A stretch of DNA of 64,000 bases from IMG/VR virus record IMGVR_UViG_3300032305_002044, positions 1 through 64,000 of that record; one strand, given 5' to 3'. Origin of the DNA: a virus. Taxonomy: Duplodnaviria; Caudoviricetes. Positions 1 through 64,000 of this stretch are shown one piece after another; position 1 is the stretch's first letter, and each line of letters begins with the position of its first letter. The translations under genes were made by a program, and so were the position numbers. The notes beneath the pieces are model-generated. The model did not search any database and was not told the origin of the DNA. It was given only the letters and a program-made list of their open reading frames with translations.

Positions 1-120
1 AAAGAGGCTGGCCTTGAAAAGGCGGGCAAAACTGGCCCTAAAGTATACTTATGTGACTTCTGCCCCGTAAAATCCTTTAATATGCAGAAGTCTAACGCCG
101 AGAAGGGGCTGTATAAATAG
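1..120 (+). CDS. C-terminal end of a protein truncated by the window edge (...YLCDFCPVKSFN...GLYK*)
   Basis: Frame 1 is open from position 1 to TAG at 118-120; CxxC motif. Confidence 0.5.
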   Translation, partial: KEAGLEKAGKTGPKVYLCDFCPVKSFNMQKSNAEKGLYK

Positions 121-135
121 CCTTAAGGGGGTAGA

Positions 136-363
136 ATGAGAGTACAAAATCCTATTAGCAGGGGTGGTGCCTCCATGTTTGTTGAATTGGTGTGCTCGTG
201 TACGGCTTCAATTACCGTGGACCTAGAGAAAAATAGGGAAGACGCAGGTTGGCTACTTATAAATAGATTCACTAATGCACATATTGCGTGCGGTTTAGTA
301 AGTCCTCTATTCGAACAGCGTGAAGCCCCAACCAAGCCATTTAACATAGACCAGGAAAATTAA
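136..363 (+). CDS. Hypothetical protein (start may be ATG 175)
   Basis: Stop overlaps next start (TAATG). Confidence 0.6.
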   Translation: MRVQNPISRGGASMFVELVCSCTASITVDLEKNREDAGWLLINRFTNAHIACGLVSPLFEQREAPTKPFNIDQEN

Positions 364-1286
364 TGAACTACTACGAAACGCTAGCTCAACAAGCAGAGTC
401 CGTAGAGTTTGAACCAAGCGAAACTTCTTATTTTAGTGAGTCTGCTGGTCATTTAGATTCAAGATTATTTCGTGGGGCTACCCTAATTCCTAATGTGCGT
501 AACGCCATTTTAGTTTTACTTAAAAATCATCTAGAACTTGGATACAACGAGCCTATGTCCTGGGCACAAGTATTCCTAGCGGGTTCGGGAGTATCGTTTA
601 ACTGGCAGGCTCATAGGGCCCCAGCAGACTTAGACTGCTTAGTTAGTGTAGATTACGTTCAGTTCCGTCAATCTAATCAAGAATACAAAGGTTGGTCGGA
701 TAGAGAAATTGCTGCTGAGATTAACCAGGGATTTAAGAACGAATTACATCCACGTACCGATAATTTTATGGACGCCTTTGAGCTTACATTTTATGTAAAC
801 CCAAATCCCAATATTACAGAATTAAAGCCCTACGCAGCCTATTCAGTTACAGATAACACTTGGGTAGTTCCACCAACAAGATTAGAGCCTCCAACCGACC
901 CTGAATGGATGTCCGCAGTTGAGCGGGATAAAGTAAAAGCCGTTGAACTAGTTAAACGGTATTCAACAGCGTTAGATCAAATCAAAAACGCGGCTAATGA
1001 CGCAATGCGTATAAATGCTGAGGCAGCTTTAGCCGTATTGGTACAACAAGGGGCCGCAATGTTTGAGGACATTCATACCTCACGAAGTGGAGCCTTTAGC
1101 CCTACGGGTGCAGGCTACGCAGATTTTGCAAACTACCGTTGGCAAGCTGGAAAGCAAAGTGGTGTTGTCCCAGCATTAAAAAAGATACACTCTATGTCTA
1201 AAGAAGCTAATGAACGTTTTTCTAAAGAAACTTATGGTATAGAATTACCAGATACAAGCACTTTACTTAGGCGTGCAATTCGTTAA
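363..1286 (+). CDS. Pol-beta-superfamily nucleotidyltransferase-like protein
   Basis: hAGS-x13-DLD motif (FLAGSGVSFNWQAHRAPADLDCLV) plus a downstream acidic strand (ELTFYVN). Confidence 0.7.
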   Translation: MNYYETLAQQAESVEFEPSETSYFSESAGHLDSRLFRGATLIPNVRNAILVLLKNHLELGYNEPMSWAQVFLAGSGVSFNWQAHRAPADLDCLVSVDYVQFRQSNQEYKGWSDREIAAEINQGFKNELHPRTDNFMDAFELTFYVNPNPNITELKPYAAYSVTDNTWVVPPTRLEPPTDPEWMSAVERDKVKAVELVKRYSTALDQIKNAANDAMRINAEAALAVLVQQGAAMFEDIHTSRSGAFSPTGAGYADFANYRWQAGKQSGVVPALKKIHSMSKEANERFSKETYGIELPDTSTLLRRAIR

Positions 1287-1331
1287 AATGTGATAGTGTA
1301 AACGCAAGATTTCTACTAAATGGAGAATTAA

Positions 1332-2048
1332 ATGAAAGCAAAAGATACCGTAGCCATTGGTTGGTGCCACGCAGGCGAAGTAGACACCGAATTTGCATTA
1401 AGTATGATGCAGATTGTTCGTGATAATCCTAAGCGCGTAGGTACATTTTTCTGTGTAGAAGGCCTAGGTTTGTTAGCTAAGAGCCGCAACATTATGGTTG
1501 CCCATTTCTTAGACAAAACAAAAGATGACTGGTTATTAATGTTAGATTCTGATGAGCGACTTTCTCCAGACGCGTTTAGCTTGTGGTGTGCCACAGCAGA
1601 CCAGATAGAACGCCCAGTAGTTGCTGGTTTGTATTTTGCAGCTTTGTGGGAAGGCCCTAGCTTACGACCAGTGCCTTTGATTTTTAAGTTAGATGAGCAA
1701 GGTGGCTTACAGCCTTGGGATAACTACCCAGAAAATGAAGTATTACAAGTTTTTGCAGCAGGAACAGGCGCGCTATTAATGCACCGTTCAGCTTTGCAAA
1801 AACTACGTGATCTTGTAGATGATGGTCTAAAAGACTGGTGTTGGTTCCAAGACGGGCCTATTGGTGATAACAAATGGCTATCAGAAGATTTAATGTTTTG
1901 TTCTAAACTAACTAACGCAGGTATTCCAATGCATGCCCATACTGGGGTAGTCTTACAGCACCATAAGCCTATGTGGCTTGATGTGCCTCATTACCGCGCA
2001 TGGGCTGAAAACAACGAGCCTGGAACTGGGTTGGATCAACTAAAATGA
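1332..2048 (+). CDS. GT-A fold (family 2-like) glycosyltransferase
   Basis: SRN..V..FL, LMLDSD (DxD), GTGALL, SED..FC and HTGV..HHK motifs; SD GGAG. Confidence 0.8.
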   Translation: MKAKDTVAIGWCHAGEVDTEFALSMMQIVRDNPKRVGTFFCVEGLGLLAKSRNIMVAHFLDKTKDDWLLMLDSDERLSPDAFSLWCATADQIERPVVAGLYFAALWEGPSLRPVPLIFKLDEQGGLQPWDNYPENEVLQVFAAGTGALLMHRSALQKLRDLVDDGLKDWCWFQDGPIGDNKWLSEDLMFCSKLTNAGIPMHAHTGVVLQHHKPMWLDVPHYRAWAENNEPGTGLDQLK

Positions 2049-2167
2049 CCGCAGAATTTCAAGACGAATACGAAGAGGTCTGGCAGTTATGTGAAGTGTG
2101 CCAAGACTTACGAGTAGACGTAACGTACCATTCTGGGAAACGTGCGTGTTCTAAATGTCAGTCGTAA
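2045..2167 (+). CDS. Small Zn-ribbon protein (40 aa; not in ORF track)
   Basis: ATGA overlap with upstream stop; CEVC...CSKC. Confidence 0.55.
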   Translation: MTAEFQDEYEEVWQLCEVCQDLRVDVTYHSGKRACSKCQS

Positions 2168-2622
2168 TTTTTGTTGATGGAGTAATGCGCCGAGTGCGCG
2201 ATCAGTCCATAATTATGGAAGGTGTAGCCCTATATAAGTCCCTTAATGAGACTAACAGGGTTATTTTGGTCTGCGATGACGCAGAGCGAACAGACGTTTG
2301 GTTAAAGACTAATAATCTGGCTAAAAAATTAGACGACATTATGGCAGTTGTAGATACTCCTTTAGAGCGCCCTCGCCTACTTACTATTGAAACCATACGC
2401 AGTAAAGGCAAAATTGATTACGTTGTCACAGAAGACACTGAGCTAGCTACCCAATTAATTGAAGTGGGTATTCCTGTTTTAGTGTTCCTTAATCCAAGAT
2501 ATACTAGGCCAGAATTCCGCCCAGATGGGCGTGAAGGCCGCAAGAGCTGGAATGCTATTAACGAGGAGTTAGACCGTCAGCAAGGGTTATATGATGACGA
2601 CGCAAGACTTGGGGAAAAATAG
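2155..2622 (+). CDS. HAD-fold protein, degenerate motif I
   Basis: VVIFVDGV resembles hhhDxDGV with the first Asp missing; WL..NNL motif. Confidence 0.5.
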   Translation: MSVVIFVDGVMRRVRDQSIIMEGVALYKSLNETNRVILVCDDAERTDVWLKTNNLAKKLDDIMAVVDTPLERPRLLTIETIRSKGKIDYVVTEDTELATQLIEVGIPVLVFLNPRYTRPEFRPDGREGRKSWNAINEELDRQQGLYDDDARLGEK

Positions 2623-4118
2623 TGCACCTAATCTATTTAGGGGCAGATGTACCTAGTAATAGAGTAATCCTAGAAACTATGGGAATTAAACGTGTTGGCG
2701 TGTCCTTTTGGAGACTAACCCGCCGTGGATTACCTAAAAGTAAACGGTATTTATTAGAAAATTACTTTCAACCCTATATGGAAATCCACGTTCATCCTGG
2801 CATTCCAGAGGCCACAGTGCTAACGGCAGCTGAGCTGGAGGAGTTTGCAGAGGCTTATGAGGACTTTCTAGCCCATAATATGGAAAGAATTACATCATTC
2901 ACAGAAATAACGCACCCACAAGTTGATAAGTTGAATCTTCAACTACAACGACAGGCCGCCTGGTCTGAAGAGGACAAGTTTTGGGTGACTATTAGGTCAG
3001 ATAGTTCTTACGCCGAGATCGTAGACTTATGCCAGCAATATAAGAACGTAGCCATTCCCTACGACCTTATTGAGTCAGACGTATCCCTAGCCGCTAAGAC
3101 CCGTTCCTTGACCAATCAATACGGTACGGTGTTCCATGCCCTTGCCTGTGCCAAGCCAGATAACCTGCGCCAGATACAGGTAAATTCTGCTACTACCCAG
3201 TCTTGGTTGTCCCCTATGATGCGTGGAGAGACCATTGTATGGGATGGTAACAAGCTAGTTAGATACCCAAAGAAGATGAAAGATCAAGCTCGCCCAAGAT
3301 ACAAAGCGGTGTACGAGAAAGCTGGGCTAGACTTTGATAAAATTATAGAAGACGACCCAGTAGAGGTAGCAAAGCTTGCCCTGTGGTCATATGACCAGTT
3401 TGAGGAGCGCTTTAATATGGTAAACAACCCATTTTCAAGTCCAGAAAATGACTACGATCAAGAAGACGAGTTATATTATAACAGCGACTTATTGCATACT
3501 ACTGGAAACGCGGAAACTACCCCCGCTGTACATGATAAGAGGGGGGGTCAGATGCGGAAACTTGAACATAGGGATAGCACCGAAATGGCTACGCTTCCTG
3601 TGTTTGGAACCGAGTACAAAACCATTGTTGAGCAGGATGAAAACGGGTTTGACGTCATCAAAGATGTCCCCCTTATGCGGTCAAATGCAACCAGCCTTCG
3701 TATGTGTGATACCTGTTTTGTAGCCTCTAATTGCCCTGCGTTTAAGCCTGCAAACACCTGTGCGTTTAACCTACCAGTAGAGGTTAAAACAAAAGAACAG
3801 TTAGTTTCGTTACTCAATGCAATCATTGAGATGCAGGCGCAACGTGTAGCATTTGCAAGGTTTTCCGAAGAATTAAACGGTGGTTATCCAGACCCTAATA
3901 CGGGTCAAGAAATGGATAGATTACTTAAACTTGTAAAGAACGCTAAGGACTTGCAAGACACATCATCATTCATTAAGATGACTGTTGAAGCAAAGAATGG
4001 AGGCGGGGTTTTAAGCCAAATATTTGGTGAAAGAGCCCGCGATTTGAGTCAGTTGCCAAACAACGGACTGTCTGAAGATGACACTACACAGGTCATTCGA
4101 AGAGCCATTGAAGACTAG
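2622..4118 (+). CDS. Hypothetical protein with a degenerate TGT/DpdA-like segment and a Cys4 cluster
   Basis: FHALAC...NSATTQSW resembles the H.LG...S.DSTSW signature; CDTCFVASNCPAFKPANTC. Confidence 0.45.
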   Translation: MHLIYLGADVPSNRVILETMGIKRVGVSFWRLTRRGLPKSKRYLLENYFQPYMEIHVHPGIPEATVLTAAELEEFAEAYEDFLAHNMERITSFTEITHPQVDKLNLQLQRQAAWSEEDKFWVTIRSDSSYAEIVDLCQQYKNVAIPYDLIESDVSLAAKTRSLTNQYGTVFHALACAKPDNLRQIQVNSATTQSWLSPMMRGETIVWDGNKLVRYPKKMKDQARPRYKAVYEKAGLDFDKIIEDDPVEVAKLALWSYDQFEERFNMVNNPFSSPENDYDQEDELYYNSDLLHTTGNAETTPAVHDKRGGQMRKLEHRDSTEMATLPVFGTEYKTIVEQDENGFDVIKDVPLMRSNATSLRMCDTCFVASNCPAFKPANTCAFNLPVEVKTKEQLVSLLNAIIEMQAQRVAFARFSEELNGGYPDPNTGQEMDRLLKLVKNAKDLQDTSSFIKMTVEAKNGGGVLSQIFGERARDLSQLPNNGLSEDDTTQVIRRAIED

Positions 4119-4192
4119 CTCTTATATTATAAGAGCCCCCCGTTCCCCTGTGGAACAGCACTATAGTAAAAACCACACAAATAAGGATAGGT

Positions 4193-6211
4193 ATGTTGTC
4201 ATTTAAGTTGACTGACGAGTTCATCTCGTCGTATGAAGGTAAAAAAGTTCCCTGGGGTTACCAAGACGCAGGTGGAAATGCGGTCGGGGAAATCACATTT
4301 CTACGAACCTATTCTCGTAAGAAAGAGGATGGCACTAAAGAGACTTGGGTAGAAGTTTGCCGTCGTGTTATTGAGGGTATGTACTCAATCCAGAAAGATC
4401 ACTGCAAGACCAACCGTTTGCCGTGGAATGAGAACAAGGCGCAAGCCTCGGCTAAAGAGGCTTTCGAACGCCTGTTCGAACTTAAGTGGACTCCGCCAGG
4501 CCGTGGGTTATGGGTAATGGGTACTCCTATTGTTACTGTGCAAAAGAATAGCGCGGCTCTACAAAACTGCTCATTTGTATCCACAGAGTCAATGACCAAG
4601 CACAACCCAGCCAAGCCATTTGCGTTCCTAATGGAAGCCTCAATGCTAGGTGTAGGTGTGGGCTTTGATGACAAAGGGGCAGACAAAGAGTTCACCATTT
4701 ACGCACCAACACAAACTATCAGCGAGTATGTAATCCCTGATACCCGTGAGGGTTGGGTGGAATCCACCTCTGCTCTGATTAACTCTTACCTACGCCACGA
4801 CCAGCCAACCCTTAGTTTTGACTATAGTGAAATCCGTAAAGAAGGAGAACCTATCAAGACGTTTGGTGGTACGGCAGCGGGCCCTGATCCGTTGAAGGCG
4901 CTTCACCAGCATATTATCCGAATCTTCAAAGATAGAGAAGGCACATTATTAACTAGAGTGGACATTGCCGATTTGGGTAACCTTATTGGAGTGTGCGTAG
5001 TGTCGGGTAACGTGCGCCGTTCTGCTGAGCTACTAATGGGTCGCTTGGATGATGATGACTTCCTTAATCTAAAAAATAGTGAGCGTTTTCCAGAGCGCAA
5101 TAGCTATGACAAGAAAGCTCCAGGTTGGGGTTGGATGTCCAACAACTCTGTTGGCATCTCTGTTGGGGATGATCTATCAGGAATTATTGACGGTATTGCT
5201 TTGAATGGTGAGCCTGGTGTTATTTGGATGGATGTAACCCGTAAGTACGGTCGCCTCATTGACCCACCAAACAACAAAGACTGGCGGGCAGCTGGATACA
5301 ATCCGTGTGCAGAGCAGAGCCTAGAATCGTTTGAGTGCTGTACTCTAGTCGAGACTTACCTTAACCGCCACGACGATATGGCAGATTACTTGCGAAGTCT
5401 AAAGTTTGCTTACCTGTATGCCAAGACGGTTACGCTTCTACCTACCCATTGGGAGGAAACCAACGCTATTATGCAACGTAATCGCCGTATTGGTACTTCA
5501 ATGTCTGGTATTGCTAACTTTGCTGATAAGAACGGACTACCTGAACTTCGTACTTGGATGGACTCTGGTTACGACACCGTGCTGAAGTACGACAGGATGT
5601 ACTCGGAATGGTTGGGTATTCGTGAGTCAATTAAAACTACTACCGTTAAGCCAAGCGGGACTGTGTCTATTCTAGCTGGTGAAAGCCCAGGTGTGCATTG
5701 GACTCCAGGTGGCAGGCACTTCTTACGAGCTATTCGCTTTGCCAATGATGACCCAATGTTACCTCTTTTTCAGTACGCAGGGTACACGGTTGAACCTGCT
5801 AGTGAGTCTCCAAAGACTACCAGCGTAGTTTTCTTTCCTGTGGAATCAGACGCTTCTCGTAGTGAGAAAGATGTCTCTATCTATGAAAAAATGTCTCTCG
5901 CTTCGGTAGCTCAACGCCATTGGTCAGACAACTCGGTCTCGGTTACTGTATCCTTTAATAAGGACACGGAAACTAAAGATGTTGGTACAGTCCTACACCT
6001 CTTTGACGGGCAACTCAAAACTGTTTCTTTCTTACCAATGGGAAACAAGACTTACCCGCAAATGCCGTACACACAGATAACTGCCGAACAGTATGAAGAT
6101 TACAAAATGAAACTGCTACCCATTGACTTTACAGATGTCTATGCAGGAATGGCAGCCGACGCTATCGGTGAGAAATACTGCAGTACGGATTTCTGCGAAG
6201 TACCGAAGTAA
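4193..6211 (+). CDS. nrdJ: Class II (adenosylcobalamin-dependent) ribonucleotide reductase, RTPR type
   Basis: PPGRGLW, LQNC, GNVRRSA, YNPCAEQ, TVKPSGT and C-terminal CSTDFC redox pair. Confidence 0.95.
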   Translation: MLSFKLTDEFISSYEGKKVPWGYQDAGGNAVGEITFLRTYSRKKEDGTKETWVEVCRRVIEGMYSIQKDHCKTNRLPWNENKAQASAKEAFERLFELKWTPPGRGLWVMGTPIVTVQKNSAALQNCSFVSTESMTKHNPAKPFAFLMEASMLGVGVGFDDKGADKEFTIYAPTQTISEYVIPDTREGWVESTSALINSYLRHDQPTLSFDYSEIRKEGEPIKTFGGTAAGPDPLKALHQHIIRIFKDREGTLLTRVDIADLGNLIGVCVVSGNVRRSAELLMGRLDDDDFLNLKNSERFPERNSYDKKAPGWGWMSNNSVGISVGDDLSGIIDGIALNGEPGVIWMDVTRKYGRLIDPPNNKDWRAAGYNPCAEQSLESFECCTLVETYLNRHDDMADYLRSLKFAYLYAKTVTLLPTHWEETNAIMQRNRRIGTSMSGIANFADKNGLPELRTWMDSGYDTVLKYDRMYSEWLGIRESIKTTTVKPSGTVSILAGESPGVHWTPGGRHFLRAIRFANDDPMLPLFQYAGYTVEPASESPKTTSVVFFPVESDASRSEKDVSIYEKMSLASVAQRHWSDNSVSVTVSFNKDTETKDVGTVLHLFDGQLKTVSFLPMGNKTYPQMPYTQITAEQYEDYKMKLLPIDFTDVYAGMAADAIGEKYCSTDFCEVPK

Positions 6212-6220
6212 TAATTAAAT

Positions 6221-6257
6221 AAAAAACCCCCCTAATCAAAACTAGGGGGGTTTTTTT
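6221..6257. terminator. Bidirectional intrinsic terminator between convergent arms
   Basis: A6-CCCCCCTA...TAGGGGGG-T7. Confidence 0.85.
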
Positions 6258-6319
6258 ATGCCAAAATTTTGTCTAAAAACCCCCCATAGGGGGGTCTAAA
6301 TGAGGTAAATTTGAACAAG

Positions 6320-6355
6320 AAAAAGCCACCCGTTCCCGATTAGGAGAGAGGTGGC
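6320..6355 (-). terminator. Terminator of the leftward arm
   Basis: GCCACC/GGTGGC stem followed by a T-run on the minus strand. Confidence 0.6.
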
Positions 6356-6375
6356 AGTTCCTGGTCTATTTTATA

Positions 6376-6594
6376 TTATTCAAAGCTATGAATTAGGTCT
6401 CTCTCGTTTGGAGCTATGCTAATTCCGTTGTGCTTACGAAGTCTCTTATTAACTTGGTTGATTGCTACTACGTTATTGCAAGCAGGGCATTTAGTAGTTA
6501 CTTTATTAGACTCTGGATAGTGCCAGACTTCGGCAGTATCTAAATCTATCTCTCCTGTGTAATAGCAAGGGTGTTCAACGTGTTTATTAGCCAT
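6376..6594 (-). CDS. Small Zn-ribbon-like protein
   Basis: CPAC...LRKH; coupled to upstream ORF. Confidence 0.65.
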   Translation of the reverse strand: MANKHVEHPCYYTGEIDLDTAEVWHYPESNKVTTKCPACNNVVAINQVNKRLRKHNGISIAPNERDLIHSFE

Positions 6595-6743
6595 TATCGT
6601 TTCTTAGCCTTTCCTGCATACCCAGTCTTTTTCTTATTCATAGACCCAGGGGTGTTGTATCCACCTCGGTTAGGTACGTTACGCTTACGGACTTCTAGTG
6701 CTTCTAATATTTTATCGTGGTGCTTACCCATTTTAATTTCCAT
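6594..6743 (-). CDS. Small basic protein (49 aa; not in ORF track)
   Basis: MEIKMGKHHDKILEALEVRKR...KAKKR*; TAATG coupling. Confidence 0.55.
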   Translation of the reverse strand: MEIKMGKHHDKILEALEVRKRNVPNRGGYNTPGSMNKKKTGYAGKAKKR

Positions 6744-6880
6744 TTTCTTTGTAAGACATTTTTATAGTTATTCCTGTTGGTTTTGATGACCAAAACCCAT
6801 CATAAATTCTAGAATGTTTTGCTTCTTTTGAGTTCTTTTTATATTTACGAGGGTTGTATACCTCGCAATATAGTTTGTTT

Positions 6881-7237
6881 TTACCCATTTGGGTTCTCCT
6901 TGTAATAATCGGTTTCTAAAACTAACTTAACAACGTGGGCGCAGGGGTCTCCGCCCTCCTCCCAATCATTACTCTCTTGCTCGGTGAGGTAAGGGTCTCC
7001 GTCGTGAGTCATACAAAACGGTGGGGTAATCCACTTGTTAGTAAGCCCTGTATTTAACCACTCAAAGTATTCCTCAAGATCATTAGACTCAACAAGTTCC
7101 TTAGCCAATTCAGGATAGTGTTTTACTATGTCCTCGTAGGTCATAACACCTTTGTATTCAGAGCAAGACGCACAATATGTCGCTTCCTCTCCTAAATTGT
7201 TGCTACAAAAGACACAGAATAGGGTGCTACTCTCCAT
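6881..7237 (-). CDS. Hypothetical Cys-rich protein
   Basis: CVFC...CASC, FCMTHDG...DPCAH; start reassigned to MESST. Confidence 0.7.
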   Translation of the reverse strand: MESSTLFCVFCSNNLGEEATYCASCSEYKGVMTYEDIVKHYPELAKELVESNDLEEYFEWLNTGLTNKWITPPFCMTHDGDPYLTEQESNDWEEGGDPCAHVVKLVLETDYYKENPNG

Positions 7238-7409
7238 CTTTTTTGTCCTCAACTTTGCTGTACAAGTCAATAAGTGCTTCTAGTTCTAGTTCTCTTTTCT
7301 TTGACTCATAAGTTTTCTTGCCTTTAAGTCTCCAATGTAGACTCCATACCCAAGCTTCTACAATGTTGTAAACTTGCGCGAACGCGATTATCCATAGTGC
7401 TGTTTTCAT
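7227..7409 (-). CDS. Small hypothetical membrane-associated protein
   Basis: Hydrophobic N-terminus; SD GAGGAG. Confidence 0.6.
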   Translation of the reverse strand: MKTALWIIAFAQVYNIVEAWVWSLHWRLKGKKTYESKKRELELEALIDLYSKVEDKKDGE

Positions 7410-7681
7410 TATTTCTCCTCATCTGGTGGGCAGGTGCAAATCTCAAGTGGCATAAGAATAAGTTCTGCCCAACTATTGTCAGCGTTTAGTAAGTGCATAG
7501 CCTTTGAGTTTATTAAAGAGTTGTGGATAGTCCCCTTTAATATTTCTTGTTTTGCTTCATCAGGTAACGTGTTAAAGAATTGAACGTGTGGGTGATCGTT
7601 ATCAAGCTTGATAGCAAACTCAATGCTTACTCTCTCAATGGTGATGTTATCACGCTTCTTCTTCTTATCTTTCTTAGCCAT
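7409..7681 (-). CDS. Hypothetical protein
   Basis: Coupled ORF within operon. Confidence 0.65.
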   Translation of the reverse strand: MAKKDKKKKRDNITIERVSIEFAIKLDNDHPHVQFFNTLPDEAKQEILKGTIHNSLINSKAMHLLNADNSWAELILMPLEICTCPPDEEK

Positions 7682-7994
7682 TATTTTCTCCGTTTTCTAG
7701 TTTAGGCCATACTCCGTCAATAACCATTAAAGCAATAATGCCGTAATTGGCTAAGTCTAGGAAGCTATCCCGCAGCGACTCGTGCTTTGGGTCTTTATTC
7801 TCGTCTATTAAGTTGTTAATGCGAGATACTTTATCGTAGATACGAACCCTTAAACCATTTAACGCACCGCCAGGGGCGTTTGCTATGTTTAGAGGACCAT
7901 AATCGTTTTGCTTTGAGATAAGCAGGTTACTACATTCAGTAATAATGTCTGCTACATCTACTACAAACTTTTTCATTTCAGGGCTTGTTGCCAT
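7674..7994 (-). CDS. DUF1599 / nucleotide-modification-associated domain protein
   Basis: K.NDYG..NI, RVRIYDK.SR..NL, ESLRDSF.DLANY. Confidence 0.75.
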   Translation of the reverse strand: MATSPEMKKFVVDVADIITECSNLLISKQNDYGPLNIANAPGGALNGLRVRIYDKVSRINNLIDENKDPKHESLRDSFLDLANYGIIALMVIDGVWPKLENGENNG

Positions 7995-7996
7995 TA

Positions 7997-8016
7997 TCTC
8001 TCTCTCTCTCTCTCTC
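7997..8016. repeat. (TC)10 microsatellite
   Basis: Read directly; sits 2 nt upstream of the ATG at 7994. Confidence 0.95.
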
Positions 8017-8036
8017 TTTGGTAAACATTACCATAA

Positions 8037-8171
8037 TTATTTATGACACTCGCACTCGCAGGTGTAGGTCAAGCCTGTCAAGTTTGATGTGAACGATATG
8101 GTGCAATCGGTGTGGGTAGCGTCTACTCCACCACACCAACCAAAGAAGTTACTCTTACCCTTGCTACTCAT
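8037..8171 (-). CDS. Small Cys-rich protein (44 aa; not in ORF track)
   Basis: MSSKGKSNFFGWCGG...TCECECHK*; ATGA overlap. Confidence 0.55.
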   Translation of the reverse strand: MSSKGKSNFFGWCGGVDATHTDCTISFTSNLTGLTYTCECECHK

Positions 8172-8407
8172 ACTGTTACGGACTCTCTCATCAGGGTTGA
8201 TACTCGGTCTAATACATCAGGCACGTTAGAGTCTAAAGCTTCGCACAGGCTAAACATAAGATCGCTTGAGACTTCCTTGACACCTCTTTCTATCTCGGAG
8301 ATGTACCCCAGAGACATAAGAGCTTTGGTAGATAGTTCCCGTAAAGTCCAACCTTGCTTAATCCGCAGGTCTTTAATTACTATTCCTAGCGCGGTTCGGT
8401 ACAACAT
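8168..8407 (-). CDS. XRE-family HTH regulator, ClgR-like
   Basis: QG.TLRE.S..A..SLGY.SEIERG.KE.SS.L...LC.AL matches actinobacterial ClgR. Confidence 0.8.
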   Translation of the reverse strand: MLYRTALGIVIKDLRIKQGWTLRELSTKALMSLGYISEIERGVKEVSSDLMFSLCEALDSNVPDVLDRVSTLMRESVTV

Positions 8408-8409
8408 AA

Positions 8410-8610
8410 CTAGTTTATTTCCTTTCTTGTAACGTACTCAAGTACGTCAGCTTCCTCTACGGCGCATTGAAGTTGAGCATAAAGAGCAGATAGTTCGCGG
8501 TAAGTTAGGTAGTAAAGGGTGTCTTTGATAGTTATTGGGTGGAGTATTGGTTTCATTTCCTTATTAGTTTCCTTATCCATTGACTTCAACGTGTTCGTCA
8601 GATAGTTCAA
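8410..8610 (-). CDS. Hypothetical protein
   Basis: Operon position; start uncertain. Confidence 0.55.
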   Translation of the reverse strand: MNYLTNTLKSMDKETNKEMKPILHPITIKDTLYYLTYRELSALYAQLQCAVEEADVLEYVTRKEIN

Positions 8611-8748
8611 TATCCCCGTCTTGCCAATCTGTCGCGCCTGTTCGGGGGTGAGCGTTCCACTTATCGAGAGCTTCCTGAGCTGTCTCGGCTTGTACCCAGT
8701 AGGTAATAACTTGTGTTATTTGATATTCCATTTTTATTCTTTCTTTGA

Positions 8749-8961
8749 TTAGTTCCAGTATTTGATCTTAGAGATACGGTAATTCGAGGCTTTCCAATCG
8801 TCTGTGTGGTGTTGCGCCCACTCAAAGGCTTGCTCGCTCGCGTGGTCAGGGTCATCTGCAAAGACTTTCATTTCATACGAGATGTTATTGCCGTCTTGTA
8901 ATCCTGTTATTGTTACCTCGTAGTCAGGTCGAGGTGGTTGCGGTTGTTCTGGCTCGGTCAT
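8749..8961 (-). CDS. Hypothetical protein
   Basis: SD GAGAGG; TAATG coupling. Confidence 0.65.
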   Translation of the reverse strand: MTEPEQPQPPRPDYEVTITGLQDGNNISYEMKVFADDPDHASEQAFEWAQHHTDDWKASNYRISKIKYWN

Positions 8962-9170
8962 TAGATACCTCTCTTTGGTCTGTATTTATTAGCAATAGTG
9001 TAGTTAATATCGAGATACTTAATCAAAGTTGGTAGATAACTAGCGGTAAAGCTAACTTTCGGCTCATCTTCGGATAAGTTCCAAACAGCATAACGGGAGT
9101 CCCCGTCATATTCTGGATAATGTTCCCCGTACTCTGTAATAACTAATCCGCTTCGGTGTTTAATAGCCAT
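8961..9170 (-). CDS. Hypothetical protein
   Basis: TAATG coupling at both ends. Confidence 0.65.
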   Translation of the reverse strand: MAIKHRSGLVITEYGEHYPEYDGDSRYAVWNLSEDEPKVSFTASYLPTLIKYLDINYTIANKYRPKRGI

Positions 9171-9907
9171 TACGCACCTGCAAAAGTTTGTGTTGGGATA
9201 AGCATTATTACTGGTGAGAGCGGAGGATAAACCGTTCGGTGGTTCTCTCGGTCACAAGCAGACCACAACCTAAGTTGGGTAAGCTTGAGGACATCTTGGA
9301 ACAGACCAGTAGTTGTATCGTCACTCTCACCAGTAGTAATGGGATTAACCACGCGAGGTAAAGGTCGCAAGTTGAGACTCCTCCAATGCTCGCTTCGTCT
9401 AACGCGGTCTCCAATTTGAGGGAGACACCTCATAGATGAGCAAAGCGGAACGTATTTACCACGACCTTTACTCACCAGACACAGGCAAAATGCCCCTGAA
9501 CGTGCGTGGTTAAAGGGATTAGTATCAACAGAGAATAACTTACTACTACCAACCCTGACAACGCTAGGCGTGTACTTCGTGGTTCGAGTAGATACCGTTG
9601 TTGATACTAAGCTTGTTAGTAGGCGCAGAGGCACAGGCATTGTTGCAATATGCGAACGCAGGTCGTACGTTGCGCCTACTAAGCTTGTTAGTACGCCCAG
9701 AGGCTCAACCCCTACTAGTGAGCCACAGTCACTCTTACGCATAGCGCGTTCAGACAGGCACTCCGTTCGCAAGTGAGCGTTGGGCGTACTAAGTTTAGTA
9801 AGTGGCATAGGCGCAGGTACTTCTAGGACTGAAAGGAAGTAAGTATCCATTATGGAAGTCCTTGCCGAGATTTCACCAGTCGGTTTAACGCCTATGCCAC
9901 AAGTCAT
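9170..9907 (-). CDS. 245-aa ORF of atypical composition overlapping the structured array
   Basis: Open for 246 codons with TAATG overlaps at both ends; no recognisable fold. Confidence 0.5.
   Translation of the reverse strand: MTCGIGVKPTGEISARTSIMDTYFLSVLEVPAPMPLTKLSTPNAHLRTECLSERAMRKSDCGSLVGVEPLGVLTSLVGATYDLRSHIATMPVPLRLLTSLVSTTVSTRTTKYTPSVVRVGSSKLFSVDTNPFNHARSGAFCLCLVSKGRGKYVPLCSSMRCLPQIGDRVRRSEHWRSLNLRPLPRVVNPITTGESDDTTTGLFQDVLKLTQLRLWSACDRENHRTVYPPLSPVIMLIPTQTFAGA
9203..9900. ncRNA. Candidate structured RNA or ssDNA array: six tandem long-stem domains
   Basis: Closing stems 9203-9220/9324-9341, 9345-9354/9504-9513, 9519-9530/9599-9610, 9616-9627/9671-9682, 9688-9699/9781-9792, 9802-9813/9889-9900; GAG...CGT caps five of them. 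Confidence 0.75.
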
Positions 9908-11778
9908 TAGAGACTCCGTAAGATGTTACGAGCCACACTAACAAGCTCGTTAGGCTTGGAAACTAATTCAATAGAATGTGCGTGGTGGCGGTAACGCTTC
10001 ATTGTGGCTTCCCTGTCCAGCGCAGACTGTTCCATAATCCACTCACTACTACTAATGAATACAATCTGACTAATAGTGCCGTCAATATTGTTAATACGCT
10101 TAATAGTAGAGTCACACTCGTCAGAGCGTGACCACTCCCCGTCTGTGATTACGAATAACAACTTAGTCTTGCGCCTTGAGGACTCAAGTATTGCCTCGGC
10201 GTCAAGCAAAGCGTCAAGTGGGTCAGTACCTCCACCGTCATACCAAAATCGGTATTGACTAGTGGCACGTTCGTTACTTCCATAAACAAGCTTGGTCTTG
10301 TCACTAAAGCCAATGACCGTAACCTTGCCGTCAATTTCCTCCAGCGCACGTTTGATCGCCCACATAGATTGAGAGACCTCCTTGATTACGTTGCCCATAG
10401 AGCCTGATGTGTCGCACATAATAACGGCTTCGATATTAAACTCGTCACGCCCCTCACGCCACTCATCAAAGACCGTGTTGATATCGTTGATATCCATATT
10501 CATAACACGGTTGATATTGAGCCTACCAACAGGCTTCTCAATGTCCCAATGTGGGTCGCTGTCAATACGAAGCTTGCTAAGTTCCTGACCAAAGGCTTTA
10601 CTCGCCACGCGGTAAGCGTTATCTACTGGGAGTAGATCGGAGGTTGCCTTGAGGTCTGTACGACCTGCACGGTCAGACTCACGGATAGCAGAACGTAGTT
10701 GTCGAGCCTCGGTCTTGGCTTGCTTAGACTTCATAACAGACTTGATAGCCTCGCGCACTACGTCAGCAAACTCCTTATCCATTTCGGTACGTTCCATAAG
10801 TGGGTCATATTCTTGGGACTCACCCTCGACACCTGCACCTGCACCTGCACTCGGCTCGGCGTTGGGTGGGATATTCTCGGCTTTCTTGTCCATATTCTTA
10901 GCACGATTAGCAATATTGCTTTGCTTATCATTACTTTCAGGTCTGCCAGACTTGAGCATTGAGCGTGAGCCACATTGTCCCTCGGTCTTATTCTTTGGGT
11001 CAGCAAGCTTGAGCAGGTTGTGAAACTCAACAATGAGATCATAACCACGTTCGTAATCACTTGGGTAAGTAAGTAGTCGGTATTCATCTATGATACGAGC
11101 GACATTGTTAGCGTGAGTTGAGCCGTGCCGTGCCACATAAAGGTCAGCAGATAGTTGGCGCACCTCGATAGGCAGGTAACGCCGACCTCGGATTAAAGGA
11201 AACAAGTCACTTGGGTCTGGGTTACTCATAATGTAAGTCAAAACAGACTGGGTAAGTGACAGGGTAGTGCTTGGGAAACGCGCGGTCATAAGAGTTTCGA
11301 TACGCAAGTCCTCAAGGATATTGAAAGAGGTTTGGTATCCACCTGATGTAACCTTGCGCCCAAACTCGGAGTTACCTCGAGGTGACCACAGGATATGAGC
11401 AACTTCGTGGTAGTTAATACCGTTAAGGCTAATGAGACTGTTATCGTCAATCTCGGCTAAGACGTTTGTGTTGAGATAGATAGTCTTGCCGTCATTGAAC
11501 GCAGGTGCTTCACCCATTGACTCCATATTGCTAAAGTCACCAGCAGTAACGGTAATACTAGACTTGGTAAGCACACTATCCGCAGTCTGGTACACACCAG
11601 CAATAGCCTGAAACCTAGCAAGCTTCTTAGCCTGTTTAGCCACAAGGTAGTCCTTGAGTTCGTCACGTTCGATCTGGGATAGACCCTCGCTAGAGTTGGT
11701 GCTGTTGTAGTCATACCAGTCTTGGTACAGGTTGCCCGTATTGGCAGACTTAGCAGGTTTCTTAGTTGGCATTACCAT
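9907..11778 (-). CDS. vWA (MIDAS) domain protein with an N-terminal HExxH domain, CobT-like partner of MoxR AAA+
   Basis: YHEVAH, NILEDLRIE, DTSGSM, GGT, ITDG. Confidence 0.85.
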   Translation of the reverse strand: MVMPTKKPAKSANTGNLYQDWYDYNSTNSSEGLSQIERDELKDYLVAKQAKKLARFQAIAGVYQTADSVLTKSSITVTAGDFSNMESMGEAPAFNDGKTIYLNTNVLAEIDDNSLISLNGINYHEVAHILWSPRGNSEFGRKVTSGGYQTSFNILEDLRIETLMTARFPSTTLSLTQSVLTYIMSNPDPSDLFPLIRGRRYLPIEVRQLSADLYVARHGSTHANNVARIIDEYRLLTYPSDYERGYDLIVEFHNLLKLADPKNKTEGQCGSRSMLKSGRPESNDKQSNIANRAKNMDKKAENIPPNAEPSAGAGAGVEGESQEYDPLMERTEMDKEFADVVREAIKSVMKSKQAKTEARQLRSAIRESDRAGRTDLKATSDLLPVDNAYRVASKAFGQELSKLRIDSDPHWDIEKPVGRLNINRVMNMDINDINTVFDEWREGRDEFNIEAVIMCDTSGSMGNVIKEVSQSMWAIKRALEEIDGKVTVIGFSDKTKLVYGSNERATSQYRFWYDGGGTDPLDALLDAEAILESSRRKTKLLFVITDGEWSRSDECDSTIKRINNIDGTISQIVFISSSEWIMEQSALDREATMKRYRHHAHSIELVSKPNELVSVARNILRSL

Positions 11779-13198
11779 TGTTAAGCACCTCCATAACAGG
11801 CTCGGCAGGAGTGGAGTGAGCCAAACCTAGTTCCTCCTCAATGTTGTAGCGGTAAGTGTCAATAACTAACTTGACACTTGCTTGCTCGCGCATTGGGAAT
11901 AGGTTGAGGTAGGCATAGATACCGTAGTCAATACCAAGACTGTTAATGTTACCCATTAGAGCAACAAGTGAACGAGTCGAGATCGGAGTCTGGATTTCCT
12001 CCTCCTCGAAACGGTCGCGTAATGAATTAGCCATTTCCAAGATTGCCTTACTTTTGATTAGTTTACCCTCAATGTCTGGGTCGTAAGGGAAGTCGAGGTG
12101 GTGTGTGAACCTATCGTTGAAAGCTTGGGATAGTTCCCGAGTACCACGATAGCCAAGATTACCGTCAGCAACAATGAGCAGATCAGGGTGAGCCTTGACA
12201 ACCTCCCCGTCTTTATCCGTTAGTTGGATTTCACGGCGGTAATCTAGTAGAGAATACAATTCCGAGGCGGTACGTTCAGGCATAAAGGTAATCTCACCAA
12301 TAAGCAAGACTCCACCGTTGCGTACCAAGTCTGTTATTGCCCCGTCTTGCCAATGGAAGTGACCGTCTGGGCTTGGGTTGTATCCACCAAATAGTTTCTT
12401 GGTATCCGTGCCAGCAGAGCAAGAGAAGTTGTAGTAACGGTATCCGCGAGCCGAGGCGTAAGCCATAACCGAGGAAGTCTTACCAGAACCAGCGTGACCA
12501 GTAATAAGCACGTTCTCGTCATTACGCATAGCAACGTCAAAGATATCAAAATCAGTAACATCACCTACGACCTTGCGGTTGATGTATTGCTTTGCCCACT
12601 TGATATCAGGCACACTTGCCAATTCCATTACCAAGCTTGGTGTGGTGGTCTGGCGAGAGATAGCAGGTTGGTTAGGTACTGCCACGTTAGAAATTGTCGG
12701 GGTGACTGGATTGCTAACAGGACTATTACCAAAGGCACGGTTAGGCACTAGGGCAGGAAACTCGATTGAGGTGTCCTTGTAACGGGAGTCGGTCAAGTAG
12801 ATAGCAAGACTGCTATCAGCGTTCTCGAAACGTGATACCAAGTCTGATACTAGATCGAAGTGGTTGAGAGTGTAATCGCCACCAAGCTTGGTAAGTTGAT
12901 CGGAGGCGGTGGTGGTCTTGTATCCCAAAGTAGTTACCTTGCCACCTTGAATAGCAAAGTGGTCATTGTCGGTGAGACGGATAGCAACAGGGTTCTTAAT
13001 GACACGGGTATTAGGTAGATCAGATAGAGGCGTTAGTGTCCAAGCCTCGGAACGACCACGCTTACCCGTACTGGTACGGTGGAATAATTGAATTGCGCCA
13101 ATGGTGTAGTTTGGCACGATAATAGTTTGGTCAAGACCTGCTTCGCCATTGTCACCAATGGTCTCGGACAGGGACTCAACGTAGAGTGCGATTGTCAT
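11762..13198 (-). CDS. MoxR/CbbQ/CobS-family AAA+ ATPase
   Basis: Walker A GHAGSGKT, WQDG, N.GY.GT..L..AF.DRF, ISTR; adjacent to vWA gene. Confidence 0.9.
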   Translation of the reverse strand: MTIALYVESLSETIGDNGEAGLDQTIIVPNYTIGAIQLFHRTSTGKRGRSEAWTLTPLSDLPNTRVIKNPVAIRLTDNDHFAIQGGKVTTLGYKTTTASDQLTKLGGDYTLNHFDLVSDLVSRFENADSSLAIYLTDSRYKDTSIEFPALVPNRAFGNSPVSNPVTPTISNVAVPNQPAISRQTTTPSLVMELASVPDIKWAKQYINRKVVGDVTDFDIFDVAMRNDENVLITGHAGSGKTSSVMAYASARGYRYYNFSCSAGTDTKKLFGGYNPSPDGHFHWQDGAITDLVRNGGVLLIGEITFMPERTASELYSLLDYRREIQLTDKDGEVVKAHPDLLIVADGNLGYRGTRELSQAFNDRFTHHLDFPYDPDIEGKLIKSKAILEMANSLRDRFEEEEIQTPISTRSLVALMGNINSLGIDYGIYAYLNLFPMREQASVKLVIDTYRYNIEEELGLAHSTPAEPVMEVLNNGNAN

Positions 13199-13292
13199 AG
13201 TGGATTGCTTCCTTTCGTAAAGCTTGATTTATCCAATACAAGGACAGTACCAGTTATGGGTGAAATTACATAATTATTATCAAAAGATTTAG

Positions 13293-13308
13293 TGTGATAC
13301 TCGTCACA
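13293..13308. promoter_or_regulatory. CRP/GlxR-type box 1
   Basis: TGTGA-TACTCG-TCACA. Confidence 0.75.
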
Positions 13309-13745
13309 TTTATTTAGACTAATCCCATACCACACATAGGGGTCAAAAGTCAATAGTTTTCTCAAACTATTTTTGAGAGCTTTCCACTTGGCGTTAACAA
13401 GCTTTCGGGGCGTATCCCAACACCTAATCTAAGAAATATCGGGGGGTTTCCTGAATTGGCTATCAAATACTAATAGAGATAGAGAGAGAGGATTGGATAC
13501 ACTTCAGGTCACTTGAACCACCTATGAACAACTTTAGTAATAGGACTGGTATCTCTCTCTCTCACTCTCTTATCACATAACAGACTTGCGATACTAGCTA
13601 ATAATCTGGTCACGCAAGCGGTCAGGCTTGTCCCATATCACAGCAGTAGCCGACTGTCAAATCGGCGAGCATAACCAGCTGGGTAAGCTCTCTCTGGCCT
13701 ATACAGCTCTTCTCTCTCTGTCAAGCCGACACGCCGTTTAAGCGG

Positions 13746-13761
13746 TGTGACTTTGGTCACA
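13746..13761. promoter_or_regulatory. CRP/GlxR-type box 2
   Basis: TGTGA-CTTTGG-TCACA. Confidence 0.75.
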
Positions 13762-13858
13762 TTGTTTGTGTCGGCTTTAAAGCCGAATTCAGCTTTAAAG
13801 CTGAATTCATTCAGGGACAGCCTTTAAAGGCTTAGGGTGGGTGGGCCAACACAAACAA
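13762..13858. repeat. Multi-hairpin cassette copy 1
   Basis: TTGTTTGTGTCGGC...GCCAACACAAACAA arms; three internal palindromes centred on TTTAAA. Confidence 0.9.
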
Positions 13859-13866
13859 ATGGGCGC

Positions 13867-13908
13867 AAAAAAGCCCCCGAGACTACCAAGTTTGGCAATT
13901 TCGGGGGC
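13867..13908 (-). terminator. Intrinsic terminator
   Basis: GCCCCCGA/TCGGGGGC stem plus T6 on the minus strand. Confidence 0.75.
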
Positions 13909-13914
13909 GACTTC

Positions 13915-14091
13915 TTACTTAACTATCTTGTCTTTGATCCTGATCTCAACGACTTCCTCTGTGTGGTAGAACTCCTTGACTAGAGCATACGCGGTATCCC
14001 ACAGTTCTAACTCAATTCCGCCGTGCTTGTGCAGTTCTACTAACTCATCGGCTAGTTTTGGTGCTATTTCGAACAGTTTGCTGATTTCCAC
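13915..14091 (-). CDS. Small hypothetical protein (58 aa; not in ORF track)
   Basis: GTG start with SD AAGGAGG; MEISKLFEIAPKLADELV... Confidence 0.65.
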   Translation of the reverse strand: MEISKLFEIAPKLADELVELHKHGGIELELWDTAYALVKEFYHTEEVVEIRIKDKIVK

Positions 14092-14241
14092 AGCGTTTCC
14101 TCCTTAATAGGTTGGTTAGGGGTAGAGAGAGCCTACCGCCTATTGGTTTTGTAAGCCCCCGCACTACTTGTCGCACCTGCTCGTTGACAGGACTGTAACT
14201 TTCGCTTTTGGGAGTTACTCTGTTACCCCTAACCAAGATTG

Positions 14242-14457
14242 TTATTCGTCGTAATCGCCGTCTATTACGTCGTGTACTAGTTCTGTTAGTAGGTTCTCTA
14301 CGAAATTGTCCATACGACCAAGTATTTCGCCCGCAACCCTTTCCCAGACTTCGTCAGTTACGACGTATTCGTGTTCCCGTTGATCCTCAATTAACTCTTG
14401 GAAACTTTGCTTGGTAAGCCGATACTGATTTTGGCATACTACTGCGTTCATTAACAT
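14242..14457 (-). CDS. Small acidic hypothetical protein
   Basis: Coupled ORF; SD GGAG. Confidence 0.65.
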   Translation of the reverse strand: MLMNAVVCQNQYRLTKQSFQELIEDQREHEYVVTDEVWERVAGEILGRMDNFVENLLTELVHDVIDGDYDE

Positions 14458-14612
14458 ACGGTGATCTCCCAACTTCTAGAGCAGTCAGAGTCCTCGGTAA
14501 AGTCCTCTGCTACCCACTCGTCTACGATAGCCATAGCCTCCTCCTCGGAATTGGCTTCTACCTCGTCTGTGTGACTGATAGTAAGTTTGGCACGTACTAT
14601 GTACTTTTCCAT
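14451..14612 (-). CDS. Small acidic protein with VEANSEEEA motif (53 aa; not in ORF track)
   Basis: MEKYIVRAKLTISHTDEVEANSEEEAM...; a motif common in small phage early proteins. Confidence 0.65.
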   Translation of the reverse strand: MEKYIVRAKLTISHTDEVEANSEEEAMAIVDEWVAEDFTEDSDCSRSWEITVC

Positions 14613-14614
14613 AC

Positions 14615-14791
14615 CTACACTCCCTGATTAACGGTAATGCCCCACTCGGACTGTGGTGTTAGGCAATCGAGCAACTGCTCAATTCCCTCTAATAACCCAC
14701 ACGCGGAACAGATACGAGTCTTGTTATCTGTGCGTGACAAGGCTGGTGCGTCAGGCATTATGCCTGTAATACAACGTGGGCAAGTACTCAC
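14615..14791 (-). CDS. Small Zn-finger protein (58 aa; not in ORF track)
   Basis: CPRC...ALSRTDNK..ICSACG; SD GAGAGG. Confidence 0.7.
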   Translation of the reverse strand: MSTCPRCITGIMPDAPALSRTDNKTRICSACGLLEGIEQLLDCLTPQSEWGITVNQGV

Positions 14792-14835
14792 GGTTGATAC
14801 CTCTCTCTAGTGGGAGTCTTTCTCTCACTAACTAA

Positions 14836-14889
14836 ATAGTAAGGGCATTTCTCGCTCACAGATTTAGAGATTATGTGATCTAGGTCACA
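14836..14889 (-). promoter_or_regulatory. Early promoter: CRP-type box 3, 32-bp conserved spacer, -10 TACTAT
   Basis: TGTGA-TCTAGG-TCACA at 14874-14889; spacer shared with four other copies. Confidence 0.75.
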
Positions 14890-14890
14890 G

Positions 14891-14966
14891 TTGTTTGTGT
14901 TGGGCTTTAAAGCCCAATTTTGCAGCTTTAAAGCTGCTGTTTCGGCCTCGACGCCGACACAAACAA
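14891..14966. repeat. Multi-hairpin cassette copy 2
   Basis: Same arms; TTGGGC-TTTAAA-GCCCAA, GCAGC-TTTAAA-GCTGC, CGGC-CTCGAC-GCCG. Confidence 0.9.
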
Positions 14967-15038
14967 AAAAAAACAGAGTGGCTACCAGGAAACAGGACTG
15001 GTAGCCACTCACAGCGCGGAGATTAGGGAAACGCGCTG
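14965..15038 (-). terminator. Tandem hairpins ending in an intrinsic terminator
   Basis: 13-bp stem GAGTGGCTACCAG/CTGGTAGCCACTC plus T-run; upstream CAGCGCG stem. Confidence 0.8.
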
Positions 15039-15040
15039 GC

Positions 15041-15556
15041 TTAGCAGATAGAGAACCCACCTGAGTATTGCAGAAACTCTGCAAACTCCTTTACGTTCTC
15101 TACCGAGAATGGGTATTGAGTGCCGAAGTGAGGCTTGTTACCTGCCCCGTCACACCCATTACACCAACCGTGTGTACGACCATACAAGGCTTGGTGTTCT
15201 AGTGATAGTTCTTTGTCTGACTGGTCAATACCGTGAGGACTATCTGCCCCACGAATACCTGTTGCGTGGCACAACTCGCAGTCTACCAACGGTAGTTCTG
15301 ACTGCTCCTTGCGGTACTCTGCCTCGTAAGCAGCAGTACGACCTGACTCAATTTCATTGAGTAACAGTTTTGCTAACAACTCTGACTCCTTGGCTTGCAA
15401 GCCGTCACCGTCGTTAGAGTGTCCACTAACAGACTTGGTTAGTTCTGGTGCGACATACTCACAGTAGTTCCAAAGTGGTCGCCAGTACCAAACATTATTG
15501 CGAAAGTATTCCCCTGTCTCGTTCACAGGTGCAATACCGATTACATCCATACCCAT
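15041..15556 (-). CDS. Hypothetical protein with a DnaJ-like Zn-finger insert
   Basis: MGMDV..., YFRNNVWYWRPLW, CELCHATG...CNGCDGAG, F.EFL..SGGF.IC. Confidence 0.75.
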   Translation of the reverse strand: MGMDVIGIAPVNETGEYFRNNVWYWRPLWNYCEYVAPELTKSVSGHSNDGDGLQAKESELLAKLLLNEIESGRTAAYEAEYRKEQSELPLVDCELCHATGIRGADSPHGIDQSDKELSLEHQALYGRTHGWCNGCDGAGNKPHFGTQYPFSVENVKEFAEFLQYSGGFSIC

Positions 15557-15585
15557 TTTATTTTCCTCATCTCTAGTTAGGTATT

Positions 15586-15850
15586 TGGGCAGTTTTTGTC
15601 TTACCCAGGACACGCTTACTTACATAGAGTCTAACACTAAGCCTGACTCGTATCCGCAGACGGGGCATTCATACGCTAGTCCCACATCGTGCAGGTAATA
15701 AATCTCGTCTTTCTGATCTCCAGACGAAACCGTATCTGTTTTGGCATCAACGGTTAGTTTAGACTCGCAAGACTCACAAGTTGTTTTGTACATAATCACC
15801 TCTGTTCCTAACCTCTATTTTGGTAGGCAGTTTTTGTCATACCTAGGACA
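15586..15850 (-). repeat. Two copies (15586-15612, 15824-15850) of a ~27-nt intercistronic pseudoknot-like motif
   Basis: Minus strand TGTCCTRGGTAWGACAAAAACTGCCYA with a compensatory change. Confidence 0.7.
15620..15793 (-). CDS. Small Zn-ribbon protein (57 aa; not in ORF track)
   Basis: CESC...CPVCG; SD GAGGTG. Confidence 0.7.
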   Translation of the reverse strand: MYKTTCESCESKLTVDAKTDTVSSGDQKDEIYYLHDVGLAYECPVCGYESGLVLDSM

Positions 15851-15857
15851 CACTTAC

Positions 15858-16064
15858 TTAGACCTTGACTCCGCGAGGCGGGCGCACACTGCCTTGACTG
15901 ACAGTGTAGGTTGCTTCCCAATGATAATTCAAGATGTCGAGCTCATCTGTATTATGTGACTTAGCCGTCAGGCTAACCAGATTTGCTACCTCGTCTAGAG
16001 TTAGGAAGTCATCTCCCCCGTAAGTAATCTCTAGTATCATTGGTATTCTTGCTTTGTGACTCAT
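15858..16064 (-). CDS. Hypothetical protein
   Basis: SD GAGGTG; first gene after its promoter. Confidence 0.7.
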   Translation of the reverse strand: MSHKARIPMILEITYGGDDFLTLDEVANLVSLTAKSHNTDELDILNYHWEATYTVSQGSVRPPRGVKV

Positions 16065-16096
16065 TTAATCACCTCGTCTCCTAATCTCACTCTCTT

Positions 16097-16150
16097 AGTA
16101 TGCCCTAGTATTTCGCTCACGCATTTAGACTTTATGTGAGATAGATCACA
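16097..16150 (-). promoter_or_regulatory. Early promoter: CRP-type box 4, 32-bp spacer, -10 CATACT
   Basis: TGTGA-GATAGA-TCACA at 16135-16150. Confidence 0.75.
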
Positions 16151-16157
16151 TAGCGGA

Positions 16158-16227
16158 TTGTTTGTGTCGGCCTTTAAAGGCCGTTTGGGCACAGCTGGCC
16201 TTGAAGCCAGCCAGCCAACACAAACAA
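16158..16227. repeat. Multi-hairpin cassette copy 3
   Basis: Same arms; CGGCC-TTTAAA-GGCCG, GCTGGC-CTTGAA-GCCAGC. Confidence 0.9.
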
Positions 16228-16231
16228 AAAG

Positions 16232-16263
16232 TTATCCACAACTTATCCACAGGCTGTGGATAG
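16232..16263. promoter_or_regulatory. DnaA-box cluster 1 (three boxes)
   Basis: TTATCCACA at 16232 and 16243; inverted TGTGGATAG at 16255. Confidence 0.8.
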
Positions 16264-16289
16264 TGGGGCAGGTTGCCCTGCCCCACTAT
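16260..16289 (-). terminator. Hairpin after the DUF932 gene
   Basis: ATAGTGGGGCAGG/CCTGCCCCACTAT 13-bp stem. Confidence 0.65.
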
Positions 16290-16292
16290 TGA

Positions 16293-17309
16293 TTACAGAC
16301 CAGCAGTCTCGAGCACTGCCTTGCGAATGCGCGACTTCTCGGCATTCACTTGAGCGTCGAACCCACTAGCACTGGCGAGAATACCAGCGTTGGTACCCTT
16401 GCGCCCTAGTCGGTAGTAATCGACACGTTCGGTTAGCGCATTGAGCGCGCCCCAGCCTGTGCCCTTGATACCCGTCTGGGTAGGCCCGCGCCACAATTCC
16501 CACATAGTGTCGACTTTATCGTCGTACTTGGTGAGAACTGCTTTACCAGCAGTCTGGCGATCTGGCGCAGGGTAAAGACCCTCGATGATTTCGCCGAACT
16601 GCTTATCGGTGATAGCCGATTGGAACAGCGCGTTGGCTTCAACCTCGAACTGGTCAAGATAGGTAAACGAGATACCTAGAGCCTCGCGAGCCTGAGCCAC
16701 GCGATCTTGCGCGGTCGCTGTATGGCGAACCTTGAAAGACTGCTTGGTACCCATGCCCAAAGCCATGTTAAGCGTATTCTGGCAAACCACCCGAACTGGC
16801 GTGGTCATAGCCTGAATTGCGCTAGAACCGTCGTGTGAGGTCGTGACCAGTAAGTAAGACTTGGTAACGTCGCCGATACCAGCCTTGTCAAGCACGATGT
16901 CTTTCCCGAGCTTAAGGCTTCCGAATACTGTGCGCCCGTTGCGAATTGCTCCAGCAGACTCCCAGTAACCTCCACCGTCGAGCAGGTTGTCACCGAATGC
17001 GAATAAATCCTCATTCTGGTAGGTGTGGTAACGATCTCCCACGACAGCCAACACGTCTGGCGTGTTGTTGTTCAACACGTCGTTGCGAACCACCATGAAA
17101 CTAGGTGATTTGGTGGTGTAACCCTCGGGCAGGATTACATCCTCTAGTCGGACATCCCAGCCAGATAGCAATGCGCTATCCAACATTTGCGAGGTCGTGA
17201 CGTGTTCATCTTCATCGAAGATGTGCTGAGCCAGACCATGCCATGCAGGCGCGCCACGCAGTGCAAATGCGACGTCGCCATTGGCGTTCATCTCTAAGTC
17301 GTGTGCCAT
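16293..17309 (-). CDS. DUF932-family phage/plasmid protein
   Basis: MAH.LE, PAWHGL, TSHDGS, TPVRVVCQNTL, RHT, GT.WG.LNALTE..D. Confidence 0.9.
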   Translation of the reverse strand: MAHDLEMNANGDVAFALRGAPAWHGLAQHIFDEDEHVTTSQMLDSALLSGWDVRLEDVILPEGYTTKSPSFMVVRNDVLNNNTPDVLAVVGDRYHTYQNEDLFAFGDNLLDGGGYWESAGAIRNGRTVFGSLKLGKDIVLDKAGIGDVTKSYLLVTTSHDGSSAIQAMTTPVRVVCQNTLNMALGMGTKQSFKVRHTATAQDRVAQAREALGISFTYLDQFEVEANALFQSAITDKQFGEIIEGLYPAPDRQTAGKAVLTKYDDKVDTMWELWRGPTQTGIKGTGWGALNALTERVDYYRLGRKGTNAGILASASGFDAQVNAEKSRIRKAVLETAGL

Positions 17310-17390
17310 AAGGCAATCACTCCCAATCTCGTGAGAACCCCTGAATACGTAAGTATCTCTCACGCCAGCCGTTGCTTCTCAACTGTTCCA

Positions 17391-17444
17391 ATAATAAAGT
17401 AGTTATTCGCTCACGAGTTTAGACTTTATGTGATCTACATCACA
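17391..17444 (-). promoter_or_regulatory. Early promoter: CRP-type box 5, 32-bp spacer, -10 TATTAT
   Basis: TGTGA-TCTACA-TCACA at 17429-17444. Confidence 0.75.
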
Positions 17445-17453
17445 CTGGGCCGA

Positions 17454-17525
17454 TGTTTGTGTCGGGCTTTAAAGCCCGATCAGCTTAAAGCTGCTGCGGC
17501 GGCCTTGAAGCCGCCGACACAAACA
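17454..17525. repeat. Multi-hairpin cassette copy 4
   Basis: Same arms; TCGGGC-TTTAAA-GCCCGA, CAGC-TTAAA-GCTG, CGGCGGC-CTTGAA-GCCGCCG. Confidence 0.9.
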
Positions 17526-17537
17526 ATTTTCAAGCGA

Positions 17538-17565
17538 CAAGCCAGCCCCCGTAGGGGCTGGCTTG
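17538..17565 (-). terminator. Hairpin after the DUF4192-like gene
   Basis: CAAGCCAGCCCC/GGGGCTGGCTTG 12-bp stem. Confidence 0.65.
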
Positions 17566-17582
17566 GCTTATTGCTTGCAGGG

Positions 17583-18101
17583 CTAAACCGCACCCTGCAA
17601 ACACTTGTCAATGGGATTATCAGCAAGTGATGCACCCCAAACGTGGGAAGGTACATTGTGCCTTATGGCTATGTCCAGTAGTTGCCAAAGGCTGTATTCG
17701 CCAAAGTCCTCGGTTTCGAGAACGGCGGTTACAGGTTCTTTGTTGTCCTCTAGCCAGTACGAACCTGCCCAGATAGCCAAGATAGCAAGGCGGGCAGTAC
17801 CGTTTGCCTTAGATGCCCAGTCCGCTAGCGTTTCGCGGTAACGCGTTAGGGTTTCCGTATCCTCGGCCACGTGCAACTCGTACATCTTGCGAAGTACCCC
17901 GTCACGTATTCTAATGTCGGCTAGTGATGATGCAGACTTAACGTCAAACTTACTGACTTTGCCTACTTCTAGATGCTCGATAATTCCGTTGAATCTTTCC
18001 AACCTTTTCTCGGGCGTGGTAATGCGTGGCAGGGGTAATTCTTTCCTGCCGTTGTCATTAGCGACTATGGCTAACGCAACTTCTTTTGTCATTGTGTCCA
18101 T
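17583..18101 (-). CDS. DUF4192-like protein
   Basis: SLADIRIRDGVL...YSLWQLL..AI..NVP..W pattern. Confidence 0.5.
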   Translation of the reverse strand: MDTMTKEVALAIVANDNGRKELPLPRITTPEKRLERFNGIIEHLEVGKVSKFDVKSASSLADIRIRDGVLRKMYELHVAEDTETLTRYRETLADWASKANGTARLAILAIWAGSYWLEDNKEPVTAVLETEDFGEYSLWQLLDIAIRHNVPSHVWGASLADNPIDKCLQGAV

Positions 18102-18146
18102 TAGGGACTCCTGTCTCTTTAGCTGAGCGGTTTCTCAACTGTTCCA

Positions 18147-18200
18147 ATAGTAAGCCCATTATTCGCTCAGCAATTTAGACTTTCTGTGATGTACGTCACA
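18147..18200 (-). promoter_or_regulatory. Early promoter: CRP-type box 6, 32-bp spacer, -10 TACTAT
   Basis: TGTGA-TGTACG-TCACA at 18185-18200. Confidence 0.75.
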
Positions 18201-18205
18201 CCGCG

Positions 18206-18288
18206 TTGTTTGTGTCGGGCCTTGAAGCCCGACCCCCTTCGGGGGAATAGCGGATATGGCTTTAAAGCCATATGCCGCCAACACAAAC
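18206..18288. repeat. Multi-hairpin cassette copy 5
   Basis: Same arms; GTCGGGC-CTTGAA-GCCCGAC, CCCC-TTCG-GGGG, ATATGGC-TTTAAA-GCCATAT. Confidence 0.9.
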
Positions 18289-18331
18289 TTTTCTACAGGT
18301 TGTCCACAGGCTGGGGATAACCTGTGGATAG
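18289..18331. promoter_or_regulatory. DnaA-box cluster 2 (three to four boxes)
   Basis: TTTTCTACA 18289, TTGTCCACA 18300, inverted TGGGGATAA 18312 and TGTGGATAG 18323. Confidence 0.75.
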
Positions 18332-18360
18332 CCACCCCGTAGGGAAGTCGGGGTGGCTAT
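18328..18360 (-). terminator. Hairpin at the end of an operon
   Basis: ATAGCCACCCCG/CGGGGTGGCTAT 12-bp stem. Confidence 0.65.
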
Positions 18361-18368
18361 CAGGTTAG

Positions 18369-18533
18369 TTAGACTCGCGCTAGTTGGTTGGCGTCGCACT
18401 CCTCCTCTGTATGGTTGTCTGCCTCATCGGGTAGGAACATCGCATTGCAATAGCGACACTCAAACTCGACACCAATAGTAGGCGCGCCAGGCACGCGGAC
18501 GTAGTGCATTGTCATTTTGCGGTAGTAAGTCAT
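18369..18533 (-). CDS. Small Zn-finger-like protein (54 aa; not in ORF track)
   Basis: FECRYC...H....C; TAATG coupling. Confidence 0.6.
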   Translation of the reverse strand: MTYYRKMTMHYVRVPGAPTIGVEFECRYCNAMFLPDEADNHTEEECDANQLARV

Positions 18534-18706
18534 TAGAAGTCCCACTCATCCTTTAGCTGATCGTGAATTGGCGTGCCGTTTGCCAATAGACGTTGGCGTT
18601 CTTGCTGAGCGTAATACTCGCGTGAATTAACAATTAACACGCGGTATCCGTATCCACCTATGAAAGACACTAGGCAGAGTAACAGGGTGAACCCGTTTAC
18701 AAACAT
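18533..18706 (-). CDS. Small single-pass membrane protein
   Basis: Start reassigned to MFVNG (SD GGAAGG); hydrophobic N-terminus. Confidence 0.6.
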   Translation of the reverse strand: MFVNGFTLLLCLVSFIGGYGYRVLIVNSREYYAQQERQRLLANGTPIHDQLKDEWDF

Positions 18707-18781
18707 AACTTTCCCTTCCGTTATTGGGGCTAGGTAGCCCACCCGATAGCCAACCTTTCGGTTGGCTATCAGGCTAGTCAC

Positions 18782-19114
18782 CTAGACTACGGTGTAGAGA
18801 GTGCCGTCACACTTGACGGTTAGCACACCCTCTAGACCTACCGAGCGGATGCCCTGAACTTTGTCAGTATCGCCCGCCTCAACCTTAGCCTTGCCGATAG
18901 CAACAGCCTTAGTTGAGAGTAGGACATACAAGCCCTTAGCCTCTGCATCATAGGCAGGAGTACCGCCAGCAAGAAACTTGCCGTATGCGTTCGTGGCAAC
19001 CATAGTCGCCACTTCGCCAGTCTTGCGTTTGGTGTAAGTAACACTAAAGAACTTGTTACCCAACCCTTGCAGGAACGCGCGCAACTCGGCGCGTTCTATT
19101 GTTGCCTCACTCAT
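18782..19114 (-). CDS. Hypothetical SH3/Sm-like fold protein
   Basis: FFSVTYTKRKTGEV..M...IRSV pattern. Confidence 0.65.
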   Translation of the reverse strand: MSEATIERAELRAFLQGLGNKFFSVTYTKRKTGEVATMVATNAYGKFLAGGTPAYDAEAKGLYVLLSTKAVAIGKAKVEAGDTDKVQGIRSVGLEGVLTVKCDGTLYTVV

Positions 19115-19169
19115 AGTTAATTCCCTATCTCTTAGAGTGGTTAGCGTTGAGCGGTTGCTCAACTCTTAA

Positions 19170-19223
19170 AGAATACAGTCGTATTTCGCTCACGAGTTTA
19201 GACTTTGTGTGATGTATCTCACA
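19170..19223 (-). promoter_or_regulatory. Early promoter: CRP-type box 7, 32-bp spacer, -10 TATTCT
   Basis: TGTGA-TGTATC-TCACA at 19208-19223. Confidence 0.75.
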
Positions 19224-19424
19224 CGCTCACAATTTGACAAGCCCCTTCTCTCAGGCTATGCACCCCCTACCCCTTAAGCGACACGCCCGAGCGCGTGGGG
19301 CCAGGTGTCACGCTCTGGTAACGAGCTTATTATCGATACAGTAGCCTGATTTGGAGTTGTTTTTAATAGAATAGGATGGTTTTTATCGGGAAAACGGGTT
19401 TGAGGGGATATAAACAATTTTGAT

Positions 19425-19440
19425 TGTGAGCTGGATCACA
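19425..19440. promoter_or_regulatory. CRP/GlxR-type box 8
   Basis: TGTGA-GCTGGA-TCACA. Confidence 0.7.
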
Positions 19441-19533
19441 TTTTTGGCTTTGTGGGCGCGCCAAAGGTGTCAAAGATGTCATAGTTGTATTTTTAAGACG
19501 GACAGGGTTCGACGGGCTAGCTATCATTATTGG

Positions 19534-19758
19534 GTGTTTACTACATGGTTTTTAGAACAGCAAGATAGAACTGATGAAATTGGCAAGGTATCTCGGGTTT
19601 GCTACAGCGATTACAACGCGGGGTGTGCCATGATGTACCGTGATCCTATCGGCTGGGCAGAACACTTCAAGAGTTCACATAGTAAGCATTATGAAAATGT
19701 AAAAAGTGTCTTGGGGGATGCTTATTTAGAGTACATAGCACAGTCAAGCGTAAAATAA
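19534..19758 (+). CDS. YozE-like small helical protein, probably leaderless
   Basis: -10 TATCAT ends 7 nt before the GTG; FTTWF.EQ.DR.D.IG pattern. Confidence 0.55.
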   Translation: MFTTWFLEQQDRTDEIGKVSRVCYSDYNAGCAMMYRDPIGWAEHFKSSHSKHYENVKSVLGDAYLEYIAQSSVK

Positions 19759-19772
19759 GGGACAATAGGAGA

Positions 19773-20000
19773 ATGACAACTCCATACATCAAAGAAATAG
19801 AGGGCGCTAAGCGTCTTTATGGCGTGCGTCATTTCAAATATCCAGTTGACGTAGCTACTTATGAGGATAAAACTAACGTTCCCCATGAGGCCCGCAGTAC
19901 CTGTGGATACTGCAAGACTTTTAAAGACCCACAACACATTGTAGACCACCATAACAACCGCACTAACGTTATGAGTTTGTTTGATGAGGAGAAAAGCTAA
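19773..20000 (+). CDS. Hypothetical Zn-finger-like protein
   Basis: SD AGGAG; CGYC......H. Confidence 0.65.
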   Translation: MTTPYIKEIEGAKRLYGVRHFKYPVDVATYEDKTNVPHEARSTCGYCKTFKDPQHIVDHHNNRTNVMSLFDEEKS

Positions 20001-20299
20001 TGGGAATTACAATTGGCGGAGGCACTCCCTCACCACCACCTGATAGGTCATCAGACTCATCTCGTAAAATTGAGATTAGAGGAAAAGGCGTTTCAAGCGG
20101 TTCCCCAGAACCATCTAAAATGCCTGCATCTGGAGACCATTTAAAAACTACTGATGCTGAAAAAGCAGCACAGACATGCGACACCTGTAAAGGCCCGTAT
20201 AGAGATAAGTCTGGAATAAAAGGTCCTGAAACCATAAAGGGCGGCGTTAGTACTAAAACCTGTAGGTCATGCGCAAAATCAGCTCGGAAAAAATCATGA
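20000..20299 (+). CDS. Hypothetical protein with CxxC pairs
   Basis: CDTC...CRSC; coupled ORF. Confidence 0.6.
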   Translation: MGITIGGGTPSPPPDRSSDSSRKIEIRGKGVSSGSPEPSKMPASGDHLKTTDAEKAAQTCDTCKGPYRDKSGIKGPETIKGGVSTKTCRSCAKSARKKS

Positions 20300-20321
20300 A
20301 GATTAATGAGGAAAAAAGCTA

Positions 20322-20807
20322 ATGGCTATTGATTCAGGACCTCAGTTTATAGGCATGCCTATTGGGCGTATCGAATCAGATACAAGCGACCTTCCTGTAG
20401 AACGACACGGTGTCCGCAACAATAATCCTTATTTCTATAACGAAACTGGTAAACAACACAGAATTGCTATTAGGCCTTTAAAGAGTGATCCACAAGATGA
20501 AAGCAAGCCTAACCCTGATTTTATTGCTGCAATGAACTGGGAACCAAAAGACAGCACCTTTATGCAAAAACAGCGCCCAGATGATTCTTGGCCTACTAAA
20601 GCAGGGGAAATTAACGACATCTGGACCAGGGATGACCACAGACGTAAAGGTCTAGCTACTTTCATGTACGGCTATGCAAAGAAAATGTCAGAGTCAGACC
20701 CTACAGTTGCACCACCAGTACATAGCACCCACCTATCCGACGCAGGTGAAAAATGGGCAAAGAGCACTGGTGACCCAGTACCTAAAAGAAAGTACAAGAA
20801 CTACTAA
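20322..20807 (+). CDS. GNAT-family acetyltransferase
   Basis: I..IWT..DHRRKGLAT.M (acetyl-CoA motif A); HS..LS..G..WA. Confidence 0.75.
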   Translation: MAIDSGPQFIGMPIGRIESDTSDLPVERHGVRNNNPYFYNETGKQHRIAIRPLKSDPQDESKPNPDFIAAMNWEPKDSTFMQKQRPDDSWPTKAGEINDIWTRDDHRRKGLATFMYGYAKKMSESDPTVAPPVHSTHLSDAGEKWAKSTGDPVPKRKYKNY

Positions 20808-21220
20808 TGGCAATTGATAAAGGACAGCAATTTAGTTATTCTGACATTGAAAACGCGCACCCAAATATGGTTGATGAAGGCCTTGAAGACGCTGTAAGAG
20901 CTTTAGCTAATGGTAAAGAAGGTAATTCTTTTGGGGAACATTCCGACCCTCCAGAAAATTACGAACTCCGCAATGTACCTATTTCAAAAATTTCACAATA
21001 TATAAAATACGATGATTCAGACCCTCGTATGAGACGGGCTGCTATGGGGTACAAGAATGAAGACCAAGTTCCACCAACTGTTTTAGTAAACCAAGCTGGT
21101 ATGCATGAAATTGCTGATGGGCACCATCGTATTGCAGCAGCCACACATGTAGGGCTTACCCATGTACCAGCGTATGTTGCAGATAGTTTTGAAGAACGCC
21201 CTCATCCAGGATTTGAGTAA
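20807..21220 (+). CDS. ParB/Srx N-terminal-domain protein
   Basis: PP.VL...EIADGHHRIAAA..G...VPAYV. Confidence 0.8.
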   Translation: MAIDKGQQFSYSDIENAHPNMVDEGLEDAVRALANGKEGNSFGEHSDPPENYELRNVPISKISQYIKYDDSDPRMRRAAMGYKNEDQVPPTVLVNQAGMHEIADGHHRIAAATHVGLTHVPAYVADSFEERPHPGFE

Positions 21221-21383
21221 ACATGAACATCAACGAACTGCACAAGCTACACATGGATAGGCTAGTAAAGTCATTCGGTGTAAGTACCGCTATGTCCGCG
21301 TTTCGAGATGATCGGGCTGCACGCGCATTAGGCAACCACTACTCAGAAGATGGCTCACACAACACTGATAGGTCTGAGTACTA

Positions 21384-21773
21384 ATGGCTAAGAAAAACAA
21401 ACCCCGCGTAGAAAAAAACGTTAGCTCTGTACGAAGTCTAAAGAGCATGTACCATCCCGATTCAGTCAAATACATGCTTGAAAAAGCTGGTAGCAATCCT
21501 ATTACGCAAGAACAAGCAGAAAAGTATGATCAAGACTGGGCCGCTGGAAAAATAGGCACAACTAAGAGTCAGGCCTCAACTGAAGACATAAGCAACATAA
21601 TGCAAGAAACGCCTAATAACGCTCCTATACGTGGTGCTGCTAGAAGTCCCCAGTTTAAAAAGATACTAGAAAACAGAAACAATGGCGTCCGCGCTGTTGC
21701 CGAGTCTAGTCAAGACCTCCATACAAGTATTATAAACTTACGCATTCCAGGTACTGGAAACAGTCATGTATAA
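21384..21773 (+). CDS. Hypothetical protein
   Basis: ORF on the coding strand. Confidence 0.65.
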   Translation: MAKKNKPRVEKNVSSVRSLKSMYHPDSVKYMLEKAGSNPITQEQAEKYDQDWAAGKIGTTKSQASTEDISNIMQETPNNAPIRGAARSPQFKKILENRNNGVRAVAESSQDLHTSIINLRIPGTGNSHV

Positions 21774-21803
21774 ACTTCAAAATACTAAACAGGGTAAACT
21801 ATA

Positions 21804-21962
21804 ATGGATACACCAAAAGATAAAGCCAACGATATCGCTCGCGTAGTAGACTTGAGTGAGTTTCGTCGTAAGAAGTTTGCCGAAGAAGCTATGACTGCTC
21901 CAGGACCTATGCACCCAGCTGCTCGTGCTAAGAAAAAGCGTGAGGAAGAAGAAAATGAATAA
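21804..21962 (+). CDS. Small protein (52 aa; not in ORF track)
   Basis: MDTPKDKANDIARVVDLSEFRRKK... Confidence 0.55.
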   Translation: MDTPKDKANDIARVVDLSEFRRKKFAEEAMTAPGPMHPAARAKKKREEEENE

Positions 21963-22052
21963 CGATCCTGAAGAAGAAGAGGACTATGAAGAAGATAGTC
22001 CTTGGACTCGCCCATTACGTAGACGTCGTGAACGTGAATTAGAGGACGCATA

Positions 22053-22418
22053 ATGGCTGCAGAACGTGGTCAACAGTTTCCTGAGGAACTATCTATGAGC
22101 TCTAGGCTTGTTGGCCCTAATAGACGAGGGCATACTTTTTTAAGGGTAACAGCTACACACCCAGAGCACGGAGACATTGGTACAATGGCTGTGCTACATG
22201 AAAGTGCTGACCCTGAGTTTGCTGATCAACAAGGGTACATCAGCGGTATGCACGTTGACCCTGACCACCAACGAAAAGGTGTAGCAACCGCAATGGCTAG
22301 ATACGCAACGGAAGAATTAGGCGTTCCACTAGTGCATAGTGAAACTCGTACTGAATCTGGGGATGCTTGGGCTAAATCATGGGGTGGACCTATGCCTCCT
22401 AGACAGGACCCCCAATAA
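22053..22418 (+). CDS. GNAT-family acetyltransferase (paralog)
   Basis: MHVDPDHQRKGVATAM; HS..RT.SG.AWA. Confidence 0.8.
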   Translation: MAAERGQQFPEELSMSSRLVGPNRRGHTFLRVTATHPEHGDIGTMAVLHESADPEFADQQGYISGMHVDPDHQRKGVATAMARYATEELGVPLVHSETRTESGDAWAKSWGGPMPPRQDPQ

Positions 22419-22534
22419 TGCCATTTCAATCTGACTCACAACGCCGCTGGATGTGGTTAAAGCATCCACGCATGGCTTCACAGTGGGAAAAGCACACACC
22501 TAAGGGCGATTTACCCGAAAAGGTTTCTAAGTAA
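22418..22534 (+). CDS. Small phage peptide (38 aa; not in ORF track)
   Basis: MPFQSDSQRRWMW.KHP.MA.QWE; TAATG coupling. Confidence 0.65.
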   Translation: MPFQSDSQRRWMWLKHPRMASQWEKHTPKGDLPEKVSK

Positions 22535-22569
22535 CCTGTACTATAGAAATAGACTTAATAGGAGCTGAC

Positions 22570-22785
22570 ATGGCTAGAAATCTTGGACCTGAACACATTA
22601 GCGGTATGCACCGCGATGAAATGATGGGCGACCAAAAAGATTGTGTTCATTGTGACCCATGGCATGAGCGTTTTATTGATATGCGCACCCAAGAAGAAAA
22701 AGACAACGCAAGCGCAAAATGGCGTAGATCAGGTTCTGATGGTTGGACCGAGGCTTGGGAAGCTAGCCAAAAAGAAAAGAAGTAA
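22570..22785 (+). CDS. Hypothetical protein
   Basis: SD AGGAG. Confidence 0.65.
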   Translation: MARNLGPEHISGMHRDEMMGDQKDCVHCDPWHERFIDMRTQEEKDNASAKWRRSGSDGWTEAWEASQKEKK

Positions 22786-22790
22786 CTTTA

Positions 22791-22943
22791 ATGGCTAAGC
22801 CTTTAGGGATATTTCCCCGTAACGCCAATGTACAATTTAGAAATAATAATGTTGGTATGTTTTCTGGACCGCGTCCTTCTTATCAACGGTATAGCACAAG
22901 TTACGCGGCTCGTGATGTAATTTTAGGAACTGGTGGTATGTAA
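22791..22943 (+). CDS. Small protein (50 aa; not in ORF track)
   Basis: TAATG coupling to the next gene. Confidence 0.5.
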   Translation: MAKPLGIFPRNANVQFRNNNVGMFSGPRPSYQRYSTSYAARDVILGTGGM

Positions 22944-24172
22944 TGGCTGGCGAATACGCACAAAGCTTACGTAAAACTCCTGCACCTTCTGTCGCTCCTA
23001 GAGCGGTAACTCCTCCTAGAGCAGCTCCTGCCCGTCAAAGTAACTTTAATTTAGGCAGAGCCGCTTCTGGTGTGGGCTCCTTCATTGCAAATGAATTACT
23101 TGGAGTTGATGACTTCCGTAATACAGTTAGCCATGCTTCTAAAGGTAATTTTGGCGCAGCCGCTAAATCTTTGTCTACAGGCGCATTTGAAGCAGGAACA
23201 ACTATTGGTGCTGCACTAACTGCAATTCCAACGTTTGGAGGCTCTTTAGCCGCTCGTGGAGCTGTTGTAGCTGGTAAACAAGGTGCCAAAGCAGTAGTTA
23301 AAGAAGTAGCCCAAGAAACAGCTAAACAAGGGGCTAAAAGTTCTCCTGTTAAATACACAACAGTTATTCCTCAGCAAGTAACCGCGGGAACACGCCAACT
23401 AGTTACCGCAGGCGGTGGGCGCGGAGGACGTTTTGTAGATGACTTTGTAGATACTCTTGCTCCAGCAAAGCCTAAAATTGAACCTATTAAGATTCCAGAC
23501 CCTAAGGCACCTAAGCCTAAAATTGAACCTATTAAGATTCCAGACCCTAAAAAAGCGCCTGCTAAACCTTTAAGTCCAAATCCACCAGTGAAGCCTGGTA
23601 CATACCCTCCTTACCGTCCTGGCACGCCCTCGCCAGTTCCTACATCTCCTAGGCCACCGCTTCCTTCACGACGTCCTGAACCGTTGCCTCCTCCACCGCG
23701 GACTACACCAAAACCAGGCCCGCAGCCTAAACCACAGCCTAAGCCGCAACCTAAGCCAATTCCTGGTACGCGCCCTGCACCTTTGCCTGGTACGCGTCCA
23801 CAACCACAGCCGCAACCACAGCCAGGACCACAGCCTAAGCCGCTTCCTGAAACACGTCCTGGCACAGGAACTTCTCCAAGGTCACCTTGGTCAAACCGCC
23901 CAAATTCAGCGCTTCCTGATGCATCTCCATTAGCAAACTTAGGGCTAGGTCTAGGTGCAGCTGCAGGTACTATTTTGGGTCCTGATCTATTTAGAAATCC
24001 TCAGACTAGCAACCCAACCCAACCTGGAACAGAAACTACTCCTGGTTACAACAACCCAGGTAGTACAACAACAACTACACCTACAGAAGAAAATAAAAGA
24101 CGAGAAGATTTTGGAGCTGGCTTTGGTGGCGGCGTAGGCCAGCAAGACGTATTCTTAAAGAAGGTATTTTAA
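22943..24172 (+). CDS. Pro-rich, largely disordered protein
   Basis: PKIEPIKIPDPK x2, PQPK and PGTRP repeats. Confidence 0.75.
   Translation: MAGEYAQSLRKTPAPSVAPRAVTPPRAAPARQSNFNLGRAASGVGSFIANELLGVDDFRNTVSHASKGNFGAAAKSLSTGAFEAGTTIGAALTAIPTFGGSLAARGAVVAGKQGAKAVVKEVAQETAKQGAKSSPVKYTTVIPQQVTAGTRQLVTAGGGRGGRFVDDFVDTLAPAKPKIEPIKIPDPKAPKPKIEPIKIPDPKKAPAKPLSPNPPVKPGTYPPYRPGTPSPVPTSPRPPLPSRRPEPLPPPPRTTPKPGPQPKPQPKPQPKPIPGTRPAPLPGTRPQPQPQPQPGPQPKPLPETRPGTGTSPRSPWSNRPNSALPDASPLANLGLGLGAAAGTILGPDLFRNPQTSNPTQPGTETTPGYNNPGSTTTTTPTEENKRREDFGAGFGGGVGQQDVFLKKVF
23468..23550 (+). repeat. 38-bp direct repeat x2 within a CDS
   Basis: AAGCCTAAAATTGAACCTATTAAGATTCCAGACCCTAA at 23468 and 23513. Confidence 0.9.
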
Positions 24173-25005
24173 TGAAACAAGACATTGTCTCTAGAGCCAC
24201 GTCTGCTTTACAAAATTTAGTTGCTAAGCCTCAAGCTACTACTCAGCAAACACCTAGTTCTAATAAAACAAGTACTCAAAAAGTAACTCCAACGCAACAG
24301 GCCCAAGTGTTTGGTTACCCTGTAGCGGGCGCAAAAATTACTCAAGCATACGGTAATAGGCCATCTAATCCAAATATTCGCTACGAATCTGGTACTAATT
24401 TAGGTACTGATTTTGGCGCTTCTATGGGATCAGCTATTTCAGCCCCTGTTGGTGGAACTGTAGTGGGAATTAACCCTGGTGCAGGTGCTTGGGGTAACCA
24501 AGTAATTATTGACGCTGGAGACGGGCGTCAACTAGCTTTTAACCACATGTCTAATTTTGGCAATATTAAAAAAGGTCAAACCATTAAAGCGGGGGATATT
24601 CTTGGTCAAGTGGGTAGAAGTGGTCAAACCACAGGCCCTCATTTAGATATGGAAGCTACTGTTAATGGAACTAGCGTTCCATTATCAACCGCATTTAAGG
24701 GATACCAGTTTGATAGTGCTTACGGCGGCATGGAGTCTGGCGTTAAAGGCGCTCAAGGGTACAACCGTAGCCAAAACTCATTTTACGACACTAACGACCT
24801 TAGCAAGAGCACAGGTTCTGTATACAGCTACGGTTCTGGCGGGAATCCGTCAAGCTCATCTGGTGTAAATAGAGGTCCTTACCGCGATACACGCTCTCTT
24901 TCAGAGACAATGCTTTCAGGATTAGGTAGTACCGCTTCTACGACTGCTTCTGGCATTACCAGCACTAAACGTGCTGGCGCTTTAGGTTTTGATATAAATG
25001 CTTAA
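24172..25005 (+). CDS. M23 peptidase-fold protein with altered metal ligands
   Basis: GTDFGA..G..I.AP..G.V, WGN.V.I, G..G.TTGPHL; NLGTD and HLD replace HxxxD and HxH. Confidence 0.8.
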   Translation: MKQDIVSRATSALQNLVAKPQATTQQTPSSNKTSTQKVTPTQQAQVFGYPVAGAKITQAYGNRPSNPNIRYESGTNLGTDFGASMGSAISAPVGGTVVGINPGAGAWGNQVIIDAGDGRQLAFNHMSNFGNIKKGQTIKAGDILGQVGRSGQTTGPHLDMEATVNGTSVPLSTAFKGYQFDSAYGGMESGVKGAQGYNRSQNSFYDTNDLSKSTGSVYSYGSGGNPSSSSGVNRGPYRDTRSLSETMLSGLGSTASTTASGITSTKRAGALGFDINA

Positions 25006-25026
25006 TTTTATTAAGAGTGGTGAAAT

Positions 25027-25311
25027 GTGAGTAACGTAAAGAAATTTGGCCCTTACAAAGGTTCAGAGCAAAATGGTGGTCGTCCTATTTACGTTTACAA
25101 GAAAAAAGTAAATGGCAAGTGGGAAACAACTTCATCTAATAAAGCACGTGTGGATTATGAAGATAAGCACGGCAAGCTATCTAAAGACACTGACGTTGAC
25201 CACAAGGACAACGGAGGCCGCAAAGGCCATGATGGTCAAAAAAACTTACAAGCAATGAGTCATTCTAAGAACGTTGCTAAAGAAAACAAGCGAAGGGCTG
25301 GTAAGAAATAA
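25027..25311 (+). CDS. Small HNH-fold protein
   Basis: DVDHKD......D...NL..M.HS.N. Confidence 0.7.
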   Translation: MSNVKKFGPYKGSEQNGGRPIYVYKKKVNGKWETTSSNKARVDYEDKHGKLSKDTDVDHKDNGGRKGHDGQKNLQAMSHSKNVAKENKRRAGKK

Positions 25312-26015
25312 TGGCAAAAGCATTTAATGGGCACGGACTTTCTGACAGTCACGCGTATGCTAGATACAATTTAGGTCAAGTTAGCGCAAAAATGAATAGA
25401 GCAGCCCGAAAAGCTGGTAAAGGTGGCGGAGACCGTAACCGCAAAGCTGAATTTGAAAACCAAGCCAAGCTTATGGAATATGACGCTAATCTAAAAGATT
25501 GGCACAATACCAGAGCTCCTGGTCACGCCGCAGAAATGATGCGTCAACAGCGTGAAGCTGGAACTTACAGAGATGAAGACGGTAACGTTTTAGGCAATAT
25601 CAGCGGCTCATGGAAGGGCGCAGAGGGTACTTCTGGTAGTATTGGTGGCTGGAAGAATCCTAGAAGAGCTGCAGCGGAAGAGCCTGAGCAGACTGAGGAT
25701 AACCCTAATGGGCAAGGACAACAGATGAAGCAGTTTGCAGGTCGACGCAAAGTATTTTTAGGTGTTTACAAAGAGCCAGGCGACAAAAAAGGCAAGGAGT
25801 ACCCTCTTGCAAACATTCCTACTTTAACTTCTGAAAATAGCACTACCGATGAAAACGGACATATTACAGACGTTGGATGGATTAGAAGAAACGCTCAAAA
25901 CAATCGATTTGAAAGTAACGTTGGACCTAAAGATACGTATGAAGCCCAACAAGACCGTCAAGATCAACAAGCTGATGAGTTCCATAACCGCGGTCAGCAA
26001 ATGAGGCTTTTTTAG
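25311..26015 (+). CDS. Hypothetical protein
   Basis: Coupled ORF. Confidence 0.7.
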   Translation: MAKAFNGHGLSDSHAYARYNLGQVSAKMNRAARKAGKGGGDRNRKAEFENQAKLMEYDANLKDWHNTRAPGHAAEMMRQQREAGTYRDEDGNVLGNISGSWKGAEGTSGSIGGWKNPRRAAAEEPEQTEDNPNGQGQQMKQFAGRRKVFLGVYKEPGDKKGKEYPLANIPTLTSENSTTDENGHITDVGWIRRNAQNNRFESNVGPKDTYEAQQDRQDQQADEFHNRGQQMRLF

Positions 26016-26019
26016 TCAC

Positions 26020-26208
26020 ATGGCAGCTAAAAAGTCTAAGGGCATCCCACAACCCTACTCAACATTAGAGTCGCAGTCACTGCAGCGTTTTCAAATTAAT
26101 GCCCGCTCTGCTAGTCCTCGCGATTTCAGAGACGCCATTACAAAGGTCACAGGGGGCGTTAGAGGCGTTGTTACGGATTCTACTCAATGGGGTAGGATAA
26201 GTCCGTGA
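26020..26208 (+). CDS. Hypothetical protein
   Basis: Operon position. Confidence 0.6.
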   Translation: MAAKKSKGIPQPYSTLESQSLQRFQINARSASPRDFRDAITKVTGGVRGVVTDSTQWGRISP

Positions 26209-26366
26209 ACGCTCGTGCAAAGGCTTTTACAGGGGCTGTACCAAAGTCTCTAACAATTAAAGACTCTCGTTTTGGATTACGCAAACTTCCACAAAATAAT
26301 GAAGTGCCTTCGATCTTCTCATACAGTAGACCAGGCAAAGGGCCGAATGGCGAAAGCAGCAACTAG
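26205..26366 (+). CDS. Small protein (53 aa; not in ORF track)
   Basis: GTGA overlap; SD AGGA. Confidence 0.5.
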   Translation: MNARAKAFTGAVPKSLTIKDSRFGLRKLPQNNEVPSIFSYSRPGKGPNGESSN

Positions 26367-26375
26367 GAGTAACAA

Positions 26376-26645
26376 ATGGCTGAAAGTAAAAAAGACCCAC
26401 GTCTAGCGCGTGCAGGAGTATCGGGGTATAACAAACCAAAAGCTACCCCTGATCACCCAAAAAAATCACACATTGTAGTAGCTAAAGAAGGCGACCAGGT
26501 TAAGACCATTCGTTTTGGTCAACAGGGCGTAAAAGGTTCTCCTGAGGGCTCAAAGCGCAATGACTCATTTAAAGCACGTCACGCAAAAAATATTTCCAAA
26601 GGCAAAATGTCTGCGGCTTACTGGGCAAATAAGGTGAAATGGTAA
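26376..26645 (+). CDS. Basic phage protein
   Basis: YNKPK.TP.HPKKSH.V.AK.G..VK.IRFGQ.G...SFKARH...YWA.KVKW. Confidence 0.75.
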   Translation: MAESKKDPRLARAGVSGYNKPKATPDHPKKSHIVVAKEGDQVKTIRFGQQGVKGSPEGSKRNDSFKARHAKNISKGKMSAAYWANKVKW

Positions 26646-26806
26646 TGGCTAAAAAAGAAGTATGGGATACTCCCGATCCATCTAAAAAAGATAAAAAACT
26701 TACCCCTAAGAAAAAATCTGCTGCTAAAGCAAGAGCTAAGGCTGCTGGTCGCCCTTACCCTAACTTGGTAGATAACATGAATGCTGCCAAGAAAAAGAAA
26801 AAGTAA
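26645..26806 (+). CDS. Small Lys-rich protein (53 aa; not in ORF track)
   Basis: AKARAKAAGRPYPNLVDNM; TAATG coupling at both ends. Confidence 0.7.
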   Translation: MAKKEVWDTPDPSKKDKKLTPKKKSAAKARAKAAGRPYPNLVDNMNAAKKKKK

Positions 26807-27039
26807 TGGCTGCTAAGAAAAAAGACAAGCCAGCAACTCTTAAGGTATCTGGCAAAGTTCACCGTGTTTACAAAGAAAAAGACGGCGACGTAGTTGTTAA
26901 CCATGCTGGCTCTAAAAAAGAAAATGGCAAATATGACAAAATCAATTTGACTGACAAAGCTGGCGTTAAGACTGTCAAGAGTGGCGTAAAAGCCACCAAG
27001 GATTGGCACAAAAAAAATCCCCATCCAAAAGGAAAATAG
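26806..27039 (+). CDS. Small Lys-rich protein
   Basis: Coupled ORF. Confidence 0.7.
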   Translation: MAAKKKDKPATLKVSGKVHRVYKEKDGDVVVNHAGSKKENGKYDKINLTDKAGVKTVKSGVKATKDWHKKNPHPKGK

Positions 27040-27195
27040 TTTAGGCAGTTGCCTACTTTGTTCTAAGTTAAACTGGTATGGCTGACATCCGAGCGGTTGC
27101 AGGCCTAATATCCGTTGCTTGATATCTTTAAAGTTTGTGTAGACCATAGTCTCCGTCAAGCACTTAATAAAACCCTTCAACCCTAAGGATGCCCC

Positions 27196-29355
27196 ATGGC
27201 ACGCGATACTGGCTCGTACACAACGAGCAATCTACCTGTTACAGACCCACTGCATACACTTTCTGTGTCTACTGCAGCTGCTGACAATACAAACGTACTT
27301 TCTTACACTACTACAGGTGTTCATAACCTAAAAGTAGGCTCTCCAGTAGTTATCTTTGGTACTGGCAATTCAAATTTTAACTTCAACCCAGATTCTTACG
27401 CTTACGGCAATACTGCCCCTAGCGCAACTATCCTTGGTTGGGGAACCCCAGCTACAGTATTTGCTGTAACTGGCACTAACACTTTCACTGTTAAGGCACC
27501 TACGATAGTTGCTACTGCAACTGTCTCAACAGGTACTGTTATCAATGAGATTCTTGATTCAAACGCACCGTGGGACAAGACTTGGTTGCCTACTTCGGCT
27601 CAGACCAATGTTGTAGTTGACCGAGCATGGGGCAATTCGTTCCCAATTCAAAACAACGAAGACCGTGCTGCAAACGTTGCTATTACAGGCGTTTCCTCTA
27701 ATGGTAACCAAGTTACATTCACTGTTGGCTCAGGTCACGGTCTTGTAGCGGGTCAGCGCGTATCAATCCAAGGTATTAAGTCAGGTTCTTACAACTCAGA
27801 CGCATACAACTTTGAAAACTTAATTGCTTCCACAACCTCAACTACAGTTGTATTTAACAGCACTTTAACCGATGCTGTAACTTCATACGCTAATGGAGCT
27901 ATTGTACGTCAGGCTGTTATTGGTGGAGCTAAAGTTATCTCCTCCGCTGTTGGTGCTGTTGCTTACGCAGGTTCAACCGCTGCGGCTGGTGCTACCGCTG
28001 CGGCTGGTGCTACTTCAATAACAATTGCAACAACTAGTCTTGTTGTTGGTATGGGCGTTAGTGCAACAGGTGTTTCTACAGGTACAGTTATTACAGCAAT
28101 TGGTACAGGTAATATAACAATTAACCCAGTAACTGCTAGTTCAGTAGCCTCTGCCGCTACTGTTACATTCTCGGCTTCAGATAGCAATCAGTATGTAACT
28201 CAGCAAGCGCATGGTTTAACTTCAGGTGAAAACATCGCAATTACTGGTGCAAGCAACCCTAACTACAACGTTTCTGGTGTTGTAACGGCTGTTAATACAA
28301 CAACCTTCTCTGTAAAGGTTCCATCCTTTAAGATTACTAAGGTTTCTGGCACATCAGGCAGTGGCACAGTTGGTGACGGAACTAATGTCCTTTACTACAC
28401 CGATTCAGCACACGGCCTAGCTTCTGGTGATAAAGTAACTATTACTGGTATGGCTCCAGCAGGCTACAACATAGTAAACGCTGCAGTTATTTCTGCGGGT
28501 TTATCTGCGAACGCATTTGCAGTTGCTAACACCACAGCTACTGCAGTAACCGCTTTTGGTCAAGCTGTTAAGAATAGTGGTACTTTCACAGGTACTGCTA
28601 TTGTTGCTGGTGACAAGGCTTGGGCTTCAACCTACGCTTACCCATCAGGTCAGCTTGATCCATCATTGGATGACCATGACCGAGTTACAAACTCAGAGCG
28701 TGGCTACCCTGACTTTACCGAAAGCTACAACGTTCCTGAAGTTCGTGGTCTTACTACCACTAACGCAATTCAAAGACTTCGCGCTGCTGGTCAAAGTCCT
28801 AACATTTCGTTTGGCGTTAACACCGCGGTAAGCAGTGCAACGTCTGTATCTTCAAACAGCACGACTGTCACTGTATCTAGCACGGCTGGCGTATACGTTG
28901 GTATGGGTATTACAGGTACTGCTGCAGTAACTGCTGCAATTGCTGCTACTAACTACGTAACTGCCGTTGGTAGCGGAACAGTAACTCTAAATGCTACAAC
29001 TACAAATACGATTGCTACGAGCGTTCCGCTGGTATTTACTACGGATATCTTTGGCGCAACTATTGCAGCTGCAGCATCTACAATCACAGTTACTACGCTT
29101 GCCACTCATTACCTATCTCCAGGAGACACGGTTAACTTGAGTGGAACAGCAAATGGAGCATTAAATGTTGGAGATATAACAGTAACTTCTGTACCATCAT
29201 CAACAACCTTTGTTCTACCAATTGCTGGTATACCCTCAAATACCGCAACTGGTTTAGTTATCCGTCCAAAGAACACTGTTGTTACATCGCAGATTCCATC
29301 GGCTGGTGCTACAACTTCTACTAGTGTTAAACTGGCTCGCAACTACGGCATCTAA
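27196..29355 (+). CDS. Virion structural or adhesion protein with repeated beta domains and a split PASTA-like domain
   Basis: Repeated H.L..G..V.I.G units; VPEVRGL...A...L.AAG and VTSQIPSAG. Confidence 0.7.
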   Translation: MARDTGSYTTSNLPVTDPLHTLSVSTAAADNTNVLSYTTTGVHNLKVGSPVVIFGTGNSNFNFNPDSYAYGNTAPSATILGWGTPATVFAVTGTNTFTVKAPTIVATATVSTGTVINEILDSNAPWDKTWLPTSAQTNVVVDRAWGNSFPIQNNEDRAANVAITGVSSNGNQVTFTVGSGHGLVAGQRVSIQGIKSGSYNSDAYNFENLIASTTSTTVVFNSTLTDAVTSYANGAIVRQAVIGGAKVISSAVGAVAYAGSTAAAGATAAAGATSITIATTSLVVGMGVSATGVSTGTVITAIGTGNITINPVTASSVASAATVTFSASDSNQYVTQQAHGLTSGENIAITGASNPNYNVSGVVTAVNTTTFSVKVPSFKITKVSGTSGSGTVGDGTNVLYYTDSAHGLASGDKVTITGMAPAGYNIVNAAVISAGLSANAFAVANTTATAVTAFGQAVKNSGTFTGTAIVAGDKAWASTYAYPSGQLDPSLDDHDRVTNSERGYPDFTESYNVPEVRGLTTTNAIQRLRAAGQSPNISFGVNTAVSSATSVSSNSTTVTVSSTAGVYVGMGITGTAAVTAAIAATNYVTAVGSGTVTLNATTTNTIATSVPLVFTTDIFGATIAAAASTITVTTLATHYLSPGDTVNLSGTANGALNVGDITVTSVPSSTTFVLPIAGIPSNTATGLVIRPKNTVVTSQIPSAGATTSTSVKLARNYGI

Positions 29356-29365
29356 GTACCAAAAT

Positions 29366-29395
29366 AAAAAAGCCCCCCGCAAGGGGGGCTTTTTT
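29366..29395. terminator. Bidirectional terminator
   Basis: A6-GCCCCCC-GCAA-GGGGGGC-T6. Confidence 0.9.
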
Positions 29396-29708
29396 ATTTG
29401 CCCTTAATCCAATCAGCTGTAACCATAGACATTGGTTTAGGAGGTGGGATACGTCTAGTTTTACGAATAGCACGCCTGTCGCTATCTACGGTACCTCCCC
29501 AAATTCCTGTGACATCGTTGTATAGTGCGTATTGCAGGCACTCAATGTTAAACGGACAGGAGTTGCAAATAGACTTTGCTTGTTCTACACATAGGCTATA
29601 TTGGCGTTTGTCTTCTGAATTAGGTCTTGTAGGCAGCTCGGGAAAAAATACTTCGGGGTCAATTTTCATACAAGGTTGAGTTCCGTCAAAATACGGGGCA
29701 GTAGCCAT
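29394..29708 (-). CDS. whiB: WhiB-family Fe-S transcription factor
   Basis: C...DPEVFFP...AKSICNSCPFNIECL.YAL...GIWGG...R. Confidence 0.95.
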   Translation of the reverse strand: MATAPYFDGTQPCMKIDPEVFFPELPTRPNSEDKRQYSLCVEQAKSICNSCPFNIECLQYALYNDVTGIWGGTVDSDRRAIRKTRRIPPPKPMSMVTADWIKGK

Positions 29709-29873
29709 CTAATTCTCCATAAGCTTGTGTAGTAAAAATGTACACCAGAACGCTGACAAAAGCAAGTTGTGGCGGACAAAAAAAGCATTTTATGTAAAAC
29801 TATTAGTAGTGGCTTTATTCGTACAACCTTACGGACTTGTTTTGTAACTAGTCACCCGTGGGGTACCCAATTT

Positions 29874-30107
29874 ATGTCAACTGACACTCTTAGTTCTATG
29901 CTTACTGTATTGCTTGCAGTAATTCAAATATCAGCCATTATTTATGGTGGATTTAAATTTTTTAATAAAATTACCGCTCGTTTAGAAAAATTAGAAGAGC
30001 AGTACCGACCAAATGGCGGTTCAAGCATGAGAGATGCTGTTAACCGCATTGAATTAAAACTGAGCAAACTTGAAGGCAAGTTTGAGCAGCACGTAGATGA
30101 ACAATAA
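29874..30107 (+). CDS. Membrane protein of the lysis cassette
   Basis: N-terminal TM segment plus RPNGGSSMRDAV.RIE coiled coil, as seen in actinophage lysis regions; start reassigned. Confidence 0.65.
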   Translation: MSTDTLSSMLTVLLAVIQISAIIYGGFKFFNKITARLEKLEEQYRPNGGSSMRDAVNRIELKLSKLEGKFEQHVDEQ

Positions 30108-30125
30108 CCTTAGGAAAGGTCCAGA

Positions 30126-30458
30126 ATGAAAAAAGTAAAAAATATCTCTACAAGAATGATCGCAGTAGTAATTGCAACAGCACTCGGTACAATTGGTGCT
30201 GGCTCAATTATAGGTCTTGAAACTTGGAAAACTGCAGCACTTGCTGCAATTATGGCAGTAGCCGTAGTTGCTGAAGACTTAGCTCGTGCCTTCCTTAAAG
30301 ACGGCAACCTAACTGATGCTGAAATCAACACAGCGTTTTCTAAGATTAAAGATGAAGAAGTTGAAGCGGTTTCTACAGCAGAACTTGCTGAAAAAGCTGA
30401 AGAACTTTTATATGACGAAGACGGTCATACAATTACTCCAGACACACATCTTAGCTAA
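30126..30458 (+). CDS. Putative holin
   Basis: Two TM segments, charged C-terminal tail, MKK start. Confidence 0.6.
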   Translation: MKKVKNISTRMIAVVIATALGTIGAGSIIGLETWKTAALAAIMAVAVVAEDLARAFLKDGNLTDAEINTAFSKIKDEEVEAVSTAELAEKAEELLYDEDGHTITPDTHLS

Positions 30459-30468
30459 TACTAGGCTT

Positions 30469-30493
30469 AGGGCGCCCTACGGGGCGCCCTTTT
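30469..30493 (+). terminator. Intrinsic terminator
   Basis: AGGGCGCCC-TACG-GGGCGCCCT-TTT. Confidence 0.75.
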
Positions 30494-30507
30494 GCTATTC
30501 TTAGACT

Positions 30508-30774
30508 ATGCACGTAATTAGAACAATTCAAACATTTCAGGGTCATCCCGTGCCTGATAAGGTACATAATCCTAGAGGTCCATTTCCCGCTGAGTTGTTT
30601 ATGAACGAACCTATTAATTACGAGTACGAGCAAGCTTTTGGCGAAGACGGGGAAAACTTTCCTATGGGAGCCACCGCTCAAAATAACTTTGATCCTCTTA
30701 AATGGTATAGATGTTACGATTGCCATGAGCGGGTGCGAGAAGACGAATTAGACTTACATGAGTGTGATGAATAA
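30508..30774 (+). CDS. Hypothetical protein with a C-terminal Zn finger
   Basis: CYDC...HEC; probably leaderless (TATTCT just upstream). Confidence 0.7.
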   Translation: MHVIRTIQTFQGHPVPDKVHNPRGPFPAELFMNEPINYEYEQAFGEDGENFPMGATAQNNFDPLKWYRCYDCHERVREDELDLHECDE

Positions 30775-31268
30775 TGGCTGTTGTAGACCCTACAGATTTA
30801 CAAAATGACCTTGATATTGATCGCGAGGTTGAAATCATTGAGACTGAAGACTTAAGTTTACCTCCAGCAAAATTAGAATTGCGTAGTACGCAAACCACTA
30901 ACCCTTCAAGACCACGAACAATTGCGGCTGGGTATGATGGTAATACCAGGACTCTTACTGTTGTATTTCGCGATGAAACTTGGTACAACTACTACGATGT
31001 ACCGTCAGATATGTGGGATCAATTTAAACAAGCCCCTTCAAAAGGAGTTTATTTAAGGGAATCTGGGCTTGATTACTGGCACAGCCGTGGCGAGGCTAAC
31101 CGTGAGGGTCTAAGTAGCCGTTCACTTGCTCAATACGATAGTATTGTTAAAGCCTCCAGACGTAAACAAATTATGACTGCGGGTGGGCAATACGAAGGTA
31201 ACCCACGCTCAAAACTGTGGGACTTAACTAAGCTTAGATGGAACATGCAAACAGAGGACTATAGTTGA
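30774..31268 (+). CDS. KTSC-domain protein
   Basis: AGYD..TRTL.V.F....Y.Y.DVP...W..F..A.SKG.Y. Confidence 0.85.
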   Translation: MAVVDPTDLQNDLDIDREVEIIETEDLSLPPAKLELRSTQTTNPSRPRTIAAGYDGNTRTLTVVFRDETWYNYYDVPSDMWDQFKQAPSKGVYLRESGLDYWHSRGEANREGLSSRSLAQYDSIVKASRRKQIMTAGGQYEGNPRSKLWDLTKLRWNMQTEDYS

Positions 31269-31528
31269 TTAATTTTGGACCACTATACGTACAAGTAATT
31301 AAATATCCACATAGGGACGCTCTGCCAGTTTTTGAAAAAGGCTGGTCTCATGAAATTGAAGAGCCTTACCGTCGAGGCAGTTGCCTAGTCTTTCGTGTAC
31401 CATTTACCAAGCCAGGATTTGTCATAGGAAAATGGGCGGAAGCTCAAACTGAGGATGAAGCTCTTACTGCAGCAATTTGGGGCAGAGAATTAAATGTACC
31501 GCTAGAGGAGTTATTAGAATGGGACTAA
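31265..31528 (+). CDS. Hypothetical protein
   Basis: TTGA overlap; SD GAGG. Confidence 0.65.
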   Translation: MINFGPLYVQVIKYPHRDALPVFEKGWSHEIEEPYRRGSCLVFRVPFTKPGFVIGKWAEAQTEDEALTAAIWGRELNVPLEELLEWD

Positions 31529-31770
31529 AGTTTTGGGTTAAAAAAGAAAACTGGGACAAACCTTTTTCTGAGAAAGTAGCCAAAAGAGTAGCAAAGCTAG
31601 CTACCGCAGATTTATATTTATGGACAGAGCAGGCTATTTCAGAGACTAACCGAGCACTGAGCAGATACCAAAAAAACCCTAACGATGTAGTTAGTTTACA
31701 AGATTTAACTTTAGGTTCTGAAGCTATACACGCTTTGGCCTGCGAGATAAATAAGCGCTCTATGCTATAG
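31519..31770 (+). CDS. Hypothetical helical protein upstream of terminase
   Basis: SD GAGGAG before the ATG at 31519. Confidence 0.65.
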   Translation: MGLKFWVKKENWDKPFSEKVAKRVAKLATADLYLWTEQAISETNRALSRYQKNPNDVVSLQDLTLGSEAIHALACEINKRSML

Positions 31771-31777
31771 TAATAAA

Positions 31778-31859
31778 GCCTCACTTCTTTACCTCTCCTA
31801 AGGTGGCAACTGGGCTCTAGCGTGTTTCTTCCTCCTTTCTTACACGCTAGAGCTCTTTT
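31778..31859 (+). ncRNA. Candidate two-hairpin small RNA with anti-SD (CU-rich) loops
   Basis: Extended -10 TGcTATAGT at 31763-31771; 14-bp stem 31812-31825/31842-31855 with loop TTCTTCCTCCTTTCTT, then TTTT. Confidence 0.55.
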
Positions 31860-31904
31860 ATTCCTGTATCCTTTATTTATCGGTTTTATTAGTTTGGAAG
31901 ATAC

Positions 31905-33500
31905 ATGAGTGAAACTCAACATCTCTTTTATGAAGAGGGTTCAGAAGAAGAGGAAGAATTCCTTGATGGTACAGCTACTGAGGATTCTTCTGATGAAGAA
32001 GAAATGGATGAGCTATCCAAAGAGTTTGTAAATAAACTTATTGATAATATGCTTGAGTTTATGGATGCTCTTGTAGGGCACTCCTTACATCCTTACCAGC
32101 TTCCTTTAGCACGTCGTATTATGGAATCGGTAATTATTAATGATGGCGAAGAGGTTACCGCCCTTGCAGCTCGTCAATCTGGAAAATCAGAGACCATTGC
32201 TAACACAGTAGCCACACTTATGGTTTTACTCCCACGCCTTGCCCAGATGTACCCAGACTTACTTGGGCAGTTTAAAAATGGTATCTGGATTGGTATGTTT
32301 GCTCCTGTTGAGGGCCAGGTAGAAACTTTGTTTGGTAGAACTGTAAATCGACTTACCTCTGAAAGAGCTCAAGAAATATTAGGTGATCCAGAGATTGATG
32401 ACTCTCTTGGAAAAGTCCCAGGTATTACACGCCAAATCAAACTTAAAAACTCTGGCAGTAGCCTTATGATGATGACAGCTAACCCTAGAGCAAAGATTGA
32501 ATCTAAGTCATTCCACCTCATTGTTATTGATGAGTGCCAGGGTGCAGATGACTTTATTGTTTCAAAGTCTATTAGCCCTATGCTTGCGTATTACTCGGGA
32601 ACTATGGTTAAGACTGGAACACCTACTAATGTTAAGAATAACTTTTATCGGTCTATTCAGTTAAACAAAAGACGCCAAACCAGCCGTGGAAAACGCCAAA
32701 ATCATTTTCAATGGGATTGGCGAGACGTATCTAAAGTTAACCCTAAATACGATAAATTCGTCCGTAAAGAAATGCTTCGCATTGGTGAAGACTCTGATGA
32801 GTTCCAGATGTCTTACAACTGCAAGTGGATGCTTGAAAAGGGTATGTTTGTTACATCTACTGTTATGGATGAACTTGGAGATACTAGCCAAGAAGTGGTA
32901 CGTGCTTGGCACCGTACGCCTGTGGTAGTTGGCATTGACCCTGCTCGAAAGATGGACAGCACAGTAGTTACCGTTGTCTGGGTAGACTGGGATCGGCCCG
33001 ATGAGTTTGGTTACTACGACCACCGCGTACTTAACTGGCTTGAAATTCAAGGCGACGATTGGGAAGATCAGTACTTTCAAATTGTAAACTTCCTAGCTAA
33101 CTACAACGTCCTTATTGTCGGAGTTGATGCAAATGGCGTTGGTGACGCAGTAGCTCAGCGCCTTAAGCTTCTTTTACCAAGAGCAGAAGTTGTTCCGTTA
33201 AGCAGTAGCCAGTCTGAGCAATCAAAGCGTTGGAAGCACCTAAAGGCTCTTATTGACCGTCGTATGATCGGATTTCCAGCCCACGCTAAAACTCGTAGAT
33301 TGCGTACATATAAACGTTTTTATCAGCAAATGACTGATTTAGAGACTAAATTTCAAGGACCTAACTTTACGGCGCAAGCGCCAGATGAAGCTCACGCACA
33401 TGATGACTTTGCTGATTCTTTAGCCATTGCATGCTGTTTAACACTAGATATGACCATGCCAGAAGCCGAAGTTTCTTCTTCACCATTTTTCTCTAGGTAG
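31905..33500 (+). CDS. terL: Terminase large subunit
   Basis: ARQSGKS Walker A, IVIDE Walker B, GTP coupling motif, VGIDPA nuclease motif, HDDFADSL. Confidence 0.95.
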   Translation: MSETQHLFYEEGSEEEEEFLDGTATEDSSDEEEMDELSKEFVNKLIDNMLEFMDALVGHSLHPYQLPLARRIMESVIINDGEEVTALAARQSGKSETIANTVATLMVLLPRLAQMYPDLLGQFKNGIWIGMFAPVEGQVETLFGRTVNRLTSERAQEILGDPEIDDSLGKVPGITRQIKLKNSGSSLMMMTANPRAKIESKSFHLIVIDECQGADDFIVSKSISPMLAYYSGTMVKTGTPTNVKNNFYRSIQLNKRRQTSRGKRQNHFQWDWRDVSKVNPKYDKFVRKEMLRIGEDSDEFQMSYNCKWMLEKGMFVTSTVMDELGDTSQEVVRAWHRTPVVVGIDPARKMDSTVVTVVWVDWDRPDEFGYYDHRVLNWLEIQGDDWEDQYFQIVNFLANYNVLIVGVDANGVGDAVAQRLKLLLPRAEVVPLSSSQSEQSKRWKHLKALIDRRMIGFPAHAKTRRLRTYKRFYQQMTDLETKFQGPNFTAQAPDEAHAHDDFADSLAIACCLTLDMTMPEAEVSSSPFFSR

Positions 33501-33585
33501 TTTGAGTTTACTCTGACTAAAGCCTCATTAACAGGGATAATTTTTAGTGAGGTACCTCAACCTTAACTTTAAGGAGATTCTCCAA

Positions 33586-33990
33586 ATGTCAATGAACATC
33601 GCACCTACGCCTCAGTTCCCTGAGCGTCCAGGTACTGTATACGACCGTACAATAAGCCCTGCCCTTCCAGGACAGCGCGGCCCACTTCGTTTTGAAGAAG
33701 GTCTTGCTACGGACACTGACGTTCCTATGGAATTCACCAAGGGAGCTATGCAGGGATACATTCCTGCCCCTGGTCGTCCAAACCATAACCAGAACGTTTT
33801 TGAAAAATACCCTGAAGAAACAATGCGCGAACGCGCTCACGTAGGCTCAGCAGCCTGGGTGGAAGCCCCAAGCGTTCTTCAAGATTTTGCAAGCAATGCG
33901 TTTGCAGATCATGGACAGAACGTATTTGAAGAGGTCTTCCGTGATGGTGGACACCAGTTCCGCCTAAACCCATCTGTCATTCAGGACTAA
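33586..33990 (+). CDS. Hypothetical (probably virion) protein
   Basis: SD AAGGAG; lies between terL and portal. Confidence 0.75.
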   Translation: MSMNIAPTPQFPERPGTVYDRTISPALPGQRGPLRFEEGLATDTDVPMEFTKGAMQGYIPAPGRPNHNQNVFEKYPEETMRERAHVGSAAWVEAPSVLQDFASNAFADHGQNVFEEVFRDGGHQFRLNPSVIQD

Positions 33991-34007
33991 TCCCGCTACC
34001 TGGGAAT

Positions 34008-34034
34008 TGCCCCCCGCTCACAAGGCGGGGGGCA
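34008..34034 (+). terminator. GC-rich hairpin
   Basis: TGCCCCCCGC/GCGGGGGGCA; weak T-tail. Confidence 0.5.
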
Positions 34035-34047
34035 CTTAGGATTTATT

Positions 34048-34356
34048 ATGGCTCTCATTCAAGGTAAAGCGGTTCAAGAAGGACCAAAACAACTTCCTGC
34101 TAACCCTAAATTGTGGAACATGTATGTTGCACAAGCTAAATCAAGGTTTAGAGTTTACCCGTCACCTGCGGCTGCCCACTGGGTTCATTCACACTACGCG
34201 CAAGTGGGTGGAAAGTTTGTTGATAAGAAAAGCCAAATTGATCCACGATTTAGAGATTACGTGCAAGAACGCATGGATGCTCAAATTGCAGCGAAAAAAG
34301 AAAAAGTTTCTAAACCAGTTGGGCGTAACATCTCTCGTGGAGAACGTTATCGTTAA
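34048..34356 (+). CDS. Hypothetical protein
   Basis: P.NPKLW....AK..F.VYPS..A..W....Y...GG. Confidence 0.7.
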   Translation: MALIQGKAVQEGPKQLPANPKLWNMYVAQAKSRFRVYPSPAAAHWVHSHYAQVGGKFVDKKSQIDPRFRDYVQERMDAQIAAKKEKVSKPVGRNISRGERYR

Positions 34357-34397
34357 TAGTATGCTAATATTTGTTAGATTAGAATTGAGGTAATTAG

Positions 34398-36134
34398 GTG
34401 AGTGTTGACTTTTCGCCCCCCAGTTATAGGGCGGCGTCATCTGACCTTACCATCTCAATTTCTCCTCTTGGTCTTGTGGAGCTTGCAGATGAAGAGTTTG
34501 AGGTTCACGGTCCTCGTTTAAACCGTTATTCCCTTAACTGGGCTATGTATTTAGGCCATCACGCATCTTACCGCCGTCAAGCGGGAGAAACCCAAATGGT
34601 GTTTAACTATTACCGAGCGTTTACTGATTACATTATTAACTTCTCGTTTAGTCATGGTTGCCATTTCCGTAGCCCTAAGCAAACTGAGGGAATTGTTCCT
34701 GACCTGCTTGAGCGCGTGTGGTCACAAGATAACGATAAAGGCACCGTTCTTTGGGAAATGGGCCAGCAAGGCGCAGTTTCAGGCGATTGTTTTGTCAAAG
34801 TTGCCTATGAAGAAGCTTATGAAGATTCCGTAGGACGTGCGCATGCTGGTAAAGTCCGCATTCTTCCCCTTAATGCATCGTTTTGTTTCCCCGAGTTCCA
34901 TCCGCATGACCGCGAGCGGTTAATCCGTTTCAAGCTAAAGTACCGTTTCTGGGGCACCTCGCTTGAAGGAACTCGGCAGGTTTTTACATATACTGAAATT
35001 CTTACCGATGACATTATTGAGGAATATATTAACGATGAACTTATTGACTCACGCCCAAACCCACTCGGAGTTATCCCAGTTATTCACATTCCTAATGTTC
35101 GGGTTTCTGGTTCCCCTTGGGGGCTTTCTGATTGCCATGACATCATTCCTGTTAACCGTACCTATAATGAAGTTTCAACAGATATTGCAGATATCGTTAA
35201 TTATCATGCTGCTCCTGTTACTGTCATCATCGGAGCCAAGGCTAATCAACTAGAAAAGGGCGCTAACAAGGTATGGGGCGGTCTTCCTAAAGATGCTCGT
35301 GTAGAAAACCTTGAAGGTGGCGCACAGGGTCTAAAGGGCGCTATGGATTTCCTAGCCCTTATGAAAAAAGCTATGCATGAACTTACTGGCGTTCCAGAAA
35401 CCGCACTTGGTATGGCCCAGCCTATTTCTAACACTTCTGGTGTTGCGCTTTCTATTCAGTTCCAGCCATTAATGAACAAGTGGAACCAAAAGATTACTCA
35501 GTACTCTCGCGGCATTCAGCGTATTAATGAACTTATTATTCTTAACCTTGCCATCAAGGAACCTGACACCATGATGTGGAACCCTCTACTTGAGGGCGGG
35601 CTTGCTCAGGGCGAAGCTCAAATGCTTGATATTAATGATCCGTTAACCTATCAAAACTTTGTACACTTCTTGCCACCATTACCTTTGGATAAGTTAATTG
35701 TGCTTAACGAAGTACAGACCAAGATGTCTTTGGGTCTGGAGTCAAAGGCTGGCGCTCTTCGTGCCCTTGGTGAAGAGTTCCCATACGAGAAGCTAGATGA
35801 GATTCGTGTTGAACTCCTAGCTGATGCTAAGGCCGATGGAGCCGTCAAACTGGTACAAACCCAGATTGAAAACACCATTGCTGAACTTACTGGCATGCTT
35901 TCTGGCGGCCTTGGCGGTCAACCAGTTCCTATGGCGCCTGGACAACCTGGCGGTCCTCCAGCAGGAAAAGAAGGCGAAGGATTACCTCCAATGCCTATGC
36001 CAATTATTGACCAAGCAACTATTGCGTCTGAGCAAGCTGAACAGCAGCTCCGCATTGACTTGGTAACAAGAGCTTACGGTACTACTCTGCCAAACAGAAG
36101 AGCACCGTCAGGCGAAGGAAATACTAAATATTAA
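34398..36134 (+). CDS. Portal protein
   Basis: Position and size; NPLG.IP..H.PN, SGVAL motifs. Confidence 0.9.
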   Translation: MSVDFSPPSYRAASSDLTISISPLGLVELADEEFEVHGPRLNRYSLNWAMYLGHHASYRRQAGETQMVFNYYRAFTDYIINFSFSHGCHFRSPKQTEGIVPDLLERVWSQDNDKGTVLWEMGQQGAVSGDCFVKVAYEEAYEDSVGRAHAGKVRILPLNASFCFPEFHPHDRERLIRFKLKYRFWGTSLEGTRQVFTYTEILTDDIIEEYINDELIDSRPNPLGVIPVIHIPNVRVSGSPWGLSDCHDIIPVNRTYNEVSTDIADIVNYHAAPVTVIIGAKANQLEKGANKVWGGLPKDARVENLEGGAQGLKGAMDFLALMKKAMHELTGVPETALGMAQPISNTSGVALSIQFQPLMNKWNQKITQYSRGIQRINELIILNLAIKEPDTMMWNPLLEGGLAQGEAQMLDINDPLTYQNFVHFLPPLPLDKLIVLNEVQTKMSLGLESKAGALRALGEEFPYEKLDEIRVELLADAKADGAVKLVQTQIENTIAELTGMLSGGLGGQPVPMAPGQPGGPPAGKEGEGLPPMPMPIIDQATIASEQAEQQLRIDLVTRAYGTTLPNRRAPSGEGNTKY

Positions 36135-36257
36135 GGGTTTAGTAAGACAAACCCTGTTCTTCGTACAAAAATGAATATATAAACAATTGTTCGGTCATAC
36201 GTGATACGGGGCTTGCCCCATTTGGATAACGACCCAGAGAATACTTAAGGAAATAGT

Positions 36258-37049
36258 ATGGAAACATCTGTAAATGCAGATATGGAAGCTTTTACCGCTG
36301 AAGCGGAAGCAGTTTCTAATGTCGCACCTCCAGTAGCAGCAACAACGGGCGTTGACGCACCCGCTGCTACCTCAGAAACAAGGTCAAAGTTCTACACTGA
36401 AGATGATTTGGCTAAAGTTCGAAGTCAAGAAAAAGAAAAGCTCTACCCTCAGATTGATAAGCTCAAGGAAGAACTTGATCTTATTAAGCGCGATCGTGAA
36501 GCAGAAATTGCTGCAAAGCAAGCTGAAGCGGACGCAAAAGCGGCTGAAAAGAAGCTAAAAGCTGAGGAAGAACTTGAAGTCCGCGACCTTCTAAAGGTTA
36601 AGGAACAAGAACTAATGGAGCAGCTGGACCGTGAGCGCCAAGAGCGCGAACGAGCTTTTGCTCTTCTGGATCGTGAAAGAGCATTCACAGAGTTAACTAA
36701 CTACCGCAATCAGCGCGTCGAACAAGAACGGGATGCTATTATTCCTGAACTTGTAGACTTGATTGACGGCAACACGCAAGAAGAAATTGAACAAAGTATC
36801 GCGGGACTAAAAGACCGCTCGTCCCGTATCCTTGAATCAGCACAGCAAGCAATGCAGGCTGCTCGCAGGGATATGACTGGGACGAGGGTAACCACGCCCC
36901 CAGATGCTGGACCTATGGACGTCAATACGGGCACTAGACAGTTTACGGCTGAAGATATTTCATCCATGTCGTTGAATGATTACGCAAAATACAGAAGCCA
37001 GCTATTGAGCCCAGAAGCTCAAGGTCGGTCAAAGGGCTTGTTCGGTTAA
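36258..37049 (+). CDS. Capsid scaffolding protein
   Basis: Acidic coiled coil directly upstream of the MCP; C-terminal MS..DYAKYR. Confidence 0.8.
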   Translation: METSVNADMEAFTAEAEAVSNVAPPVAATTGVDAPAATSETRSKFYTEDDLAKVRSQEKEKLYPQIDKLKEELDLIKRDREAEIAAKQAEADAKAAEKKLKAEEELEVRDLLKVKEQELMEQLDRERQERERAFALLDRERAFTELTNYRNQRVEQERDAIIPELVDLIDGNTQEEIEQSIAGLKDRSSRILESAQQAMQAARRDMTGTRVTTPPDAGPMDVNTGTRQFTAEDISSMSLNDYAKYRSQLLSPEAQGRSKGLFG

Positions 37050-37091
37050 TACCACCCATAAACCCATAAACAACAAACAAGGAGTCCATTC

Positions 37092-38162
37092 GTGGCTAGC
37101 GCACTAACGGGAACAGGCAATCTTGCCGCATCCCCAACAGCCTATTCAGGCACAAACAGCCAACTGACTCAAGCAATCCAGCAAATCTGGTCGAAGGAAA
37201 TCCTCTTCCAGGCTATGCCGATTCTACGCTTTGAGCAGTTTGCAGTAAAGAAGACCGAACTAGGTGTTGCACCTGGTCTTCAGATCAATTTCATGCGTTA
37301 CAACAACCTTGGCTTTGCACAGCCATTGGTTGAAGGCGTTCGCATGACCACAAATGCTTTGACTGCACAGCAGTTCAGCATCACCGTTTCAGAGCATGGC
37401 TATGCACTTGCTGTATCTGAACTTTTGCTTAATGCTTCTTTTGATGACGTAATGGCTTCTGCCTCACGTCTTCTAGGTCGCAACATGGCAATCTACCTAG
37501 ACCAGATTTCCCGCGATACACTTTACGGTGCTACCTCGGTAATCTACGGTTACGACCGTTCTGGCCTATCAGCAGTTAACAACTGGTACGACAAGGGTAC
37601 AAAGGGTTCCAGCCGCGCAGCAATGACTGGTAACTTTGCCCTAACAACCGCAACCGTTAAGGATGCAGTTGAGACCCTAGCAACCAAGAATATCCCAAGA
37701 TTGGGCGAAACCTACGTTGCATTCGTACACCCTCACCAGAGCCGTGCTCTTCGTGACAACCCTGAATTCATTGAAGTATCGAAGTATGCCGCTCCTGGTA
37801 ACTTCATGCTTGGTGAAATCGGCCGTTTGTTTGACACCGTGTTCATTGAGACCACTCAGGTTCTCAAGGTTCCAGGTGGCGCAGGCACTTCCTACACTGC
37901 TGACACTGCAGTTTCAACTCCTGTTGTTTCTGCTGGTGGTGGCTACACAACCCCTAACACATTCACTGGCAACGGTGCATCTGACCGCTACAGCGCTATC
38001 TTCATTGGAGACAACGCTTTTGGTCACGCTATCTCACTTCCTGTTGAATTGCGTGATGGTGGTATCCTGGACTTCGGTCGTGAGCATGCATTAGCATGGT
38101 ACTCAATCTTCGGATTGGGCCTTATCACCGATCAGGCAATCGTAGTTGCAGAAACCAACTAG
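37092..38162 (+). CDS. Major capsid protein (N4-gp56-like, HK97 fold)
   Basis: FEQFA, L.EG, FVHP.Q...LR, GEIG; strong SD and terminator. Confidence 0.92.
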   Translation: MASALTGTGNLAASPTAYSGTNSQLTQAIQQIWSKEILFQAMPILRFEQFAVKKTELGVAPGLQINFMRYNNLGFAQPLVEGVRMTTNALTAQQFSITVSEHGYALAVSELLLNASFDDVMASASRLLGRNMAIYLDQISRDTLYGATSVIYGYDRSGLSAVNNWYDKGTKGSSRAAMTGNFALTTATVKDAVETLATKNIPRLGETYVAFVHPHQSRALRDNPEFIEVSKYAAPGNFMLGEIGRLFDTVFIETTQVLKVPGGAGTSYTADTAVSTPVVSAGGGYTTPNTFTGNGASDRYSAIFIGDNAFGHAISLPVELRDGGILDFGREHALAWYSIFGLGLITDQAIVVAETN

Positions 38163-38172
38163 TAAGACCCCT

Positions 38173-38205
38173 TGAGGGGGGCCTTCGGGCCCCCCTCATT
38201 CTTTT
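38173..38205 (+). terminator. Terminator after the MCP
   Basis: TGAGGGGGGCC-TTCG-GGCCCCCCTCA-TTCTTTT. Confidence 0.85.
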
Positions 38206-38234
38206 AACAGACACTAACATTGGAGAAAACAATC

Positions 38235-38606
38235 ATGGCAACAGCAAAAGCAAAGCCTACCGACGCAACTGGTCGTCAGCGTGAAAAGCTAATGAAAGAG
38301 AATGAAGAAGCTATTCAGATCGCTGCAGAAACCACAGCAATGGCAACTGCTCAAAAGCAGAATGCTATTAATAACGATATTATTGATGCAACCAAACCAA
38401 CTCAAGTAGCAACCGTCGTAGTTGACGAAGCAACCGTAGTGGCTAAGGGTGACGACACTGTCACCATTCGCGTTGTTGAAACTATTGAAAACATGACTTT
38501 TGGAGCGGGAAATATGTTCACGTTCGTAGCAGGTCAAAAGTACCAGGTCCAAAGAGACCTTGCTCGTCACCTTGAAGAAAAAGGTTACTTAGCTGGAGTT
38601 ATCTAG
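38235..38606 (+). CDS. Hypothetical head-associated protein
   Basis: SD GGAG; position after the MCP. Confidence 0.7.
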   Translation: MATAKAKPTDATGRQREKLMKENEEAIQIAAETTAMATAQKQNAINNDIIDATKPTQVATVVVDEATVVAKGDDTVTIRVVETIENMTFGAGNMFTFVAGQKYQVQRDLARHLEEKGYLAGVI

Positions 38607-38619
38607 CAAGTGTCGGGGG

Positions 38620-38649
38620 TAGCGGGCTGCGGCCCGCTATTTCTGTTTT
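38620..38649 (+). terminator. Terminator
   Basis: TAGCGGGC-TGCG-GCCCGCTA-TTTCTGTTTT. Confidence 0.7.
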
Positions 38650-38713
38650 AGGCAGTAATTGCCTATGAAATAGGGCATTATTTATTAGAGTGTAAATTAC
38701 CAAGGGAGCATTT

Positions 38714-40291
38714 GTGGCAGTCCTTTCTGACCTATTGTCTAAAGTTCGCCTAGAACTTGGGGATAACGCAACTCAGTTCACCACTAACTTAACTGGTACT
38801 GGCTCCATTAAAGATTTTTATTTAGACGTTAAACCTGTAGATGCTACTTATCTTGTAGTTACTGTAAATGGCGTAGCTCAAGCTAACCCTACAAATTTCA
38901 CAGTTGAAGAAAACCTTGGTGTTATTCACTTTAATTCGGCTTCAACAACCAAAACGGGCTCTGGTGGCGGAGCGGGAACTAGCAGCTTTACGGTAAACAA
39001 TACAACAGGAATTGTTGTAGGTATGTCAATAACAGGCACGGGTATTGCTACAACCGCCATGGTTTCTTCTATTACAGGCTCTACTATAGTAAACGTATCT
39101 GTGGTTAATACTGGAGCGGTTTCTGGCACTGTTACATTTACTCAAATTCCAAAAAATGGGGCTCCAATCGTAGTCTCAGGAGTTCATTACCGATACTTTA
39201 CTAGTGCTGAGCTTACTACGTTCCTCAATACAGCCGTTCTGCAGCACACAGACAACCGTACAGACTCTTATGGTAGTAATATTACTATTGCTTCTATTCC
39301 TCCCGTAGAAGAGTACCCAGTGGCTATTTTGGCTACTGTAGAGGCTCTATGGGCACTTGCTACAGATGCAGCGTTTGACATTAATATTACTGCCCCTGAT
39401 GGCGTTGTAATCCCCCGTAATCAGCGTTTTGCCCAATTGTCCATGATCATTCAAGCTCGTAAAGAACAATATCGTGAGCTTTGCGCTGCTCTTAATGTGG
39501 GCCTATGGCGTATTGAAATGGGTATTTTACGCCGCATTTCTCGCACTACTAATAAATTAGTGCCTGTTTATATGCCTCAAGAAATTGATGATAGGACTAA
39601 ACCAGAACGCGTTTACATTGAAAACAACATGAAGGGGCGTACACCGCCTCCGAGCAATGTTGGCGTTTACGATATTATTCTTACTCAAGGTGATACTTGG
39701 AGTACTACTTTTGACTTCCCACTTAATCTTACTGATTATCTTGTTAAAGCTCAAATACGCACCTATCCAGAATCGCCAGTTCTTTCCGCAGAATTTACTG
39801 TTACAACTGTTACCGCAACAACTGGCGTAGTTACTTTAAGCTTAACCTCAGATCAAACCGAAGACTTACCGCTTAAATCTTTTTGGGATGTTCAAGTTTA
39901 TAAAGCTGATGGGTCGTTTAACCAAACTTATGTAAGAGGTTTAGTATTTGCTAACCGCGCAGTTACAGATGAAAACAATGTTGTAAGTACTCCATTAGCT
40001 GCTCCTACGTTTATTGCATCCACCCCACCTGCGGGTACTCGCACTGTAGCGTACTCATATCAATTCCTTGCTACTGGTCCTGATCCTCTATTTTATGTTC
40101 AAACAGGTACATTACCAACAGGTTTAAGCCTGGGTAGTACGGGTCTCTTAAGTGGTATACCTACTACGGCAGGTACGTATAACTTTACAATTCGTGTATA
40201 TAACTCAGGTTTAGTGTTTACCACTGCACAATCAACTTTGCCATTAAGTACTTTATTTACTGATTTAGCAGTTTCTGTGGTGATTAGTTAA
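38714..40291 (+). CDS. Head-tail adaptor (neck) protein with inserted beta and C-terminal Ig-like domains
   Basis: VRLELGD...YFT..EL..F adaptor pattern; QGD.W...F; LPTGLSL..TGLLSG.PT..GTY.FTI. Confidence 0.7.
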   Translation: MAVLSDLLSKVRLELGDNATQFTTNLTGTGSIKDFYLDVKPVDATYLVVTVNGVAQANPTNFTVEENLGVIHFNSASTTKTGSGGGAGTSSFTVNNTTGIVVGMSITGTGIATTAMVSSITGSTIVNVSVVNTGAVSGTVTFTQIPKNGAPIVVSGVHYRYFTSAELTTFLNTAVLQHTDNRTDSYGSNITIASIPPVEEYPVAILATVEALWALATDAAFDINITAPDGVVIPRNQRFAQLSMIIQARKEQYRELCAALNVGLWRIEMGILRRISRTTNKLVPVYMPQEIDDRTKPERVYIENNMKGRTPPPSNVGVYDIILTQGDTWSTTFDFPLNLTDYLVKAQIRTYPESPVLSAEFTVTTVTATTGVVTLSLTSDQTEDLPLKSFWDVQVYKADGSFNQTYVRGLVFANRAVTDENNVVSTPLAAPTFIASTPPAGTRTVAYSYQFLATGPDPLFYVQTGTLPTGLSLGSTGLLSGIPTTAGTYNFTIRVYNSGLVFTTAQSTLPLSTLFTDLAVSVVIS

Positions 40292-41832
40292 TGAGTGAAG
40301 AAATAGTTGTAGTTACTCCAATTCCTAGTAGTACCGTAGTTGTAAACCCTCCAACAGGTAGTACTAGTGCTAGCACTGTTGTAGATGTAAATGCCGCTTC
40401 TGTTGGTCCACAAGGTCCTACTGGTCCAACTGGTCCTAAAGGAAATTACACTGTTTCAGAGACCGAACCCGTAAACCCAATAGTTGGTGACACTTGGTTT
40501 AAATCTTCTACTGCTCAAATGTATTTAAGATACGATGGTTACTGGGTAGAGACTTCTACAAGTTATTTAGGTCCTGACCAAAAAGCAGCTAAAGTTCTTT
40601 ATGTGGATACGGATGGTAGTGACAGTAATGATGGAAAATCTGTCGGTAAAGCAAAACGTACTATTAAATCTGCCTTAGATTACGTAGCTTCGTTAGGTGT
40701 TGCAGGTAAAAACTATACTGTCTTTATTAAAAGTGGAGACTATACAGAAATTAACCCAATAACTATTCCAGAAAAAGTTGCACTTGTTGGAGATAGTTTA
40801 CGAACCGTAACTATTAGACCACAATACCCTGATAGGGACATTTTTTATGTAAGTGATGGATGTTACATAACTGAGGTAACTTTTAGAGACCATGTACAAC
40901 CTGCAAATCCAAATCCAAATGCAGATGGAAGTGGCGGAGCAGCAATTGCCTATAAGCCGCATGTTGGAGACCTTAGCCTCAGACCAGAAATTAGGCAAAG
41001 TCCTTATGTTTACAACTGCTCATCTATTACAACTACTGGTACAGGTATGCGTATTGATGGAAACCACGTTGGTGGCGGAAAGTCTATGCTTGCTGCTCAA
41101 TACACTCAAATTAACCAAAATGGAAAAGGCATACATATTCTAAATAAAGGATATGCGCAGTTAATTGGAATTTACACCATTTGCTGTGATATTGGAATTC
41201 TTTGTGAGAGTGGTGGATTCTGCTCCCTTATTGGTTCTGACACTAGCTTTGGTAACATAGGTCTTAAAGCATCTGGTGTAAGTAATATTCTTTACACAGG
41301 AACAGCTCCTGCAGTTAGTGTAAACGCCACTAGTGTAACTATTACAAATATTAGAAATTCTGATACAAACGCTCTTCAAATTCCTTATGCTAACAACGTA
41401 GTATCTTTTGAGGAACCTCGTAGTCCTGATACCCGTAAGTTTTACACAATTAAAAAAATAGAAAATGCGTCAGCAGGGACAGCAAAACTAACTTTTGCTG
41501 AAAGAATATCAACTCCAGTTGCAGCAAGTGCAACCGCATATTTCTATCAATCAAGTAGAATTACGGCTGCTGGTCATACTTTTGAGTACGCTGGCTCAGG
41601 AGTCAATTTAACAACAGCACTTCCTCAGGCAGGTGGAATTCCAAATCAAGAGCTTGAAATTAAAGAAGAATACGGCGGTCAAGTTTACCGAACTAGTACA
41701 GACCAACTTGGTGACTTTAGAATTGGAAATGATCTAGTAATTAACCGAGGCACTGGAGACATTACTGGAGTTGCCTTTGATAGAAGTTTGTTTGCCGTTC
41801 TTACCCCTTACATCTTAGCGCTTGAGAGTTAA
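40291..41832 (+). CDS. Fibre or spike protein with a collagen-like stretch and beta-helix domain
   Basis: GPQGPTGPTGP; LYV...G.D.NDG.S...AK.TI..A; SPYV.NC. Confidence 0.7.
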   Translation: MSEEIVVVTPIPSSTVVVNPPTGSTSASTVVDVNAASVGPQGPTGPTGPKGNYTVSETEPVNPIVGDTWFKSSTAQMYLRYDGYWVETSTSYLGPDQKAAKVLYVDTDGSDSNDGKSVGKAKRTIKSALDYVASLGVAGKNYTVFIKSGDYTEINPITIPEKVALVGDSLRTVTIRPQYPDRDIFYVSDGCYITEVTFRDHVQPANPNPNADGSGGAAIAYKPHVGDLSLRPEIRQSPYVYNCSSITTTGTGMRIDGNHVGGGKSMLAAQYTQINQNGKGIHILNKGYAQLIGIYTICCDIGILCESGGFCSLIGSDTSFGNIGLKASGVSNILYTGTAPAVSVNATSVTITNIRNSDTNALQIPYANNVVSFEEPRSPDTRKFYTIKKIENASAGTAKLTFAERISTPVAASATAYFYQSSRITAAGHTFEYAGSGVNLTTALPQAGGIPNQELEIKEEYGGQVYRTSTDQLGDFRIGNDLVINRGTGDITGVAFDRSLFAVLTPYILALES

Positions 41833-42134
41833 TGATGAAAAAATTTGACCCAGCAACTATGCCAGAAACTACTTCACCCACTGTAAGGGCGCTTAGAACT
41901 TTTGTTGAACGATCTATTGAAAATGAAATAGATAAAATTACTTTACTTTACGGGGACAAAACAGCAGAGATTGTAGAAAAATCTTTACGTGCAGTTACTT
42001 TTCAAATCTTTCACAAAAATCCAAAAGTACATACTGAAGCTATAGAAGACCCTTGTGCTTTTGATGATGCAATTAAAAAACTGTTTAACATTACTCCAGA
42101 TGAGTTTTTAATAGACCTAGATGTTAAGGAATAA
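41832..42134 (+). CDS. Stand-alone glutamyl-tRNA reductase (HemA) dimerisation-domain-like protein
   Basis: PTVRALR..V....E.EI...VEKSLR.V...I.H..P...F.DAI.KLF.I. Confidence 0.55.
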   Translation: MMKKFDPATMPETTSPTVRALRTFVERSIENEIDKITLLYGDKTAEIVEKSLRAVTFQIFHKNPKVHTEAIEDPCAFDDAIKKLFNITPDEFLIDLDVKE

Positions 42135-42136
42135 CT

Positions 42137-42490
42137 ATGGCACTAAATACATTTAAGACTAGAACTTTGGCACTATCAACGACTTCTACACTAGTGTACA
42201 CTGCTCCTGAAAACTACACTTCCATTATTATTATGGCGCAGGTTAGCAACGTAAACGTATCTGGCTCTGCAGTTAGCGTAACTGTATCTCACCGTAACGT
42301 TTCAGATGACCTTGTGCCTGTTACAACTGACACTCAGTTGGTACAAGGTTTTAGCATTCCAGTAAATGACTCGGCATCTGTAATAACAGGTAAATTAGTA
42401 TTAGAACAAAAACAATCTGTGGTGGCCTCAGCAAGCGCAACTAATTCTGCAAAAATAATCCTTAGCATATTGGAGACCTTGAATGGCTAG
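42137..42490 (+). CDS. Small virion beta-sandwich protein
   Basis: VYTAP...IP......GKLVLE...LS.LE pattern. Confidence 0.7.
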   Translation: MALNTFKTRTLALSTTSTLVYTAPENYTSIIIMAQVSNVNVSGSAVSVTVSHRNVSDDLVPVTTDTQLVQGFSIPVNDSASVITGKLVLEQKQSVVASASATNSAKIILSILETLNG

Positions 42491-44276
42491 TCTTCTATCG
42501 GGAAAGATTGTTACGCCTGGCAAAGTTGCTAATAGTGCTACTACAGCTACAAGTGCAAACACTGCTTCCGCAATCGTTGCTCGGGATGCGTCAGGCAATT
42601 TTAGCGCTGGCGCAGTTACTGTTTCCTCTATTATTGGTGGTACAACAGCAACGGCATTTGCTACTACAGAAAATTTAAGTATTGGTAGAACTTCTGGTTA
42701 CGATTCCCGCGGTTATATTACTAATAATGTTATGAGTGGTGGCAATCAAATTGATACTTACATTACTGATAATTATTCTGTAAGACAGGTACGTGCAAGT
42801 GACGAAGAGGATGTTCTTCTAGAAGTAAACATTGCAGATGGTAGCAGGTATGCAACAGGTAGTGGCATTGCTAGAACTAACGTAAACATTGCAACTGGTG
42901 CTTCAGAAGGTGCTGGCGGAAGCACTATTAAAATTGGTTCATTTAACGGCAATTCAACCACAGATATTCGTGGAACAGTGACTCTACCAAGTACCACTTC
43001 AATTGGTAACGTTGACTCTACCGAACTTAGTTACCTAAATGGAGTAACTTCTTCAATACAAGCACAGTTAGATAGTAAGACTTCAAATGTAAATCCAGTA
43101 TATGCATCTCCAGAATTTACTGGAACAGTGACTCTACCAAGTACCACCTCAATTGGTAACGTTGATTCTACGGAAATTAGTTATCTAAACGGGGTAACTT
43201 CTTCAATACAGACGCAGTTAAACGCTAAAGCCCCAACTGCTAATCCTACATTTACTGGCACTGTAACCCTTCCAGCTGGAACTATTGTTAATGCTGACAT
43301 TAAATCAGATGCTGCTATTGATTGGACTAAACTAGCAATATCTTCAACTGTTAGTTCTACAGAAATTGGATACGTTGATGGTGTTACATCTGCCATTCAA
43401 ACACAGTTAAATTCTAAGGTTTCAAATGTAGACCCAACATTTACAGCAAATGGTTTAACTATTAGTGCAACAGAACTTGGTTATCTTGATGGCTTAGAGA
43501 GCAACATTCAAGCACAGTTAAACTCTAAGGTTTCAAGTGTAAGCCCCACCTTTACGGGAACTGTTGGATTAGGAACATCTGCTGTTTTCTCTGTTGAAGG
43601 TTCTAGTAATGACGATAATGAAACTACACTTACCGTTGCTAACCCAACTGCAGATAGAACAATTACACTTCCTGACGCTGATGGGATCGTTGCTTTAACT
43701 ACAAGTCCTGCGTTTATAGGTACCCCAACAGCACCAACGGCATCCGCAGGTACAAACACAACACAAATTGCAACTACCGCTTTCGTTCAATCGAATTCAG
43801 AAAGATTAGTTGCAAAACTTTTATCTGCTACGGCTGCTATTGGAAATACTGAAACAGTAATTCTTAGTTTTACCGCACCTCAAGACAGTATTGCTGTTGG
43901 GGATACATTTAGATTTACTGGTTTTGCAACTCGCGCTGGTACTGGTAACGTTGCTCCAACATTTCGCATCAGAATAGGTACAGCAACCCTTACTGGTGCG
44001 GAGGTTTCTGTTTTAACCCCACCAGCCACAGCTACTGTTGCACCATTTAAATTTGAAGCAATAGTTACTTGCCGTAGTATTGTTGGCTCCTCTGCACAAA
44101 TTGGCGGTGCAGCAAGTGCGCTTTATTCAACAGGAAGTGGGGGAAATAGTATTACTGCTCCAGTAACTGTAAACACAGGAGTAAATAATCTTATTGAAGC
44201 TACAATTGATTCAAATAGTGTCAGTGGAAACACTTATAAATTTGAGCACGCTATTCTAGAAAAGTTGCCAGCATAA
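42483..44276 (+). CDS. Tail fibre protein with internal repeats
   Basis: Repeated TE..YL.GVTS.IQ.QL..K; SPAF.GTPTAPT...TNTTQIATTAFV. Confidence 0.8.
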   Translation: MASLLSGKIVTPGKVANSATTATSANTASAIVARDASGNFSAGAVTVSSIIGGTTATAFATTENLSIGRTSGYDSRGYITNNVMSGGNQIDTYITDNYSVRQVRASDEEDVLLEVNIADGSRYATGSGIARTNVNIATGASEGAGGSTIKIGSFNGNSTTDIRGTVTLPSTTSIGNVDSTELSYLNGVTSSIQAQLDSKTSNVNPVYASPEFTGTVTLPSTTSIGNVDSTEISYLNGVTSSIQTQLNAKAPTANPTFTGTVTLPAGTIVNADIKSDAAIDWTKLAISSTVSSTEIGYVDGVTSAIQTQLNSKVSNVDPTFTANGLTISATELGYLDGLESNIQAQLNSKVSSVSPTFTGTVGLGTSAVFSVEGSSNDDNETTLTVANPTADRTITLPDADGIVALTTSPAFIGTPTAPTASAGTNTTQIATTAFVQSNSERLVAKLLSATAAIGNTETVILSFTAPQDSIAVGDTFRFTGFATRAGTGNVAPTFRIRIGTATLTGAEVSVLTPPATATVAPFKFEAIVTCRSIVGSSAQIGGAASALYSTGSGGNSITAPVTVNTGVNNLIEATIDSNSVSGNTYKFEHAILEKLPA

Positions 44277-44326
44277 TGGCTTGTAAACCAGGATGTCCTA
44301 CTAAGGACTGTGAATTACGGCGATGA
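44276..44326 (+). pseudogene. Frameshifted copy of the 48711 microprotein gene
   Basis: MACKPGCPTKDC versus MACRTGCPTQDH; the YG codons continue out of frame. Confidence 0.6.
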
Positions 44327-44396
44327 AATTGTCTATCTTTACTATTAAAGCGTCTAAACATTTTGATAGCATTAAAGTCTACAGAATAGTAATGTA

Positions 44397-44744
44397 ATGC
44401 CAGCGATTGATTTTCCAAATTCACCTCAGGTAAACAGCACGTTTACTGTAGGCGAGCGTACCTGGAAATGGACTGGTACCACTTGGGATGTAGTTGTAGT
44501 AACCCAGATTACGGGACCTACGGGACCTACGGGACCTCAAGGTGCTTCTGGTGGATCATTTGTATTTACCCAAGCTTCCCCAGCTAGCACTTGGACTATT
44601 GCTCATAACCTTGGGTACAGACCAAACATATCTGTTGTTGATTCCGCTGGTTCTCAGGTAGAGGGAAACACCGTTTGGACTGACAACAATAACTTAACTA
44701 TCACTTTTAGTGGCGCTTTTAGCGGCGTAGCGTACCTATCGTAG
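44397..44744 (+). CDS. Short collagen-like fibre protein
   Basis: DFP.SP..., GPTGPTGPQG, WTIAHNLG..P. Confidence 0.75.
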   Translation: MPAIDFPNSPQVNSTFTVGERTWKWTGTTWDVVVVTQITGPTGPTGPQGASGGSFVFTQASPASTWTIAHNLGYRPNISVVDSAGSQVEGNTVWTDNNNLTITFSGAFSGVAYLS

Positions 44745-44753
44745 GAGATGTAA

Positions 44754-46688
44754 ATGGCACGTAAATTTTTAACCCCCATAGACCTGGGTAAGAACGAGCT
44801 TCAAAATGCCCGTATTCAAAACCTTGCGGGCTCTCCTGCATCCCCTGTTGCTGGTCAGGTTTACTACGACAGTACGGCTAACACGCTGTATTTCTACAAT
44901 GGCACGGGCTGGGTTAGTGCTGGAGGTATGTCTGCTGGAGTACTTTCTGCTCGTCCTTCAGCGGGTGCAGGAAACGTAGGTACTTTCTTTTACGCTACAG
45001 ATAACACACTTATCTACTACTCAAACGGTTCTACTTGGACTCAAACTGATGCGTTTGGTTCTCCAACTAATCTTGCTGCTACGGCTGCCGATGGCTCCGC
45101 ACTTACTTATGCTCGTTCTGACCACGTTCACCGCCATGCTGGAACAGACCACTCAGCGATCAAGTTAAGCGACCTCAGCAACTCCCTAAGTGCCAACGTT
45201 GACTTCAGCGCTTCTGGCTATACCATTCGCGCTACTGCTCCTGTAAACGCTCTTGATGTGGTTAACAAGAGTTATGTAGATAACATTTCTGCAGGTCTTA
45301 ATCCACACGATGCTGTGGAAGCTTGTACAACTGGAACGCTTGCCGCTACTTATACCGCTGGTTCTGCCGATGCTTCTGGCGGTACAGGTATTGGGGCGTA
45401 CATCCAAGCTTCTTCTAACGGTTTTCTTAGCATTGACGCTGTTAGCACTACCAGTAGTCCGATTTCTCTAACCACTGGTTCTCGTATTCTTGTTAAAGAT
45501 GGTGTCACTGCTGCTGCAGGTGCTGAGTCTATTACTAACGGTGTTTACTATGTTGCTGCCGCTGGTGATATTGGCTCTGGCTCAACCCCTTGGAAATTAA
45601 CTCGCGCAACTGACATGGACAATAGTCCAGCAGGCGAGTTTATCTCTGGTGACTTTGTATTCGTATTAGGCGGTACACAGCACGCTAATCAGGGCTTTGT
45701 AATGAACTCCCCTGGAACAGGTACTCCAACAAACGCTATTAAAATTGGCACTGACCCTGTTAAGTGGACTCAGTTCTCTGGTGGCGGAACACTTACAGGC
45801 TCCTCTCCAATTAGCGTTTCTAATAACATTATTTCTGTAGGTCTTGCTTCTACATCTGCATTAGGTGTTGCGTCATTCCCAACCGCTCAGTTTAGTGTTG
45901 CATCTGGCGCGGTATCTATTTCCGAGCTTGCTGGCTCGTTAATCTCTGGAAATATTACAGGTAATGCTGCTAACGTAACTGGCACGGTTGCTATTGCTAA
46001 CGGTGGTACAAACGCTACTACTGCTCCTTTAGCACGAGCTAACCTTAGCGCTGCCGCTTCTGGTGCTAATACAGACATCACAAGTCTTGGCGGGTTAACT
46101 ACTGCGTTGTCTATTGCTCAAGGTGGAACAAGCGCCACTACAGCCCCACTTGCCCGAACAGCACTATCCGCCGCATCTTCAGGTGCTAACAGCGACATTA
46201 CTAGCCTTAGTGGACTTACTAGTGCACTTACTGTAGCTCAGGGTGGTACTGGTGCAACTACAGCCCCACTTGCTCGCACAGCATTATCTGCCGCGGCTTC
46301 GGGAGCTAACAGCGACATTACTAGCCTATCTGGTTTAACTACAGCGTTATCAGTTGCTCAGGGCGGTACAGGTAACTCAGTTACGGCTACCAATAACTAC
46401 ATTGCGGTTGGCGATGGTACTAAGTATGTACCTACTTCAACTACTAATGTACGTACGCTTTTAGGTATTGGAACATCTACATCAAAGGCAACGGGATCGC
46501 TGTCTTTTTCATCCACAACGACAGTGCCTGTGACTCACGCTCTGGCTACTACTGCGGTTCTAGTACAAACGTTTGATTCGGGAGGCGTTTTGGTAGACAT
46601 GGATGTAACGGTTACTAACTCAACAACCGTTACATTTGTGGTAGCAACTACTACAGCAACTTCGTACTCTTACGTAATTATAGGGTAA
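44754..46688 (+). CDS. Tail fibre protein with 39-aa repeats
   Basis: NKSYVD, W.LTRATD, GGT.ATTAP.AR..L.AA.SGAN.DITSL.GLT.AL x3. Confidence 0.8.
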
Positions 46689-46697
46689 ACTAGTATT

Positions 46698-46901
46698 ATG
46701 CCTAGAGGTTTTCTTAACGGTATTACCGCCACTACAGTTACAGCTACATCTGTTGTAGCTACTAGTATTAGCGGAAGTTTAACAGTTCCCCTTAACGGAA
46801 CTACTCAGCTTAGTGGATTAACTATTGGAACTAAAAAAGTTTTTGTTGGTTCTACTACCCCGACTGGTATGGCTGCTGGAGATATCTGGATTCAGGTATA
46901 G
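46698..46901 (+). CDS. Small fibre-associated protein
   Basis: C-terminal FVG.TTP.....GDIWI. Confidence 0.7.
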   Translation: MPRGFLNGITATTVTATSVVATSISGSLTVPLNGTTQLSGLTIGTKKVFVGSTTPTGMAAGDIWIQV

Positions 46902-46903
46902 CA

Positions 46904-47185
46904 ATGTTACAAATTTTTTATTGCAAAACTTGTTACAATCCACAAACAGAGTACTTGTGCCATTCATACAATGGTTTATGCTGCACTAATTGCTGTCCCT
47001 GCACCGATAAAGTTAATGGCGATGGCCTTGTCACACTTGATAACAATGGTGGTATTTGGAATCTAACTCATCAAATTGCATCAGAAATCTTTATTCCTGT
47101 TGAAATTCCAGATGAGCCACTTGAGATTGTTTTAGAGGATATTATTAACGACCCAAATTCCCCTAACTACATTGGGGATTTGTAA
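46904..47185 (+). CDS. Cys-rich hypothetical protein
   Basis: Eight Cys in the first 33 aa; coupled ORF. Confidence 0.6.
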   Translation: MLQIFYCKTCYNPQTEYLCHSYNGLCCTNCCPCTDKVNGDGLVTLDNNGGIWNLTHQIASEIFIPVEIPDEPLEIVLEDIINDPNSPNYIGDL

Positions 47186-48708
47186 TGGCAACATTAACTA
47201 TTGGTACAGCAAGCGGTGGCTATTTTAACTCGCGTGGAACAAACTCTGCTCCATACGCTATGGGCTCATCAGTTGTTATCCAGAATACTGGCGGTAACAT
47301 AAATACAACTGGTGGCTATGAAGGTGTTGTATTTAGCCAATTAACGTTTCAATGTTCTGGTAATGCTGGAACTTCAACCCTTTATGGGAACATCTGGAAC
47401 AGCGTTGGAACTTCTATAACCGCATCCCCTGGTGTATCAGCAGCAGCAGATTCCACCGCCCCTTTTACCTCTAAAACGTTTAATCTTTCCGACCAGTACT
47501 TTGCTACACCGCAAACAATATACGTTGGATACTCTAGAGCAGCAGCACAAGGAACTGCTTGGGATGTTGTAGATGGAAATAACACAACAAGAATTGGAAA
47601 TACCGCTGGCTCTGCTCCAAATGGTTTGACTGGCACTGGTACTGGAACTGTTTATAGACGACTAGTTGGAACAGCAACTTACACGCTTTATGATGCTGGA
47701 AACATTTCTCAATCTGCATCTCAACCATCTAACCTTGCTATTACATTAACTTTTGCTGGAACTAGCCCTACTTACGGCAAAAACATAAGTATTAACTGGG
47801 GAGACGGAACTACTACTGACTTTTCAGTTGCGGCTGGTGCAGTCCCAACAGATCAAACAAAAACTTATGCCTCTGCTGGTGCAAAAACTATTACTACAAC
47901 GTTGTCTCATGCTTCATCATCTGTTGGTATTCCAAACATAACTTTAACTAGCAGCCCTACTGTTTATACAACTCCAAGCGCTCCGCAATTTCTTAGCGCT
48001 AGTCCTGGAAATGGAAGTGTGGCGTTATCCTGGGCGGCCCCGTCTTACGTTGGTTCTGGAACCGTCACGTATCATATCTACATTGGCGGTTCATTTCGCG
48101 GCAGTACTACTGGACTTAGTTTTACAGATACTGGTTTAGCAAACGGAACTGCTTATACACATACTGTTTATGCATTAAATACTTGGGGTACAGGCGGTTC
48201 AGCTTCCGTTAGCTCAACTCCGTTCACTGTTCCTGGTGCTCCTTTTTCAAGTACTTACGCTGTTAGCACTTTTTCTTCAGGTTTAAGTTCTACGTTTAGC
48301 GTAACTCTGTATGTAAGTCCTAATGGAACTGGCGGTAGCGCAATTACTGACTATCAATACTCCCTTGATAATACAAACTGGACTTCACTCGGGTTACCCG
48401 TAGGGGGAACACGCACAGTATCTGGGTTGACTAAAACTACTTATTACACTGTCTATGTAAGAGCAGTAAATGCGGCTGGGAATAGTTCTTCTACAGCAAC
48501 AACTTGGACATCGTATGACCCAACTACTGGGGGTCAGTACAATACAACCTCATTTACTCATGGAGGTAGGTACAAAACCTACGTTGATTCAGAATCTTAT
48601 GGACAAGAGTGGGCTCCATTTTACGTAAAAAGATATAATGGAACTGCTTGGGTTGACGCACCAATACAGATATATAATGGAACTGCTTGGGGATATTCGG
48701 ATGCTTAA
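47185..48708 (+). CDS. PKD/FN3-domain virion protein
   Basis: INWGDG (PKD); PSAP..L.A......LSW.AP; L.....Y.V.VRAVN.AG (FN3). Confidence 0.8.
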   Translation: MATLTIGTASGGYFNSRGTNSAPYAMGSSVVIQNTGGNINTTGGYEGVVFSQLTFQCSGNAGTSTLYGNIWNSVGTSITASPGVSAAADSTAPFTSKTFNLSDQYFATPQTIYVGYSRAAAQGTAWDVVDGNNTTRIGNTAGSAPNGLTGTGTGTVYRRLVGTATYTLYDAGNISQSASQPSNLAITLTFAGTSPTYGKNISINWGDGTTTDFSVAAGAVPTDQTKTYASAGAKTITTTLSHASSSVGIPNITLTSSPTVYTTPSAPQFLSASPGNGSVALSWAAPSYVGSGTVTYHIYIGGSFRGSTTGLSFTDTGLANGTAYTHTVYALNTWGTGGSASVSSTPFTVPGAPFSSTYAVSTFSSGLSSTFSVTLYVSPNGTGGSAITDYQYSLDNTNWTSLGLPVGGTRTVSGLTKTTYYTVYVRAVNAAGNSSSTATTWTSYDPTTGGQYNTTSFTHGGRYKTYVDSESYGQEWAPFYVKRYNGTAWVDAPIQIYNGTAWGYSDA

Positions 48709-48710
48709 TT

Positions 48711-48812
48711 ATGGCTTGTAGAACAGGGTGTCCAACTCAAGATCACGCTGACTATGGCGAGTGCTTATTTGCTGCTCGTATTAATATAGATAAGAGTAGT
48801 TTGAGGCCTTAA
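48711..48812 (+). CDS. Cys/His microprotein (33 aa; not in ORF track)
   Basis: MACRTGCPTQDHADYGECL...; TAATG coupling. Confidence 0.65.
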   Translation: MACRTGCPTQDHADYGECLFAARINIDKSSLRP

Positions 48813-49327
48813 TGAGTAGAGCGTTTACACCTGGCGGTAGGTTTGATACCGATTTTGAGCATTCCGAAATACACGATGCCATTACCAAAGACCTAACTAA
48901 CCCAGTAGGTACTGAGGTTTTGTGGTACAGATTTAATGCTGCGGCTACCGTAGTTGACCCAATTTATGACGTTGGCAGTAGCGCTGGCGTAGGCCGTCAA
49001 TGGTATTCCCCAGTTACCCTACCTGTTATTAGGGCGGTTATTAAGCATGGAACTGTGGAGCACAGCCACGAGGGTTTCTACAACGCTGACGCTGTACACC
49101 TTACTATTGATAAAGAAGAACTTTCTAGACTACTTCCGACAGTATTTAATAACCCTGACCCATTAAATCGTGACCGTATTATTTGGCAAAACCAGGTTTA
49201 CCGACCACTTTTGTCTCAGCTACGTGGTATTGTATTAGAGAAGTTTACCGTGGTCTCTTTGGATTGTCGTCAGATTATGCCCGAAGAAATGGTCAACGAC
49301 TCTCAATTTCAAGCTTACGCAAACTAG
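48812..49327 (+). CDS. Head closure (stopper) protein
   Basis: Size and position; DRIIW....Y pattern. Confidence 0.6.
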   Translation: MSRAFTPGGRFDTDFEHSEIHDAITKDLTNPVGTEVLWYRFNAAATVVDPIYDVGSSAGVGRQWYSPVTLPVIRAVIKHGTVEHSHEGFYNADAVHLTIDKEELSRLLPTVFNNPDPLNRDRIIWQNQVYRPLLSQLRGIVLEKFTVVSLDCRQIMPEEMVNDSQFQAYAN

Positions 49328-49335
49328 GAGTTATT

Positions 49336-49506
49336 ATGTGCGCACCGTGTGGATGTGGAAAGAAAAAAGGCGAGCCTGGTTACGGCAAAGGTAAGGGAGC
49401 AGCAAAGAAGCTATCCCCAAAGCAAAGCAAGATTGCTGGAAAAGCTGGTAACCCAAATAAAATTGAGGCTGCTGATTTAGCCGCACTACGAAAGAAGAAA
49501 AAGTAA
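49336..49506 (+). CDS. Cys-led Lys-rich microprotein
   Basis: SD AGGAG; MCAPCGCGKKK...LSPKQ.KIA. Confidence 0.7.
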   Translation: MCAPCGCGKKKGEPGYGKGKGAAKKLSPKQSKIAGKAGNPNKIEAADLAALRKKKK

Positions 49507-49622
49507 TGTGCGCAACCTGTGGCTGTGGCGCCCCAAAGAACAAGCACGGTGAAAAAACACTAGCCGCTGCTAATAAAAAATTTGCTAAGAAAACTACTAC
49601 TAAGAAAGCTGGTAAGAAATAA
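49506..49622 (+). CDS. Cys-led Lys-rich microprotein (38 aa; not in ORF track)
   Basis: MCATCGCGAPK...; TAATG coupling at both ends. Confidence 0.7.
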   Translation: MCATCGCGAPKNKHGEKTLAAANKKFAKKTTTKKAGKK

Positions 49623-49834
49623 TGTGTAAAAAATGCGGTAAGGCAAAGTGTGCATGCGGTCCAATGAAGGCTGCTGACAAGAAGCAAGATGCCAAAGCAA
49701 TGAAGGGCATGTCCCCAGCTCAAAAAGCTAAGTTTGAAAAAGAAGATAAGAAAATGGACAAGAAGCCAATGTCTCGTAAAGAAGACACTAAGAAAGACAG
49801 CGCTCTTGCCAAGAAGATTAAGGGTAAGAAGTAA
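49622..49834 (+). CDS. Cys-led Lys-rich microprotein
   Basis: MCKKCGKAKCACG... Confidence 0.7.
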   Translation: MCKKCGKAKCACGPMKAADKKQDAKAMKGMSPAQKAKFEKEDKKMDKKPMSRKEDTKKDSALAKKIKGKK

Positions 49835-50124
49835 TGGCAATTGTATGTGCAGCATTTACTGTAGCAACTACGCCTACTTTAATTGCAGAAATTCCTGAGG
49901 GAAACCCAAGCACCGCAGTTCAAATATCTAATACCGATTCAGCCGCTCTATTTTTAGGTACTAATTTAGTAGACCATAGTACAACTGCTAACAGAGGCGT
50001 TAGAATGAACCAAAGTACTAACCTGCAACTTTGGTTAAACGCGGGAGACAAACTTTACGCTATATCGGGCGCTGGCACTTCTACTAACGCTGTTAGTGTT
50101 TTGTTTTCTAAAATTGTTGGCTAA
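49834..50124 (+). CDS. Small virion beta-sandwich protein
   Basis: L..GD.LYAIS pattern. Confidence 0.65.
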   Translation: MAIVCAAFTVATTPTLIAEIPEGNPSTAVQISNTDSAALFLGTNLVDHSTTANRGVRMNQSTNLQLWLNAGDKLYAISGAGTSTNAVSVLFSKIVG

Positions 50125-50378
50125 TGGCTAAAACAGAAGGGTATTTTGATACCAACCCGTATCGTAATTCAAAGTGCCCGTCTTGTAGTAAAAGACGGAA
50201 TAGCTTTGGCAGGTGCACAGACGATAGCTGCAGTAAAGACTATGTAAAGGCTTCTTGCGGGGGCTGCGGTCGGGATAAGATGCAGTCTTACCATAAGGCG
50301 GACTCTACTTTTCCTAAGCCAGACCTGGACATGCGCCCTTGCAGAGTGTGTAACTCTAGAGAAGTTACGTATAACTAA
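50124..50378 (+). CDS. Cys-rich Zn-binding protein
   Basis: CPSC, C....C, CGGC, CRVC. Confidence 0.6.
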   Translation: MAKTEGYFDTNPYRNSKCPSCSKRRNSFGRCTDDSCSKDYVKASCGGCGRDKMQSYHKADSTFPKPDLDMRPCRVCNSREVTYN

Positions 50379-50387
50379 GACTGATTT

Positions 50388-50409
50388 AGCGGGCGAAAGC
50401 CCGCTTTTT
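50388..50409 (+). terminator. Terminator
   Basis: AGCGGGC-GAAA-GCCCGCT-TTTT. Confidence 0.85.
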
Positions 50410-50493
50410 CATTTATCCTTATAAGTAGTTCCACTGCAGGAACTGAACTACCCACTGCGAATACCCCTGCTACTCCTACAAGGAGATTTACCA

Positions 50494-50622
50494 ATGGCTA
50501 ATGAGAACATATCTCAAGGCTCTTTCTCTGATTTTTATCAGGGGGCAGTTTCAGGCGATTCCACAATGGTAAATATGTTAGCTTATTACTTGGGTGTTCT
50601 ACGCGGTGGGGGAATGCGTTAA
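50494..50622 (+). CDS. Small protein (42 aa; not in ORF track)
   Basis: SD AAGGAG; TAATG coupling. Confidence 0.6.
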   Translation: MANENISQGSFSDFYQGAVSGDSTMVNMLAYYLGVLRGGGMR

Positions 50623-51248
50623 TGTTTTTATTAGCTGAGGACGCTGCTCTTAAATCTTATTTATCAGGCATTACGGTTGCCGATGAAAAAAACCCAACCC
50701 GCTCAGTAGGTGTATGGTTTGGCTACCCTGATGTAGAAATTCGTGAGCAAACCTATCCTTTTATTACTCTTGATTTACTTTCTGTGCGCAACGCTGTTGA
50801 GCGCCAGATGTCTGGGGAAATCTATGATGGCAATTACGCAGGCACAATAGCCCCTGTAAATAATAGGTTTTATAAGTATGAAGTACCAGTTGCTTATGAT
50901 TTATTGTATCAAGTAACCTCTTACTCCAGACACCCGCGGCATGATCGCGCTATAATTTTTCAGTTAAGCCAAAAATTTCCTGGCATGCGTGGGCACTTAC
51001 CTGTTCCAGATGACTTGGGAACATCCATAGCTTATCGCCATATGTTCCTTGAGAACACAATGAAAAGCGATAAAGCCGAGGGTGAGAACGGAAATAAAAG
51101 ACTTTTACGTAATATTTATACCATCAGAGTGATGAGTGAAATGACTCCTCCAACCGCTGCCCCTACTTATATTCCTGGTGTAACAACCGTTTTGGTGAAC
51201 CGACAGAATACTCCTACAGTTCCCGCAAATAAAACAATCGTTAAATAA
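50622..51248 (+). CDS. Tail terminator or completion protein
   Basis: YPFIT.D, P.AYDL.YQV; directly upstream of the sheath gene. Confidence 0.7.
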   Translation: MFLLAEDAALKSYLSGITVADEKNPTRSVGVWFGYPDVEIREQTYPFITLDLLSVRNAVERQMSGEIYDGNYAGTIAPVNNRFYKYEVPVAYDLLYQVTSYSRHPRHDRAIIFQLSQKFPGMRGHLPVPDDLGTSIAYRHMFLENTMKSDKAEGENGNKRLLRNIYTIRVMSEMTPPTAAPTYIPGVTTVLVNRQNTPTVPANKTIVK

Positions 51249-51274
51249 CTATTAACCCTTTCTAAGGAGAAATT

Positions 51275-53455
51275 ATGGCTTACAATAAGCCTGGCGTGTA
51301 CGTCGAAGAGACACTTACACCTAACGTGCCTGTTGCCCCAACGGTTGCTGACTCAGTAGCAGCTTTTATTGGTAGAGCAGACCGTGGACCTACTGAAGTT
51401 GTAGGCGGTAACGTTGTTGGTATCCCTACTTTTGTTAACAGCTGGTCTGACTTTGTTAACAATTTTAGCTTTGGATCATCTCTTAACACTTTTAGTGGTG
51501 CAGGACTTGGCGTTACAACTTCAGCAACTTCCGCTGCCTATGTAGCCAATACCCCTAACTCCGTAATTACTGTAGCTGCAACTACTAACGTAGTTGTTGG
51601 TATGACTGTTTCAGGAACTGGTATTGAACCAACCGCAACGGTAACAAGTATTTCTGGAACAGATGTTACTTTGTCTCTACCAATTACAGCAACTGTTTCT
51701 GGAAATGTTAACTTTGCTAATAACTCCTTAAAATACGCAGTAAAGTCTTTTTTTGATAATGGTGGCGGTGGCGCTTATGTTCTTCGAGAAGTTAATACTG
51801 ATGCGGTACGAGCCTCAGTTTCTTTTCGCGACAGTAGTGGCGCTATTACCCAAGCTTACAGCTGGCAGTTTGAAGCTATTTCTGCTAGTAAAGTAGTTAG
51901 AATTACTAGCGCTACTGCTGGTCAATTTACTGGCGCTCTTGTTGGTGACTCCGTTTCATTCTCAGGAGTTACTCTTACTAACTATCTTTTCCTTAATAGT
52001 AACCGCTGGGTTATTGCTGCTGTAGATGGCACTGGAACTACTTTAGACATTGTTTACAACGGCGCTAGCTTTGCTCAAGCATCTCAAGCTCTTGGTACCG
52101 CAATTGTTATTACTAATGCTGTGGTTAGCGCTACTGCTTCTTTAACAGTTACGGCTAAAGATCACGGCGCATGGGGAAATAATGTATGGGTAGGTATTTA
52201 CCCTAATAATAACGCTGGTTACTTTGACCTGCATGTTTTCTACTCAACTACTGCTACTACATCAACCGCACTTACTGATGTTAACCGAGTTGAACGATTT
52301 GTTAAGCTAAGCATGGACACCACAGACGCTCGGTACGTAATTAATAACGTATCTTCTAAATGGATTACTGTTACAGATGCAGGCTCTGCCGCAACTGGAT
52401 ACGCGGACCTTCCTGCGTTTACAGGTACTTGGTCAACTTCACCAACAGCCGTAAGTATTAATAGCACTTCTGGAGCACTAAATTGGAACTCAATAGGCTT
52501 TGATACTAGTGTTGTTAGCGCCGCTCGTCTAGGCGTTACTAGTACTACCAATAATACTTTAGCTGGTACTGCTGGAGCTTCAGGTATTGCAACCCCAGTT
52601 GCTGCTACTACAACAATTCCACGCCTTGATAGCTTGACGTTCCCGCTTATCCTTAATTTCCCTGCTAGGACTGATGCTACAACAGTTAATGCGTTAACCA
52701 CATATGCAGCAACTCGTACAGATTCATTTGTAGTTATTGATACAAAAAATGATACTGTAACTAACACGCTTGCAGCAATTGCTGGATACACTACTAATCA
52801 AAATTATGGTGCTGTTTACTACCCTAATATTGTTATTGCTGAACCAGCTTCAACCACTGGGCAGACTAGGTTAATCCCGTCTGGTGGTGCAGTTGCGGCC
52901 CTGTACACAATTACAGATACTTCTCGCGGCGTGTTTAAAGCGCCTGCTGGGTCTCAGACTCGAATATCCTCAGCGGTATCTGTGCAAGCATTAACTAGTG
53001 ATGAGTTTAACCGAGTTGGAGGAACTACTCCAAACTTAAACATTATTCGTTTTGTTCCTGGAGCGGGTATCTGTGTTATGGGCGCTCGCACGCTTAAGAG
53101 TAACTCTTCAGATATTTATGTACCAGTTCGTCGCTCATTAAACTATCTATCGTATAACTTGCGTAGTATCACCCAATTTGCAGTGTTTGAACCTAATGAT
53201 GCAAACCTTTGGTCTCGTGTAAATGCTGTAGTTACTGGTTTCTTGGATGACTTCTGGCGTGCAGGCGGATTGGCTGGGGCTTCTTCAAGCGCAGCCTATT
53301 TTGTTAAGTGCGATGAAACAATTAATACTCCTGCAGTAGTTAACGCTGGAGAACTTCGAATTGAGGTTGGTGTAGCTTTACAACGCCCAGCAGAGTTCGT
53401 AATTATTACAATTGGTCAAATTGATGGTGGCGCAACAGTCACCACTTCTATTTAA
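51275..53455 (+). CDS. Tail sheath protein
   Basis: PGVYVEE, FF.NGG, RGVFKAPAG, GARTL, YVPVRR, AVFEPN, PAEFV. Confidence 0.95.
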   Translation: MAYNKPGVYVEETLTPNVPVAPTVADSVAAFIGRADRGPTEVVGGNVVGIPTFVNSWSDFVNNFSFGSSLNTFSGAGLGVTTSATSAAYVANTPNSVITVAATTNVVVGMTVSGTGIEPTATVTSISGTDVTLSLPITATVSGNVNFANNSLKYAVKSFFDNGGGGAYVLREVNTDAVRASVSFRDSSGAITQAYSWQFEAISASKVVRITSATAGQFTGALVGDSVSFSGVTLTNYLFLNSNRWVIAAVDGTGTTLDIVYNGASFAQASQALGTAIVITNAVVSATASLTVTAKDHGAWGNNVWVGIYPNNNAGYFDLHVFYSTTATTSTALTDVNRVERFVKLSMDTTDARYVINNVSSKWITVTDAGSAATGYADLPAFTGTWSTSPTAVSINSTSGALNWNSIGFDTSVVSAARLGVTSTTNNTLAGTAGASGIATPVAATTTIPRLDSLTFPLILNFPARTDATTVNALTTYAATRTDSFVVIDTKNDTVTNTLAAIAGYTTNQNYGAVYYPNIVIAEPASTTGQTRLIPSGGAVAALYTITDTSRGVFKAPAGSQTRISSAVSVQALTSDEFNRVGGTTPNLNIIRFVPGAGICVMGARTLKSNSSDIYVPVRRSLNYLSYNLRSITQFAVFEPNDANLWSRVNAVVTGFLDDFWRAGGLAGASSSAAYFVKCDETINTPAVVNAGELRIEVGVALQRPAEFVIITIGQIDGGATVTTSI

Positions 53456-53468
53456 GGAAATATGAACA

Positions 53469-54128
53469 ATGGCTGAAACAACTAAAGTAGTTAACGTTAT
53501 TGATAGCAGGTCTACAATTGGCTCTGACCCTTTACGCAGGTTTAGGTTCCGCGCTGTATTTTCTCCTGCGCCTTCTGGAGGCACTGCTATTGGCACTGCG
53601 TTTGATCCTCGAATCACGTCTTTTAGCGGTGGGTTTAATGCCATAAATGGCCTAGGTATTAAAGTAAATCCTATTGAATACCGTGAGGGTGGGTATAACA
53701 CTACTACGCATAAGATTCCTGGTCAGGCAACTTTTGATGATATTACGTTTTCTCGTGGCGCTTTATACGGCAATGACGGTGCTATTACTTGGATGCGCGG
53801 TTTATTTGCTGCTGCTTCTGGTGATGGAATTGGGTTAACAGCAGCAAATGGTGGAGGATTTAGATGCAACATTTCTGTGTTTTTAATGGACCATCCAAGC
53901 TCCGCGGCACTTACAAACACTCCTCGTATAGGGTTTTTCATTCACAATGCTTGGATTAATACTCTTACATACAGCGGCCTTGATGCTGGTTCTAACGATC
54001 TTTTGTTTGAAGGTATGACTCTTTCACACGAAGGTATCTCAATAGCAATGGTAGATGTTTCTTCAACTGGAACTATTTCAGCCTCAGCAGGCAACAAGAT
54101 TCCTGCGGGATTCCCTGGTGCTACCTAA
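53469..54128 (+). CDS. Tail tube protein (T4 gp19-like)
   Basis: DPL..F.F, IEYREGG, PG...F..IT..RG, NAW, LDA, E...L.HEG. Confidence 0.9.
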   Translation: MAETTKVVNVIDSRSTIGSDPLRRFRFRAVFSPAPSGGTAIGTAFDPRITSFSGGFNAINGLGIKVNPIEYREGGYNTTTHKIPGQATFDDITFSRGALYGNDGAITWMRGLFAAASGDGIGLTAANGGGFRCNISVFLMDHPSSAALTNTPRIGFFIHNAWINTLTYSGLDAGSNDLLFEGMTLSHEGISIAMVDVSSTGTISASAGNKIPAGFPGAT

Positions 54129-54167
54129 AATATAGTACAATAAACAAAACAATAATAAGGAGTATTA

Positions 54168-54968
54168 ATGGAATTTAGCGATCCAAATGCTATAGCTGCA
54201 CTAGCTAAAGAATTTGAAAGCGCATCATTGGATGACACTAAAGTAGAAATTATTACCGAGGCGCCTTCAAGCAATGTGGTTAATTTGCCAGGAGGGTTTG
54301 TACTTAAAGACGGAACTCTTGTCAAAAACGTTGAGATTAAAGAACTAAACGGGTTTGATGAAGAGGCTCTTGTTAAAACTACAACTTCTAATCGACTACT
54401 TCACACTGCGTTTACTAGAGGACTAGTTAGTGTTGGCAACGTACCAGTATTTGATGTGGATTTAGACACTATGCTTTCGGGCGATAGGGACGCTATTCTT
54501 CTTGGAATTCGTATTGCTACCTTCGGTAAAGATGTTGAGTACTCAGCTTCTTGTCCAAAGTGCTTAGAGTCCCAAACTTTTGTTATTGATTTAACTACAG
54601 ATGTTGAAACCAGACAGCTTACCGAACCTATTAGTGACAGAGTTTTTTCGGTTAAACTTAAAAACGGTGAAGCAATAGTAACGCTTCCTAACGGCATTAC
54701 TAATAAAAAACTATTAGACGCGGACGATAAGTCCACATCTGAATTAGTAACTATTGTGCTATCAGGATGCATAGTCAGTATTGATGGGATGCCATCTTTA
54801 GGGGTACAAACTGCCCTTAATCTTGGTATTTTAGATAGAGAAGCTATTGTCTCTGCTATATACAAAAGAACCCCAGGCCCACGCCTTGGGGAGGTGACAA
54901 AGGCTTGCAAGGCATGTGATAATGAAGTTCCATTACCACTAAGTCTGGCTAGTTTATTTCAATTATAA
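54168..54968 (+). CDS. Tail assembly chaperone or baseplate hub assembly protein
   Basis: EL.G.DEE, L.GDRD..LL.IR..T.G, CPKC, CKAC. Confidence 0.75.
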   Translation: MEFSDPNAIAALAKEFESASLDDTKVEIITEAPSSNVVNLPGGFVLKDGTLVKNVEIKELNGFDEEALVKTTTSNRLLHTAFTRGLVSVGNVPVFDVDLDTMLSGDRDAILLGIRIATFGKDVEYSASCPKCLESQTFVIDLTTDVETRQLTEPISDRVFSVKLKNGEAIVTLPNGITNKKLLDADDKSTSELVTIVLSGCIVSIDGMPSLGVQTALNLGILDREAIVSAIYKRTPGPRLGEVTKACKACDNEVPLPLSLASLFQL

Positions 54969-54990
54969 AATTGAACATTACGTTGATTTA

Positions 54991-55101
54991 ATGGACTCCT
55001 ACGAAATAATAATCCGAGCATTTACTGGTTGGAGCCTCAGCGATGTGCGCTCTCTTTCCTACAGGGAAAGAAAAAACTGGCTATTACGAGCTACTAGATA
55101 A
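54991..55101 (+). CDS. Short chaperone C-terminal segment (36 aa; possible frameshift extension)
   Basis: GWSLSDVRSL..RER..W, typical of the pre-tape-measure ORF. Confidence 0.6.
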   Translation: MDSYEIIIRAFTGWSLSDVRSLSYRERKNWLLRATR

Positions 55102-55109
55102 GGATTATC

Positions 55110-56594
55110 ATGGCAGATAGTGAAGAGATTATTGAACGGCGGGCAAGTAATGCTGCCATGGCGCGGTTAGAACGTGCTATAACTTCTTTAACAAGTCAAT
55201 TTGCCTCAAGTAACAGCTCTCCGTCTAGCAGCGGTGGTGGTGTTAGCGCAGCTGCTCCATCTTTTGGTACTGCGGGCGGAGCTCCTAGCCCTCCTCGTTT
55301 TACTAACTATACTGACCGTCAAAACTTTACTAAGATATTAACTTCTTTTGGTAATGGCGCGCTTGGCCTTGCTGGCGCGGTGTCTATGGCCTTACCTACT
55401 ACTCAAGAAGCGGTAGATGTCCAAGCACTAGCTAATCGTATGCGGTTCTATGGAGGAACTAACTACAGTACTGAAGCCAAAGCAATGAAGGCTCAGCTAC
55501 AAACTTCTCTTATGGGCACTGCGACTAGCCCTGAAGATTCCGCTCTTGCATCTAATTATGCATCACAAAGAGGCTTAATGCCTGGGTTAGCAAACTTTGG
55601 TGTGGGCAAAAACTATACAGGTATTATGGGAGGCGCTGCCCTTGCGTCTAACTTAACTCCAGGTCTTGGTATTACAGGTGGCGTAGGGGTTATGGCAGGC
55701 CTTAACGATCCTAAACTAGTTAACATGTCACGCATGTTTGGTATCCAAACGCGTAATAAAGAGGGCACTGGCATGGTAGATTTGCCACAAATTATTAAAC
55801 AACTTTACGATATTTTAGCTAAAGCAGGACCTGTTACTCCAGAGAATATAGCTATTTCTGCTATGCCAGGTAACGCTCTTGATAGCATTCTTAATCAGTA
55901 CTTTGGATTAGACCCTAATGTTAGAAGCACAGTACTTGCTGGTATTACCCAGTTAGCTAAAAACAAAGGTTCAGTTAGCTCTTTAACTAGCAAAGCAGCT
56001 CTTACAACGTCAGGCGCATCTACTGATGCTATTGCCTCTACTGGATATAGAGCCTCAACTGAATTAAGTTTGCTTCAAGCATATGCTGGTCGCACAACAA
56101 CAAACCTCATTGGCACTAACAATATTCTTAATGATATTTATAAAGGCGTAGCCAAGACTGCAACTGGTAAGGGCGTTGAAGATAAAGCAGTACAAATGAT
56201 TTCAAACCTTTCAACTATCCTTGAAACATTTGGCGGTGCAAGAAATGGCGCTGGGCAACTACTTGTTGACACTATGTTTGATCTTACTGGAGATGCTGCA
56301 ACAGGAGCATTTAAAGGCCTACAAAGCGGAAAATTTTTGGGCAAAGCTCTTACAGTTGGTGGCATTGGATTAGGGGCGTATGGTGGGTACAAGCTTAATC
56401 AAAAATTTAGCAATAGTTTTGCTGACGGCACCGTAAGAAATCCACTTGGTATAGGGACCGAGACTGGGGTACAGCCAACAAATCCAGGCCAACTATTTAC
56501 TGGCGCAATCACCATTAACGTGTCAGCTCCTTTAGGTCAAGACCCATACGCGTTTGCTTCGGCAATTACTAAGTCATTAAGCGCGGCGATGTAG
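55110..56594 (+). CDS. Tape measure-like protein (short)
   Basis: Ala/Gly-rich and helical; follows the chaperone. Confidence 0.65.
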   Translation: MADSEEIIERRASNAAMARLERAITSLTSQFASSNSSPSSSGGGVSAAAPSFGTAGGAPSPPRFTNYTDRQNFTKILTSFGNGALGLAGAVSMALPTTQEAVDVQALANRMRFYGGTNYSTEAKAMKAQLQTSLMGTATSPEDSALASNYASQRGLMPGLANFGVGKNYTGIMGGAALASNLTPGLGITGGVGVMAGLNDPKLVNMSRMFGIQTRNKEGTGMVDLPQIIKQLYDILAKAGPVTPENIAISAMPGNALDSILNQYFGLDPNVRSTVLAGITQLAKNKGSVSSLTSKAALTTSGASTDAIASTGYRASTELSLLQAYAGRTTTNLIGTNNILNDIYKGVAKTATGKGVEDKAVQMISNLSTILETFGGARNGAGQLLVDTMFDLTGDAATGAFKGLQSGKFLGKALTVGGIGLGAYGGYKLNQKFSNSFADGTVRNPLGIGTETGVQPTNPGQLFTGAITINVSAPLGQDPYAFASAITKSLSAAM

Positions 56595-56595
56595 C

Positions 56596-57633
56596 ATGGC
56601 TATACCACCCCCAGGCGGATTTGAAGGTTACAGAAACCCAGGTGTTACGGGTACGGGTGCTATAGGCGACGAAAAAAACCCAGGCGGTACAGGCACTTCA
56701 AAAGTAATTAATGCGGCTGCCTCTCCATGGATTGGGGCAGATGCTAAAACAAGTACACAAAGCGGTCTTGGTTTAAATGGCTACCAATGGAACTTACCTC
56801 CACATAAATGGAGTCTTCCTGTAGAACCCTCTTTAGATGACATGGTTATAGACCCTGCTACTAGAGCAATTGGAGCCACTCATAAGTACCGCCGTGGTCG
56901 CATTTATTGGTATGCACGCGTTGATAACACGTACGTTAACAGCAATAATTATAATTACGGTGGCAAAGACGATCCTAGATACGGATTTCAATTTATGTGG
57001 AACCCTACTGAGTTTAATACTTCAGTAGCAGTTAACATGAGTGTTACGCCTACGTTTGCTGATAAATTTGCTACTGTAGTTGGCGCATTCCCTAGCGGTC
57101 AAGCTTTAAGTTTACAGATAGCTCTTGATAGAACTAATGACTTTGCGTGCTTAAACTCTTTAAACCTTAACGCTAGTGATTTACAATCAATTAGTTCACT
57201 AAACAACCCTACGGCATTTAATGCTAAAGATAATAAAGCTATTACTGAAGCCGCAACTACATTTGCCTCAAGTACATTTGCGTCTACTTTGGGATACACA
57301 CCTGGTCACTCTTTTGATCAGGGGTTTGCAGAAACTCTTATTAGTAAAGTATTAAATTTAGCTAGATACGGAACTACTGCAGATATTGAATATATCTACA
57401 AAGCCATTAATGGTCCTGGTTGGACAAACGTAGCTACAGGTAGGGAGTCTTCTGAAATTGGATTTCTTCGCCCTACACTTTTACGCATTGATTTAGGGCC
57501 ATTAAGTTACTTAGGATACGTCAGCGCTATGAATGTAAGCCATACCAAATTTACTAAAGGAATGATACCTATGGCATCTACTATTGATTTGCAGTTTAAC
57601 CTTATGGCTACTGCAGGATTGTCGAGTCAATAA
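56596..57633 (+). CDS. Tail tube initiator or baseplate protein
   Basis: FQF.WNP.E, GYV....V.HT.F...M.P. Confidence 0.65.
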   Translation: MAIPPPGGFEGYRNPGVTGTGAIGDEKNPGGTGTSKVINAAASPWIGADAKTSTQSGLGLNGYQWNLPPHKWSLPVEPSLDDMVIDPATRAIGATHKYRRGRIYWYARVDNTYVNSNNYNYGGKDDPRYGFQFMWNPTEFNTSVAVNMSVTPTFADKFATVVGAFPSGQALSLQIALDRTNDFACLNSLNLNASDLQSISSLNNPTAFNAKDNKAITEAATTFASSTFASTLGYTPGHSFDQGFAETLISKVLNLARYGTTADIEYIYKAINGPGWTNVATGRESSEIGFLRPTLLRIDLGPLSYLGYVSAMNVSHTKFTKGMIPMASTIDLQFNLMATAGLSSQ

Positions 57634-57914
57634 TGGCTATCCGCGCAGGCTCCAGATACGAAACTTCGGTTGTAGATTATTTTAGAAAAGTAGAGAACGG
57701 TCAAACGTTTCCAATTGTGTTTTACAATTTTGATTACTTAAACTCAATATCTTTTGTTCCTCATACTTTTGTTGAAGGTGAAACATTAACAGGGTTATCT
57801 TGGAGATACTTTAACCGCCCAGATTTATGGTGGGCTATTGCCGAGTACAACCCAGAAATTAAAGATTTTATTAATATTCCTGGTGGAACGGTATTAAGAA
57901 TCCCTAATGTTTAA
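57633..57914 (+). CDS. LysM / tail-X-like baseplate protein
   Basis: GETL..LS.RY...P.LWW.IA..NP...GTVLRIP. Confidence 0.85.
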   Translation: MAIRAGSRYETSVVDYFRKVENGQTFPIVFYNFDYLNSISFVPHTFVEGETLTGLSWRYFNRPDLWWAIAEYNPEIKDFINIPGGTVLRIPNV

Positions 57915-59226
57915 TTATATATCTGTATCGTTTCCGTTATCTCAAAATGCACCTCAACGAGTAAGCTCGTTTACTTTAAGCCAAGAACGCTACGCTCACG
58001 AAATGGCTACTATTAAGTTTAGAGATTGGGGAATTTCCTATACTAGTGTGCGCCCAGGCGACCCTGTAAAATGTGTGCTTAGAGGTAAGGACAGCTCTAG
58101 AGAGTTTGTAGGGTACGTGCACGAGATTAAACCCAATATTACTCCTGGGTCCAACTTTGTAGAAGTTACTGTTATTGGCGCATCTTACCGTTTAAAGCAG
58201 GCCAGGCAAAAAGTATATGAAAACGTAACTGCCACAGATGTTATTAAAAGTATTGCTAATAAATATGGGTTCTCTACGTCTAATGTCCAACAACACGGGC
58301 GAGTATACGAACAGGTAGTACAAGCTGGACACACAGAACTTCAGCTAATGAGCAGGCTAGCAAAACAATGTGGTTATTCACTACGTATTGAGAACACTAA
58401 TATTTACTTTGAGCCTTTAACTTTTAACTACGAAGAAAGTAGGGTTAACGCTCAAACGTATACAATGCGTGAAGCCAATGACCCTGCTGGTTCGACTCTA
58501 TATTCTTTTAATTTAACGTTAGGAGATAGTGTTGCATACAAGGACTCTTACAAGTCTGCGGTGCAAATAGGTGGCGTTGACCCTAATACTATATCTTCAA
58601 GTCTTGTAACTAACCAACGTCAGAACACGCTTAACGAGACCCAAGCTACTGAGTTTTTTGATAGTTTTGCTACTAATACGGTTGCTCCATCGTTTACGAT
58701 TGCTGCGTATGAGGCAAAGGCAGCTGATGAACGAAACCGCTTTCCTTACCGTGCACGTATTCAAGTTATTGGTACGCCTGAAATTAAACCTGACCAGCCC
58801 ATTTACCTAGAGGGCATTGGCCCTAATTACTCAGGGTATTGGATCGTACTCTACGCTGAACATTTTATAGTAGAGGAATCTCCTAATATTTTAAAGTATG
58901 TAACTGTCCTTGACGTAGGTGCTGATTCTATTGGGCAAGCCCAGTCTTGGAAAGGTAATGTAGTTACTTCTCCAGGTAGTTTTAGAGTACGCAAACTAGT
59001 ACCCGATACACGAAATGTACCGCCAATCTCATCATCAGTGTTGACTGAGGGAACAGGCACTTACAACAATGCTGGGTTTACCGAAGTAACAAATCGCGAA
59101 ACTGCCTCTAATGTTAAACCTTACGTTTGGGTAACAGTAGGGGTTGGGGAAGTTTCTACTACAATTGATGTAAGAAACCGACCTGAAACAGTGGTTAAGA
59201 GATTGGAGAACAAAGGTGTACTCTGA
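57907..59226 (+). CDS. Baseplate hub (gp27 / late control D-like)
   Basis: Q...T..Q.M.RLA..CGY, G.P.IKP...I.L.GIG..YSG.W. Confidence 0.8.
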   Translation: MFNYISVSFPLSQNAPQRVSSFTLSQERYAHEMATIKFRDWGISYTSVRPGDPVKCVLRGKDSSREFVGYVHEIKPNITPGSNFVEVTVIGASYRLKQARQKVYENVTATDVIKSIANKYGFSTSNVQQHGRVYEQVVQAGHTELQLMSRLAKQCGYSLRIENTNIYFEPLTFNYEESRVNAQTYTMREANDPAGSTLYSFNLTLGDSVAYKDSYKSAVQIGGVDPNTISSSLVTNQRQNTLNETQATEFFDSFATNTVAPSFTIAAYEAKAADERNRFPYRARIQVIGTPEIKPDQPIYLEGIGPNYSGYWIVLYAEHFIVEESPNILKYVTVLDVGADSIGQAQSWKGNVVTSPGSFRVRKLVPDTRNVPPISSSVLTEGTGTYNNAGFTEVTNRETASNVKPYVWVTVGVGEVSTTIDVRNRPETVVKRLENKGVL

Positions 59227-59485
59227 TTTATTTACAGGTGACCTATCTGATAAAAGGTTTTACGGCGTTTACCGCGGTATTGTGCAAGAAACTAACGACC
59301 CCCTTAACTTAAAACGTATTAAAATGCAAGTTCCTCAAATTTTAGGAACCGCCGTTACAGGTTGGGCTTGGGGTGTGCAGCCATCAATAGCTTCCGCTTT
59401 GGTTGTGCCAGATCCTGGTATGGGCGTCTGGGTAATGTTTGAAGGCGGAGACCCTAATTTCCCACTATGGCTAGGAGTTTTCTAA
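59216..59485 (+). CDS. Baseplate spike OB-fold (gp5/gpV N-terminal domain only)
   Basis: YRG.V....DP....RIK..VP...WA...P..G.GVWV.FE.GD...P.W.G. Confidence 0.85.
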   Translation: MYSDLFTGDLSDKRFYGVYRGIVQETNDPLNLKRIKMQVPQILGTAVTGWAWGVQPSIASALVVPDPGMGVWVMFEGGDPNFPLWLGVF

Positions 59486-59486
59486 A

Positions 59487-59918
59487 ATGGCAACTATTCC
59501 AAGTAGCATCTTGGCTACATCTACCTACTCGGTTTCACTACCTTTTAATATATCTGCTAATGGCAAGATTGGTATTGTACCTGATTCGTCCCCTAAAGCT
59601 TGGCGTGATCGCGTATTAACCCTGTTATCAACAGGAATTAACGAAAGAATTTGGTACTATAATTACGGAGCTAGTTTAGACGGATTACTATATGAAACCG
59701 CAGGCAGTGCTATTGAGCTAGGTAGGCGAGCAATTACGGAGATGTTTGCTTCGTGGATTCCTCAACTTTCTTTATTGGATGTAGTACCTGGCTATGACAG
59801 CGGTACAGCGACCCTTGAGCTTACTATTATATATAAACTTCCCAATGGGGAAAACGATTCTGTTACAATATCTACAGCATCTTTAACTGCTGCAGGCGAA
59901 ACAATTAAGGGTTCATAA
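59487..59918 (+). CDS. Baseplate wedge / sheath initiator (gp25-like)
   Basis: LL.T...ER....YG..L..L.YE. Confidence 0.8.
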   Translation: MATIPSSILATSTYSVSLPFNISANGKIGIVPDSSPKAWRDRVLTLLSTGINERIWYYNYGASLDGLLYETAGSAIELGRRAITEMFASWIPQLSLLDVVPGYDSGTATLELTIIYKLPNGENDSVTISTASLTAAGETIKGS

Positions 59919-61633
59919 TGGCTGATAATCTGTACCTTCCTCAGGTTGATTACACTTCACGAGACTACGTCTCTATCCGTGATGATTTAATTGCGCTTAT
60001 TCCTAACTTTACCCCTCAGTGGACATCTCGCGACTCTAATGATTTTGGCATTATCCTTCTTGAGTTGTTTTCTTACCTAGGGGATTTGCTTAATTACCAA
60101 ATTGACCGTGCCGCAAATGAAAGCTACCTCAACACATCTACTCAACGCGACACTGTTATTGCTATTGCTAAACTTCTTAACTACATTCCTAATGATATTA
60201 GTCCTGCTACTGGCACTGTTACTTTCTCTAATTCAGGCGTTAATCCTACCACTGTACCTGCGGGAACTTTGGTGTCTACCGTTTCTGACGGCATTAGTCC
60301 TTCAATCACATTTACTACTACGGCTGATGTGCCACTTAACGCTATTGTAGGAACTACTCCTGGAACAGGCTCAGTAGTTGTAACTCAAGGACAGTCTTTA
60401 ACTGAAACTGTAGGTACATCAAACGGTACTATTAACCAAAGATTTGCACTTACTACTCCAGGCGTCATTACTAGTGGAGCACTTGTAGTTACTGTAGGGT
60501 CATTAGCATATACCAAAGTTTCATACATTATTGATTACGCGGCTGACGATCCTGTATTTTCAACTTTTACTGATGGTACGGGAACTACGTATTTGCAGTT
60601 TGGTGACGGAATATCTGGACGAATTCCGCCAACAGGATCAACTATAACTGCAACATACACTTACTCATCTACATCTGGAGCACTAGGAAACGTAGCTGCT
60701 GGAACGGTTACTACCCTTCAAAGTAATGATTCTTTTGTAAATGCTTGGGTTGATGTAACTAACGCCGCAGCGTTTAGCGGTGGAGCAGACCCTGAGTCAA
60801 CGGACTCAATCAGAGTCAATGCACCCGCTAATTTACGTAGCCTTAACCGCGCCGTATCCCTTGCAGACTATGGTCAAATTGCTTTAGGTGTTAATGGTGT
60901 TTCTAAAGCCATCGCTATGGCTACTAGTAAAAGTGCTGTAGTTTTATACATTGCTGCTTCAGGCGCTGCAGCATCTACTGGTGCATTTAAAACCATTGTA
61001 AGCGAATTTTTTACTGATAAAATGCCTCCAGGAACTACGCTTAAAGTTTTGGACTTTACCCCAGCATATCCTTACTTGAACGCTACGGTTAACGTACTTC
61101 CTCGGTATAACGCTGCTAATGTAGGCTCCGCTGTCCAGTCTGCTTTATATAGTTTATTTGCTTTTGATAACGTTACTTTTAATGACAACATCGCAATAGG
61201 AGATGTTCAAGCCGCTATTAAAGCAGTTGACGGTGTTAACTCTGTTACTTTAAACGATTACGAAAAACTTCCTGCGTTGTACTCACAGTCTGGTACAACC
61301 TCTACGGCTTCAACTACCTCTACCTCTACTACTACTTCAGTGCCTGTCTCTAGTTCTGCAGGTTTATGGGTGGGCGCCGCTATTAACTCTATTACTAACA
61401 GCAGTGGCACAGTATTGTACTCATACACTACGCCTGTTACTACTATTACAAGCATTCCTGATGCTACTAGCATAGTTATTAGCACTACTCCAACAGCTAT
61501 TACAATTCCAGCTAGCTCTGTAATTACTGTTAGAGGTAACGGAGGAACTACGGATTTTGTATGCGCTGTTAATGAAGTTCCAATCCTTAATTCTAATTAC
61601 ATCTATGTTGATACTACGGGTGGTACAACGTAA
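59918..61633 (+). CDS. Baseplate J / gp6-like wedge protein
   Basis: DYTSRDY, LLELF.Y.GD, FGDG..G.IP, GG.DPES...IR..AP, RAV...DY. Confidence 0.9.
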   Translation: MADNLYLPQVDYTSRDYVSIRDDLIALIPNFTPQWTSRDSNDFGIILLELFSYLGDLLNYQIDRAANESYLNTSTQRDTVIAIAKLLNYIPNDISPATGTVTFSNSGVNPTTVPAGTLVSTVSDGISPSITFTTTADVPLNAIVGTTPGTGSVVVTQGQSLTETVGTSNGTINQRFALTTPGVITSGALVVTVGSLAYTKVSYIIDYAADDPVFSTFTDGTGTTYLQFGDGISGRIPPTGSTITATYTYSSTSGALGNVAAGTVTTLQSNDSFVNAWVDVTNAAAFSGGADPESTDSIRVNAPANLRSLNRAVSLADYGQIALGVNGVSKAIAMATSKSAVVLYIAASGAAASTGAFKTIVSEFFTDKMPPGTTLKVLDFTPAYPYLNATVNVLPRYNAANVGSAVQSALYSLFAFDNVTFNDNIAIGDVQAAIKAVDGVNSVTLNDYEKLPALYSQSGTTSTASTTSTSTTTSVPVSSSAGLWVGAAINSITNSSGTVLYSYTTPVTTITSIPDATSIVISTTPTAITIPASSVITVRGNGGTTDFVCAVNEVPILNSNYIYVDTTGGTT

Positions 61634-64000
61634 TGGCTCAAGTATCGGTTACAGCACCTCTGTTTACAGTTAATGCCGACGCAAGACCCTCTAACTATTT
61701 AATTAATCACGTTAGCTGGTCAGCTCCAAATGAAAAAATTAACTGGTCAGAAGTTAGGGTTATTCGTAGTACTACTGGTTATCCTATGAACATCAATGAC
61801 GGTGTTCAAATATTTTTAGAGCAACCTTATTCTGTTATTGGTACCGTAGGAACGGTATACACATCTAGTTCGGTTTCTGCTATTACGCATACGGGTGGCG
61901 GTACATATGGTTCAGGTAATACGTATGATTACTACTATGCAATAACTGGCACCGCAAGTGCGTCTGGCACAGGTGCATCATTTAATATTGTGCGGTCTAA
62001 AGACGTACTTGGAGCTATTAGTTCAGTAACTATTAACTCTGCTGGCGGTGATTATGCTGTCGGTGAAACTATTACTATTGATAAAAATAAAATTGGTTTT
62101 TTAAAATTAGACGGAGTAACAGCTGATCCAGCAGGAACTTTAGTAACTGACTTAGTTATTACTGTGGGCGCCGTTAGTGCTGGAACTTCTGGCATTAAAA
62201 CCATAACCCTTACTCAGCCTACTTTACAAGACGTGTCAAATACCACTACTGTTTACTCTAATGTAGCGGCTGTTTCTACCGATAATTCTATTGGCAGCGG
62301 AGTTACTTTTGACGTATCTCGTGCAGGCAATGGTACTGTTGCTACCACTACTACAACGCTTAGAGCTACTGGGGTCAACTATAAAGTTGGTGACATTGTT
62401 CGTGTTCCTGGGTACAGCATCGGCGGTCGCGTTAGTGATCTTCAATTAGGAATTGATACAAATTATCATATTTATGATAAAGGTAATAGTACAGCTGTTA
62501 CTACTAACCCTGGGTATGGAGTAACGGGTACCGACCTACGTGCTTCAAAATATTATTACTCTATTTTTATTAAATACGTAGTTAACGGAGAAACCCTTCC
62601 ACGGTGGAAACGAGTAGCTGCTGTGTCTAGCTTTGCAGTAAAAGATAGCGGAGCGCTAAATGTTATCTTAAATCATATCCCTTTGTTTTATCGTAAAGAC
62701 TACCAAGGTAAAGATAATAAAGATTTAAAAGACTTTATTAGATTATTTGCATTTCATTATGATATGTACTTAATTCAAAGTAACGCTGTGTTTACGGCTA
62801 GTGATCCTAACAATATTGATGATAAATTACTAGCTTTAGCTCTAAAACAATTTGGATTTGATATAAATGATGTTGCTAGCATCACACAAGCTAAAGTAGC
62901 TCTTAGTCAATTAGTAAAGGCATACCAAACTTCAGGTTCTACTGAAGGATTTAAAAATCATATCCAAGTTATCTCTGGGTATGATGCAAATATTAATGCT
63001 GGTAGAAACTTGTTAACTGACTACAACGCCTCTTCATTTATTGAAGGAACTGACTCGTGGTATTTAGACCCTGCTTTTTACACGGCTACTACTTACGTAG
63101 CCACTTTAAGTTTAGCTGGGCCAATTGCCACGGGAACTTCAACTATTGGATCATACACTAACACCAACGGCGTTACTATGACCAGCGCTAGCTCTTCTGG
63201 ATATGTTATTACTGTACCAAGTACTGAAGGGCTTAAGTCTGGCTCTGCCGTAACAGTTACCGCGGGTACTGGCCTTTTTGCTCCAGGAACTGTAGTGACA
63301 TCTATTGATAGTACAACTAAGTTTAAAGTTAATATTATTCCAACAACTACTTTGAGTGGAGCTACGGTTGTATCCTCAAGTATTCTTACTTCAGGTATGG
63401 GTAAAATAACAGTTACAGGAACTACCTCTGTACCAACGTTTAAGCTTGGTTTGAAAAACACTATTACCGCAACTAACTCAGCAATCAATACCAATACTAT
63501 TACTATCAAGCCAATTATTGCTGAAGTTGGCGACTACGTTATTGCTAGTACTACTATCGCTACTACGGGTGCCACACTTAACTATATTCCTAATAACACA
63601 GTAGTTGCTGCAGTTAGTACTGCAGGAGTAGTCACCCTTTCAAAAAATATTACATCAGCCCTTGCTACTGGAACTTCCGTATTATTTAGTACGCCACCAG
63701 CTTCTGATAAAATTGGTGCACTTACCTCTACAATGTTTGTTGATCCAGACAAACCGTATGCGTTTAGTATTAAAGCTAACCGCGCTGGTACTACTGCTGT
63801 AGCCGTTACTGCTTCGATTAACTGGCTTGATAAAAACGGTACTGCAATCTCTAGCACTACGGGAACTTTAAGCACTGGTGCTCAGAGCTCTGGTACAACT
63901 TGGTACACCGCTCAAATTAGTGGTTCCGCCCCATCCAATGCTATATATGCTCAACCTTCATTTTCCGCCGCTAACAACTATTTTGTAGATGCTGCTCAAT
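61633..64000 (+). CDS. Baseplate wedge / tail protein I-like large protein, truncated by the window end (absent from ORF track)
   Basis: TAATG start; frame appears open to 64000; HIPLFYR.D...L..FI..F...YD and GS.EG...I...SGY. Confidence 0.75.
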   Translation, partial: MAQVSVTAPLFTVNADARPSNYLINHVSWSAPNEKINWSEVRVIRSTTGYPMNINDGVQIFLEQPYSVIGTVGTVYTSSSVSAITHTGGGTYGSGNTYDYYYAITGTASASGTGASFNIVRSKDVLGAISSVTINSAGGDYAVGETITIDKNKIGFLKLDGVTADPAGTLVTDLVITVGAVSAGTSGIKTITLTQPTLQDVSNTTTVYSNVAAVSTDNSIGSGVTFDVSRAGNGTVATTTTTLRATGVNYKVGDIVRVPGYSIGGRVSDLQLGIDTNYHIYDKGNSTAVTTNPGYGVTGTDLRASKYYYSIFIKYVVNGETLPRWKRVAAVSSFAVKDSGALNVILNHIPLFYRKDYQGKDNKDLKDFIRLFAFHYDMYLIQSNAVFTASDPNNIDDKLLALALKQFGFDINDVASITQAKVALSQLVKAYQTSGSTEGFKNHIQVISGYDANINAGRNLLTDYNASSFIEGTDSWYLDPAFYTATTYVATLSLAGPIATGTSTIGSYTNTNGVTMTSASSSGYVITVPSTEGLKSGSAVTVTAGTGLFAPGTVVTSIDSTTKFKVNIIPTTTLSGATVVSSSILTSGMGKITVTGTTSVPTFKLGLKNTITATNSAINTNTITIKPIIAEVGDYVIASTTIATTGATLNYIPNNTVVAAVSTAGVVTLSKNITSALATGTSVLFSTPPASDKIGALTSTMFVDPDKPYAFSIKANRAGTTAVAVTASINWLDKNGTAISSTTGTLSTGAQSSGTTWYTAQISGSAPSNAIYAQPSFSAANNYFVDAAQ

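What the first reader, a model, noticed from the sequence alone, without database searches (positions are those of the whole stretch)
9203..9900. Hidden ~700-nt array of six long-stem structured domains with a conserved GAG/CGT cap
Seen: six back-to-back domains (9203-9341, 9345-9513, 9519-9610, 9616-9682, 9688-9792, 9802-9900), each closed by a 10-18 bp stem. The stem sequences differ but keep pairing, e.g. TTAGTATCAACA/TGTTGATACTAA, TTAGTAGGCGCA/TGCGCCTACTAA, TTAGTACGCCCA/TGGGCGTACTAA. Five domains have GAG on the 5' side and CGT on the 3' side at the top of the stem (G.U, A.G, G-C on the + strand; ACG...CUC on the - strand). Interiors vary in length and sequence but contain sub-hairpins and a recurring ACAG(G) junction. 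Linkers are 2-9 nt. The junction TACTAA-GCTTG-TTAGTA occurs twice and can form a mutually exclusive hairpin. I do not recognise this as tRNA, intron, CRISPR or a known ribozyme. Inference: a polycistronic precursor of small structured RNAs with a constant handle and variable payload (decoys, guides or antitoxin mimics), or an ssDNA cassette array. This is the best candidate here for an undescribed system.
Basis: partly seen in the sequence, partly recalled or inferred. Interest (0 to 1): 0.92.

Follow-up and report, generated by a model that had tools for sequence, protein, structure and literature searches.

The report
ORF-threaded structured RNA array after vWA
A freshwater phage carries a conserved ~700-base stretch, just after its MoxR/vWA genes, that folds into six stem-closed RNA domains and is also kept open as a reading frame whose protein appears meaningless; this combination matches no catalogued RNA family.

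Summary
Window 9203-9900 folds into six back-to-back domains, each closed by a 10-20 bp stem (fold z = -9.0 and -7.8 on the two strands). Four related phage sequences give 20 base pairs with compensatory double changes, against 0-3 in controls. Rfam, ARAGORN and searches for TROVE, integrase, reverse transcriptase and RNase III found nothing.

New here:
- A 245-codon ORF on the gene-sense (minus) strand covers the array exactly. It is kept open by repeated compensated frameshifts, yet its protein is unconstrained: dN/dS 0.54-0.73 against 0.06-0.15 for neighbours, flat codon-position changes, poor codon usage, AlphaFold pLDDT 36.
- The element is older than the array. Relatives with 33-45% identical vWA have, at the same place, either one long hairpin or four units threaded by a 166-codon ORF.
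- All forms share a pyrimidine-rich loop (CUUCCUUUC-like), which resembles an anti-Shine-Dalgarno sequence. Its best complement among translation starts is the MoxR ribosome-binding site.
- The extra units share a fixed AC/CUC internal loop.

Most likely reading: a sense-strand regulatory RNA module of the MoxR-vWA message, expanded by unit duplication and read through by ribosomes. Function, processing and strand are not shown experimentally. The scan had separately noted the threaded ORF on this same stretch.

The parts
9170..9907 (-). 245-codon ORF (P0001) threaded through the whole array. Its start AUG overlaps the vWA stop (UAAUG), GGAG lies 7 nt upstream, and its stop overlaps the next gene's AUG.
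   Evidence: 0 stops against 15 and 23 in the other sense frames; dN/dS 0.54-0.73; pLDDT 36; compensated frameshift blocks.
9802..9900 (-). Unit 6 (first in the transcript): a three-way junction with a 12-13 bp closing stem, variable hairpin A (9865-9883) and hairpin B (9815-9862).
   Evidence: Homologous to unit V1 of L008 (blastn E 5e-7), with the same predicted architecture and about ten compensated pairs read from the sequences.
9830..9844 (-). Invariant 15-nt loop ACUUACUUCCUUUCA of hairpin B. It is anti-Shine-Dalgarno-like and is the most conserved piece of the element.
   Evidence: Invariant in 4 DNA sequences and in all 27 ORF translations as TYFLS. The same loop caps the single hairpin in L006, L009 and L028, and V1 in L008.
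9688..9792 (-). Unit 5: 12-bp closing stem UUAGUACGCCCA/UGGGCGUACUAA, AC/CUC internal loop, branched interior.
   Evidence: (helices 7-10 hold 7 covarying pairs).
9616..9682 (-). Unit 4: 12-bp closing stem, AC/CUC internal loop, simple hairpin interior.
   Evidence: (closing-stem pair C-G to U-A in L007).
9519..9610 (-). Unit 3: 12-bp closing stem, AC/CUC internal loop.
   Evidence: (closing-stem pair A-U to G-C in L005).
9344..9513 (-). Unit 2: 10-bp closing stem and a multibranched interior with four hairpins. Site of the +1 insertion that splits the ORF in the 158-aa lineages.
   Evidence: helix 20: 4 covarying pairs plus two internal G.U pairs on the minus strand.
9203..9341 (-). Unit 1 (last in the transcript): 18-20 bp closing stem with one C.A mismatch (U.G on the plus strand), cap ACG/CUC, long irregular hairpin.
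9907..11778 (-). vWA-domain protein (CobT-like; weak DUF2201_N match). The element always starts within a few bases of its stop codon.
11762..13198 (-). MoxR-type AAA+ ATPase (AAA_5), first gene of the pair.
13208..13216 (-). MoxR Shine-Dalgarno region GAAAGGAAG, a perfect 9-nt complement of the unit-6 loop.
   Evidence: rank 1 of 262 candidate translation starts by longest Watson-Crick match.

Best explanation
The element is an RNA-level module on the gene-sense (window minus) strand, at the 3' end of the MoxR-vWA message. It is not a conventional protein gene.

Its oldest part is a long hairpin placed right after the vWA stop codon. This hairpin presents a pyrimidine-rich, anti-Shine-Dalgarno-like loop (CUUCCUUUC). 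The loop most likely pairs with the MoxR ribosome-binding site, in cis or in trans, to damp or time expression of the pair, as the icaR 3'-UTR does in Staphylococcus aureus.

In the window's lineage the hairpin became part of unit 6. Five more stem-closed units followed, by duplication of a unit that carries a fixed handle: a closing stem with a UUAGUA/UACUAA base and an AC/CUC internal loop. The repeated handle is probably the recognition site of one factor, either a processing nuclease or a binding protein.

Ribosomes that finish vWA restart at the overlapping AUG and read through the array. Selection keeps that frame open although the peptide does not matter. Ribosome traffic therefore probably decides whether the domains are melted or folded.

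Shown: the fold, the covariation, conservation of the loop and handle, the open but unconstrained frame, and the loop-to-MoxR-SD complementarity. Inferred: the strand, the pairing in vivo, the role of the handle, and translation gating.
For: Structure under selection:
- Fold z is -9.0.
- 20 pairs show compensatory double changes, against 0-3 in slid controls and 0 of 500 shuffles.
- Unit 6 and L008 V1 keep the same three-way fold although half of the closing-stem pairs have changed on both sides.

Not a normal protein:
- dN/dS is 0.54-0.73, against 0.06-0.15 for vWA, MoxR and the 70-aa gene.
- Codon-position changes are 18/17/28 and 29/31/40, against 22/15/64 and 50/33/146 for vWA.
- The codon-usage score is about 0.03, against mostly 0.2-0.6 for ORFs of 150 aa or more, apart from two likely spurious ORFs below zero.
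- AlphaFold pLDDT is 36 and pTM 0.12 with 27 sequences.
- Only 4 related clusters were found among 1.84 billion representatives.

Frame kept open:
- 0 stops, against 15 and 23 in the other sense frames.
- In L007 the indel pairs -1/+1, +5/+1, -1/-2 and +1/-1 each restore the frame.
- In run X3 the indels +1/-1, and a group summing to +3, do the same.
- At least five out-of-frame blocks in the protein clusters all return to frame.
- The distant L008 array is also threaded by a 166-codon ORF that starts at the vWA stop.

Ancestral hairpin and loop.

Sense strand:
- All flanking genes are on this strand, and no plus-strand promoter-like site was found.
- G.U pairs lie inside covarying helices on this strand (helix 20).
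- Wobble pairs in closing stems of L028 (2), L009 (1) and L008 (2) would be A.C mismatches on the other strand.

Loop and MoxR SD:
- The Watson-Crick complement is 9-10 nt. It ranks first among translation starts in the window genome (of 262), L005, L007, L006 and L009.
- In L028 it ranks first by energy, and both partners carry lineage-specific letters (UUGUCC against GGGACAA).

Precedent: icaR, PMC3868564.
Against: - No RNA data exist for this phage, so neither transcript, strand, processing nor translation is observed.
- Fold energies and overall G.U counts are the same on both strands. Unit 1 has a wobble that fits the plus strand.
- The MoxR SD is also one of the longest canonical SDs in the genome, so part of the loop match follows simply from the loop resembling 16S rRNA.
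- When the whole genome is scanned by duplex energy, the MoxR site is not among the top hits.
- In L008 the complement is only 6 nt.
- Most 33%-identity relatives have no hairpin at all.
- In 12 of 27 protein clusters the ORF is split within unit 2, so read-through of the whole array is not absolute.
- The five handle-bearing units have no demonstrated target.
Confidence: 0.42

Rival explanations
1. Precursor of released small RNAs. Host RNases cut the A/U-rich linkers and free six stable, stem-closed RNAs of 67-170 nt. Through the shared handle and their own loops these act in trans as decoys or sponges for a host factor, for example a ribonuclease, a toxin that cuts UCCUU-type sites, or Shine-Dalgarno sequences of host mRNAs.
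For: The units are stem-closed with short single-stranded linkers, and five share a handle found nowhere else in the genome. Unit number varies among relatives: 1, 4 or 6. Interiors diverge while handles stay.
Against: No RNA evidence exists. The array has no promoter or terminator of its own. Ribosome read-through, which selection maintains, would work against stable folding. No conserved loop other than that of unit 6 has a convincing complement.
Confidence: 0.2
2. Purely cis-acting mRNA architecture: a stack of stabiliser, terminator-like or RNase III-type hairpins. It sets the half-life of the MoxR-vWA message and separates it from downstream genes, with no sequence-specific pairing.
For: It sits directly after a stop codon. 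Some relatives carry an ordinary terminator there (L037, L070). The stem, internal loop, stem layout spans about two helical turns.
Against: An invariant 12-15 nt loop, kept across lineages whose vWA is only 33-45% identical, is not needed for a stabiliser. 700 nt and a fixed internal loop are more than such a role requires. No U-tract follows the hairpins.
Confidence: 0.13
3. A real, fast-evolving, probably disordered protein. Its mRNA happens to be, or is secondarily selected to be, highly structured.
For: The frame is open in most relatives and is restored after indels. A good start context is conserved (GGAG or GAGGA upstream of the AUG). dN/dS is below 1.
Against: Whole blocks of 8-15 residues are replaced by out-of-frame readings of the same nucleotides. 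Codon usage is unlike that of the phage's genes. pLDDT is 36. No Pfam or PHROG match was found. The hairpin-only relatives keep the RNA feature without the ORF.
Confidence: 0.1
4. The functional molecule is the plus strand: an antisense RNA with SD-like purine loops (GAAAGGAAG, GGAGGA). It would bind 30S subunits or pair with the sense message.
For: The plus strand folds equally well (-265 against -260 kcal/mol). The cap closes better on it (G.U, A.G, G-C). Unit 1 has a U.G that fits this strand.
Against: No promoter-like site on the plus strand. Wobble pairs in covarying helices and in the hairpins of L028, L009 and L008 fit the sense strand.
Confidence: 0.07
5. A DNA-level element: hairpins or cruciforms in single-stranded or supercoiled DNA (replication, recombination or an integron-like cassette array).
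For: The 148 pairs predicted on both strands are almost purely Watson-Crick (577 of 592 cells).
Against: No integrase or reverse transcriptase in the genome. No attC-type core sites were seen on reading the sequence. G.U pairs lie within covarying helices. The position directly after a stop codon and the SD-related loop point to RNA.
Confidence: 0.06

Closest known systems
icaR 3'-UTR anti-SD element of Staphylococcus aureus (PMC3868564)
   Same: A pyrimidine-rich motif downstream of the stop codon is complementary to the Shine-Dalgarno region at the 5' end of the same message. The icaR authors proposed action in cis or in trans, blocking ribosome loading and creating an RNase III substrate.
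   Different: Here the motif sits in a long-stem hairpin loop after a two-gene (MoxR-vWA) unit about 3.4 kb from its target. It is phage-borne and, in some lineages, embedded in a 4-6 unit structured array that is itself translated. The pairing is not shown experimentally.
Large ornate bacterial and phage RNAs (GOLLD, ROOL, OLE; PMC12286853)
   Same: Multi-domain structured RNA of several hundred nucleotides. Those RNAs are known from lake metagenomes and phage contexts (own knowledge), with function long unknown.
   Different: No covariance-model match. Our element lies inside an operon and is threaded by a maintained ORF. Its domains are serial stem-closed units rather than one integrated fold. 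No evidence of oligomers.
Polycistronic tRNA arrays and phage T4 stable RNAs (own knowledge)
   Same: Head-to-tail units, each closed by pairing of its own 5' and 3' ends. The closing stems differ in sequence but keep a constant shape, suggesting a shared processing enzyme.
   Different: No cloverleaf (ARAGORN found none in 93 kb). No T-loop or CCA features. Unit sizes are 67-170 nt. Translated.
Phage RNase III processing hairpins (T7 early sites, lambda sib retroregulator; own knowledge)
   Same: A stem, internal loop, stem layout of about two helical turns inside polycistronic phage mRNA. Placed after a gene and able to control the upstream message.
   Different: Those are single hairpins in intergenic RNA with no conserved apical loop or branched interior. 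Cleavage was not tested here.
Y RNA (YrlA) modules next to Ro60/Rsr, a TROVE plus vWA protein (own knowledge)
   Same: Several stem-closed structured RNAs encoded next to a vWA-containing protein, also found in actinophages.
   Different: No TROVE domain anywhere in the genome. No Y RNA model match. The vWA protein here is CobT/DUF2201-like and is paired with MoxR.
Type III toxin-antitoxin RNA arrays (ToxI) and CRISPR arrays (own knowledge)
   Same: Tandem RNA units with a constant part that a dedicated nuclease could recognise.
   Different: Our units are not near-identical direct repeats and have no fixed period. No adjacent toxin or Cas gene was recognised.

Membership tests
Any Rfam 15 family (tRNA, Y RNA, 6S, 6C, introns, ribozymes, GOLLD/ROOL and others) | Covariance-model match at or near the gathering score | tested here: not met
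   cmscan of 8500-10600, both strands, permissive filters: no match even at E <= 10.
tRNA / tRNA-like array | Cloverleaf with anticodon arm detectable by ARAGORN | tested here: not met
   0 genes in the window and in the whole 93-kb genome.
Y RNA - Ro60/Rsr module | TROVE-domain protein encoded nearby | tested here: not met
   PF05731 has no match in the genome, while positive controls matched. The vWA protein matches VWA_2 and DUF2201_N only.
Integron attC cassette array | Integron-type tyrosine recombinase, and R''/R' core sites (RYYYAAC / GTTRRRY) | tested here: not met
   PF00589 has no match. The stem bases read TTAGTA/TACTAA, not the core consensus.
Retron / reverse-transcribed msDNA | Adjacent reverse transcriptase | tested here: not met
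   PF00078 has no match in the genome.
CRISPR or ToxI-type repeat array | Near-identical direct repeats at a constant period | tested here: not met
   The only repeat is a 40-nt junction repeat at 60-83% identity with spacings of 72 and 110 nt. Interiors are unrelated.
3'-UTR anti-SD regulator (icaR type) | [quoted passage not shown] | tested here: met
   9-10 nt Watson-Crick complement to the MoxR SD. It is the top-ranked translation start in the window genome, L005, L007, L006 and L009.
3'-UTR anti-SD regulator (icaR type) | Co-variation of motif and SD across lineages | tested here: inconclusive
   L028 changes both sides in step (UUGUCCUUU against AAGGGACAA, 9 bp with one G.U). L008 keeps only 6 bp. 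Only four lineages are available.
3'-UTR anti-SD regulator (icaR type) | Pairing lowers translation or triggers RNase III cleavage | not testable with these tools
   Needs reporter and gel-shift assays.
Ordinary protein-coding gene | Purifying selection on amino acids, host-like codon usage, foldable or recognisable product | tested here: not met
   dN/dS 0.54-0.73. Flat codon-position changes. Codon score about 0.03. pLDDT 36. No Pfam or PHROG match. Out-of-frame blocks.
Ordinary protein-coding gene | Reading frame maintained among relatives | tested here: met
   Open in the window, L004, L005 and 15 of 27 clusters. Indels are compensated in pairs. Split once in the 158-aa lineages.
RNase III processing site (T7 / lambda sib type) | Cleavage by RNase III at a stem - internal loop - stem | not testable with these tools
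   The layout is compatible. The phage encodes no RNase III of its own.

The most novel reading that the evidence does not exclude
A new class of phage RNA device: a translated 'array gene' whose product is the folded RNA, not the peptide. Ribosome traffic entering from the upstream vWA gene would keep six handle-bearing domains melted. A drop in translation, for example during host shut-off or an abortive-infection response, would let them fold. The folded domains would then act as anti-Shine-Dalgarno or handle-mediated regulators or decoys. This would be a translation-gated RNA switch that grows by adding units.
Probability: 0.15. Interest if true: 0.9.

Novelty: new variant of a known kind. 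Interest (0 to 1): 0.74.

Why it matters
Few bacterial or phage RNAs of this size and complexity are known, and each has opened a line of work. This one adds two unusual features that can be tested directly. First, a reading frame is kept open by selection while its amino-acid sequence is free to change, which implies that the act of translation matters rather than the product. Second, the element has a visible history, from one hairpin with an anti-Shine-Dalgarno-like loop to arrays of four and six units carrying a fixed internal-loop handle.

It also gives a first regulatory lead for the MoxR/vWA ("CobS/CobT-like") gene pairs that are widespread in aquatic phages and still have no known role. 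For genome annotation, it is a clear case where a called "hypothetical protein" (27 clusters in public databases) is better described as an RNA element.

Tried and rejected
DNA for the 26 related protein clusters could therefore not be fetched, and covariation rests on four full DNA sequences plus partial variant lists.
- No RNA holder was listed among public runs. The four runs laid are DNA contigs only, so expression, strand and ends are unknown.
- blastn against GenBank phages: no match.
- A 16-mer scan of IMG/VR returned mostly chance hits. A gapped pattern for unit 6 found only the known relatives, and missed L027 because my minimum gap was one base too long.
- Strand by thermodynamics or by overall G.U counts: undecided.
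- Long-range pairing between unit 6 and unit 1 (14 nt, 79% complementary, I10): changes in L005 and L007 break it rather than compensate, so it was rejected (read).
- A closing helix joining the two ends of the array: only 4 invariant pairs, no support.
- Loop to MoxR pairing judged by duplex energy over whole genomes or loci: not distinguished from background. It stands out only among translation starts.
- Other conserved loops against all translation starts: only 6-8 nt matches, as expected by chance.
- Group II intron idea (six domains): no 5' GUGYG and no domain V match in Rfam.
- Gordonia phages with 28% identical vWA: no comparable element.
- The roughly 33% relatives mostly have the next gene directly after vWA.
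- The CUC side of the handle often reads CCUC(U/C), which is anti-SD-like. L008 units read CUCUCU instead, so this was not pursued.
- Complex prediction and the protein atlas were not used.
Full report
**What is there**

The window is the first 64 kb of a 93.4-kb IMG/VR virus record with 44% G+C. Its vWA protein finds only distant relatives, at most 37% identity and about 28% over the full length, in Gordonia, Brevibacterium and Microbacterium phages. Near-identical DNA occurs in freshwater and lake metagenome assemblies from several studies. It is therefore probably a freshwater actinobacterial phage.

The flagged stretch lies in a block of minus-strand genes: a MoxR-type AAA+ ATPase (11762-13198), a vWA protein (9907-11778), then small genes.

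Perfect 12-nt inverted repeats close four of them. A 10-nt pair and an 18-nt pair (94% complementary) close the other two. The 716-nt stretch folds with z = -9.0 (minus strand) and -7.8 (plus strand) against dinucleotide shuffles. Neighbouring coding DNA gives z -0.6 and +1.2.

**Is the fold selected?**

Three relatives carry the array: L004 (vWA 98% identical), L005 (95%) and L007 (89%). On the four-sequence alignment RNAalifold predicts 227 pairs, and 20 of them show a change on both sides that keeps the pair. The independent count gives:
- 97.7% of cells paired.
- 20 covarying pairs, against 0-3 when partners are slid by 1-3 columns.
- 0 of 500 shuffles reaching the observed value.

Covariation lies in closing stems (units 3 and 4) and in inner helices. 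Examples are GGAU/GUCC changing to AAGC/GCUU in unit 6, and four pairs in one helix of unit 2. Rfam 15 gives no match on either strand even at E <= 10. ARAGORN finds no tRNA in the window or the whole genome.

**The threaded ORF**

A 245-codon ORF on the minus strand (9170-9907) covers the array from end to end. Its AUG overlaps the vWA stop (UAAUG), with GGAG 7 nt upstream. Its stop overlaps the next gene's AUG. It has 0 stops where the other two sense frames have 15 and 23.

It does not behave like a protein gene:
- Changes against L005 and L007 fall 18/17/28 and 29/31/40 on the three codon positions, against 22/15/64 and 50/33/146 for vWA.
- dN/dS is 0.54-0.73, against 0.06-0.15 for vWA, MoxR and the downstream 70-aa gene.
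- The codon-usage score is about 0.03, against mostly 0.2-0.6 for other ORFs of 150 aa or more; two likely spurious ORFs score below zero.
- AlphaFold with a 27-sequence alignment gives pLDDT 36 and pTM 0.12.
- Pfam and PHROGs give nothing.
- A profile search of 1.84 billion representatives finds only four related clusters.

The frame is nevertheless defended:
- In L007 the indel pairs -1/+1, +5/+1, -1/-2 and +1/-1 each restore the frame within 10-16 codons.
- In run X3 a +1/-1 pair nine bases apart, and a group summing to +3, do the same.
- Among 26 related protein clusters at least five blocks (residues 26-37, 38-46, 140-145, 199-213, 226-238) are out-of-frame readings of the same nucleotides. 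They occur in different combinations, and each returns to frame.
- One uncompensated +1 in unit 2 defines the 158-aa lineages (12 of 27 clusters). In L007, a member of these lineages, a second ORF continues in the original frame to the next gene, with an AUG 11 nt before the first ORF's stop.

So the nucleotides and the openness of the frame are conserved, while the amino acids are not.

**A wider family and its history**

L008/L027 (vWA 43% identical) have four stem-closed units directly after the vWA stop: 4754-4861, 4871-4993, 4998-5134 and 5136-5275. A 166-codon ORF starting at the stop codon threads them.
- Their first unit is homologous to unit 6 (blastn E 5e-7). It folds into the same three-way junction, although six of twelve closing-stem pairs and several inner pairs have changed on both sides (read).
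- The other three units share no interior with the window's units. They keep the UUAG.../...CUAA stem base and the cap AC(G/U)...CUC.

L006 and L009 (43-45%) and L028 (33%) have a single 16-19 bp hairpin at the same place.

All forms carry one loop:

| Source | Loop |
|---|---|
| Window | ACUUACUUCCUUUCA |
| L009 | UUUACUUCCUUUCU |
| L006 | UUUCCUUCCUUUCU |
| L008 | CUUAACCUUUCU |
| L028 | AGUUACUUGUCCUUUCG |

This closely resembles the 3' end of actinobacterial 16S rRNA (CACCUCCUUUCU; my own knowledge, not checked with a tool). Most other relatives at about 33% identity, and the Gordonia phages, lack the hairpin. The unit count is therefore 0, 1, 4 or 6 across the family.

**Which strand?**

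Fold energies are equal on the two strands. The 148 pairs predicted on both strands are almost purely Watson-Crick. The extra wobble pairs are symmetric, 64 against 67 cells. These global measures do not decide.

Local evidence leans to the gene-sense strand:
- The best-supported covarying helix (unit 2, four double changes) contains two internal G.U pairs on the minus strand in all sequences.
- The hairpins or closing stems of L028 (two U.G), L009 (one G.U) and L008 (two U.G) would carry A.C mismatches on the other strand.
- Only unit 1 has a wobble that fits the plus strand.
- All flanking genes are on the minus strand, and no plus-strand promoter-like site was found.

I put about two in three on the sense strand.

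**What the loop may do**

The only 9-mer complement of the loop in the 93-kb genome is GAAAGGAAG, 9 nt upstream of the MoxR AUG. By longest Watson-Crick match among candidate translation starts, the MoxR site ranks:
- first of 262 in the window genome;
- first in L005, L007, L006 and L009 (9-10 nt);
- first by energy in L028.

In L028 both partners carry lineage-specific letters, UUGUCCUUU against AAGGGACAA.

Cautions:
- The MoxR SD is also one of the two longest canonical SDs in the genome.
- Whole-genome duplex ranking does not single it out.
- L008 retains only 6 bp.

The precedent is icaR. There a 3'-UTR UCCCCUG motif pairs with the SD of its own mRNA, blocks ribosome loading and creates an RNase III substrate, in cis or in trans (PMC3868564). 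No other conserved loop of the array has a convincing complement.

**Reading**

The best-supported account is a sense-strand RNA module of the MoxR-vWA message.
- An ancestral post-stop hairpin with an anti-SD-like loop probably feeds back on the MoxR ribosome-binding site.
- It was later built out by duplication of a handle-bearing, stem-closed unit.
- Five copies of one internal-loop handle, found nowhere else in the genome, argue for a single recognising factor. Its identity is unknown.
- The defended but meaningless reading frame argues that ribosome passage itself is selected.

The simplest idea is that ribosome traffic controls whether the domains fold. That part is inference.

Rivals are released decoy RNAs, a plain stabiliser or terminator stack, a disordered protein, an antisense RNA and a DNA-level element. 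They are weighed in their own sections. No integrase, reverse transcriptase, TROVE protein or phage RNase III is present.

**Novelty**

No catalogued RNA family matches. Public databases hold the element only as "hypothetical protein".

Three features are, to my knowledge, undescribed: the serial stem-closed units with a fixed AC/CUC handle, a conserved anti-SD-like loop, and a frame kept open by compensated frameshifts. Each ingredient has precedents (3'-UTR anti-SD elements, phage mRNA processing hairpins, large ornate RNAs such as GOLLD and ROOL, PMC12286853). I therefore class it as a new variant of a known kind rather than categorically new.

The scan had separately noted the threaded ORF on this same stretch (e1-5961637). 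I tested that note here and it holds.

Noticed in passing
window 13700-18300: Many short palindromes built on GCTTTAAAGC, and paired arms TTGTTTGTGTCGGC/GCCAACACAAACAA at 13762-13858 and 16158-16227. This region also gives the strongest local fold signals in the genome (200-nt windows, z -4 to -5).
   Followed up: no
window 13471-13572: A 20-nt inverted repeat rich in GA/CT (TAATAGAGATAGAGAGAGAG / CTCTCTCTCTCACTCTCTTA), 62 nt apart, just upstream of the MoxR gene region.
   Followed up: no
whole genome G000 (93,416 bases): ARAGORN finds no tRNA or tmRNA gene anywhere in this 93-kb phage genome.
   Followed up: yes
window 8961-9170 against L007:4590-4650: The 69-aa gene that follows the array in the window, L004 and L005 is absent from L007. 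There the array's second ORF ends directly on the AUG of the homologue of the 70-aa gene (window 8749-8961).
   Followed up: partly
L070:4870-4930: A relative with 31% identical vWA has a U-tailed terminator hairpin after vWA. Its apex reads ACUUCCCUCCUU, again anti-SD-like, but it has no evident complement in its MoxR start region.
   Followed up: partly
L006:5166-5260 and L009:4880-4975: A roughly 30-codon frame starting at GUG just after the vWA stop runs through the single hairpin, in the same register as the window's ORF (loop read as ..FLS). It ends in an AUGA overlap with a possible start of the next gene. This is too short to be significant on its own.
   Followed up: partly
window 8168-8407 (minus strand): The translation start of the 79-aa helix-turn-helix gene downstream in the same operon is the second-best complement (8 nt) of the unit-6 loop in the window genome, and likewise in L005.
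   Followed up: no
window 9605-9621 and 9677-9693: The two identical junctions contain a HindIII-type palindrome (AAGCTT). Each can form a 6-bp hairpin that competes with the bases of the neighbouring closing stems. The covarying pair in unit 3 supports the unit stems rather than this hairpin.
   Followed up: partly

What the first reader, a model, noticed from the sequence alone, without database searches (positions are those of the whole stretch)
13293..19440. Eight perfect CRP/GlxR boxes in ~6 kb: a cAMP-responsive early regulon or a CRP sink
Seen: TGTGA-N6-TCACA with zero mismatches and eight different spacers at 13293, 13746, 14874, 16135, 17429, 18185, 19208 and 19425, all outside likely genes. 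A 10-bp pattern is expected about 0.06 times per 64 kb. Knowledge: this is the consensus for CRP and its actinobacterial orthologs (Crp/GlxR). Inference: early gene expression is gated by host cAMP/carbon status, or the phage titrates the host global regulator.
Basis: partly seen in the sequence, partly recalled or inferred. Interest (0 to 1): 0.8.

Follow-up and report, generated by a model that had tools for sequence, protein, structure and literature searches.

The report
CRP-type boxes on phage early promoters
A 93-kb lake phage of actinobacteria places eight perfect copies of the docking sequence of cAMP-receptor-type regulators just upstream of the promoters of its leftward block of small genes, so a host global regulator probably helps switch these genes on, although no binding has been tested.

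Summary
The window has eight perfect TGTGA-N6-TCACA palindromes at the stated coordinates (0.07 expected). They are the only ones in the 93,416-bp phage genome, and no one-mismatch copy exists.

All eight lie between genes of the leftward arm. Five sit exactly 32 nt upstream of a TAnnnT-type -10 hexamer with no -35. Two more sit one helical turn further from a -10. One, at 19425, is unassigned.

In related phage contigs the same box lies whole helical turns upstream of extended -10 promoters (28 non-redundant contexts, period about 10.75 bp, Rayleigh p about 2e-7). Box use is patchy on the family tree. It spans phages of 36-50% GC that share only five core genes with this one. No CRP-family gene and no box-specific phage gene was found.

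The best reading is activator sites for a host Crp/GlxR-type regulator. The "sink" idea has no support, and cAMP gating is unproven. The host and its Crp were not identified, and no transcription start is mapped.

The scan has reported the same phenomenon before on other lake actinophage DNA. I found no paper on it.

The parts
19208..19223 (-). CRP-type box 1 of the repeated promoter module. It serves the unit 19115->18369 (three small genes).
19170..19175 (-). Predicted -10 hexamer TATTCT, nt 33-38 after the box.
   Evidence: checked
18185..18200 (-). CRP-type box of the module. It serves gene 18101->17583 (172 aa, no family match).
18147..18152 (-). Predicted -10 hexamer TACTAT, nt 33-38 after the box.
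17429..17444 (-). CRP-type box of the module. It serves the DUF932 gene (about 17310->16293).
17391..17396 (-). Predicted -10 hexamer TATTAT, nt 33-38 after the box.
16135..16150 (-). CRP-type box of the module. It serves the unit 16064->15041 (three genes).
16097..16102 (-). Predicted -10 hexamer CATACT, nt 33-38 after the box.
14874..14889 (-). CRP-type box of the module. It serves the unit 14791->13915 (four small genes).
14836..14841 (-). Predicted -10 hexamer TACTAT, nt 33-38 after the box.
13746..13761 (-). CRP-type box next to a cassette. It is followed by TTGACA (13719-13724) and TATAGG (13698-13703). It would drive the non-coding GA-rich stretch of about 13300-13700. The box centre is about 62.5-63.5 nt from the inferred start.
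   Evidence: hexamers read by hand
13293..13308 (-). CRP-type box upstream of the MoxR-AAA / vWA operon (13198->about 6376). The extended -10 TGGTACTGT has its hexamer at 13244-13249. The box centre is at -63.5 by my convention.
19425..19440 (.). CRP-type box in the divergent region between the leftward and rightward arms. No in-phase -10 could be assigned on either strand. It is conserved letter for letter in the nearest relative.
14847..14873 (-). Example of the 27-nt lineage-specific element between box and -10 (nAAAGTCTAAA..TGAGCGAAWA type). The same element follows the boxes at 16135, 17429, 18185 and 19208.
   Evidence: (family D1)
13762..18288 (-). Span holding the five stem-closed hairpin cassettes (GTTTGTGT...ACACAAAC arms). 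Each lies 0-12 nt upstream (minus strand) of a box. This is context, not part of the box itself.
   Evidence: (families D2, D5)

Best explanation
The eight palindromes are high-affinity docking sites for a dimeric CRP/FNR-family regulator that the host supplies (a Crp/GlxR orthologue of an actinobacterium). They belong to the promoters of the phage's leftward arm (about 6.4-19.2 kb).

Each transcription unit is built, on the minus strand, in this order: terminator hairpin, stem-closed cassette, box, a 27-nt lineage-specific element, a TAnnnT -10 with no -35, a 5' leader of roughly 25-75 nt, then the genes.

The regulator bound 32 nt upstream of the -10 (box centre about -52.5), or one turn further at about -63, sits on the polymerase's face of the helix. 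From there it helps recruit host RNA polymerase to promoters that lack a -35. The start of this gene block therefore depends on the level or activity of a host global regulator.

What is shown: the sites, their restriction to this arm, the fixed spacing here, the helical phasing in relatives, and the lack of any phage gene that tracks the box.

What is inferred: the identity of the binder, activation rather than repression, the -10 assignments and start sites, and 'early' timing.
For: 1. Sequence. There are 8 of 8 perfect matches to the CAP/GlxR consensus, 0 one-mismatch sites, and all sites lie in 6.1 kb of a 93.4-kb genome.

2. Selection on the arms only. At the 8 orthologous sites of the nearest relative L005, the arms differ at 1 of 80 positions and the spacers at 10 of 48. 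One search covers 7 pairs (0 of 70 against 9 of 42, Fisher p 8e-5). I counted the eighth pair by hand from the same output.

3. Spacer preferences over 62 unique boxes. T or G follows TGTGA at 0.80, and the third spacer position is A or T at 0.83 with G at 0.04.

4. Geometry here. In 5 of 5 module promoters a [T/C]AnnnT hexamer lies exactly at nt 33-38 after the box. It is kept in 3 of 4 L005 modules. The fourth has a 10-nt insertion and a TACTCT hexamer at nt 43-48 (hexamer read by hand). The distance from cassette to box varies from 0 to 12 nt, so the box is coupled to the promoter, not to the cassette.

5. Geometry in relatives. In 44 of 66 unique box contexts a TGnTAnnnT lies within 140 nt downstream, against 5 of 66 on the other side. 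After 8-mer de-duplication, the 28 contexts put the box centre at:
- 62.5-65.5 (12 contexts)
- 73.5-76.5 (7)
- 84.5-86.5 (3)
- 54.5, 96.5, 107.5 and 128.5 (1 each)
- off phase at 59.5 and 69.5 (2)
Rayleigh R is 0.74 at period 10.75, p about 2e-7. The -52.5 and -63.5 of this phage fall on the same series.

6. M. tuberculosis CRP sites cluster at -60 to -40 from mapped start sites (PMC4117774, section 15).

7. No phage binder was found.
- No HTH_Crp_2 or cNMP_binding match in this genome or in 5 box-bearing relatives.
- Of 263 ORFs of this phage with any hit in the 12 other genomes compared, none has a homologue in at least 3 of 4 box-bearing genomes and in at most 3 of 8 box-less ones.
- Even at E 0.05, only RNR, DnaB, primase, RecA and DUF932 are shared with the three distant box-bearing genomes, and each is also in 5-8 of the 8 box-less ones.
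- The one clear phage HTH (ClgR-like, 8168-8407) occurs only here and in L005.

8. Box-bearing genomes range from 35.7 to 50.4% GC. The box label needs at least 5 changes on the DUF932 tree (quick tree). The same site was therefore kept or gained in lineages with different hosts.

9. A WhiB gene (PF02467, E 7.6e-16) places the host among actinobacteria, whose Crp/GlxR proteins use this consensus.
Against: - The host is unknown, and its possession of a Crp was not shown. RNR relatives gave no host. Only 242 of 401 sampled genomes of the phylum matched an Actinotalea Crp at E<=1e-20, and several 1.3-1.8-Mb genomes did not. Of 5 small genomes, only 2 had an HTH_Crp_2 match over the cut-off.
- No transcription start is mapped and no RNA run holds this DNA. 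The -10 hexamers are pattern assignments, and the standard sigma-70 scan finds nothing above chance here (8 found, 7.6 expected).
- A centre near -52.5 is neither the E. coli class II nor the class I position.
- 20 of 30 related phage records have no box at all, including the clade nearest to this phage.
- The cultured Streptomyces relatives LuckySocke and BRock have one box each.
- Natural CAP sites usually deviate from the perfect palindrome (PMC10187061). An all-perfect set could point to a more exacting binder.
- Small DNA-binding proteins can diverge beyond BLASTP, and many ORFs here have no family match.
Confidence: 0.58

Rival explanations
1. The boxes are operators of an unrecognised phage-encoded dimeric protein (for example a small HTH, or a virion-borne protein). 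This protein happens to read the same 5+5 half-sites and switches the leftward arm on or off.
For: All sites are perfect with no near-misses, as in phage operator sets. Many ORFs of the arm have no family match. A ClgR-like XRE HTH is encoded at 8168-8407, downstream in the same leftward arm. Box presence is all-or-none among relatives, as expected if a phage gene came and went.
Against: No ORF of this phage is shared preferentially with other box-bearing genomes. The ClgR-like HTH is found only here and in L005. The half-sites are identical across phages that share only 5 core genes and span 36-50% GC, whereas phage repressor and operator pairs usually diverge. The boxes lie upstream of, not over, the core promoter.
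Confidence: 0.15
2. A host regulator binds, but as a repressor or silencer. This may be host Crp or another host protein with this specificity. The host would use the sites to damp phage early transcription, or the phage would use them to delay it. The binding does not activate.
For: GlxR both activates and represses (PMC10187061). M. tuberculosis CRP sites also cluster at +1 to +20 (PMC4117774). An alternative -10 reading (nAAAnT immediately after the box) would put the box between -35 and -10 (my reading).
Against: The hexamer right after the box is not TAnnnT in 2 of 5 copies, and no -35 precedes it. The nt 33-38 hexamer is conserved between this phage and L005 while the intervening 27 nt are not. 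Helical phasing at 63, 74 and 85 in relatives is typical of activation from upstream.
Confidence: 0.12
3. CRP sink: the sites exist to titrate the host regulator away from host promoters as the phage genome replicates.
For: Perfect, hence high-affinity, sites. Copy number would rise with replication (inference).
Against: A sink does not need a fixed distance to a -10, helical phasing or intergenic placement. Eight sites per genome is few compared with the 191 ChIP peaks reported for M. tuberculosis CRP (PMC4117774).
Confidence: 0.03
4. The boxes are merely part of a recombination junction (plug-in cassette borders) that is homogenised by gene conversion, with no binding function of their own.
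For: Each box adjoins a repeated cassette and a repeated 27-nt element that evolves in concert within a genome: mean identity is 20.9 of 27 positions among this phage's copies and 20.3 of 27 among L005's, against 12.9 of 27 between the two genomes.
Against: Homogenisation would also copy the spacers, yet all 8 spacers differ while the arms are perfect. Arms change at 1 of 80 positions and spacers at 10 of 48 against L005 (plus a hand count). Two boxes (13293, 19425) have no cassette. Distant phages without these cassettes have the same box.
Confidence: 0.05

Closest known systems
Actinobacterial Crp/GlxR operators (C. glutamicum GlxR; M. tuberculosis CRP Rv3676)
   Same: The 16-bp consensus TGTGA-N6-TCACA is the same (PMC7999487; PMC4117774). 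Sites sit in promoter regions, with M. tuberculosis sites clustering at -60 to -40, which brackets the about -52.5 inferred here. The host phylum fits, given the phage WhiB.
   Different: The sites are on a phage rather than a chromosome. Every site is a perfect palindrome, whereas chromosomal sites usually deviate (PMC10187061). Binding, the host and its Crp are untested.
Class I CRP (CAP)-dependent promoters of E. coli (activator upstream of -35, contacting alpha-CTD)
   Same: The site lies upstream of the core promoter. [quoted passage not shown]
   Different: Five promoters here have the site one turn closer than the nearest cluster seen in relatives, and they have no -35 hexamer. The series is offset by about 2 bp from the E. 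coli positions as I recall them. A conserved 27-nt lineage-specific element fills the gap.
Class II CRP-dependent promoters (site overlapping -35)
   Same: There is no -35 hexamer, so an activator site stands in for promoter recognition upstream of a -10.
   Different: [quoted passage not shown] Here it is 33 bp, so this is not class II.
Phased CRP-type boxes reported by this scan on other lake actinophage contigs (e1-5992552, e1-5921108, e1-5677052, e1-5990086, e1-5939361, e1-5977175)
   Same: Same palindrome, same kind of small-gene block, and the same whole-turn phasing upstream of promoters. My own count on 80 related loci gives the same picture.
   Different: Those are AI notes on other genomes. 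This phage belongs to a clade that otherwise lacks the box. It uses a different, -35-less promoter with its own 27-nt element and a shorter fixed spacing.

Membership tests
CRP/GlxR binding site | 16-bp inverted repeat TGTGA-N6-TCACA with a 6-bp spacer | tested here: met
   8 of 8 perfect. Consensus read in PMC7999487 and PMC10187061.
CRP/GlxR binding site | Constraint on the half-sites but not on the spacer | tested here: met
   Arms differ at 1 of 80 positions and spacers at 10 of 48 against the 8 orthologous sites of L005 (plus a hand count of the eighth). All 8 spacers differ.
CRP/GlxR binding site | Placement in promoter regions at activation-competent distances | tested here: inconclusive
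   The distance to a predicted -10 is fixed at 32 nt in 5 of 5 modules. Two more boxes lie about one turn further. Relatives are phased. No start site is mapped (one search found no RNA holder).
CRP/GlxR binding site | A cognate CRP-family protein is present in the cell | tested here: inconclusive
None is encoded by the phage or by 5 relatives. The host is not identified. 242 of 401 sampled genomes of the phylum have a match.
CRP/GlxR binding site | Binding by the protein, and its dependence on cAMP | not testable with these tools
   Needs EMSA, DAP-seq or ChIP.
Class II CRP-dependent promoter | [quoted passage not shown] | tested here: not met
   33 bp in 5 of 5 modules. Criterion from PMC10187061.
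Class I CRP-dependent promoter | Site upstream of a -35 element, on one helical face | tested here: inconclusive
   Phasing is met in relatives. In this phage no -35 is recognisable, and five sites lie closer than the nearest cluster seen in relatives.
Phage repressor/operator set (CI/Cro or stoperator type) | A cognate phage-encoded repressor that co-occurs with the operator | tested here: not met
   No ORF tracks the box across 13 genomes. The ClgR-like HTH is present only here and in L005.
Phage repressor/operator set (CI/Cro or stoperator type) | Operator overlaps the core promoter or start site | tested here: not met
   The box ends 32 nt before the predicted -10. In relatives it lies 50 nt or more upstream. 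This depends on predicted -10s.

The most novel reading that the evidence does not exclude
The early promoters may need two keys: a host Crp at the box, plus a second, lineage-specific factor on the 27-nt element that fills the space where a -35 should be.

This element is nearly constant among the five promoters of this phage. In its nearest relative (94% identical DUF932) it has been replaced, at the same length and in all promoters at once, by a different 27-mer, while the box, the -10 and the leaders stayed.

That pattern would fit an adaptor that remodels sigma at -35-less promoters, in the manner proposed for PafBC at its '-26 element' (recalled, and a lead from notes e1-5998303 and e1-5999238). 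Such an adaptor would co-evolve with its site.
Probability: 0.2. Interest if true: 0.75.

Novelty: new variant of a known kind. Interest (0 to 1): 0.52.

Why it matters
If a host Crp-type regulator is needed to start this gene block, infection by an abundant group of lake phages is tied to the physiological state of their hosts. These hosts are thought to be slow-growing, streamlined actinobacteria. This would be a concrete, testable link between nutrient status and viral lysis in freshwater.

The same site recurs in phage lineages that share almost no genes, which argues that a host global regulator is a common entry point for phage transcription. The perfect sites also offer ready-made, strong Crp operators for synthetic promoters in actinobacteria.

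Within this scan the phenomenon has already been seen repeatedly. This case adds three things: the polyphyly, the test showing no shared phage gene, and a distinct -35-less promoter design.

Tried and rejected
- Extended module in other viruses. The box plus nAAAGTCTAAA had 0 matches in viral contigs, so the module is private to this lineage.
- Phage-encoded sigma factor. I noticed a resemblance of the module to a flagellar-type (sigma-28 class) promoter that I recalled from memory. No sigma-70-family match was found in the genome (TIGR02937 and PF04545). The nearest relative keeps the -10 at nt 33-38 but not the look-alike part. I dropped the idea.
- Class II reading (a -10 at nt 22-27 after the box). 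Rejected because that stretch is not conserved with L005, while nt 33-38 is.
- Standard sigma-70 and terminator scan of 13000-19800. Nothing above chance.
- Host identification.
  - RNR relatives in genome contigs gave Saccharopolyspora, Actinotalea and unrelated MAGs, with no host signal.
  - The HemA-domain protein had 0 matches in 401 sampled genomes (an empty result shows nothing).
  - The Crp search across the phylum returned no taxonomy.
  - Five small genomes gave mixed results.
  - The host and its Crp therefore remain open.
- RNA evidence. No RNA holder was listed.
- Cultured relatives. Streptomyces phages LuckySocke and BRock have 1 box each and Bacillus phage BCD7 has 0, so there is no ready cultured model.
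- Local gene co-occurrence within +-10 kb of DUF932. The families most associated with boxes (for example a 249-aa Cys-rich protein in 15 of 20 box-bearing loci) are absent from this phage.
- PafBC-type promoter pattern (lead from earlier notes). There are 4 matches in this genome, none in the box region, against 7 in the box-bearing relative G403. It is not the promoter type used here.
- Literature. Searches found no paper on CRP-type boxes in actinophage promoters or on Crp in Nanopelagicales. This covers the held library only. Supplements were not opened (Table S3 of PMC4117774 would give exact CRP-to-TSS spacings).
- Tree. The careful tree did not finish in 288 s, so only the quick tree is reported.
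- Unpublished genomes. The tally '242 of 401' includes ten genomes flagged unpublished (G083, G227, G089, G392, G121, G149, G049, G002, G344, G319).

Full report
**1. Observation**

The pattern TGTGA-N6-TCACA occurs eight times in the window, at exactly the coordinates given. All eight spacers differ. Shuffles give 0.07 expected (largest 1, 0 of 100 with eight).

The window is the first 64 kb of a 93,416-bp virus record that CheckV rates 98% complete. The whole record has the same eight sites and no others, and the reversed control pattern has none. A mismatch scan of the whole genome gives 8 sites with no mismatch, none with one mismatch and 22 with two. The set is therefore sharply bounded: a site is either perfect or absent. 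All eight lie within 6.1 kb.

**2. What the phage is**

- PHROG matches identify terminase, portal, major head protein, tail sheath, baseplate and fibres in the rightward arm.
- The right third holds DnaB, primase, DNA polymerase A, RecA, an SNF2 helicase, SpoVS and a WhiB-family protein (PF02467, E 7.6e-16).
- The major head protein is 70-73% identical to those of Streptomyces phages LuckySocke, Alone3 and BRock.
- G+C is about 44%.
- The DNA is held in lake and freshwater metagenome runs. One run holds all sampled words and may be the source.
- WhiB points to an actinobacterial host. The host itself was not identified (see section 8).

**3. Anatomy**

The genes between 6.4 and 19.2 kb run on the minus strand. 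They include:
- a MoxR-type AAA ATPase and a vWA protein
- DUF932 (E 5e-55)
- about a dozen small proteins without family matches

Read on the minus strand, five boxes (14874, 16135, 17429, 18185, 19208) lie in one repeated module (family D1). The module runs in this order:
- a stem-closed hairpin cassette with constant arms
- 0-12 variable nucleotides
- the box
- a 27-nt element that is nearly constant (mean 20.9 of 27 identical among the five)
- a hexamer TACTAT, CATACT, TATTAT, TACTAT or TATTCT at exactly nt 33-38 after the box (checked)

The start codons follow 71 to 119 nt after the box (my count). No -35 hexamer is recognisable, and the standard sigma-70 scan finds nothing above chance (8 found, 7.6 expected).

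The other three boxes:
- 13293 lies upstream of the MoxR operon. An extended -10 (TGGTACTGT) puts its centre at -63.5 by my convention, in which the hexamer occupies -12 to -7.
- 13746 is followed by TTGACA and TATAGG. This puts its centre near -62.5 to -63.5. It would drive a 440-nt GA-rich stretch without an ORF (hexamers read by hand).
- 19425 lies in the divergent region between the two arms. I could not assign it an in-phase -10 on either strand.

**4. Which hexamer is the -10**

Three readings were possible: a hexamer right after the box, one at nt 22-27 (class II geometry), or one at nt 33-38.

The nearest relative decides. L005 (DUF932 94% identical) has perfect boxes at 7 of the 8 orthologous places, and a one-mismatch box at the eighth. 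Its modules keep the box, the nt 33-38 hexamer (TATTCT, CACAAT, TACTAT) and the leaders. The 27 nt in between have been replaced in all its promoters by a different sequence of the same length. Mean identity there is 20.3 of 27 within L005 but 12.9 of 27 between the two phages.

In a fourth L005 module a 10-nt insertion moves the box one helical turn away, and a TACTCT hexamer follows at nt 43-48 (read by hand).

I therefore take nt 33-38 as the -10. That puts the box centre near -52.5. [quoted passage not shown]

**5. Selection acts on the arms**

Across the eight orthologous sites of this phage and L005, the arms differ at 1 of 80 positions and the spacers at 10 of 48. One search gives 0 of 70 against 9 of 42 for the seven perfect pairs (Fisher p 8e-5). 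I added the eighth pair by hand so that the count is not limited to pairs chosen for being perfect.

Over 62 unique boxes from this phage and 80 related loci:
- the base after TGTGA is T or G in 0.80
- the third spacer base is A or T in 0.83 and G in 0.04

**6. Relatives**

The DUF932 protein retrieved 159 related stretches from IMG/VR, of which 80 loci were kept.
- 24 of the 80 loci hold at least one box, with 94 boxes in 1.22 Mb.
- In 30 whole records, 9 have 3-9 boxes each, 1 has one box and 20 have none. The control pattern is 0 in all 30.
- Wherever present, the boxes cluster within about 12 kb.
- In 44 of 66 unique contexts an extended -10 (TGnTAnnnT) follows within 140 nt on the DUF932 strand, against 5 of 66 on the other side.

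After merging contexts that share 8-mers, 28 remain. The box centre then lies at:
- 62.5-65.5 in 12 contexts
- 73.5-76.5 in 7
- 84.5-86.5 in 3
- 54.5, 96.5, 107.5 and 128.5 once each
- off this series (59.5, 69.5) in 2

The Rayleigh statistic peaks at a period of 10.75 bp (R 0.74, p about 2e-7). Some remaining contexts are still homologous between phages, so the effective number is somewhat below 28. The series is nevertheless visible within single phages (L037, L081).

The -52.5 and -63.5 of this phage fall on the same series. Such face-of-helix spacing is what is described for activators bound upstream of promoters (class I; PMC10187061). In M. tuberculosis, CRP sites cluster at -60 to -40 from mapped start sites (PMC4117774 section 15).

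**7. Host factor or phage factor**

- No HTH_Crp_2 or cNMP-binding domain is encoded in this genome or in five box-bearing relatives. No sigma-70-family protein is encoded either.
- I fetched 12 related genomes, 4 with boxes and 8 without, and compared all ORFs of at least 45 aa.
- Of 263 ORFs of this phage with any hit, none has a homologue in at least 3 of the 4 box-bearing genomes and in at most 3 of the 8 box-less ones.
- With looser limits (E 0.05, 40% cover), only five ORFs are shared with the three distant box-bearing genomes: RNR, DnaB, primase, RecA and DUF932. Each is also present in 5-8 of the 8 box-less genomes.
- The ClgR-like HTH occurs only here and in L005. Its sequence is almost the same in both, differing at 6 of 79 residues. 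It therefore cannot explain the differing 27-mers either.
- Box-bearing genomes range from 35.7 to 50.4% G+C.
- On a quick DUF932 tree of 61 rows, the label 'two or more boxes' needs at least 5 changes. This phage and L005 sit inside a clade of 25 box-less rows (some loci are partial, so a few changes may be artefacts of coverage).

Phages that share almost nothing else, and probably infect different hosts, thus use identical half-sites. This is what is expected for a conserved host protein, and it is unlike phage repressor and operator pairs. The caveat is that small DNA-binding proteins can escape BLASTP.

**8. What remains open**

- The host was not identified. RNR relatives in genomes gave no host signal, and a HemA-domain search found nothing.
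- An Actinotalea Crp with an R-E-T-V-N-K helix has matches at E<=1e-20 in 242 of 401 sampled genomes of the phylum.
- Of five small genomes, two had an HTH_Crp_2 match over the cut-off.
I did not test this.
- No RNA run holds the DNA, so starts, timing and the direction of regulation are all inferred.
- cAMP dependence is not implied. The review passages say GlxR binding in a cAMP-deficient strain is reduced but not abolished.

**9. Comparison and novelty**

The sites meet the sequence definition of Crp/GlxR operators. The promoters are not class II. They resemble class I in phasing but lack a -35, and five of them have the site one turn closer than the nearest cluster seen in relatives.

My searches of the held library found no paper describing CRP-type boxes on actinophage promoters or Crp in Nanopelagicales. 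The scan itself has reported phased CRP-type boxes on other lake actinophage contigs and on other phages several times. As a phenomenon this is therefore a repeat within the scan.

This genome adds three things:
- the demonstration that box use is polyphyletic and tracks no phage gene
- a distinct promoter design with a fixed 32-nt gap
- a 27-nt element that was replaced in concert in the sister phage

**10. Verdict**

The most likely mechanism (about 0.58) is activation of the leftward, presumably early, promoters by a host Crp/GlxR-type dimer.

Rivals, with my probabilities:
- an unrecognised phage protein, about 0.15
- repression by a host factor, about 0.12
- a recombination junction, about 0.05
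- titration of the regulator, about 0.03

Noticed in passing
window 13300-13740 (minus strand): A stretch of about 440 nt without a credible ORF, rich in GAGAGAG runs. It has its own TTGACA/TATAGG promoter just after the 13746 box. The promoter part recurs in L005 and in part in L022 and other relatives (cggcgtgtcggcTTGAC). It is a candidate non-coding RNA.
   Followed up: partly
window 14847-14873 and the equivalent 27 nt after the boxes at 16135, 17429, 18185, 19208; L005 after 3431, 5495, 6762: The 27 nt between box and -10 are nearly constant within each phage (20.9 and 20.3 of 27) but differ between the two sister phages (12.9 of 27), while box, -10 and leaders are kept. This means concerted replacement of a promoter-proximal element, possibly the site of a second, lineage-specific factor.
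   Followed up: partly
window 16232-16251 and about 18290-18330; relatives G415, G416, G419, G420: Perfect DnaA-box 9-mers lie just upstream of two cassettes here. Several related genomes hold 7-10 perfect copies (less than 1 expected, by my estimate). In box-less relatives L018-L022, a TGTGGATAAC motif follows the cassette where this phage has the CRP-type box. Different lineages may have wired the same promoters to different host regulators.
   Followed up: partly
It was found only in this phage and in L005 among 13 genomes. Its target is unknown.
   Followed up: partly
L037, L041, L049, L055, L057, L081 (distant relatives), between box and promoter: Two further recurrent motifs appear: AATGTCCG(A/T)TTTG between box and promoter, and GGCGTGTC near DnaA-like boxes. 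The second also occurs in this window at 13728-13735 and 19280-19287.
   Followed up: no
G403 (L041 record) 11.8-24 kb and other distant relatives: Many promoters downstream of boxes in distant relatives have a TGTCAG-type element 8 nt before the -10 (7 matches in G403). Earlier notes call this the PafBC-type layout. This phage has 4 matches, none in the box region.
   Followed up: partly
L005 2380-2450 and 4183-4260: Two promoters of the sister phage carry a 10-nt insertion right after the box, which keeps the helical face. One of them has a one-mismatch box (TGTGG arm) upstream of DUF932.
   Followed up: partly
genome 84008-84331 and 86624-86902 (L098:3008-3331 and 5624-5902), beyond the window: A WhiB-family protein (E 7.6e-16) and a SpoVS-family protein (E 5.8e-30) are encoded in the right arm.
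   Followed up: no
window 20807-21220 (+): A 137-aa protein with weak ParB-like N-terminal domain matches (PHROG, E 5e-6), just right of the divergent region.
   Followed up: no

What the first reader, a model, noticed from the sequence alone, without database searches (positions are those of the whole stretch)
13762..18288. Five cloverleaf-like cassettes: constant terminal arms enclosing hairpins with covarying stems and fixed hexamer centres
Seen at 13762-13858, 14891-14966, 16158-16227, 17454-17525 and 18206-18288: arms TTGTTTGTGTYGG...CCRACACAAACAA enclose 2-3 palindromes. Their stems differ from copy to copy (CGGC, GAATTCAGC, AGCC, TTGGGC, GCAGC, CGGCC, GCTGGC, CGGCGGC, ATATGGC) but always pair, around mostly TTTAAA or CTTGAA centres. 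Each cassette lies downstream of a terminator hairpin and upstream of a CRP box, so it is probably untranscribed, which points to a DNA-level structure (cruciform or ssDNA). Possible roles: recombination sites for gene shuffling, priming or origin signals, DNA-entry or packaging signals, or decoys for host defence proteins. I cannot assign them to a known element.
Basis: partly seen in the sequence, partly recalled or inferred. Interest (0 to 1): 0.85.

Follow-up and report, generated by a model that had tools for sequence, protein, structure and literature searches.

The report
Palindromic junction elements between phage genes
Five hairpin-forming DNA elements with identical 12-13-base inverted ends sit between the terminator of one small gene unit and the promoter of the next in an uncultured freshwater phage. 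They belong to an undescribed family shared by about 40 related phage contigs, whose job is most likely to mark and insulate the joints between exchangeable gene units.

Summary
Five elements (13762-13858, 14891-14966, 16158-16227, 17453-17526, 18206-18290) carry the arms TTGTTTGTGTYGG / CCRACACAAACAA. They fold far better than shuffled sequence (z -5.4 to -8). All six genome-wide copies of GCTTTAAAGC lie inside them.

They belong to a family in about 40 IMG/VR phage contigs, with 110 distinct copies. Its hallmarks are:
- an 11-12-bp basal motif, TG(T/C)T-N2-4-GTTGG, mostly uniform within a genome and differing between lineages;
- a copy-specific, almost perfectly paired stem extension with strong covariation;
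- an A/T-rich centre enriched in AAAGC;
- a fixed place, a median of 3 nt after an intrinsic terminator and just upstream of the next promoter with its factor box (CRP-like here, a DnaA box in many relatives).

The cloverleaf with TTTAAA centres is a variant seen only in this phage and its close relative G001.

The elements match no tRNA or Rfam family and no host REP/MITE. No tyrosine recombinase or Y1 transposase gene was found. The motif occurs in both polarities, the centre flips, and the motif also occurs singly. These points favour a DNA-level, factor-recognised boundary palindrome (about 0.4) over a sense RNA. Function is not shown.

Earlier notes of this scan report analogous junction palindromes in other phages, but not this family.

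The parts
13762..13858 (.). Cassette C1. It is the last of the array, before the AAA+ (MoxR/CobS-like) and VWA operon. It holds three GC-TTTAAA-GC-type palindromes and the run CCCACCCACCC on the sense (minus) strand.
14891..14966 (.). Cassette C2: an 8-13-bp closing stem plus three hairpins.
16158..16227 (.). Cassette C3.
17453..17526 (.). Cassette C4. The left arm has one mismatch, ATGTTTGTGTCGG.
18206..18290 (.). Cassette C5. The right arm is CCAACACAAACTT. Its interior is only 60% identical to that of the sister phage G001, against 95-100% for C1-C4.
13867..13908 (-). Terminator T1 of the upstream unit: a GC-rich hairpin followed by T6 on the minus strand, ending 8 nt before C1.
   Evidence: read; upstream-flank energies
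14967..15009 (-). Terminator T2: a 12-bp stem followed by a run of eight T on the minus strand that continues straight into the arm of C2.
   Evidence: read
16262..16287 (-). Hairpin T3. It has no T-run of its own; three DnaA boxes lie between it and C3.
   Evidence: read
17538..17565 (-). Hairpin T4 (12 pairs). It is followed by a weak T-tract and then C4.
18328..18362 (-). Hairpin T5. Three DnaA-box-like sites lie between it and C5, one of them overlapping the hairpin.
   Evidence: read
16232..16263 (.). DnaA-box cluster: TTATCCACA twice and one inverted CTATCCACA. G001 carries one more box here.
18300..18332 (.). DnaA-box-like cluster: TTGTCCACA, TTATCCCCA (inverted) and CTATCCACA (inverted).
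13746..13761 (.). CRP-like box TGTGA-N6-TCACA next to C1. It is followed by a different conserved promoter (GGCGTGTCGGCTTGACA) for the AAA+/VWA operon.
14848..14889 (-). CRP-like box (14874-14889) plus the conserved promoter core (..TCTAAA-N4-GTGAGCGA..) downstream of C2.
16109..16150 (-). CRP-like box (16135-16150) plus promoter core downstream of C3.
17403..17444 (-). CRP-like box (17429-17444) plus promoter core downstream of C4.
18159..18200 (-). CRP-like box (18185-18200) plus promoter core downstream of C5.
19182..19223 (-). First promoter of the minus-strand block. It has the same box and core but no cassette and no upstream terminator.
4706..4716 (-). Unpaired exact copy of the arm core GTTTGTGTTGG, inside the ribonucleotide reductase gene.
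9186..9196 (+). Unpaired exact copy of the arm core GTTTGTGTTGG, at the 3' end of the 245-aa ORF.

Best explanation
The cassettes are DNA boundary elements ('junction palindromes') of an array of self-contained gene units, not genes for an RNA. Each unit has its own promoter, 1-4 small genes and its own terminator. Each joint between two units carries one long inverted repeat.

The outermost 11-12 bp of each repeat is a lineage-specific word, TG(T/C)T-N2-4-GTTGG. I infer that this word is the recognition sequence of a trans-acting factor, probably phage-encoded but possibly a host protein. I infer that the rest of the repeat is kept self-complementary because the element folds on itself in vivo, either as a hairpin on single-stranded DNA during replication or as a cruciform under supercoiling.

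Placed directly after the terminator and before the next promoter, the bound or folded element would act as an insulator or road-block, so that each unit answers only to its own CRP- or DnaA-box promoter. Because arm, box and promoter form one motif repeated in the same orientation at every joint, the joints would also be places where whole units can be gained, lost or exchanged, much like PeSL cassettes.

Shown: the anatomy, position, conservation and covariation of the elements, the lineage specificity of the arm word, its two polarities, and its single copies elsewhere.

Inferred: factor binding, folding in vivo, insulation, and a role in unit exchange.
For: Family and conservation:
- An exact arm pattern is found in 31 stretches of about 25 viral contigs. 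Loci fetched through the neighbouring DUF932 gene add about 17 more contigs. In all there are 110 distinct cassette sequences.
- The arm word is mostly uniform within a genome and differs between lineages: TGTTTGTGTTGG, TGTTTGGGTTGG, TGTTGAGTTGG, TGTTACGTTGG and TGCTGGGTTGG.
- Against the 88%-identical genome G001, C1-C4 are 95-100% identical, while the promoter cores beside them are 64-78%.

Pairing:
- A cassette's own 5' and 3' halves give a median of 20 perfect pairs counted from the base. At least 18 pairs occur in 44 of 83 cassettes, against 13 of 5474 when halves of different cassettes are paired.
- On 33 aligned cassettes, 94.1% of cells pair against 82.7 +/- 0.9 in shuffles. Seventy-two cells changed on both sides against 22 +/- 5. 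No shuffle in 500 reaches either value, and sliding the partner columns gives only 35-48% pairing.
- Among orthologous cassettes, 117 of 122 pairs are invariant, 4 are doubly compensated, 1 is broken, and none shows a G-U intermediate.
- About ten cassettes carry the same deviation in both arms.

Position:
- 76 of 78 cassettes have a hairpin of -15 kcal/mol or stronger in the 60 nt upstream, with a median gap of 3 nt. Only 11 of 78 have one downstream.
- The first promoter of the block has the same box and core but no cassette.

DNA rather than sense RNA:
- Both polarities of the arm word occupy the same niche. The G006 array has about 5 of one polarity followed by 4 of the other.
- The asymmetric centre flips between cassettes of one genome.
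- T1 and T2 are canonical terminators placed directly upstream of their cassettes.
- Exact single copies of the arm word occur outside the arrays: 2 in this genome against 0.03-0.08 expected, and 3-5 in each of three relatives, against a single hit for the backwards-read control pattern across all genomes searched.

Unit turnover:
- Content and order of the units between cassettes differ between genomes.
- A full joint separates two genes in G002 and G004, while the same two genes overlap by 4 nt in G003.
Against: - No binding factor was identified. The one ParB-like ORF nearby is absent even from the sister genome.
- Folding in vivo, insulation and unit exchange at the cassettes are untested.
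- Alignment end-points between genomes are only 1.5-fold enriched at cassettes.
- A protein-binding role does not by itself require 20-30 bp of copy-specific pairing.
- Perfect palindromes could instead be kept perfect by replication template switching (quasi-palindrome correction; my own knowledge), without selection for a structure.
- The sense strand folds slightly better in 43 cassettes against 23. G-U pairs are 4.8% on the sense strand against 3.0% on the antisense, about the same bias as the real terminator hairpins show (7.0% against 4.1%). An RNA form in read-through transcripts is therefore not excluded.
- Centres of 15-30 unpaired nucleotides are unfavourable for cruciform extrusion from duplex DNA.
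Confidence: 0.4

Rival explanations
1. The element acts as an RNA hairpin in read-through transcripts. Polymerases that escape the terminator transcribe the cassette. The resulting 20-30-bp duplex is then cut (RNase III type) or acts as a fail-safe stop or 3' stabiliser, separating the neighbouring messages.
For: - The sense strand folds better in 43 cassettes against 23. Its G-U excess (4.8% against 3.0%) is close to that of the true terminator hairpins.
- Several canonical-arm cassettes are about 9-13 kcal/mol more stable on the sense strand.
- T3 to T5 lack a clean T-run.
- In T-first cassettes the T-rich arm itself supplies the U-tract.
- Long perfect duplexes are RNase III substrates (established knowledge).
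Against: - Strong canonical terminators stand directly upstream (T1, T2, and most relatives).
- C-first cassettes show the opposite strand bias, with the antisense strand better in 7 against 1.
- The centre flips orientation within a genome.
- Orthologous cassettes show no G-U intermediates.
- A generic duplex does not explain a conserved, lineage-specific basal word, or its single copies inside genes.
- No U-run follows the 3' arm, so the cassette is not itself an intrinsic terminator.
- There is no Rfam match.
Confidence: 0.2
2. The two arms are simply paired operator-type binding sites for a phage regulator of the adjacent promoters, like the ESAS, Cluster O palindromes or stoperators of actinobacteriophages. 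The interior pairing would then be a by-product: a palindrome growing inward from the two inverted sites by template switching.
For: - The word is lineage-specific, mostly uniform within a genome, and also present singly.
- It always lies upstream of a promoter.
- There are precedents in actinobacteriophages: ESAS are 17-bp inverted repeats with a variable spacer and a subcluster-specific consensus (PMC3203893). Cluster O phages carry more than 30 copies of TGTTCGG-N3-CCGAACA, which shares the TGTT...AACA ends (PMC4351075).
- Stems are perfect Watson-Crick and changes are double, as template switching would give.
Against: - The first promoter of the same class has no arms, so the sites are tied to the joint and not to the promoter.
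- The spacing between arms varies from about 40 to 120 bp, and both relative orientations occur. Both are unusual for a dimeric regulator.
- Cassette interiors are conserved above background between G000 and G001, and they hold an enriched centre motif, AAAGC in 50 of 110 cassettes against 9 +/- 2.7 in shuffles. That is not expected of a mere by-product.
Confidence: 0.15
3. The cassettes are single-strand replication or recombination signals. On this reading, hairpins on exposed single-stranded DNA serve as priming or helicase-loading sites, or as break-prone palindromes that start recombination-dependent replication and so drive unit shuffling.
For: - The phage encodes a DnaC-like loader, a DnaB-like helicase, a primase, a UvsX-like recombinase, a Cas4-like exonuclease and a RuvC-like resolvase. 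No initiator was recognised among the proteins searched.
- DnaA boxes abut the cassettes here at C3 and C5, and follow 16 of 57 cassettes in relatives.
- The centre is A/T-rich.
- Large inverted repeats that carry priming signals on both strands are known from the RSF1010 oriV, and DnaA-box hairpins from the R6K 'A site' (my own knowledge, not checked here).
Against: - Four to ten copies packed into 5-8 kb, each exactly at a terminator-promoter joint, is not what an origin needs.
- DnaA boxes are replaced by CRP-like boxes or other promoter-proximal repeats in many lineages, so they look like transcription-factor sites.
- No strand or polarity rule relative to a single point could be established beyond one switch per array, which may be inherited from a common ancestor.
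Confidence: 0.12
4. The cassettes are selfish small palindromic repeats (REP/MITE-like) that spread within these phages and have no function for them.
For: They have inverted ends, a size of 61-144 nt and an intergenic location, and a joint between the same genes can be present or absent.
Against: - Interiors are unrelated between copies of one genome, which is not expected from transposition of a master copy.
- No target-site duplication is visible in the flanks.
- No Y1/RAYT transposase gene was found in this genome, and no tyrosine recombinase gene in five genomes.
- There is no host-genome family. An exact scan gave 0 hits, and a loose scan gave 33 isolated hits in unrelated phyla, against about 17 expected by my own estimate, with no phage genes nearby.
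- Placement is strict and the elements are under purifying selection.
Confidence: 0.06

Closest known systems
PeSL (promoter-early stem-loop) cassettes of T4-type phages phi1 and RB49 (PMC2839356)
   Same: Both are repeated composite joints of a stem-loop or terminator plus an early promoter that bound small accessory genes in a plastic region. Direct repetition of the joint offers homology for unit exchange. In both cases units are gained and lost between relatives.
   Different: A PeSL is one promoter with one GC-rich stem-loop that itself acts as the terminator. Here a separate intrinsic terminator is followed by a second, much longer palindrome with a lineage-specific 11-12-bp basal word and a copy-specific stem. 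The phages are unrelated (actinophage-like myoviruses). Mini-circles and exchange at the joints are not shown here.
REP/BIME extragenic palindromes of enterobacteria (my own knowledge of the family)
   Same: Both have inverted conserved motifs with a variable linker, form hairpins, and sit just after the 3' ends of transcription units. BIMEs have proposed roles as gyrase or IHF sites, topological insulators and mRNA 3' stabilisers, which is the kind of boundary function proposed here.
   Different: REPs are host chromosomal, present in hundreds of copies, and linked to RAYT transposases. This family has 4-10 copies per phage, no host copies and no RAYT.
Integron attC sites
   Same: Both are 57-141-nt imperfect palindromes with short conserved outer boxes and a variable, sometimes branched, centre, with one at the end of each gene cassette. 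Some arm variants even fit GTTRRRY / RYYYAAC, for example GTTAGGT and GTTGAGT.
   Different: No integrase gene was found in five near-complete genomes. The units carry their own promoters and terminators. Both polarities occur in one array, whereas attC arrays have a single orientation. The canonical arm GTTTGTG does not fit GTTRRRY.
ESAS of Cluster K and the 17-bp palindrome of Cluster O mycobacteriophages (PMC3203893, PMC4351075)
   Same: These too are repeated inverted motifs in actinobacteriophages, found at gene junctions in the non-structural arm. Their consensus is lineage-specific, their centre A/T-rich and their function unknown. The Cluster O word TGTTCGG...CCGAACA shares the TGTT...AACA ends.
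   Different: Their spacers are 3-13 bp against 40-120 nt here. They have no copy-specific stem extension and no fixed coupling to a terminator. ESAS are tied to translation start sites, and Cluster O sites number more than 30 spread over the whole genome.

Membership tests
tRNA / tRNA-like or any Rfam RNA family | A match to a covariance model or a cloverleaf recognised by ARAGORN | tested here: not met
   Rfam at gathering scores gave 0 hits in the window. The permissive search of 13500-19400 gave only two chance-level hits far below threshold. ARAGORN found 0 genes in 13000-19500.
Host REP/BIME | Many copies in the host chromosome | tested here: not met
   An exact scan of 185,579 species genomes gave 0 hits. 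A degenerate scan gave 33 isolated single hits in unrelated phyla, against about 17 expected by my own estimate, with no phage genes nearby.
Host REP/BIME | A cognate RAYT (Y1 transposase) | tested here: not met
   PF01797 found nothing in the 98%-complete genome, while the control genomes gave hits.
MITE | Copies share the interior as well as the terminal inverted repeats, and target-site duplications are present | tested here: not met
   Interiors of the five copies, and of 70 copies in relatives, are unrelated. The flanks show no duplication.
Integron attC array | An IntI-type tyrosine recombinase in the element | tested here: not met
   PF00589 was absent from five genomes that are 91-100% complete, while all 14 controls gave hits.
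Integron attC array | Promoterless cassettes, all sites in one orientation | tested here: not met
   Each unit has its own box and promoter core. Both polarities occur within one array.
Integron attC array | A palindrome of 57-141 nt with conserved outer boxes and a variable centre | tested here: met
   Lengths are 61-144 nt, with conserved 11-12-bp ends and a variable centre.
PeSL-type regulatory cassette | A repeated stem-loop or terminator plus early promoter that bounds accessory genes | tested here: met
   The order terminator, cassette, box, promoter holds at every joint.
PeSL-type regulatory cassette | Exchange and deletion between copies, shown by mosaic breakpoints or mini-circles | tested here: inconclusive
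   Unit content and order differ, and a joint can be present or absent. However, alignment end-points are only 1.5-fold enriched at cassettes. Circles could not be tested.
Intrinsic terminator | A hairpin directly followed by a U-run | tested here: not met
   The 3' arm is A/C-rich in T-first copies, and it is followed by the factor box, not by a T-run. The real terminator is the separate hairpin upstream.
ESAS / Cluster O operator-like palindromes | Short inverted repeats 3-13 bp apart | tested here: not met
   Arms are about 40-120 nt apart. Spacer values for the known families come from PMC3203893 and PMC4351075.
ESAS / Cluster O operator-like palindromes | A lineage-specific consensus that is uniform within a genome | tested here: met

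The most novel reading that the evidence does not exclude
The palindromes are the working sites of a cassette-exchange system that needs no dedicated integrase. On this reading they fold on single-stranded DNA during replication, are recognised through the basal word, and are cut or used for strand invasion by the phage's own recombination proteins (UvsX-like, Cas4-like and RuvC-like). Whole promoter-gene-terminator units would then be excised, inserted and swapped at these joints. That would be a phage analogue of integron attC recombination and a concrete case of the long-postulated 'linker sequences' of modular phage evolution.
Probability: 0.12. Interest if true: 0.85.

Novelty: new variant of a known kind. 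Interest (0 to 1): 0.55.

Why it matters
Modular theories of phage evolution have long proposed conserved boundary sequences at which genes are exchanged. Clear, structured and widely conserved examples are few, PeSLs being the best known.

This family offers about 110 natural variants of one element with a simple grammar: a terminator, a lineage-specific word, a copy-specific perfect stem, an AAAGC centre, a factor box and a promoter. That makes the question directly testable with reporters, binding assays and population metagenomics.

The family also shows a phage using host-type sites (CRP/GlxR boxes, DnaA boxes and, in relatives, parS) at the same joints. This suggests that each accessory unit is wired separately to host physiology. 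If the arm word has a dedicated reader protein, that protein is a new DNA- or structure-binding specificity to be found.

Tried and rejected
1. tRNA-like or known RNA. Rfam and ARAGORN found nothing.
2. Named-phage relatives. Megablast of the 6-kb region found none. The closest proteins are only 39-55% identical, in Streptomyces, Gordonia and Brevibacterium phages. No annotated homologue of the joints could therefore be read.
3. Host REP/MITE. Rejected.
4. Integron-like system. Rejected for lack of an integrase and because of mixed polarity.
5. 'The T-rich arm is only the terminator's U-tract.' This holds for T-first copies, where 40 of 67 have at least 5 T in the 8 nt after the hairpin and only 6 have a T-run of their own. 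It fails as a general explanation, because C-first copies put the A/C-rich arm there and often carry a separate T-run.
6. Strand-bias test for RNA. It is ambiguous, since the bias follows arm polarity and matches the terminator control.
7. Left arm more conserved than right arm, as reported for ESAS. Not seen: 27 deviations against 24.
8. The ParB-like 137-aa ORF as reader of the arms. It is not conserved even in the sister genome.
9. Breakpoint enrichment at cassettes. Weak, at 2.95% of end-points against 1.9% of sequence.
10. Literature search for the arm words. It returned only unrelated primer hits.
11. A promoter inside the cassette. No consistent -35/-10 spacing was found by eye, and the consensus scan gave no more hits than shuffles.

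Full report
WHAT THE DNA IS

The window is the first 64 kb of a 93,416-bp IMG/VR virus record that CheckV rates 98% complete. It encodes a tail sheath, an SPP1-type portal and a T4-type large terminase. It also encodes its own replication and recombination set: a DnaC-like loader, a DnaB-like helicase, a primase, a family-A polymerase, a UvsX-like recombinase, a Cas4-like exonuclease and a RuvC-like resolvase.

The closest named relatives of its terminase and its AAA+ protein are Streptomyces, Gordonia and Brevibacterium phages, at 39-55% identity. The host is not shown.

The finding lies in a block of minus-strand genes, roughly 6.9-19.2 kb, flanked by plus-strand genes.

The five arm pairs are the only ones in the genome. 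Each element folds far better than dinucleotide-preserving shuffles on both strands, with z from -5.4 to -8.0. The ten-base palindrome GCTTTAAAGC occurs six times in 93 kb, and all six copies lie in the cassettes.

Read in the direction of the genes, each joint runs as follows:
- stop codon;
- GC-rich hairpin, with a clean T-run at T1 and T2 and with DnaA boxes in its place at T3 and T5;
- cassette;
- TGTGA-N6-TCACA box;
- a conserved promoter core;
- the next gene.

The first promoter of the block, at about 19.2 kb, has the same box and core but no upstream gene, no terminator and no cassette. The cassette therefore goes with the joint between two units and not with the promoter as such.

IT IS A FAMILY

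An exact scan for the arm pair found 31 stretches in about 25 viral contigs of 10-98 kb, each with up to five or six clustered copies. Fetching 80 loci through the neighbouring DUF932 gene added more. Some of these carry different arms that are mostly uniform within each genome: TGTTTGGGTTGG, TGTTGAGTTGG, TGTT(A/G)GGTTGG, TGCTGGGTTGG and TGTTACGTTGG. The general word is TG(T/C)T-N2-4-GTTGG.

Fifty-six of the 80 DUF932 loci have no canonical-arm cassette. About ten of these carry the variant arms above. The rest show no cassette and have other intergenic features such as tRNA genes. The family therefore marks one clade. In all there are 110 distinct cassette sequences.

ANATOMY ACROSS THE FAMILY

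The interiors of different copies are unrelated in sequence, yet they pair with themselves.

Pairing:
- Counted from the base, a cassette's own halves give a median of 20 uninterrupted Watson-Crick pairs. Halves taken from different cassettes pair no further than the shared arm word. At least 18 pairs occur in 44 of 83 own pairings against 13 of 5474 crossed ones.
- On an alignment of 33 cassettes, 10 of 19 consensus pairs show changes on both sides. For example, one column pair splits 15 U-A to 15 C-G.
- Against shuffled partners, 94.1% of cells pair compared with 82.7%. There are 72 doubly changed cells compared with 22, and the covariation score is 0.285 compared with 0.098. No shuffle in 500 reaches any of these, and slid partners pair in only 35-48% of cells.
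- Among orthologous cassettes, stems change almost only by double substitutions. There were 4 double changes, 1 break and no G-U state in 122 pairs. Unpaired columns vary in 30% of cases.
- Even inside the arm word, about ten cassettes carry the same deviation in both arms, while sister cassettes of the same genome keep the consensus.

Centre:
- It is usually a small GC hairpin plus about 12 unpaired A/T-rich bases.
- AAAGC (or GCTTT) is the most enriched five-base word there. It occurs in 50 of 110 cassettes, against 9 +/- 2.7 in shuffles.
- In this phage and its sister G001 the same word appears as GC-TTTAAA-GC mini-palindromes, which give the 'cloverleaf' look.

The last cassette of each array precedes the AAA+/VWA operon. 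It is longer and carries CCCACCCACCC on the sense strand in at least eight genomes.

POSITION IS STRICT

In 76 of 78 distinct, oriented cassettes the 60 nt upstream hold a hairpin of -15 kcal/mol or stronger (median -29). The hairpin ends a median of 3 nt before the cassette. Only 11 of 78 have such a hairpin downstream.

Downstream of the cassette lies a factor box and a promoter. The box is CRP-like here and in G001. It is a DnaA box (CCTGTGGATAAC) in 16 of 57 distinct cassettes. Other lineages have repeated ATAACGA-type words instead.

RNA OR DNA?

Four points speak against a function as sense RNA:
- Strong terminators stand directly in front of the cassettes.
- The arm word occurs in both polarities at the same niche. 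T-first cassettes read 5'-word...complement, and C-first cassettes the reverse. One array (G006) has about five C-first followed by four T-first cassettes.
- The asymmetric centre points either way in cassettes of a single genome.
- Most stems are perfect Watson-Crick.

A fifth point suggests that the arm word is read on its own: exact single copies of it occur elsewhere in the genomes, some inside genes. This genome has 2 against 0.03-0.08 expected. Three relatives have 3-5 each, and the backwards-read control pattern gave a single hit across all genomes searched.

Against this, the sense strand folds a little better overall (43 cassettes against 23), and some cassettes are about 9-13 kcal/mol more stable on that strand. 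But the bias reverses in C-first cassettes. It is also no larger than that of the real terminator hairpins used as an internal control. It may therefore reflect a general strand skew. I treat the RNA reading as alive but less likely.

WHAT IT IS NOT

- It is not a tRNA or any Rfam family.
- It is not a host REP/MITE.
- It is not linked to a Y1 transposase in this genome or to a tyrosine recombinase in five genomes.
- It is not itself an intrinsic terminator, because no U-run follows it.
- The ParB-like ORF nearby is not conserved and so is not its reader.
- The arm words return no relevant paper.

UNITS BETWEEN THE CASSETTES TURN OVER

DUF932 is flanked by cassettes in five of the six genomes compared; in the sixth (G005) no cassette was detected upstream of it. 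The other units differ in content and order. Two genes that overlap by 4 nt in one genome are separated by a full terminator-cassette-promoter joint in two others.

Between this phage and G001 (88% identical) the picture is mixed:
- C1-C4 are 95-100% identical and the terminators 80-98%.
- The interior of C5 has been replaced.
- All promoter cores have been swapped in concert for a different motif.

Alignment end-points are only 1.5-fold enriched at cassettes. Exchange exactly at the cassettes is therefore not demonstrated.

BEST READING

I read these as boundary palindromes at the DNA level. The basal word would be read by a trans factor, and the stem would be kept paired because the element folds in vivo. 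The element would insulate neighbouring, separately regulated units. Because the joint is repeated in the same orientation, it would incidentally provide portable points for unit exchange. My confidence is about 0.4.

The rivals are: an RNA hairpin in read-through transcripts (0.2); plain operator pairs with by-product pairing (0.15); single-strand replication or recombination signals (0.12); and selfish repeats (0.06).

COMPARISON WITH KNOWN SYSTEMS

- By genomic role the nearest is the PeSL cassette of T4-type phages (PMC2839356).
- By anatomy the nearest are REP/BIME pairs and integron attC sites. Membership in both fails on defining features.
- Within actinobacteriophages the nearest are the ESAS of Cluster K and the 17-bp palindrome of Cluster O (PMC3203893, PMC4351075). 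These share the lineage-specific inverted word and the unknown function, but have 3-13-bp spacers and no copy-specific stem.

Earlier AI notes of this scan list several other phages with lineage-specific palindromes at gene junctions. I did not check them. If they hold, this family is one more, unusually elaborate, example of a recurring but poorly described kind.

VERDICT

The feature is real, conserved, and not previously described as a family. It is a new variant of the known kind 'repeated regulatory/boundary palindromes between phage genes'. Its function is unproven. Interest 0.55.

Noticed in passing
window 14848-14873, 16109-16134, 17403-17428, 18159-18184, 19182-19207, compared with L040 (G001): The promoter core after every CRP-like box reads AAGTCTAAA-N4-GTGAGCGA at most joints here. 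In the 88%-identical sister phage it is replaced at all joints by a different motif (AAATTGTTAT..GGGTTTGGTA), while the boxes and cassettes stay conserved. This looks like concerted change together with an unidentified promoter-reading factor.
   Followed up: partly
window 13832-13845 (C1); also L040:7845-7857, L041:13384-13415, L042:8312-8335, L015:2879-2890, L023:327-444: The last cassette of each array lies before the AAA+ (MoxR/CobS-like) and VWA operon. It carries GGGTGGGTGGG on the template strand (CCCACCCACCC on the sense strand), a possible G-quadruplex motif. It is followed by a separate conserved promoter, GGCGTGTCGGCTTGACA.
   Followed up: no
L042:8442, L047:4316, L059:2299 (same sites also held as L011:2468 and L029:2291): A perfect host-type parS core (GTTTCACGTGAAAC) lies within about 20 nt of a cassette in three different relatives. 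None is present in this window.
   Followed up: no
window 16232-16263 and 18300-18332; relatives, e.g. L010, L023, L036: DnaA boxes sit beside the cassettes. Here they form three-box clusters between hairpin and cassette at C3 and C5. In many relatives a single CCTGTGGATAAC follows the cassette directly, in the place the CRP-like box occupies here (16 of 57 cassettes).
   Followed up: partly
L077, L084, L088, L095, L101, L107, L108, L116: the first ~60 nt after the DUF932 stop: Relatives that lack the cassettes share another conserved small hairpin right after DUF932, (C)CTGRGCATGAYG-(T/A)AAAACTGC(Y)C. It is often followed by tRNA genes and its role is unknown.
   Followed up: no
window 20807-21220 (+): A 137-aa ORF gives weak ParB-like or DNA-binding PHROG matches. 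It has no counterpart even in the 88%-identical sister genome or in four other relatives.
   Followed up: partly
loci L046-L125: By my count of the listed locus lengths, about 40% of the DUF932 loci are cut short by a contig end within 2.5 kb of the gene. Two near-complete records (G005, G006) are broken inside the cassette array. The region therefore breaks assemblies, which could come from the repeats or from strain-level variation.
   Followed up: no
window 19420-19758 (+) and its homologues L040:1868-2092, L041:7410-7637, L042:14062-14298, L043:12977-13204, L044:10226-10486: A conserved protein of about 75 aa heads the plus-strand arm opposite the array in all six genomes compared. It has no PHROG match and its function is unknown.
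   Followed up: no
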